Positions 1 through 40,640 of a stretch of 40,640 nt of DNA are shown piece by piece. The notes beneath the pieces were generated by a model. It made no database searches. It worked only from the letters and a program-made list of their open reading frames with translations, and was not told the origin of the DNA. The stretch comes from a virus (taxonomy: Duplodnaviria > Heunggongvirae > Uroviricota > Caudoviricetes), in the IMG/VR virus record IMGVR_UViG_3300019378_000003; one strand, 5' to 3'. Position 1 is the stretch's first letter. Every line of letters begins with the position of its first letter. The position numbers and the translations under genes were made by a program.

Positions 1-9291: not shown

Positions 9292-9368
9292 TGGCTCCTG
9301 GGGAAAGAATTGAACTTTCATCTGTAGGGCCACAACCTACCGTCCTAACCTATTGGACTACTCCAGGC
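9292..9368 (-). tRNA. trnH: tRNA-His(GUG)
   Basis: Loop TTGTGGC, G-1. Confidence 0.9.
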
Positions 9369-9423
9369 TCAAAGGTGGGGAGTATTACGCCACTCCCCGA
9401 AGCGCCACCTTGCCAGGTGGAAT

Positions 9424-9499
9424 TGGCGGCTCATAGGGGACTTGAACCCCTGACCTTCTGGGCGACAACCAGATATTCTAACCACTGAACTAATGAACC
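9424..9499 (-). tRNA. trnD: tRNA-Asp(GUC), intact
   Basis: TCTGG-TTGTCGC-CCAGA, G73. Confidence 0.9.
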
Positions 9500-9504
9500 A
9501 TAAA

Positions 9505-10042
9505 TGGCAGTCCCGATGGGAATCGAACCCACGCCTTCGCCGTGCCTTAGATTACAAATTTTGTAGTATATCTTCGGCGTTAAAATCTTGTGCTATTTTA
9601 CAGATACTCTTTTGTTTAGGAGGAACTGTCCAAAATCTTGTTTCGGCTGTCCCAAACGGAGGAAATAAATAATATTTCCCTTTAAACTCTGTCATAAAAT
9701 AATCTATATCGTTAATAGAATAAGATTCTTTTATAACTTTGCCATCAACTCGTTTATCATACCGAGTTTTTACCCTAAAACCTGTTTCCAATTCTGTTGC
9801 ATGTTTACATTGAATACGATAGAACTTTCCATTTTTTTCGATAACTAAATCATATTTCAAATAATTACCTACTGGAAGCAAAACATTCCATCCATGTTCA
9901 AGTAACCATGTCTGACATTTCAACTCGGTAATTTGTCCTACTTGAGAAGGATTTAATTCCATGCATCACCAATCCCTTCTCCAAAGATATACCTTGTAAA
10001 GACCAAGACAGGGCGACATTCTAGCCGCTGAACTACGGGACT
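9505..10042 (-). tRNA. trnD: tRNA-Asp(GUC) split by a ~463-nt insert (9545-10007) carrying an endonuclease gene
   Basis: The 5' half AGTCCCGTAGTTCAGCGGCTAGAATGTCGCCCTGT and 3' half CACGGCGAAGGCGTGGGTTCGATTCCCATCGGGACTGCCA rebuild a normal cloverleaf. Confidence 0.85.
9552..9962 (-). CDS. PD-(D/E)XK endonuclease of the group-I-intron-associated (I-Ssp6803I-like) family
   Basis: G..TEL.C..WLLEHGWNV..P.G....YDLVIEKNGKFYRIQCK...YS..DIDYF pattern; lies inside a tRNA anticodon. Confidence 0.8.
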   Translation of the reverse strand: MELNPSQVGQITELKCQTWLLEHGWNVLLPVGNYLKYDLVIEKNGKFYRIQCKHATELETGFRVKTRYDKRVDGKVIKESYSINDIDYFMTEFKGKYYLFPPFGTAETRFWTVPPKQKSICKIAQDFNAEDILQNL

Positions 10043-10206
10043 ATAAAATCACAACCACTCGCGTCCCACCAATCTGTTGACATTTGCATCGTGGTTCCTA
10101 ACGATATTACTATCTCCCACGCATTACCTCGTAAACACATATACGCCGATAATTTCTACAAAATATCTCACTTGCCAAAGCCTTGTCCGTTGTGATGAAT
10201 TTTTAC

Positions 10207-10284
10207 TGGTCGGGCAGGTTGGACTCGAACCAACGACTTCCACCTTATCAGAGTGGCGCTCTGAACCAACTGAACTACTGCCCG
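10207..10284 (-). tRNA. trnI: tRNA-Ile(GAU)
   Basis: Canonical cloverleaf. Confidence 0.95.
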
Positions 10285-10363
10285 ATATAACCCTTCTGTT
10301 TTCTCGCATAAGCGAAGGCTGAACTTTACCGGTTTAATGTCCTTTCAGGGATTAGGACGAATC

Positions 10364-10450
10364 TGGTGCCCAAGACGGGACTTGAACCCGTACGACCTCA
10401 TGGCCAGCGGATTTTAAGTCCGCTGCGTCTGCCAATTCCGCCACTCGGGC
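10364..10450 (-). tRNA. trnL: tRNA-Leu(UAA)
   Basis: Class II cloverleaf. Confidence 0.95.
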
Positions 10451-10462
10451 ACACCATGAACC

Positions 10463-10558
10463 AAGGCACTGGTTCTTTTGAGGGATTCGAACCACTCTAA
10501 AAATTTCTTCGCACAAAAATTTTATTATCCAACTTGAAAGTTGCTGTTGCAGTGCCTT
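10463..10558 (-). ncRNA. stem-CAGCAA element F with a T-loop hairpin
   Basis: AAGGCACT-GCAACAGCAAC...GGTTCGAATCC...AGTGCCTT; starts right after the promoter at 10561-10601. Confidence 0.65.
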
Positions 10559-10602
10559 TACCTTATGATATTATTATATCATAAATTTTTTAAAAAGTCA
10601 AT

Positions 10603-10694
10603 TGGCGGAGTCTCTGGGACTTGAACCCAGACACCGTATTACCGATTACTGCTCGCTTTCCAAGCGAGTGCCTTACCATTAGGCTTAAGACTCC
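10603..10694 (-). tRNA. trnS: tRNA-Ser(GGA)
   Basis: Class II cloverleaf. Confidence 0.95.
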
Positions 10695-10699
10695 ACATA

Positions 10700-10791
10700 T
10701 GGCGGGGAGTGAGGGACTTGAACCCTCGCACCGGAAGAACCGATCTACAAGATTAGCAATCTCGCCCCTTCACCAACTTGGGTAACTCCCC
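10700..10791 (-). tRNA. trnS: tRNA-Ser(GCU)
   Basis: Class II cloverleaf. Confidence 0.95.
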
Positions 10792-10868
10792 ATAGAGAGA
10801 GGGATGCCCCAGCCACCACACTGGGGCATCATTTAGAAAGGAAAACATCCACACCACATAGATGTTGT

Positions 10869-10944
10869 TGGTCACCTACCGGGGATTCGAACCCACGATT
10901 GCCAGCGTGAAAGGCTGGATTCCTAGCCATTAGAACAGTAGGCG
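10869..10944 (-). tRNA. trnE: tRNA-Glu(UUC)
   Basis: CCAGC-CTTTCAC-GCTGG. Confidence 0.9.
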
Positions 10945-11267
10945 ATATTAATGCCATTTTGCGCGCGTGGCAGGCTCACCACAGGCTTAGCGCCCATCCC
11001 CTGATGAATCATGGTCATCAGTACCACGGTAGTCTTTATTCTTTGTGCACTAACGGCAGCGAGTGAAGGTGCCTACCGACCAAGTTCTCTCTCCCCTACC
11101 CAATGATTTAAAGTCCTGTAGGTCGGGACTCCTGTTCCAGTGTCCACAATAACTTCATTATTAATCGCCATTAATTTCTAATATGGGAATAGAACAGGTA
11201 GCATATAGTAGTTTATCAATTAAAAATGTTAATGCGAGGTGAAAACTACTACTCAAAAAGACCTCAT

Positions 11268-11341
11268 TGCCCGTAGCTGGATTCGAACCAGCACCTGCTC
11301 CTTTCAAAGAGGAGCCGATCTACCATTAAACTACCCGGGGC
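11268..11341 (-). tRNA. degenerate tRNA-Gln(UUG)-like
   Basis: CTCCT-CTTTGAA-AGGAG and an intact T-arm; imperfect acceptor stem, no encoded CCA. Confidence 0.6.
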
Positions 11342-11344
11342 ATG

Positions 11345-11420
11345 TGGTGCCTATGGTTGGATTCGAACCAACTACCTACTGCGTATGAAGCAGTCGCACA
11401 TCCTAATGTGCTTCACAGGC
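11345..11420 (-). tRNA. tRNA-Met/Ile2(CAU)
   Basis: ACTGC-TTCATAC-GCAGT. Confidence 0.85.
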
Positions 11421-11426
11421 ATAATC

Positions 11427-11502
11427 AAGGCGGGTTAGAAAAGCTTTTATAATCCTAAATTATACGCAATGTTTCTTCCAAAAGGTTTGCTGGAACCGCC
11501 TT
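11427..11502 (-). ncRNA. stem-CAGCAA element G
   Basis: AAGGCGG-TTCCAGCAAACC...CCGCCTT. Confidence 0.55.
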
Positions 11503-11560
11503 TGGTGTCGTAGTTACCGGCTATAACGGCGTATCTCGCTTGATTTTCACGTTAACAGTA

Positions 11561-11634
11561 TGGAGCACCATATGGGACTCGAACCCACTACCTCAGCTTG
11601 GAAGGCTAATATGTTACCAATACACTAATGGTGC
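11561..11634 (-). tRNA. trnG: tRNA-Gly(UCC)
   Basis: Canonical cloverleaf. Confidence 0.9.
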
Positions 11635-11902
11635 ATATGCTAGGGCAAGATAATACAGCGTATTCGCCGAAGCTACTGATCTGTTCTCTTGCCGAGCAAA
11701 AAGGTGGAGTTTACTTTGCTTTCTTATATACCGCTTTCCACTAAGCCACATATCTTTTTTCAACGACTGAGGACTGCCGAAGCGTTCTACCTCAATGTTC
11801 TCCTTTGGAGGGAGACATCTTTACTTAGATGAGAAGTTGAAAAAGCCGGTGGTAGTTGAACTCCAAAATCCATGTTAGCGGTGTATGCGCCGTTTGAGGG
11901 CG

Positions 11903-11977
11903 TGGCGCCCCGAGTAGGACTCGAACCTACAACCTACCGGTTAACAGCCGGTTGCTCCACCATTGAGCTATCGGGGC
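11903..11977 (-). tRNA. trnN: tRNA-Asn(GUU)
   Basis: Canonical cloverleaf. Confidence 0.95.
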
Positions 11978-12328
11978 ATATGAATGGGAGTTTATAAAGA
12001 TTGCTCCCTTCCCCGTGACCGCTCGTCGCGACCCACGCTAGACTTTTAGGCTACACGCCAAGGTCCTTCGGCCTTTATTATATGTAGGATAACCCTTTTC
12101 CTACACGTCTACTCGCTCTCACCATACACTTTCGACTTTTGGACGGCCTCCGAGCAATGGTGCTGCTCTGTCCTAGGGGCTAACGCTAATTACGAAGCTT
12201 TCTGTTGGAACAAGGATTCGAACCTCTCACCTTACAAGGATGGCTCCTCAGCTTTTACAGCAGACAAGGTATTCGTAATCTTCAAGTGGTTTCTCCTTAA
12301 CTGGTTTAGCGTGCGAAGTCAGCACGGC
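11978..12328 (-). ncRNA. candidate large structured ncRNA (GOLLD/ROOL-like class)
   Basis: About 350 nt with no ORF between tRNAs, many short stems and an internal GGTTCGAATCC T-loop; class assignment unverified. Confidence 0.4.
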
Positions 12329-12403
12329 TGGTGATGTCAGGAACAATTGCATTTGCCATTTCCCGATTGAGAGTCGGGCGTCCTACTCTTAGACGATGAC
12401 ACC
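12329..12403 (-). tRNA. trnE: tRNA-Glu(CUC), aberrant T-loop
   Basis: CCCGA-CTCTCAA-TCGGG, acceptor and CCA present; T-loop lacks TTC. Confidence 0.7.
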
Positions 12404-12406
12404 ATA

Positions 12407-12483
12407 TGGTGACTCCAGCTGGATTCGAACCAGGCATTACCGGCTTGAGAGGCCGGTCTCCTAAACCGTTAGAGGATGGAGCC
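12407..12483 (-). tRNA. trnE: tRNA-Glu(CUC)
   Basis: Canonical cloverleaf. Confidence 0.9.
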
Positions 12484-12644
12484 ATATCTTGTGTTGAGTT
12501 TCTCTCTCAACCTTACATATATATTATATCATAATTTTTTGAAGTTTTCAAGGAACGGATCTTTTTGTCAGCATTCAGTATTCTCCTTGGTAAATGTGGA
12601 GAACAGTGGCAACGGCACCGCGGACAGGAACTGACTTGCCGTCA

Positions 12645-12720
12645 TGGTCACCCAGGTAGGAATTGAACCTAACACCTCAGGCTTGAAAGGCCTGCGTCTT
12701 AACCACTTGACTACTGGGCG
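12645..12720 (-). tRNA. trnE: tRNA-Glu(UUC)
   Basis: Canonical cloverleaf. Confidence 0.9.
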
Positions 12721-12724
12721 ATAT

Positions 12725-12800
12725 TGGTGTGCCATCGGGGACTTGAACCCCGGACTCCCTGATTAAAAGTCAGGTGCTCTACCGACTGAGCTAATGGCAC
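12725..12800 (-). tRNA. trnK: tRNA-Lys(UUU)
   Basis: Canonical cloverleaf. Confidence 0.95.
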
Positions 12801-12897
12801 GCAAAGCGTTCTAACGACTCCCGCAGCGGGTTTCTTGCTCAGAAGCGGTGTTTTCCTTCACCTTGTATATATATTATATCATAATTTTTTGAATTTT

Positions 12898-13029
12898 TCA
12901 AATGAAGGATTTGTTTTGCTGGACGTGATGATCGTAATCATCATCCCAGCCGACCCAGTCTTCGTCGAAGTAGTCACGCTCATTGTAGTACTCTTCGCAG
13001 GTGATATCACAGATGTAATCGTCAAGCAC
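12898..13029 (-). CDS. 43 aa very acidic peptide
   Basis: Own promoter and GGAGG SD, GTG start: MLDDYICDITCEEYYNERDYFDEDWVGWDDDYDHHVQQNKSFI. Confidence 0.6.
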   Translation of the reverse strand: MLDDYICDITCEEYYNERDYFDEDWVGWDDDYDHHVQQNKSFI

Positions 13030-13250
13030 TTAGCATTCCTCCCTCAACCTTATGTATATATTATATCATAATTTTTTGAAATTTTCAAATGAAGAAGTTT
13101 TCGTATTAGAGTTGAAAATCCACGAGGGTAATTTATCCTCGTATGTCCCAAAAAATTGGAGGGTAAAACCGTGAATTTCAACCCATATGCATCTATGCTT
13201 ACTTATATATAAAGTCTGGTCGGTCGAATTTTTACAGTTTTACCCTGTTC

Positions 13251-13327
13251 TGGTAGTCCTCCTGGGACTCGAACCCAGGACACACGGCTTATAAGGCCGC
13301 CGCTCTCACCTACTGAGCTAGAGGACC
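13251..13327 (-). tRNA. trnI: tRNA-Ile(UAU)
   Basis: GCGGC-CTTATAA-GCCGT anticodon arm, A73. Confidence 0.85.
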
Positions 13328-13360
13328 TCAATGAGGTCTTTGCTCATTTGACTTTTAGAA

Positions 13361-13477
13361 TGGCAGGGGCTCTAGGATTCGAACCTAAGTCTCCGGCTTG
13401 ACATGCTAAGACTATTGCTGAAAGCTCTGTCACCAGACCCTCTTTTTACGGTATGCTAACCACTGCACTAAACCCCT
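13361..13477 (-). tRNA. trnD: tRNA-Asp(GUC) with a 42-nt insert (13407-13448) in the 5' anticodon stem
   Basis: Removing the insert gives CCGGC-ATGTCAA-GCCGG and a 75-nt cloverleaf with G73. Confidence 0.75.
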
Positions 13478-13545
13478 ATGTTTGAGGGAGTAGGAATCAC
13501 TCCCTCAACCTTACATATATATTATATCATAATTTTTTGAAAAAA

Positions 13546-13716
13546 TCAATTAGCGGCGGTTTCGGGCGCGACATAGTCGGTGGGAACCGGCACTTCGTAG
13601 GTTTCTACCACTGCGGTAGGTTCTGCCACAGGGGTCTCAACCGGAGCGGGAGCGCAAGCAACAAGACCACAGGCAAGTGCTACAAGCACTGCGACAATAG
13701 CAATTACTTTCTTCAC
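13546..13716 (-). CDS. small lipoprotein
   Basis: Own promoter, AAGGAG SD; MKKVIAIVAVLVALACGLVAC lipobox followed by a Pro/Thr/Glu-rich tail. Confidence 0.7.
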   Translation of the reverse strand: MKKVIAIVAVLVALACGLVACAPAPVETPVAEPTAVVETYEVPVPTDYVAPETAAN

Positions 13717-13798
13717 GCGATTGTTCTCCTTTCTTCTCTTGATTACATATATATTATATCAAAATTTTTTGAATTTTTCAAATCAAAAATCATTGAAG

Positions 13799-14956
13799 TT
13801 ACACCATATAGTGTAACTTCTTGGACTGAGGACGTTTAAAGAGGATATGAGAAACCTGCTGAGTCTGACGCTCACGATACCACTGAGCCTTAGCGACCTT
13901 TCGGGCATCATTCTTGTCTTCTTCATCGAGTTCTGCATAACAATCGTAGTAATCATTCTGCCAATCAATCTTGACATCTTCACCACGAATAATTACACCA
14001 CCACGAGTATAGTCATAGACATTATCGCCAGGAGTGAACTCGGCATAAAAGTCCCAATCTTCTTTATCTTGGAACTCCAGCTTAACCTTGTCATCACTCC
14101 ACATGTCGATAGGCTGACGACGCTCAGACTTCTCACCATTGGTGAAATAAATTACAAGAGTAATCCACTCATTCTCAACCTTGAGAATATTCAAGTCTTT
14201 GATTACTTCCTCAAAAGGCAGGCCGGTGCTAAGTTCAAAAGCAATAGCACGCAGGCAGTCATAGTTCAGACTTACCTTATGAGAGAAGCCCACAACCTTT
14301 TCGATTTCGCCATAATACTGCTCGGGCAGCTTATCGAGCATATATTCACGCACTTCATCATCGGCGGGGAAATCAAAACGTAGATGGTAATGGAAACGAC
14401 CCGGACGATTAACAAGATAATCGTTCAGTTTACGAATCTCATTACAGGTAATGACGAACAACTTCTTACCCTGACTCATGCCGTCAAACAGAGTAAGGGT
14501 CTCGGTCTGCGGGTCAAGAGCAGTACCTTCATGCTCCTTCTTGCCGCAGAAGGTCTTGTCAAATTCATCGAATACGATTACTGCTTCCTGTGCAATTTCG
14601 CTCAAGAAGTCAGAAACGCCCGGCATAAAAGAGGTCACCAAAATAACCGGATAACCAGCCTGAACAGCTCGCTCGGCAAGCAACTTGGCAGACATAGACT
14701 TACCAATACCCTTTTCGCCAGACAGAATAACACCAAGGTTACGTTCTGCGACGTTAAAGGCAGTCAAAATCTTATCTACTTTTGCTTCATGAACGCCGTA
14801 CATCTTTTCGGCTACAACAATATCGGCGGTCTTCTCCAAGAAGAAGCCAGACCGTTCGCTGAAACAAACATTGTAAAACTGCACGGGCAGAGTGTCCTTT
14901 ACAATGAGGTCATCAGCATAAATCTTATAGATATTTCCAGTTTGAACAATTTTCAT
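13799..14956 (-). CDS. AAA+ ATPase
   Basis: GEKGIGKS Walker A, IVFDEFDK Walker B, NRPGRFHY Arg finger. Confidence 0.9.
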   Translation of the reverse strand: MKIVQTGNIYKIYADDLIVKDTLPVQFYNVCFSERSGFFLEKTADIVVAEKMYGVHEAKVDKILTAFNVAERNLGVILSGEKGIGKSMSAKLLAERAVQAGYPVILVTSFMPGVSDFLSEIAQEAVIVFDEFDKTFCGKKEHEGTALDPQTETLTLFDGMSQGKKLFVITCNEIRKLNDYLVNRPGRFHYHLRFDFPADDEVREYMLDKLPEQYYGEIEKVVGFSHKVSLNYDCLRAIAFELSTGLPFEEVIKDLNILKVENEWITLVIYFTNGEKSERRQPIDMWSDDKVKLEFQDKEDWDFYAEFTPGDNVYDYTRGGVIIRGEDVKIDWQNDYYDCYAELDEEDKNDARKVAKAQWYRERQTQQVSHILFKRPQSKKLHYMV

Positions 14957-14965
14957 ATTACCACT

Positions 14966-15199
14966 TCATAACCTTTCTTCTCTTGAAGGTCGCCCATTTA
15001 CCCATACACGGATATAATTATTTTCGAGATACCACCAAAAATCATTTGGTGTAAGCATAACCAAAGCCTTTCCAAAGGGGATTACATCTTCACCCTTTGG
15101 AAAGAATCTTACTTTGTTGAATTGAACGAATGAATTACTCATTTCCTCATTGCTCAATTCCATGAGTTCATCTTCAGTTCGCACAATTCGTTTGGACAT
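14966..15199 (-). CDS. hypothetical protein
   Basis: 77 aa, overlaps the stop of the upstream gene. Confidence 0.65.
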   Translation of the reverse strand: MSKRIVRTEDELMELSNEEMSNSFVQFNKVRFFPKGEDVIPFGKALVMLTPNDFWWYLENNYIRVWVNGRPSREERL

Positions 15200-15495
15200 T
15201 ACAGGTCGAGCTCCTTCATCAGTCGATCCAGAGTCGCCTTCTCGTCCTCCCCCATTTCTACCTTCTTCGCAGGGGTTGCGACAGGTTCATCGCCAAAATT
15301 GATGTCGCCACCTTGTGCGTTAAAAGCCACAGGAGTCTTGGGGACGGTCATAGATACAGCAACCTGTACTCGCTCACCATTCTCAGTGGACATGAAATAG
15401 AACTTCTTACCATCTTCAGTGCCGCAATAGTCAGCACCAACTGCGGTGATAAACCGCTTCATAAGAGTATCTTTTGCGATAGCTCCCTTTGCCAA
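15199..15495 (-). CDS. hypothetical protein
   Basis: TTG start after promoter and SD, 98 aa. Confidence 0.75.
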   Translation of the reverse strand: MAKGAIAKDTLMKRFITAVGADYCGTEDGKKFYFMSTENGERVQVAVSMTVPKTPVAFNAQGGDINFGDEPVATPAKKVEMGEDEKATLDRLMKELDL

Positions 15496-15561
15496 TCAAA
15501 TCATTCCTCTCTTTACTTTATGTATATATTATATCATAAATTTTTGAAATTTTCAAATGGA

Positions 15562-16917
15562 TTATCTACAATTCCAGCAAATCCATTCTCCATGGATACG
15601 TGTTCCTTCATCTGAGTTCTCAGAATTAAAGAGTGCTCCACATACTTCACATTCTACGAGAAGGTCTTCTGCGCAATTCGGGCAGTAATACTGACCCTGC
15701 GCAGCAACAGCTTCAGAAATGATTACACGTTCACCGCAACCGGCGCAAACGCCAATTACTTCATCATCCACATAATCACTATTATGTAGTAGGCAATCAT
15801 TACAAAGCATGGCTTCACTGGTTTCAACATCTGTCTCGCCACAACACAGACATTTCACCTTATGGCCTACTACCATAGCTTTTACAGATTTCTTGCCGTT
15901 ATACATATAAGGATATACAACAGGAACGTAGAAAGAAGAACGAAGCAAATCATTGAAATGAAGTGCGCCATCAACATCTTTTACATAGGCACGCATAGGA
16001 CGAGCAGTTTTCTTCAGGAAAACCGTAGGCTCTCCCAATTCAAAAGACTGACCGTTAATCATAGCATAACCACGCTGAACGGCAGACTTCCATTCACCAT
16101 AATCATTTCCAAGAGACCAGCCATCGAAATATCTTGGCGGAACCTCTCTATCGAAATGCTTCAGCTTTTCAGTAAACTGAGTAATCTTATTGAGAATATT
16201 ATTACAGGTAAAAGGATACTGACGACCGGCCCAAATCAGTTTGTTTTCTCTATCAAAATAGAGCAAACAGCGCCACTTTTTATTATTCCATGGTACATCG
16301 TCAGGGAAACGAGGCAGTTCAGTATCTTCTTCACTCTTGAGATAAGCCATTACGGTACAATCATCGAGCATATAGGACAGATTACCACTACGATATTCTC
16401 CATCCAACGCATGACAACTACGCCAATTATGCTGATTTTCACTGGAACTCAAAAAGTCCAGAGGATGAACGGACAAACAAAGTTTGCCGCTAATCTTATT
16501 CTCTTGAATGATACGAGAAAGTTCTATCTGAATATCATTGATAATACCCAAATCAATACGGTCAATCCAATATCGACTAAGGGCTTTACCAATTTTCATT
16601 CCAATAGGAATTACTTTATCCTCAAATCTAAATTCTCGGACAACTTTATTTTCAGTAAGACCTTCCTTATTGTCGTAGAGAAAACTTGCCATATAGGTAT
16701 CATAATCACCAATTCTTTCAAGGAATTGATTTAACTTATGATCCAAAGTTTCTGCGTCAAGAGGAAAAGTCATTACTTCATCGCTTTCCCAGATAGGACC
16801 GCCAACAATATCAGTAAAAAACTTTTTATTAGCGGTCCAAGTTTCCTCCATATCAGAGAGGTTTGGATTCGGGATTCCCTGACTGAACTGAATTACTCTT
16901 TTTACCTGTTCCCACAT
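15562..16917 (-). CDS. conserved phage protein with C-terminal Cys-rich Zn fingers (paralog of 19607..21520)
   Basis: LCLSVHPLDF..S.N..NWRSC...G.YR.G motif; repeated CxxC pairs. Confidence 0.8.
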   Translation of the reverse strand: MWEQVKRVIQFSQGIPNPNLSDMEETWTANKKFFTDIVGGPIWESDEVMTFPLDAETLDHKLNQFLERIGDYDTYMASFLYDNKEGLTENKVVREFRFEDKVIPIGMKIGKALSRYWIDRIDLGIINDIQIELSRIIQENKISGKLCLSVHPLDFLSSSENQHNWRSCHALDGEYRSGNLSYMLDDCTVMAYLKSEEDTELPRFPDDVPWNNKKWRCLLYFDRENKLIWAGRQYPFTCNNILNKITQFTEKLKHFDREVPPRYFDGWSLGNDYGEWKSAVQRGYAMINGQSFELGEPTVFLKKTARPMRAYVKDVDGALHFNDLLRSSFYVPVVYPYMYNGKKSVKAMVVGHKVKCLCCGETDVETSEAMLCNDCLLHNSDYVDDEVIGVCAGCGERVIISEAVAAQGQYYCPNCAEDLLVECEVCGALFNSENSDEGTRIHGEWICWNCR

Positions 16918-17980
16918 AAACGGTTACTTCTCCTTTTTCTGCTTCTTCACAACTGATGCATTTCCACTTATCATCATGCTGACTAGGCTTTCTGCTAGTC
17001 ACATAATATGCTTTGCCGCAATCAGGGCAATATCTAAGCCACTGATGGCTTTCCGCAAAGCAGTCATTACAAAGGTAGAAACTGCCTCCACCTTCCCAAT
17101 GAACGAGATAAGCATCATCCTTCGGTACCTTATCTCCGCAGAAACAGCAATGCTTCTGTCCCTGGCCATCGGGTTCGACAGGAGCATCCCACCAGTCAGA
17201 ATAGGCATACTTATAATGGTCTCGGCCGGAACCATACCAAGAAGCCAAATAAGGATTTTCCATATAAACAAACTTCGGCACTTCTTCATTGGTGCGGACA
17301 TCTTCCAAGATATTCATAACTTTGTAAATAGTTTTGAACATCGGACTTAGATATAGACGCTCCAAATTACTATGCTCCTCTTGATAGCCAATAGAGAAGT
17401 TAACAGACGCAACTCCCCAAGCAGGAGAAAGCACAGTGATATCACTCATAGTGCCCCAGTTTGTAATAAAACCAAACTTGTTTACATATTCTTCGAAATC
17501 AGAATTTTCGCAATCATAGAATACACTATCATCGGTGCCTCTACGGTCAAGCTCAATCAAGAATTTCAAATCACCAGGAAATTCAGGATATACGCCAACG
17601 CATTTGATTGCGCCAAGACAACCATATTCTTCATCAGTAGTGATGATAATATGGGGACGATAGCCGGCCTGAACAATCTGGATAATAGAATAAATACCTG
17701 CTCTATCATCTGCGCCAAGTCCCTGCGGACTCCACATAACATTCAGGTCAGAATCATATAGAATTTCAATAGGAGCTTTGGTATGCACAGTATCAGCATG
17801 CGCTACAAGACCCACAGGAATATCGCCTCGTGCGATAATAAATGCTTTATGCCGAATTACATTCTCTTCCCCATATCTTTTAATAAGGAATGAATCCATC
17901 ATCTTCAGCACAGAAGACTGGGGAAGTTTGAAAATAGATTCGAGAGTTTGTCTCTCTTTTGCGGTTAGTCGTCTCTCCAC
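16853..17980 (-). CDS. M28/M20-like Zn metallopeptidase with C-terminal Zn fingers
   Basis: AHADT, GADDRAG, TTDEEYG, ELDR, EHS metal ligands. Confidence 0.8.
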   Translation of the reverse strand: MERRLTAKERQTLESIFKLPQSSVLKMMDSFLIKRYGEENVIRHKAFIIARGDIPVGLVAHADTVHTKAPIEILYDSDLNVMWSPQGLGADDRAGIYSIIQIVQAGYRPHIIITTDEEYGCLGAIKCVGVYPEFPGDLKFLIELDRRGTDDSVFYDCENSDFEEYVNKFGFITNWGTMSDITVLSPAWGVASVNFSIGYQEEHSNLERLYLSPMFKTIYKVMNILEDVRTNEEVPKFVYMENPYLASWYGSGRDHYKYAYSDWWDAPVEPDGQGQKHCCFCGDKVPKDDAYLVHWEGGGSFYLCNDCFAESHQWLRYCPDCGKAYYVTSRKPSQHDDKWKCISCEEAEKGEVTVYVGTGKKSNSVQSGNPESKPL

Positions 17981-18052
17981 AGTATCTTCCTTTCACTATT
18001 TTATATATATATTATATCATAAATTTTGATAAAAATCAAATAGAGCATCTCT

Positions 18053-18844
18053 TTATCGAGATGCTCTATCCTTCATAAGTTCCCAAAAGTGTAATTGTTT
18101 CGCGCAATAGTCGCATGAGCCGTTTCCAATCATGCATTTCTGTCGGCAGGTAAGCCGACGGTGTACCATATCTTCAGGTACGACTTCAGGTGGCATATTT
18201 ACATCAAGGCCGGTGAATAACAAACTCATAGGGGAAGTAGTATAGTTACCCTTTACGGCATACATTTCATAAATAGCCTGCTGTCGAATGTCATTGCCGT
18301 CAATGATTTCAAAAACGTCAATGGCTTCTTCATATAAATGAGCGTGTTGAGGCAATACCCAGAAGTGCTTAATTCCTGTTTCCTCAATCTCTCGCTGAAG
18401 GGGAGTACGGCAAAGAGTAGGAATAACATGGATCCTTGTACCTGCTCTCTTGACGATAGAGAGTTGCTGGATATCAAACGTCAAAGGCTCAGTTACCATG
18501 ATGTCACTTACCTGATAATATCGGAGTATACTAACAAGGCCCCAGATTGCTGCTGGAGCATGGTACATATAATCATGGATGATACCATTTTTCCTGCAAT
18601 GCTTGGCATATGCAATCATATCAGACAAAGAATGGAAATCATAAATGATATTTTCATTTTCCTCTTGGATAGAGAATAACTTATCCAGAGAAAGCAGATT
18701 ATTTTTTAGTTCGATAATTACCTTTTGGGTAGATTCTTTATGTTTATCGGCATATAAAATACCACGTTCTACCTGTTCGGGCAAAAATCTTATAAATTCT
18801 GCTTGCTCGGAATATTTATTTTGTATATAACATACATATTTCAA
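18053..18844 (-). CDS. hypothetical protein, C-terminal Cys cluster
   Basis: 263 aa ORF with own promoter; CRQKC..GNGSCDYC. Confidence 0.75.
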   Translation of the reverse strand: MKYVCYIQNKYSEQAEFIRFLPEQVERGILYADKHKESTQKVIIELKNNLLSLDKLFSIQEENENIIYDFHSLSDMIAYAKHCRKNGIIHDYMYHAPAAIWGLVSILRYYQVSDIMVTEPLTFDIQQLSIVKRAGTRIHVIPTLCRTPLQREIEETGIKHFWVLPQHAHLYEEAIDVFEIIDGNDIRQQAIYEMYAVKGNYTTSPMSLLFTGLDVNMPPEVVPEDMVHRRLTCRQKCMIGNGSCDYCAKQLHFWELMKDRASR

Positions 18845-18938
18845 GCATTTTCACTCCTTTATATAGAGTATATCAAAAATTTTCCAACTTGTCAAGTTGG
18901 AAAATTTATGATATTATATTTTTAGAAGTTGAAGCAGA

Positions 18939-19382
18939 TTACTCTGCTTCGACCTCTTCTACAACGGCCTTGTAGCCGTTCACCTTGCGGCTCTTGCCCT
19001 CTTCCTTGATGGTGATTTCGGTCTTGATTGCCTGACCGGCTTCAACCAGCTTGTTCAGACGGTAAGCCAGCTTACCAGAAGTTGCGTTCAGCTCGGGAGC
19101 TTCAGCGTTGACAGCCGCCACAATGTCAGCGATAGTAGCTTCGTCTTCCATGGAGCGCAGAGCAACCAGGGCAGCGTCAGCCAGTTCGTCAGCAGCCTTA
19201 GCACTCTTGGCCTTGGCGTAGGTCTTTGCCTTTTCGGAGCGCTTATCCATCAGTTCGATTTCATGATTGATGAAACCGCACAGACGATTGGCCTCTTCAG
19301 TTTCCATGATGCCAGCAGAGATAGCGTCGTTTACCAGAGTCAGTAGGGAGTTGTAGTTGTCACGCTTAGTAATCTTAGTCAT
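18939..19382 (-). CDS. putative winged-helix DNA-binding protein
   Basis: Helical N-terminus; C-terminal ATIADIV...ATSGKLAYRLNKLVEAG..IK pattern; distantly similar to 29989 and 31094. Confidence 0.6.
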   Translation of the reverse strand: MTKITKRDNYNSLLTLVNDAISAGIMETEEANRLCGFINHEIELMDKRSEKAKTYAKAKSAKAADELADAALVALRSMEDEATIADIVAAVNAEAPELNATSGKLAYRLNKLVEAGQAIKTEITIKEEGKSRKVNGYKAVVEEVEAE

Positions 19383-19606
19383 AAATCAAATCAACCTTTC
19401 TTTTTTCTTGTCGGTGTTGTTCTCTCAACCTTACATATATATTATATCAAAATTTTTGGTAATTTTCAAATCAGGTTGCTCAAAGGCAACTCAGCAAACT
19501 TGGTTAGGGCTACTTCAAAATCTTTTGTGTCTGTTACAAGCTCATAGAGATATTCATTGGTTTCACTGTTGTAGTGAGGTATCCAATGTTGATTCGATGA
19601 TGAGCC

Positions 19607-21520
19607 CTAGAAGGGCAGATCTCCGTAACGCATACGGATAACTGCTTCTTCTTCCTGCTCTAGAGCAGTTTTGATATCATTTGCGTAGATACCATACTGC
19701 TCTTCTTCAGTTTCCCTTGCGCCCCCATCATAGAAAGAACTGGAGCGAGCAATCGCTGCGACGCAACGATGCTGGTAGTTCTTAAACAGCTTGCGCTGGA
19801 TTTCTTCCTGTTCGGGGAAGAAGTAGGGACGAGATGGAGTGCCGGGTCGGTCAGTCAGCTGAATCCACTGCTCATAAGTCAGCATAGCGCCATTCAGCAG
19901 ATTGTCGATGTAGGAAGGATGGATGCGACCGCCGAAAGAACTGTAAAGGTTCATGTAGCGGGACACAATCAGTTCATCATCATAAGGATCCAGACCCATC
20001 TTGCGCAAGCAGTCATAGCAGATAGAACCTTCATTGGAAGTACAAATAGCCTGAGTAATATGGCGCAGGTTATTATTGTTGGTATAGTCTCCCCATCTGT
20101 GAACCGCACGACGGACATCTTCACGTTCGGGGTTATCCAGCAGGGGCTTCAGCAGGTATGCTTCCAGAAGGGGATTGCCAGGAATCTGCCAACGAGTTAC
20201 TTCATCTCGGCTGATATACTCCTGACACTCGTCACACCAAGTATAACGCTCATAGAAGCAATGCTCGCACAGCTTTTCGCCAGTTGCGGGGTCGACATAT
20301 TCCTCTTCGCGACCGGTGATATTCTCACCGCACTCATCGCAATAGTATTCGCCACGGCAAGCGCTGCACAGCAGAGAGTCTGCTACGCAATCACGTTCAT
20401 CGCAGTCATAGTCAACTTCTGCGCCGCACCACATACAGTTTGCAGGGCCAGAGAAATTGATATAACGGGGACCGTCATAGTCATAGCTCAGGCAGCAAAT
20501 CTGTTCGTCCTGAATATCATTATACATGAAATTGGTGTCGAACTCAAAGACGTGACACTGCATCTCGGTGGTGCTGTAGTCCGCCCAGCCCAGGTTTTCC
20601 TGTGCCAGACTTTTGACCCAATTTACCGCCTGAGTGGCCAGCACGTCATTATCATAAGGATACTGACGATTACACAGGATGACACCTTCGTGTACCAGAA
20701 TCCATGCGCGCCACTTCTTGGACGGCCATTCATAGTCTTTGCCATTGTAGCGCCAAGACATGTTGTTCTTGGTAGACTTCAGGTAGGCGCAGATAACCAT
20801 GGGACTATTCATCATTTCGACAGTACCGAAACGATAGCAGCCATATTCTTTCCAAGACATACAGCTGGACCAGTTGTTTGCGTTATCAGACGCAGTAGCA
20901 TAATCCAGAGGATGGATAGACAGGCACAGTTCACCAGTCAGACGCTTCTGGTTCAGTACCTGAGAATGTGCGACACGGAAGTTTTCAAAGTCCTCTTCCA
21001 TGTTGAAGATAGCACACACCTTGCCCAGAGCCTTCATCAGCTTCTGGCCGCGAGCGATATTGATGACGATTTCACCATCTTCGCTCGTCCACTTAATGTC
21101 GTCCGGCACGCGAGCATCAGTCAGAGTAGCGTCGTACGTCAGACGATACAGAGAATCTCTTACTCGACGGTCGGCATACCACTTCTTACCTTCGGGGGTA
21201 TTATCGTAATAAGCGAAGGTATTGTCAAGGGGAATCATGCGGTCAACACGACGCCAGTATTCCTCAATGAAAGCAGCATAATCGCTGGTCAGCTTATTCA
21301 TTTCAGAACGCATTTCGGCCCACGGACGGTCATAAGACACGGGAGTGCTGAGAATGAACTCTTCACCCATCAGCTTATACAGATTCTGCTTATTGGACTC
21401 CCAAAAAGCCAGAACCTTATCTGCAGGTGCAATATCACTTCGTTCAGGTTCGCCACCACAGTACAGTCGACGATAAGCGTCAAAAGCATCCTTATGAAGC
21501 AATTCTTTCACAATTATCAC
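19607..21520 (-). CDS. large conserved phage protein with Zn fingers (paralog of 15562..16917)
   Basis: LCLSIHPLDY..S.N..NWSSC...G.YR.G...KWR motif; ends DLPF-TAG (would extend 18 codons if read through). Confidence 0.85.
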   Translation of the reverse strand: MIIVKELLHKDAFDAYRRLYCGGEPERSDIAPADKVLAFWESNKQNLYKLMGEEFILSTPVSYDRPWAEMRSEMNKLTSDYAAFIEEYWRRVDRMIPLDNTFAYYDNTPEGKKWYADRRVRDSLYRLTYDATLTDARVPDDIKWTSEDGEIVINIARGQKLMKALGKVCAIFNMEEDFENFRVAHSQVLNQKRLTGELCLSIHPLDYATASDNANNWSSCMSWKEYGCYRFGTVEMMNSPMVICAYLKSTKNNMSWRYNGKDYEWPSKKWRAWILVHEGVILCNRQYPYDNDVLATQAVNWVKSLAQENLGWADYSTTEMQCHVFEFDTNFMYNDIQDEQICCLSYDYDGPRYINFSGPANCMWCGAEVDYDCDERDCVADSLLCSACRGEYYCDECGENITGREEEYVDPATGEKLCEHCFYERYTWCDECQEYISRDEVTRWQIPGNPLLEAYLLKPLLDNPEREDVRRAVHRWGDYTNNNNLRHITQAICTSNEGSICYDCLRKMGLDPYDDELIVSRYMNLYSSFGGRIHPSYIDNLLNGAMLTYEQWIQLTDRPGTPSRPYFFPEQEEIQRKLFKNYQHRCVAAIARSSSFYDGGARETEEEQYGIYANDIKTALEQEEEAVIRMRYGDLPF

Positions 21521-21636
21521 TTTCCTCTCTCAACCTTACATATATATTATATCAAAATTTTTGAGAAAAATCAACTAAGAGTTCTTAGTGACTATTGCCT
21601 GAGCCTCCTTTCTTTGAAATGTAATACTTCATTTAA

Positions 21637-21816
21637 TCAAAAATCTGCGGGAGGATAGTTGAGTTCTTCGGCGATTTCGACGAGCTCCGACGGTGTCATA
21701 TCGGGGTTTGACAATCTCGTCACGTATTCCAAGACGACGGGATACCCAAGAGTAGCCCACGCAGTGCCTACATAGTCGAGCATATCTCGACGGAACTTAT
21801 CCATATTCTGATCCAT
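21637..21816 (-). CDS. hypothetical protein
   Basis: AAGGAG SD, 59 aa. Confidence 0.65.
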   Translation of the reverse strand: MDQNMDKFRRDMLDYVGTAWATLGYPVVLEYVTRLSNPDMTPSELVEIAEELNYPPADF

Positions 21817-21817
21817 A

Positions 21818-21976
21818 TTATTCTCCTTTTTCGTGCATCCAAGATGCAGGACGATAAAAATCACAGGGAGTCGCTTCTTCTTCTACTTCTTCTCCCCATA
21901 CTCGGCAATAGCACATACCATCTTCAGGATTGTCTGTGCCAACACTACAATGACAATTATAACAGCACTTAATCAT
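21818..21976 (-). CDS. Cys-rich small protein
   Basis: MIKCCYNCHC...CYC...CDFY; overlaps the upstream stop. Confidence 0.6.
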   Translation of the reverse strand: MIKCCYNCHCSVGTDNPEDGMCYCRVWGEEVEEEATPCDFYRPASWMHEKGE

Positions 21977-22136
21977 ATAAATCACTCGCATATTCGTGCA
22001 GGAAACTCTCGATATCTTCACCGAGATTACGGAGCCACTTAGATACGAGAGCACGGGTTTCCGGGGTACTAGATTCCAGTTCAGACATGATGTCCTCAAC
22101 GGCATCAATGGTTTTTGCCATTTCATTTTTAGTCAT
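21969..22136 (-). CDS. small helical protein
   Basis: AAGGAG SD, 55 aa. Confidence 0.65.
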   Translation of the reverse strand: MTKNEMAKTIDAVEDIMSELESSTPETRALVSKWLRNLGEDIESFLHEYASDLYD

Positions 22137-22146
22137 AATCTTCTCC

Positions 22147-22440
22147 TTACCAGGTACAGAGCCACAGTACACAATTCAGTTCGGGCAGGTTTTCATGCAG
22201 ATAGTCCATAACCAGCTTCTTCTGCTGCCAGGTTTCTTCATCTTCAGGATAGCATTCCATATCTTCCTCAAGATCTTCATAGGCATCTTCGTCGAAACGA
22301 ATTTCCTGCCAAGAATCATTGTCGCACATTCTGCCGAACATCTCAATCATGTTCAGAGTGCCGGGTTCCATACCATACTTTTCTTCCACTTCGCGCGCGA
22401 CTGCCCAACCATCCACAGTGGGTTTCATGATAATTTCCAT
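22147..22440 (-). CDS. acidic hypothetical protein
   Basis: Own promoter and SD; D/E-rich core. Confidence 0.75.
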   Translation of the reverse strand: MEIIMKPTVDGWAVAREVEEKYGMEPGTLNMIEMFGRMCDNDSWQEIRFDEDAYEDLEEDMECYPEDEETWQQKKLVMDYLHENLPELNCVLWLCTW

Positions 22441-22537
22441 GACATTCTCCTTTTTCTCTCAACCTTATATATATATTATATCAAAAATTTTATAAAAAAT
22501 CAAGGGAGGGTTCCTAATGACTAGGAACTCTCCCTTG

Positions 22538-22669
22538 TTAATTCAATAGAGTAGTGCTATAACTGGATATAGGTATCCACTTATTATCGCAATATATCTA
22601 CATAGTACCAGTATTTACGTCGAGGTGCATAATTCCATCAGAAAAATGCTCGTCGGCAAGCTCATGCAT
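22538..22669 (-). CDS. possible 43 aa peptide with one in-frame TAG
   Basis: MHELADEHFSDGIMHLDVNTGTM(Q)IYCDNKWIPISSYSTTLLN; no clear SD. Confidence 0.3.
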
Positions 22670-22701
22670 TACACGATAAAGCTATACTGGTTTATACTGT
22701 T

Positions 22702-24183
22702 TTATGCGTTCGGGGTCTGAGGTGCGGCGACGGGCTGATTCATCATGCCCATCATCACGAAAGGGAGCATATCGCTACCCTTTCCATCCTTCATGAGGAA
22801 GTACATCATCATGGGGTTGGACATCAGGTTGGTGCTGCCATTCTGATTCATCATCATCATGAGCATCATGGGATCCATATCCTTATTGCCCATCAGCATG
22901 AAAGGAAGCATGTTGCCGAAAGGTGCGTCGGCAGATGCGGTACCATTTACGCTGTCAAAGAGAGAAACAACCTTGGTTACGAAGTTGAAACCGAAGGGGC
23001 TCTTGACGGGATAGATGGTCTTTTCGGTAGCTTCACGGATATCCACTACAGTCAGAGTCTGGGCGTTGACTGCGGTAACGTACATCGGCACGCGGTTATG
23101 GACAACCACATCGCCGACTTTTACGTCCTTGATAGCGACGGGCATCTTGTATACGAATTCAGAGCCGGGCATACTGAGGACTTCTACGTCCATTACGCTC
23201 TTGTTCTTGTTGTCCCAGGACACATAGCGGCCATCGACACCCTTGATAGCCAGGCCATAGGTAGAAACGCGAACGGAATCAGTTACACGACCGAAATCAA
23301 AGTTAAACATGGAATTGGTGTTCATAATATCCTCCTTATTTTCTTCAGCGCATTTGAGATCGTTTATAGGGGCAAGGTGAACTTCTAGGTCGTGGCCCAG
23401 CTGTTCCACTCTCTTTTTTAGAAGTTCAATAGTTTCATTTAGAGCTTCATGTTCTTCATTGATATGGAAGTCGACAGTATTAGCAGCCATACGTTCTCTT
23501 CCATCGACATAGTTAAGTTTATCTTCCAGGTCAGCTTTTACGCACTCAAGCTGGTCTACTCGCTTTCGAATCTCATAGATATCGTTAGGAGTAGTGCCAT
23601 AGGCGGACTGTTCCAGAGACTCGATACGACCGAGAGCGACATCACTAAGTGCTTTCAACTCTTTGGTACACTTATCGACTTTTTCTCGAATAGGATTGAC
23701 TTCACTTTTGTATGCGGGCTGTTCAATCTGGATTGATGAACCGATATCAGCCCACAGATTGGGAATAGTAGTAGTAGAGGTAGTATTAGTGATTGCTTTA
23801 GAAGCCGCAGAAGTGGCGTCGGCTAAATCACCAATAGCCTGTGTTGCGGCAGTAATACCAGATGTCGCGGCAGCGATAGTAGAAAGACCCATATTTTCTT
23901 GTGTCCCTGCGCCCCACAGATGATTGAATAGCTGTTTGCCGGCTTCTCTCTGGCAGATGTATTCTGTTTCGAGTCTATCACCAAAGTAGAACTTAATAGA
24001 GCCCCACGGCTCTGTATAGTCTCTCTTGTCAGCGATAGTCAGCTGGCTATAGTCGCCGAGAAGCGCCTTAGCGCCCCTGATGGCGAGATCGCGCATTCGT
24101 TTCCAATCATCACGAGGAATTTTAGAACCTTTATAAGACTCAAGAGCCTTATAAAAGTTTTGATTAACGAGCGTTTTTAGCAT
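22702..24183 (-). CDS. coiled-coil plus Met-rich C-terminal protein; internal start at 23325
   Basis: Long open frame; AAGGAGG-N5-ATG in frame at 23325; repeated PMMxMMMM tail. Confidence 0.75.
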   Translation of the reverse strand: MLKTLVNQNFYKALESYKGSKIPRDDWKRMRDLAIRGAKALLGDYSQLTIADKRDYTEPWGSIKFYFGDRLETEYICQREAGKQLFNHLWGAGTQENMGLSTIAAATSGITAATQAIGDLADATSAASKAITNTTSTTTIPNLWADIGSSIQIEQPAYKSEVNPIREKVDKCTKELKALSDVALGRIESLEQSAYGTTPNDIYEIRKRVDQLECVKADLEDKLNYVDGRERMAANTVDFHINEEHEALNETIELLKKRVEQLGHDLEVHLAPINDLKCAEENKEDIMNTNSMFNFDFGRVTDSVRVSTYGLAIKGVDGRYVSWDNKNKSVMDVEVLSMPGSEFVYKMPVAIKDVKVGDVVVHNRVPMYVTAVNAQTLTVVDIREATEKTIYPVKSPFGFNFVTKVVSLFDSVNGTASADAPFGNMLPFMLMGNKDMDPMMLMMMMNQNGSTNLMSNPMMMYFLMKDGKGSDMLPFVMMGMMNQPVAAPQTPNA

Positions 24184-24271
24184 ATTCGGCAAGCTCCTGA
24201 GGAGTCATTTGGTCGATTTCTTCACGGGTCAGTGGGCGAGGACCCTTACCATAAAGAAGTTCATATTCCAC
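24164..24271 (-). CDS. 35 aa leader ORF
   Basis: First ORF after the promoter, with AAGGAG SD and GTG start. Confidence 0.5.
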   Translation of the reverse strand: MEYELLYGKGPRPLTREEIDQMTPQELAEYAKNAR

Positions 24272-24448
24272 AGGGATTTCTCCTTTCTTCATTTTCTATA
24301 AATATTATATCATAAATTTATAGAAAAGTCAATTAGAAGATTCTCTTGGCGAGATTGGATTGGAATTCCTTTCTCAACCTTACATATATATTATATCAAA
24401 ATTTTTTGAAATTTTCAATTTAACTCTTCGCAGCGTTAGCTGCGAAGT

Positions 24449-24480
24449 TGACAACGATAAAAATTTTTGGTATAATATAT
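24449..24480 (+). promoter_or_regulatory. plus-strand promoter of the divergent island
   Basis: TTGACA-17-TATAAT with TG extension, back-to-back with the minus-strand promoter at 24376-24419. Confidence 0.8.
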
Positions 24481-24540
24481 ATAGAAAATGAGCGAAGAGT
24501 TCATTTATCAAATATTTTATTTATAGGAGCGAACTATATT

Positions 24541-24765
24541 ATGATGACTAATAAGATTATTTACACTCGTAAGATTGCTATGAAGTTGGTTGAGATGGGT
24601 CATGTGCCCGCAGGCACTATGCCGAACCCCAGCAAGCCCGAATTCCTTTGCTGGATTTTTGAGATTACTCCGAAGTTTGAAAAAGACCTTCAGACTGTAC
24701 TTGGCGAAGCGACTCCGCGCAGCCGTTCGGTAAGTGTTAAGGTAACGGACGCCAGCATTGAATAA
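24541..24765 (+). CDS. small putative DNA-binding protein (DUF5659-like)
   Basis: GGAG SD; IYTRKIAMKLVEMG.....PNP.KP....W.FE.T pattern. Confidence 0.6.
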   Translation: MMTNKIIYTRKIAMKLVEMGHVPAGTMPNPSKPEFLCWIFEITPKFEKDLQTVLGEATPRSRSVSVKVTDASIE

Positions 24766-24880
24766 CGTCGCACCCCGTTAGGTAAATTATCTACTATACT
24801 TCAGGTAAATGGGTAATAAGTGATAATTTTACTGATAGAGATTTGATATTCCCCTGATAGTCAGGGGGTGAGTAAGAAAG

Positions 24881-25498
24881 TTGGCTATTTAGAAAAGATT
24901 CCCCGCCGATACGGATCTAGAGAAGGAGATTACGTTTTTGAAAGATAAGAGTATTGATGCCGAGTTATATGCTTATCTACAATTCCTTTCTTATCCTATT
25001 GACGGGGCTACTGTCGTGAAAAAGAGAAATATGCCGTCGCAGGCTGAAATATGTTAGAAAATTGGAATTAAAAGTCCAAAGACATATAGGTCTCATTTGG
25101 CTATATTGATTGATAAGGGTTATGTTATTGAACGAGATGATGTTTATATATTGCCGGAAGTGGAAGATATTTATTTATTGCTGCCTTTGCCGACATTATA
25201 GTTTATCTTGGATACAGTAACGGACCCTGTTATCAAGATGTATATTTATTTAGGCTAGAGATGGAAGTATAAGCCTGGGTATATTTTCACTTAGGAAGAA
25301 GTAGCAGAGCATATAGGAATAAAGTTGGATGGTAATGCAGTCGCTCGGCGAATGATAAAGCATGGTTTGATAGCGCTATAGAACCATGGTTTGATTGCAT
25401 TTGAATAGTTCTTTGATGGAAAAAGTCCACGGTATCGGCTACTGGGGTGGTCAGATGCTTATGTGGCTAGGGAGGCCGTACCTGGGGTAGTGGTTTGA
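24881..25498 (+). CDS. 205 aa winged-helix, replication-initiator-like protein with 7 in-frame TAG
   Basis: Absent from the ORF track. GGGGGTG SD, TTG start. TAG at 24890, 25055, 25199, 25256, 25292, 25379 and 25406, no other stops until TGA. PSQAEICQKIGIKSPKTYRSHL and FTQEEVAEHIG look like HTH segments. Confidence 0.85.
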
Positions 25499-25499
25499 A

Positions 25500-25735
25500 A
25501 AAATGATTTCAAAACGGCGGACCCGGGAGGGTCCACCGAAATTTGATTTCAAAATCTCAATGGGTAATTTTATCTACATACTAGGTGATGTTAGGTAAAA
25601 TTTCTACCATACTTTAGGTAAAATTTCTACCAATATCTAAATAAACTAAGGGCTAACGAAATCCCTTCGGGCTTTCTTTATCCCTTACTAAATAAGGGGA
25701 AACGGTTCCCCTTCGGGGAACCGTTTCCCTAGGGT
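25500..25735. repeat. iteron-like repeats and hairpins (candidate replication origin)
   Basis: TAGGTAAAATTTCTACCA twice (cores 25594, 25617), variants at 25563 and 24781; TGATTTCAAAA twice around a GC hairpin; GGGAAACGGTTCCCC-TTCG hairpin. Confidence 0.6.
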
Positions 25736-25751
25736 GAAAGGAATAATAGGT

Positions 25752-26222
25752 ATGATTGAATTGATGTATGGAAGCCAGATTGAAGCAGAATTGTTGGGAA
25801 CTGTCAAAAAGATGCCTTGTTATTTGGTGAGCAGAAAGGATTTTACTGAGTATTATGAGAAAGAGCATTTAAAAGATGCCGAAGGCATCTATTTCTGTCA
25901 TGATACTAGTAATGGATTAAGAGCCCTTATTTATAAAGGTCAGGTAGTTGGCACAGTGAATGCTCGTAGCGGCAATATTACTTGGTATGATAAGCCGAAG
26001 AGTTGGGAAATGGTTTATAAGCCAGTAGAATTGCCGAAGAATAAGGTTGGGGTTATGACGGCAGAAAATTCTGTATTTTGTATCGAAACTAAAATGCCGC
26101 AACCTTATAAAGGGGACGGAGGCATCGCCGATGTCCACTATATTGATAGTATTATGAATAAGTTATTAGCTGAAGGCGAGGCCTTTAGGGCGAGCCTTCA
26201 GAAAGGAGATAGCAATGGCTAA
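25752..26222 (+). CDS. hypothetical protein
   Basis: 156 aa, SD upstream. Confidence 0.7.
   Translation: MIELMYGSQIEAELLGTVKKMPCYLVSRKDFTEYYEKEHLKDAEGIYFCHDTSNGLRALIYKGQVVGTVNARSGNITWYDKPKSWEMVYKPVELPKNKVGVMTAENSVFCIETKMPQPYKGDGGIADVHYIDSIMNKLLAEGEAFRASLQKGDSNG

Positions 26223-40640: not shown

Follow-up and report, generated by a model that had tools for sequence, protein, structure and literature searches.

What maintains a homing-endonuclease gene in the anticodon loop of a tRNA gene if the insertion has no room for a ribozyme, and is the interrupted tRNA still made? The question is raised by a locus in the 40,640-nucleotide stretch of viral DNA analyzed here (IMG/VR record IMGVR_UViG_3300019378_000003; hereafter the window), which is part of a large gut phage and carries about 36 tRNA genes, including a CUA suppressor, in a minus-strand array. 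A first-pass annotation of the sequence had described a tRNA-Asp gene with an anticodon loop split by a 463-nt insert and an intact tRNA-Asp gene adjoining it at 9424-9499. Both observations hold: on the minus strand (10042-9505), ARAGORN recognizes the joined exons (10042-10007 and 9543-9505) as a 75-nt tRNA-Asp(GTC), and the neighboring gene is real. The same is true of the 411 nt of the insert that had been assigned to a nuclease ORF, which represent an intact I-Ssp6803I-type gene (9962-9552). The locus is composed as follows.

10007..10042, minus strand: 5' exon of the split tRNA-Asp(GUC), 36 nt, positions 1-36, last base anticodon C36 (ARAGORN on the joined exons and sequence reading)
9544..10006, minus strand: insert (intron-like element), 463 nt, placed between positions 36 and 37 (36/37)
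9552..9962, minus strand: homing-endonuclease gene, 411 nt, 136 codons plus stop, PD-(D/E)XK, I-Ssp6803I family
9505..9543, minus strand: 3' exon of the split tRNA-Asp, 39 nt, positions 37-76, CCA encoded (ARAGORN)
9424..9499, minus strand: intact neighboring tRNA-Asp(GUC), a separate gene with the loop UUGUCGC and other stems (context, outside the element)

The body of the split tRNA is that of an Asp and not of an Ala acceptor (pair 3:70 = U-A, discriminator G, loop CUGUCAC). The Ala(GGC) identity proposed by ARAGORN in intron mode, with a junction at 34/35, is ruled out by the U-A pair at 3:70 and represents an artefact of junction ambiguity. Elsewhere in the array (5882-6031, minus strand), a tRNA-Thr(UGU) gene has an interruption between U34 and G35. 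The insert of 74 nt has itself the shape of a tRNA, with the acceptor strands CACCACG/CGUGGUG, a T-arm, and a terminal ACCA. The array thus contains a second interruption without a ribozyme, of a kind other than the Asp insert.

Protein searches recovered the same arrangement at 13 viral and 37 metagenome loci, and removal of duplicates left 31 loci at which the anticodon loop of an Asp-type tRNA is interrupted by a nuclease gene (insert length, 456-486 nt). In the window itself, the insert can be placed equivalently at 9544-10006 or 9545-10007, because one C is common to the junctions 36/37 and 35/36. The earlier description of an insert that follows U35 and ends in G, i.e., with group I-like junctions, reflects merely one of these two placements, and the family comparison favors the other. 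Enterococcus phage EFP01 (NC_047796, about 105242-105777; L189:1432-1967) has a tRNA-Asn(GUU) gene split by a 463-nt nuclease insert, the nuclease gene of which is 35% identical to that of the window; at this position, the EFP01 record is annotated only with the hypothetical protein gp109, and the tRNA is unannotated. The uninterrupted, otherwise identical tRNA-Asn(GUU) gene is found in phage EFDG1, and the alignment of the two permits a single junction, CUGUU/UUUUC...GAAAGC/AACCAGU, which corresponds to 36/37. With this rule, the 5' exon of the window ends in C36 and its insert in C, so that there is neither a U.G pair nor a terminal G. A family-wide junction at 35/36 is possible in the window but was rejected, since it would turn the EFP01 gene into a tRNA-Asp gene while the uninterrupted allele is tRNA-Asn. 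Bases 32-36 read CUGUC in 29 of the 31 Asp loci and bases 37-38 read AC in 30. The insert terminates in C at 29 of these loci and in U at 2, the terminal triplet being GGC (21 loci), GUC (8 loci), GUU (1 locus), or GGU (1 locus).

The insert encodes a predicted PD-(D/E)XK homing endonuclease of the I-Ssp6803I family, as indicated by sequence, fold, and mobility. The ORF matches the Pfam family PDDEXK_5 (PF11645; E 3.4e-20, 72.9 bits with a cut-off of 26.1) and the I-Ssp6803I structure PDB 2OST (E 2.9e-7), which is also the top fold match (TM 0.74) of the AlphaFold model (pLDDT 90). These matches bear out the initial recognition of a nuclease family known from cyanobacterial tRNA introns. The next fold matches are Holliday-junction resolvases, and no RNA endonuclease is among the structural matches. 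Residues E11, D36, Q49, and K51 are invariant among 10 relatives, and the catalytic E...D...QxK arrangement is kept. Three related ORFs (L002:3004-3405, L008:3007-3402, and L050:760-1170) contain in-frame TAG codons at Gln positions of other nucleases, and the occurrence of TAG at a conserved Gln position in several relatives indicates that the nuclease is read in the phage's own recoded code. Free-standing relatives were also observed, directly after a tRNA-Asn gene in haloarchaeal viruses (L190:1087-1623, Halorubrum virus HSTV-4) and directly before a tRNA-Pro gene in gut phage contigs (L206-L210). An alignment that mixed in distant nucleases was too diverse to serve locus searches.

A group I core (P3-P9 and the guanosine site) occupies roughly 200 nt or more, the 5' exon has a terminal U that pairs with a G in P1, and G is the last base of the intron. 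Only about 52 nt of the insert are noncoding, and all of them belong to the ribosome-binding site or to the paired structure described below. That there is no room for a group I or group II core had been concluded from the lengths, and the conclusion stands for the whole locus including the ORF: an Rfam search at E<=10 revealed neither RF00028 nor any other intron or ribozyme family in the window locus, with tRNA-type matches over the exons only, and the same result was obtained over the inserts of 20 related loci at E<=1. RNAalifold found conserved pairs at the ends of 21 whole inserts and none inside the ORF, and synonymous-site identity along the ORF is flat (0.46-0.78), without the block that a hidden core would impose. 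Junction sequences are wholly different among the Asp, Asn, Pro, and Ser versions, which argues against a common catalytic core or motif. The insert is not a group I intron, as it lacks a core, a terminal G, and a U at the 5' junction. As to group II introns, it starts with UUGG and ends with GGC instead of GUGYG...AY, and no group II match was found over the insert. The BHB motif of protein-spliced introns consists of two 3-nt bulges separated by a 4-bp helix and is cut inside the bulges; it cannot be drawn here, where both junctions lie in a continuous helix and 36/37 leaves only 2 bp for the central helix.

What the insert does possess is an extended RNA structure. The first-pass annotation had noticed that the ends of the insert pair with each other and with the anticodon, TGTCTTGG (10010-10003) with CTAAGGCA (9550-9543). 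This pairing was recovered, and it is far longer than 8 bp: nearly the entire 5' leader pairs with the last ~10 codons and the tail, and the three helices H1, H2, and H3 form a rod of ~30 bp that is coaxial with the anticodon stem.

10003..10010, minus strand: H1, 5' strand UGUCUUGG, U33-C36 plus insert bases +1 to +4; pairs +3:-6 and +4:-7 covary
9543..9550, minus strand: H1, 3' strand CUAAGGCA, insert bases -7 to -1 plus A37; bases -3 to -1 (GGC) pair with the anticodon GUC
9994..9999, minus strand: H2, 5' strand UUACAA (cofold), with compensatory changes relative to L001
9552..9557, minus strand: H2, 3' strand UUGUAA, last sense codon and stop codon of the ORF
9983..9993, minus strand: H3, 5' strand GGUAUAUCUUU, just upstream of the ribosome-binding stretch GGAGAAGGGA
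9565..9575, minus strand: H3, 3' strand GAAGAUAUACU, within the codons of the conserved C-terminal A-E-D-I-L

The ribosome-binding stretch follows H3 and is unpaired. The ends of the window's insert cofold with -32.7 kcal/mol, compared with -17.5 +/- 2.8 kcal/mol for shuffled ends, and the corresponding values for all 31 loci are about -30 and about -16 kcal/mol. In folds of the whole 538-nt precursor, the rod is present in both the MFE and the centroid structure, together with the acceptor and T arms. The pairing is kept in clades of quite different sequence (L007, L010, L035, and L048). In H3, 88% of the cells compared are paired versus about 50% in controls with the partner slid, double changes occur at 7 of 13 pairs, and one pair is represented by six pair types. 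This covariation supports the pairing; the rod is conserved and, as the comparison indicates, under selection. Since its mismatches are G.U on this strand, pairing as RNA is expected rather than a DNA inverted repeat.

Under the 36/37 rule, the last three bases of the insert are complementary to the anticodon and change with it.

Asp, anticodon GUC: last three insert bases GGC
Asn, anticodon GUU: last three insert bases AGC
Pro, anticodon UGG: last three insert bases CUG
Ser, anticodon UGA: last three insert bases UCA

A target-site duplication of the anticodon would account for GTC...GTC at 8 of the Asp loci but is incompatible with Asn (AGC), Pro (CTG), and Ser (TCA); judged from these alignments, complementarity and not duplication is the rule for the terminal triplet. 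The helix continues past the junction and covaries within a type: in Pro, G:C at +1:-4 is replaced by A:U, and in Ser, C:G at +3:-6 is replaced by U:A. Both junctions are consequently situated in one continuous helix, in which they are separated by three base pairs and arranged symmetrically around base 35.

The distribution of the insert among close relatives is that of a mobile element. Locus L027 contains the insert and shares flanks of 96-99% identity with the insert-less loci L180, L080, and L114, in which the flanks abut exactly at CCTGTC/ACG to give the same 75-nt tRNA with exons identical to those of L027. A precise presence versus absence of the insert also distinguishes EFP01 from about 29 other Schiekvirus phages. 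In EFP01 and L027, the insert is the sole difference from the sister phages, and the only gene that it brings is that of the nuclease. The existence of the exact intron-less allele in near-identical phages shows that the element is mobile. Furthermore, inserts that are 94-97% identical occupy exons of only 85-88% identity, the exon differences being compensatory stem changes; the element hence enters different tRNA-Asp alleles, as expected of a homing element. The exact intron-less allele of the window's own split tRNA-Asp found no match in viral contigs. In the DNA run X12, the contig of one relative has the split gene, and 156 other letters replace the intact tRNA-Asp.

Several loci of the collection have further peculiarities. 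In L001 (5043-5598) and L022 (1258-1812), the Asp insert is accompanied by a paralogous nuclease insert, about 478 nt long, that splits a tRNA-Pro(UGG) gene, and the split Asp and Pro genes of L022 are just 3 nt apart. In L004 (782-1304), a type II tRNA with discriminator A, probably Tyr(GUA), is split at 34/35 by a 437-nt nuclease insert; its 3' end is a T-arm-like hairpin (CCGAG-UUCAAAU-CUCGG), a design that differs from the rod. The exons of the related split tRNA-Asp genes in L008 and L046 have an odd T-loop (AGCAAAG), a D-loop without GG, and compensatory acceptor-stem changes that are kept, so these genes may be decaying or may specify an unusual tRNA. A phage-borne tmRNA gene (Rfam 77.7 bits) is located directly downstream of the split tRNA-Asp in L018 (1272-1685), and a sub-threshold match to YrlA (Y RNA-like; 38 bits, E 5e-5) just downstream of that in L037 (979-1091).

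Protein-dependent splicing is placed first as the most likely reading of the locus, with a nonspliced, tRNA-scaffolded selfish gene close behind. The insert is a mobile homing-endonuclease element without a known or conserved ribozyme core, located between bases 36 and 37, and we tentatively propose that it is removed by protein-dependent cut-and-seal splicing, a proposal whose probability we put slightly below even. The rod would hold the two tRNA halves in a normal cloverleaf and present both junctions (36/+1 and -1/37), which lie on opposite strands three base pairs apart, to an endonuclease that recognizes structure. An RNA-repair ligase of the RtcB or Rnl type, encoded by the phage or by the host, would then seal the nick in the anticodon loop, and sealing would restore a working tRNA-Asp and free the endonuclease mRNA or a circle. 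A ribosome on the last ~10 codons would have to melt the rod, so that translation and splicing would alternate. The reading draws on mobility, the missing ribozyme, the selected rod, the kept tRNA, the ligases at hand, and the multiple split tRNAs; against it stand RNA contigs that are unspliced only, the missing uniformity of the ligases, the absence of EndA from five viral records, the decayed exons of L004 and L044, and the spare tRNA-Asp of the window.

The main alternative, a serious one to which we nevertheless assign a lower probability, is that the insert is never spliced: the endonuclease gene would break the tRNA gene and spread by homing, and the rod and the cloverleaf would serve the selfish gene. 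RNase P and the 3'-end enzymes would cut the tRNA-shaped scaffold from the poly-tRNA transcript, and the scaffold would shield both ends of the endonuclease mRNA in the manner of engineered tRNA scaffolds. The first-pass annotation had offered the same choice, between a protein-spliced intron and a selfish insertion tolerated because of the intact tRNA-Asp beside it. Both options are still live, but the proposed ground for tolerance is weakened: the neighbor would compensate for a dead gene in the window, yet this is the only one of the 31 nonredundant loci with a second Asp gene nearby, and the remaining 30 have no such spare. In addition, the split gene is the sole tRNA-Asp in three viral records with otherwise broad tRNA sets (G001, G003, and G004; 91-100% complete, G003 100%), which speaks against an unspliced insert.

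The state of the exons bears on the same question. When joined, they give a valid tRNA in 27 of 30 testable loci (L023, one of the 31, was left out of the joining test because the 5' exon is missing from the DNA retrieved for it). The 32.38 mismatch is kept, and the bases of the loop have remained those of a tRNA rather than forming a better helix, which speaks for a tRNA that is still used. Several phages have two or three split tRNAs (Asp and Pro in L001 and L022, Asp and Thr in the window), a costly situation if each of them were dead. The intact exons can, on the other hand, also be explained by recent, repeated homing. The unspliced alternative also accords with inserts that resemble each other more closely than their exons do, a pattern to be expected if new targets are invaded continually, with an EFP01 insert that adds only a nuclease gene compared to the sister phages, and with L004 and L044, in which the exons are decayed while the nuclease gene and the rod are intact. 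The contigs compared at the locus, from two RNA and two DNA runs, contain no exon-exon joint, though contigs cannot show the mature tRNA of 75 nt. Those of the two RNA libraries, which may contain DNA, cross the 5' exon/insert junction unspliced, and the unspliced junction is the only one seen in them, in line with the alternative.

Another point in its favor is that no splicing enzyme can be named, with no common ligase and no EndA in the records searched. EndA (PF01974) is absent from the five carrier viral records, in a search in which archaeal controls scored. RtcB is present in EFP01 (140344-141453), as the only ligase found in this phage, and in G004, and PF09414 ligase-like genes are present in G002 and G003; the co-occurrence in the five viral records amounts to 1/5 for RtcB and 2-3/5 for PF09414. 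PF09511 was detected in 0/5 records, in a search in which the control likewise scored nothing. In G005 no ligase was found, and no single ligase type is common to all carriers. A small protein encoded in the tRNA array of the window (7033-7362, minus strand) matches PF20274, cREC_REC (cyclic-phosphate processing receiver domain; E 1.3e-18), which by its sequence hints at a handling of RNA ends with 2',3'-cyclic phosphates.

If the insert is spliced, the sister-phage comparisons limit the choice of the splicing factor. Since the insert is the sole difference in EFP01 and L027, any such factor must be generic, i.e., a housekeeping function of host or phage, or the encoded nuclease, or the RNA itself. 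To our knowledge, no bacterial or phage enzyme cuts at 36/37. RNase III was rejected because its 2-nt stagger would yield a loop of 8 or 6 bases instead of 7. For RNase P acting at both junctions, the geometry of a helix edge with a 3' tail fits, but the tails are not NCCA-like and products with a 5'-phosphate are unsuited to RtcB, so that this is an idea only.

That the encoded endonuclease is itself the splicing nuclease is an unlikely variant. In this case, the RNA helix composed of the anticodon stem, the 33:37 pair, and the anticodon:anti-anticodon triplet would mimic half of the DNA homing site, and a symmetric dimer with a 3-nt 3' stagger around the anticodon would cut exactly at 36/+1 and -1/37 before a ligase seals the exons. 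According to what Bonocora and Shub reportedly described in 2001, the cuts that I-Ssp6803I makes in DNA flank the anticodon and produce 3' overhangs of 3 nt. In four tRNA types the junctions are three base pairs apart and centered on base 35, as this variant demands, and a self-contained factor would explain the spread among unrelated phages (Enterococcus Herelleviridae and TAG-recoded gut phages). However, the fold is that of a DNA nuclease, with structural matches that include no RNA endonuclease, and the PD-(D/E)XK products, with 5'-phosphate and 3'-OH ends, are not joined by RtcB, the one ligase found in EFP01. The insert-side helix is moreover unlike a second half-site, and the 3-bp stagger follows automatically from an insertion at 36/37 and a continuous helix. 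A cryptic self-splicing RNA, i.e., a group I core hidden in the coding sequence or a new, very small ribozyme formed by the rod, would suit the anticodon-loop position and the nuclease family shared with the Synechocystis tRNA-fMet group I intron as well as the placement after U35 with a terminal G that is possible for the window alone, but is highly improbable in view of the lack of any Rfam match at lax thresholds in 21 loci, an ORF without conserved structure or synonymous constraint, the location of all of the about 52 noncoding bases in either the rod or the ribosome-binding site, the C or U, and not G, with which inserts terminate under the family-wide 36/37 junction, and the complete difference of the junction sequences among the Asp, Asn, Pro, and Ser versions.

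Literature searches revealed no published description of ribozyme-less endonuclease inserts in phage tRNA genes. To the best of our knowledge, all introns known in bacterial and phage tRNA genes self-splice, and the splicing of tRNAs by proteins is considered a trait of Archaea and Eukarya that is unknown for bacteria and their viruses. It is conceivable, with a chance that falls just short of one half, that bacterial viruses splice tRNAs without a ribozyme, the codon-like triplet and the rod offering the junctions to an RNase or to the homing enzyme and a ligase such as RtcB resealing the exons. If true, tRNA splicing would have a third route, in the bacterial domain, and phage RNA-repair genes would have a housekeeping use, which would explain why RtcB-type and other RNA-repair genes lie beside the tRNA arrays of many large phages. 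If the insert is unspliced, the locus would provide a clear example from nature of tRNA genes disabled by a selfish gene, with the tRNA shape serving as a scaffold for its mRNA. For either outcome, Enterococcus phage EFP01 and its insert-less sister phages represent a cultured system.

A model for an unspliced insert is provided by the intervening sequences of bacterial 23S rRNA, which are removed by RNase III without re-ligation, and by engineered tRNA scaffolds; in both, an insert closed by a long helix resides in a structured RNA without a ribozyme. The difference is that a tRNA with a nick or an extension in its anticodon loop is unable to decode and is lost unless it is ligated. Free-standing homing endonuclease genes in phage tRNA clusters, e.g., segB of T4, are likewise selfish and target the tRNA gene regions of related phages, but they are located between genes and break nothing, whereas the phage element is inside the anticodon loop and has a conserved rod.

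Protein-spliced tRNA introns of Archaea and Eukarya possess a BHB motif, are cut by the EndA/Sen endonuclease, and are joined by the RtcB or Trl1 ligase, and the archaeal ones can carry homing endonuclease genes. The phage element resembles them in the absence of a ribozyme, in an intron that pairs with the anticodon and extends the anticodon stem, in the need for an endonuclease and a ligase, and in the presence of RtcB in some of its carriers. It differs from them in that there are no 3-nt bulges around a 4-bp helix, the site is 36/37 and not 37/38, the hosts are bacterial (Enterococcus in the case of EFP01), and EndA was not detected in five carriers. With the group I intron in the tRNA-fMet gene of Synechocystis PCC 6803 it shares the nuclease family (I-Ssp6803I, 2OST, PF11645), a tRNA host gene, the anticodon loop, mobility, and a sporadic distribution, and the cyanobacterial site is presumably 36/37 as well. 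The Synechocystis intron is self-splicing by virtue of a group I ribozyme of about 200 nt around the ORF, whereas the phage element has no ribozyme, no terminal G, and no U.G pair, and the only structure formed by its noncoding ends is the rod, in which they pair with the ORF's 3' end. An element that is widespread in phages thus sits where a group I intron would sit and encodes a nuclease of the same family, with a structure apparently built to hold the exons together.

Follow-up and report, generated by a model that had tools for sequence, protein, structure and literature searches.

Origins of the iteron type are built from an initiator gene, phased repeats, an AT-rich element and promoter-proximal copies of the repeat. 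The iteron replicons mini-F (RepE), pPS10 (RepA), R6K (pi) and RepFIB (RepA) share with the phage locus described here a protein of about 200–300 aa with two winged-helix domains and direct repeats of about 22 bp, which flank the gene, are phased by two helical turns and are accompanied by an AT-rich stretch and by promoter-near copies which would allow autoregulation. The locus was found in a DNA of 40,640 nucleotides from a large gut phage, the whole of this DNA being referred to as the window. In contrast to the Rep_3 iteron replicons, neither the window protein nor any protein of five relative genomes gave a significant Rep3_N match, and unlike in iteron replicons the module resides in phages of about 130–185 kb which encode their own Pol III alpha, helicase and gyrase, and its gene carries up to seven TAG codons. 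With lambda O and ori-lambda as well as with the SPP1 and DnaD-like replisome organisers the locus shares a phage winged-helix initiator, here a candidate, and phased repeats next to an AT-rich region. However, the repeats of lambda lie inside gene O while here they flank the gene, and in contrast to lambda and SPP1 no Phage_rep_O or DnaB_2 Pfam match and no adjacent P-like or loader gene was recognised.

The second group of related systems is that of the recoded phages. Borges et al. proposed that recoding serves to hold back late and lysis genes until suppression is active, and reported the replication machinery to be standard-code in some clades and variably recoded in others. TAG being read as Gln, a phage-encoded tRNA(CUA), TAG-free early genes and TAG-rich structural genes are common to these phages and to the ones described here; yet Borges et al. 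stress lysis and structural genes, whereas here the highest TAG density in several genomes is that of one initiator-like gene located in a TAG-poor region. The phage phAss-1, the proposed Phassvirus group and related TAG-recoded gut phages (PMC10607447) have large genomes which encode about 30 tRNAs, tRNA-CUA included, as well as Pol III alpha, and use TAG in many of their structural genes; the genome type is common to both, and this paper is without discussion of an initiator or an origin. Neither of the two reports singles out an initiator. Finally, replication initiation which hangs on amber suppression, as suggested here, has a parallel in lambda O amber mutants grown in suppressor hosts (PMC6022878); those ambers are engineered and single-site, whereas the ones described here are natural, multi-site and family-wide. 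New to this work are the family-wide quantification of TAG, the first-place genome rank of the gene in several complete genomes, the contrast to the replisome and the strain-level purifying selection across the TAG codons.

The gene and its TAG codons

The elements which define the gene are the following:

24852–24868, plus strand: hairpin CCCCTGA-TAG-TCAGGGG, its 3' arm lying over the Shine-Dalgarno motif (read in the sequence)
24881–25498, plus strand: rep-like gene encoding a tandem winged-helix protein (documented by codons, Pfam, family, AlphaFold2 model and strain substitutions)

The rep-like gene comprises 205 sense codons, starts with TTG and stops with TGA. TAG occupies codons 4, 59, 107, 126, 138, 167 and 176, while CAA is found at codon 34 and CAG at codon 54, i.e., seven of its nine Gln codons are written TAG. 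Its frame holds no in-frame TAA or TGA and, to be open, requires TAG to be a sense codon; each of the other five frames holds 9–15 stops. The original prediction, according to which seven of nine Gln codons are TAG with the first at codon 4, was confirmed codon by codon and its observation as a whole was found correct in all particulars; its claim of a dependence on TAG suppression is supported in so far as the TAG at codon 4 and six more keep the standard code from completing the protein. The Shine-Dalgarno motif GGGGGTGA is located 9 nt 5' of the TTG, and a longer N-terminus is excluded by an in-frame TGA three codons 5' of this start. Together, the weak TTG start and the hairpin over the Shine-Dalgarno motif point to a low expression of the gene, as far as this may be read from the sequence; among the relatives compared, the hairpin is not conserved.

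Within the window the TAG richness of the gene stands apart. The other called genes (about 50) contain 11 TAG versus 232 CAA/CAG codons (about 4.5% of Gln), doubtful ORFs included. For these gene calls, ORFs delimited by TAA or TGA codons were scored by codon usage and selected greedily, for which reason the counts are approximate, and several of the 11 background TAG codons fall in doubtful ORFs or N-terminal extensions. The chance of finding at least seven TAG among nine Gln codons is 1.2e-8 at the window background rate and 0.011 at a late-gene rate of 35%.

Homology documents that the gene is real, as was originally predicted. Searching a collection clustered at 90% revealed 162 relatives of the protein at E<=1e-3, and a profile built from 48 relatives extended this to 775 cluster representatives (352 at E<=1e-10). 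Many of the 775 are fragments which start just past common TAG positions, as expected from standard-code gene callers, which cut such genes. Against 50,697 phage records, tblastn of the protein gave no match and megablast of 20 kb nothing useful; a scan of viral contigs yielded no locus with the single protein and 17 loci when it was based on the alignment. The phage contigs covered are DNA assemblies of metagenomes from animal gut and faeces.

In 19 non-redundant relatives, the DNA was read with TAG marked apart from CAA/CAG. At invariant Gln columns both spellings occur side by side, CAA/CAG outnumbering TAG by 12 to 8 at column 54, by 15 to 5 at column 126 and by 16 to 3 at column 34; judged by these columns, TAG is read as Gln in the rep-like family. 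Next to this mixture, the recoding of TAG is indicated by the presence of a phage tRNA(CUA) and by the partitioning of TAG by gene class. Two natural strains, diverged by a few percent and represented by contigs covering the gene, show 20 differences to the window sequence within the ORF, 19 of them synonymous and 17 at third codon positions (P=2.8e-6). The first of these substitutions is located at codon 13 and the last at codon 182; they are found between the TAG codons as well as past the last one and in no case hit a TAG. Since they are mostly synonymous, the whole frame is under protein-level selection and must be read through.

Fold, flanking repeats and candidate function

In Pfam, the protein matches LexA_DNA_bind (PF01726; residues 47–86, 1.6e-8, 34.6 bits versus a cut-off of 23.7) and HTH_36. 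The match concerns the winged-helix domain alone and not a LexA arrangement of DNA-binding domain and S24 peptidase, with TIGR00498 reaching 25.3 bits versus its cut-off of 110.95. An AlphaFold2 model (48 sequences, mean pLDDT 82.6) predicted two winged-helix domains, at about residues 20–98 and 103–190, joined by a short linker. The prediction of a winged-helix protein thus held for both the Pfam match and the model. According to the model the protein is a tandem winged helix whose fold is settled and whose family is uncurated; its function is not decided by sequence alone.

Searches of fold and family libraries returned tandem or single winged-helix proteins of many functions. In Swiss-Prot, the whole-length fold matches with the highest TM were RepFIB RepA and RepA, which are weak (TM 0.31–0.34, E about 5e-3 to 2e-2); RepE was compared at Z 6.4, with generic winged-helix proteins scoring equal or better, and Stn1, ScpB, RPC34 and STK19 were among matches typical of any tandem winged helix. 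Foldseek against the PDB gave generic winged-helix matches only. In a viral fold library the top matches were unnamed relatives, and the named ones include a "replication initiator protein", a "replication protein O", a "replisome organizer" and several regulators. When the 48 family members were compared singly with PHROG, the DnaD-like helicase loader was matched by 21 of 48 and the replication-initiation families 428, 270 and 8102 by 10, 7 and 3, respectively. No significant match of the window protein to Pfam Rep_3 or to curated initiator families was found, the best being generic winged helices (LexA_DNA_bind, HTH_36, MarR-like), and no NCBIfam model was matched at its cut-off, with weak matches in PHROG and NCBIfam pointing toward O-like, DnaD-like and phage_rep_org_N models. 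Among 59 distant members, Pfam identified DUF6945, HTH_36 and, weakly, Rep3_N in 5 of 59 (best 2e-4). Sequence searches of the PDB returned generic regulators only, plus TubR and AspA weakly. The structural comparison with Rep initiators which the original prediction had put forward therefore stands as regards the tandem winged helix and a weak resemblance to RepA and PHROG replication families, while a significant family match did not follow.

The gene is embedded in the following elements:

24541–24765, plus strand: small conserved TAG-free gene of 74 aa, 5' of the rep-like gene, present in at least nine relatives and without family match
24779–24800, plus strand: upstream copy of the 22-nt repeat, TAGGTAAATTATCTACTATACT (repeat search)
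24822–24834, minus strand: core GATAATTTTACTG of an inverted partial repeat, possibly an operator half-site over the weak -10-like GATAAT
25561–25636, plus strand: candidate iterons at 25561–25582 (degenerate), 25592–25613 and 25615–25636, with spacings of 31 and 23 nt
25632–25649: A+T-rich AATATCTAAATAAACTAA, candidate unwinding element directly after the last repeat
25697–25729: perfect 15-bp GC-rich hairpin after the AT-rich element

The iteron-like repeats that had been noticed next to the gene are real: the only window positions of the 22-nt unit TAGGTAAAATTTCTACCATACT are 24779, 25592 and 25615 (0 expected by chance), with a degenerate copy at 25561, and their layout is kept in the relatives. 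The candidate array begins 63 nt past the stop codon. The inverted pair 24822–24844 and 25552–25574 is 78% complementary; in the relatives, the upstream scan for half-repeats was noisy owing to their A-rich cores. The window itself possesses just three downstream repeats and a short AT-rich element.

In 19 of 19 non-redundant relatives, two to four direct repeats with a period of 22–24 nt start at or just past the stop codon, followed by an AT-rich element of the CTAAATAA type and then by a GC hairpin. The AT-rich element consists of two to three CTAAATAA units or of ATATAATA repeats, the GC-rich hairpin was found at the corresponding place in every relative, and one to six further repeat copies are located between the terminator of the upstream gene and the ribosome-binding site. 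When distant branches are included, all relatives possess two to five phased repeats with a period of 22–33 nt downstream of the stop. The sequence of the repeat is lineage-specific while its position and phasing are constant, as exemplified by GACAATTTTCCTAC in L001, GGGTAAAAAGTGCTAG in L013, GGGTAATTTCCTTGG in L020 and GGGAAAAAAATACTG in L021. Tandem Repeats Finder identified arrays of 4.9 copies (24-nt unit) and 4.7 copies (32–33-nt unit) in two branches whose proteins are about 25% identical to that of the window, both arrays running from the stop codon onwards and being followed by ATATAATA repeats; here, a small gene overlaps the rep-like start on its 5' side, which in L031 encodes a CopG-type ribbon-helix-helix protein (RHH_1 at cut-off) and in L034 gave weak RelB and RepB-RCR_reg matches only.

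This layout matches that of an iteron origin with its initiator, to which a putative repeat binding and origin function would correspond. We consider the rep-like protein to be probably a replication initiator. The case is circumstantial, as it is made up of the fold, the conserved layout of iterons, AT-rich element and hairpin, the weak PHROG and fold matches and the lack of a rival initiator in five genomes. These five relative genomes each possess a full replisome: the annotation of G001 names GyrB, GyrA, a DnaB-like helicase, a RecJ-like protein, an SF1 helicase and Pol III alpha, of which the others hold homologues. In none of the five were DnaA, DnaB_2/DnaD, Phage_rep_O or Rep3_N (the latter at E<=0.01) matched. 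As no other initiator family was found in these five genomes, the rep-like protein is the sole initiator candidate seen. A search for DnaA boxes revealed neither enrichment nor a cluster. The GC skew minimum lies 4–20 kb from the rep-like gene in six of seven relatives and not at it; GC skew was rejected as independent evidence for an origin, because it tracks the coding strand in the window and in the seven relatives. A terminase small subunit with a pac-site was likewise considered and rejected by the fold, by the distance from the late genes and by contig ends on both sides of the gene.

The more specific idea, namely that the protein acts as an iteron-type initiator on its own flanking repeats and that its synthesis needs the phage suppressor tRNA, is one towards which we lean slightly. 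Here, the protein would bind the phased direct repeats which flank its own gene, the repeats downstream of the stop codon together with the AT-rich element would serve as origin, and the upstream copies would allow for autoregulation. Recruitment of the helicase by the protein may follow.

The same elements may be read in a different way, with the protein being a transcription factor that represses its own gene or activates the short plus-strand island, uses the repeats as operators and acts as a middle or late regulator made after suppression. The best sequence matches are indeed winged helices of regulators (LexA_DNA_bind at 1.6e-8; MarR, ArsR and Crp types), repeat copies sit between the upstream gene and the ribosome-binding site, and the inverted partial repeat overlaps a -10-like hexamer. 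However, in four whole relative records (41–169 kb, with whole genomes of 127–169 kb among them) the motif was found at this locus only, bar one stray copy, and being confined to the rep-like locus it is not a promoter or regulon motif; with repeats at one locus per whole genome, there is no regulon for such a factor to serve. Moreover, a main array 3' of the stop codon with two-helical-turn phasing and a conserved AT-rich element is origin-like and unusual for an operator, most of the annotated weak PHROG matches are replication proteins, and autoregulation belongs to the initiator model too, which together leave a transcription factor unlikely.

Gene-flanking repeat arrays are also typical of centromeres, and a protein of the TubR, AspA or ScpB type, which would bind centromeres or organise DNA and whose arrays would serve segregation or compaction, was considered as well. 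Among the distant members, 40 of 59 match phrog_3396 (annotated as ScpB; best E 3.8e-16), TubR and AspA are among the weak PDB sequence matches, and winged-helix domains of ScpB, MukE and kleisin are among the fold matches. The phrog_3396 matches reflect the tandem winged-helix fold. In the five relative genomes no ScpA/ScpB Pfam match (PF04079, PF02616) was found, no ParA-, ParM- or TubZ-like neighbour was recognised and the adjacent genes are without family matches; ESM Atlas look-ups of two neighbour proteins gave no lead. As the conserved AT-rich element past the array better fits an unwinding site, a role in segregation or compaction is considered very improbable, and a replication initiator remains the preferred reading.

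TAG load by gene class

The idea that the genetic code separates gene classes was part of the original prediction, which had described a block at 27.5–40.3 kb needing no TAG read-through. This early-type block was recovered in the window as

26651–40204, minus strand: about 23 small genes without in-frame TAG as sense or stop codon (gene calls), readable in either code

and the sole TAG-bearing call between 26.6 and 40.2 kb (35226–35663, plus strand) is in competition with a minus-strand ORF free of TAG and is probably not a real gene. Across the 19 non-redundant loci, the rep-like family carries 68 TAG versus 118 CAA/CAG codons (37%), whereas the neighbouring genes carry 111 versus 1973 (5.3%; odds ratio 10, P=1.5e-32). 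The small same-strand gene just 5' of the rep-like gene was called in nine loci and is free of TAG in all of them; so are the first downstream genes in most loci. Strand-biased mutation as the source of the TAG richness was therefore rejected, the same-strand operon partners being free of TAG.

Seven complete or near-complete relatives (G001, G002, G003, G005, G006, G007 and G008) allowed the load to be ranked genome-wide. Among complete relatives, the TAG share of Gln amounts to about 0–5% in early and replisome genes, 20–45% in late genes and 57–78% in the rep-like gene of four of them, so that the TAG density per gene class, proposed earlier as a check, turned out to be strongly unequal. 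By TAG share, the rep-like gene ranks as follows:

G001: 1 of 77 genes
G002: 1 of 71 genes
G007: 1 of 100 genes
G008: 2 of 86 genes
G003: 4 of 75 genes
G006: 40 of 82 genes
G005: no TAG in the rep-like gene, 74 genes; genome almost unrecoded (0.8% of Gln), repeats kept

In G001 (168,960 bp), an early block free of TAG is followed by the rep gene, a block poor in TAG and a tRNA array with tRNA-CUA; TAG makes up 0–5% of Gln in its early and middle blocks. Its replisome block at 40–80 kb has 0–7% of Gln as TAG, the late block at 80–165 kb mostly 24–45%, and its rep homologue, with seven of nine Gln codons being TAG, is the most TAG-dense gene in the genome. In six recoded genomes, seven replisome and nucleotide genes together contain 21 TAG versus 1001 CAA/CAG codons (2%), and Pol III alpha contains no TAG versus 28–54 CAA/CAG in five of the six. 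The contrast between a TAG-poor replisome and a TAG-laden initiator-like gene is robust. The load itself is a tendency and not a fixed design, as the relatives' rep-like genes hold zero to seven TAG codons, several of them zero to one, and that of G006 is with 1/9 below the late-gene level.

This variation bears on the question whether the load has a regulatory role at all. A gene which is needed late or scarcely would escape selection against TAG and drift to the level of late genes. In line with this, the family with its mean of 37% is at the level of the late genes of G001 (30–45%), whereby relaxed avoidance could explain much, and the TAG codons, besides their varying number, occupy mostly lineage-specific positions (38 alignment columns); the low count in G006 fits as well. 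What drift to the late-gene level does not account for is the first rank in three complete genomes of 71–100 genes and the second in a fourth, above the late genes, with per-genome binomial P values of 0.009, 0.0013, 0.014 and 0.125, the genomes being related and the tests hence not fully independent. Further, in the weakly recoded G002 TAG makes up 10% of Gln genome-wide but 67% in the rep-like gene, and several TAG codons reside in columns where relatives possess Glu, Lys or Asn and hence do not derive from synonymous CAG changes. Drift without a regulatory role is thus regarded as the less probable explanation, though one with a real share of the probability, and the preferred reading is still that of an initiator whose synthesis depends on suppression. 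Less clearly than the contrast to the replisome, a TAG load kept by selection as a gate may be suggested.

Suppressor tRNA, promoters and timing

According to ARAGORN, the minus strand of the window encodes 32 tRNAs at 5.6–13.3 kb, one of them with the anticodon CUA; G001 likewise carries a tRNA-CUA. The elements relevant for timing are:

7790–7882, minus strand: tRNA with anticodon CUA, 93 nt, long variable arm and encoded CCA (ARAGORN; scored as tRNA by Rfam, too)
7906–7934, minus strand: near-consensus promoter TTGACT-17-TATAAT with TG, 24 nt upstream of tRNA-CUA
24448–24476, plus strand: perfect sigma-70-type promoter TTGACA-17-TATAAT with TG, heading the plus-strand island

The suppressor tRNA is followed by a hairpin, and similar promoters are spread over the tRNA array. 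From the hub at 24448 two near-consensus promoters point leftward, while the promoter at 24448 probably drives the small gene and, in the window, the rep-like gene. Judged by these promoters, the mRNA of the rep-like gene and the suppressor are both likely made by the host RNA polymerase from the start. A timer based on transcription distance, with the suppressor being located far 3' of an early promoter, was rejected, as tRNA-CUA has its own near-consensus promoter. With this strong promoter a long delay is not built in and any delay may be short; as both promoters are host-type, it would have to come from the accumulation of the tRNA and its competition with release factor 1, and not from a long transcriptional cascade. 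A phage release-factor gene was not found in five relatives.

The suggested mechanism assumes that translation with the host code ends at the TAG of codon 4 with release of a tripeptide, and that the full-length protein would need seven serial read-throughs by tRNA(CUA). Since these have to succeed one after the other, the yield climbs steeply with suppression efficiency, and seven sites in series, each contested by release factor 1, would make for a steep threshold and not for a long clock. The replisome genes (Pol III alpha, DnaB-like helicase, gyrase), TAG-free in the relatives, would be readable by the host code and could be made at once, whereby origin firing would be linked to the point at which the phage has established its own code. 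The TAG load of the rep-like gene may thereby act as a timer.

In its most far-reaching form, this idea takes the number of TAG codons as an ultrasensitive licence, where the yield approximates read-through efficiency raised to the power of the TAG count. The origin would then fire once the code is fully established, the TAG-free replisome having been made beforehand, and selection would keep the initiator the most gated gene, an arrangement which would have arisen repeatedly in recoded lineages. This extension is put forward as a speculation that we hold to be rather doubtful.

Irrespective of this, a large family, so far uncurated, was defined in which tandem winged-helix proteins go together with co-varying repeat arrays; it comprises at least 775 sequence clusters, and its genes are fragmented by standard-code gene callers. 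Its member in the window is part of a compact testable module, the gene of 205 codons being joined there by a single tRNA and by about 80 bp of repeats. If the proposed dependence holds true, the genetic code would be a licence for DNA replication in these phages, with the replisome being readable by the host and the initiator-like gene being the most TAG-dependent gene in several genomes.

The suppressor tRNA-CUA and a TAG that may act as stop

Two features on the minus strand of the window define the suppressor tRNA locus:

7790-7882 (-), suppressor tRNA-CUA, 93 nt, with a long variable arm and encoded CCA
7906-7934 (-), near-consensus promoter belonging to tRNA-CUA itself

A hairpin was identified immediately 3' of this tRNA, whose counterpart in the relative genome G001 (L023, 17355-17447) is of equal length. 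A long variable arm, an encoded CCA and a length of 93 nt are unusual in tRNAs of the Gln type.

Outside the main tRNA array, sequences resembling tRNAs were found at two places: two weak Rfam matches lie within the TAG-free block (window 30598-30739, minus strand), and a tRNA-like stretch lies 3' of the origin-like region of the distant relative L031 (3100-3300).

One TAG (19604-19606) may be read either as stop or as sense:

19466-21520 (-), gene encoding a 637-aa protein if this TAG is a stop

Read-through would add 46 codons, and because the resulting tail is not kept in relatives, this gene may be the one that uses TAG as stop.

Flanks of the rep-like gene

The regions on either side of the rep-like gene hold three features:

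24280-24490, divergent promoter hub with three near-consensus sigma-70-type promoters, one rightward and two leftward
24541-24765 (+), small TAG-free protein gene directly 5' of the rep-like gene (protein sequence NKIIYTRKIAMKLIEMGH..NPSKPEF..WIF)
25499-25554, two copies of ATGATTTCAAAA on either side of a GC hairpin, between the rep stop codon and the candidate iterons

All three promoters of the hub lie on repeats: direct ones of 54 nt, with copies at 24281 and 24367, as well as inverted ones of 34-38 nt. At least nine relatives conserve the small protein at this position, immediately ahead of the rep-like gene; no match to it was obtained in Pfam or PHROG. Downstream, the ATGATTTCAAAA motif is also present near the rep gene of G001, and near the rep genes of relatives more distant than G001 it is absent.

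In eight of about 20 assembled relatives (L001, L003, L005, L007, L008, L013, L017 and L020) the contig ends 0.4-5.4 kb from the rep-like gene, on either side, a clustering which reflects either assembly breaks, at repeats and hypervariable early genes, or a nearby genome end.

The relatives G007 and G005

The conserved core of the G007 DnaB-like helicase (L070, 1145-3313) is interrupted by an insert of about 370 aa, which may represent an intein or a homing element. The C-terminal portion of the helicase is matched by a separate ORF. G005 (L054-L060), a member of the same family, is nearly unrecoded, with TAG accounting for 0.8% of Gln codons, and its rep gene (129439-130080) contains no TAG at all, yet three downstream repeats are retained. 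G005 constitutes a natural control for the sequence of events in recoding.
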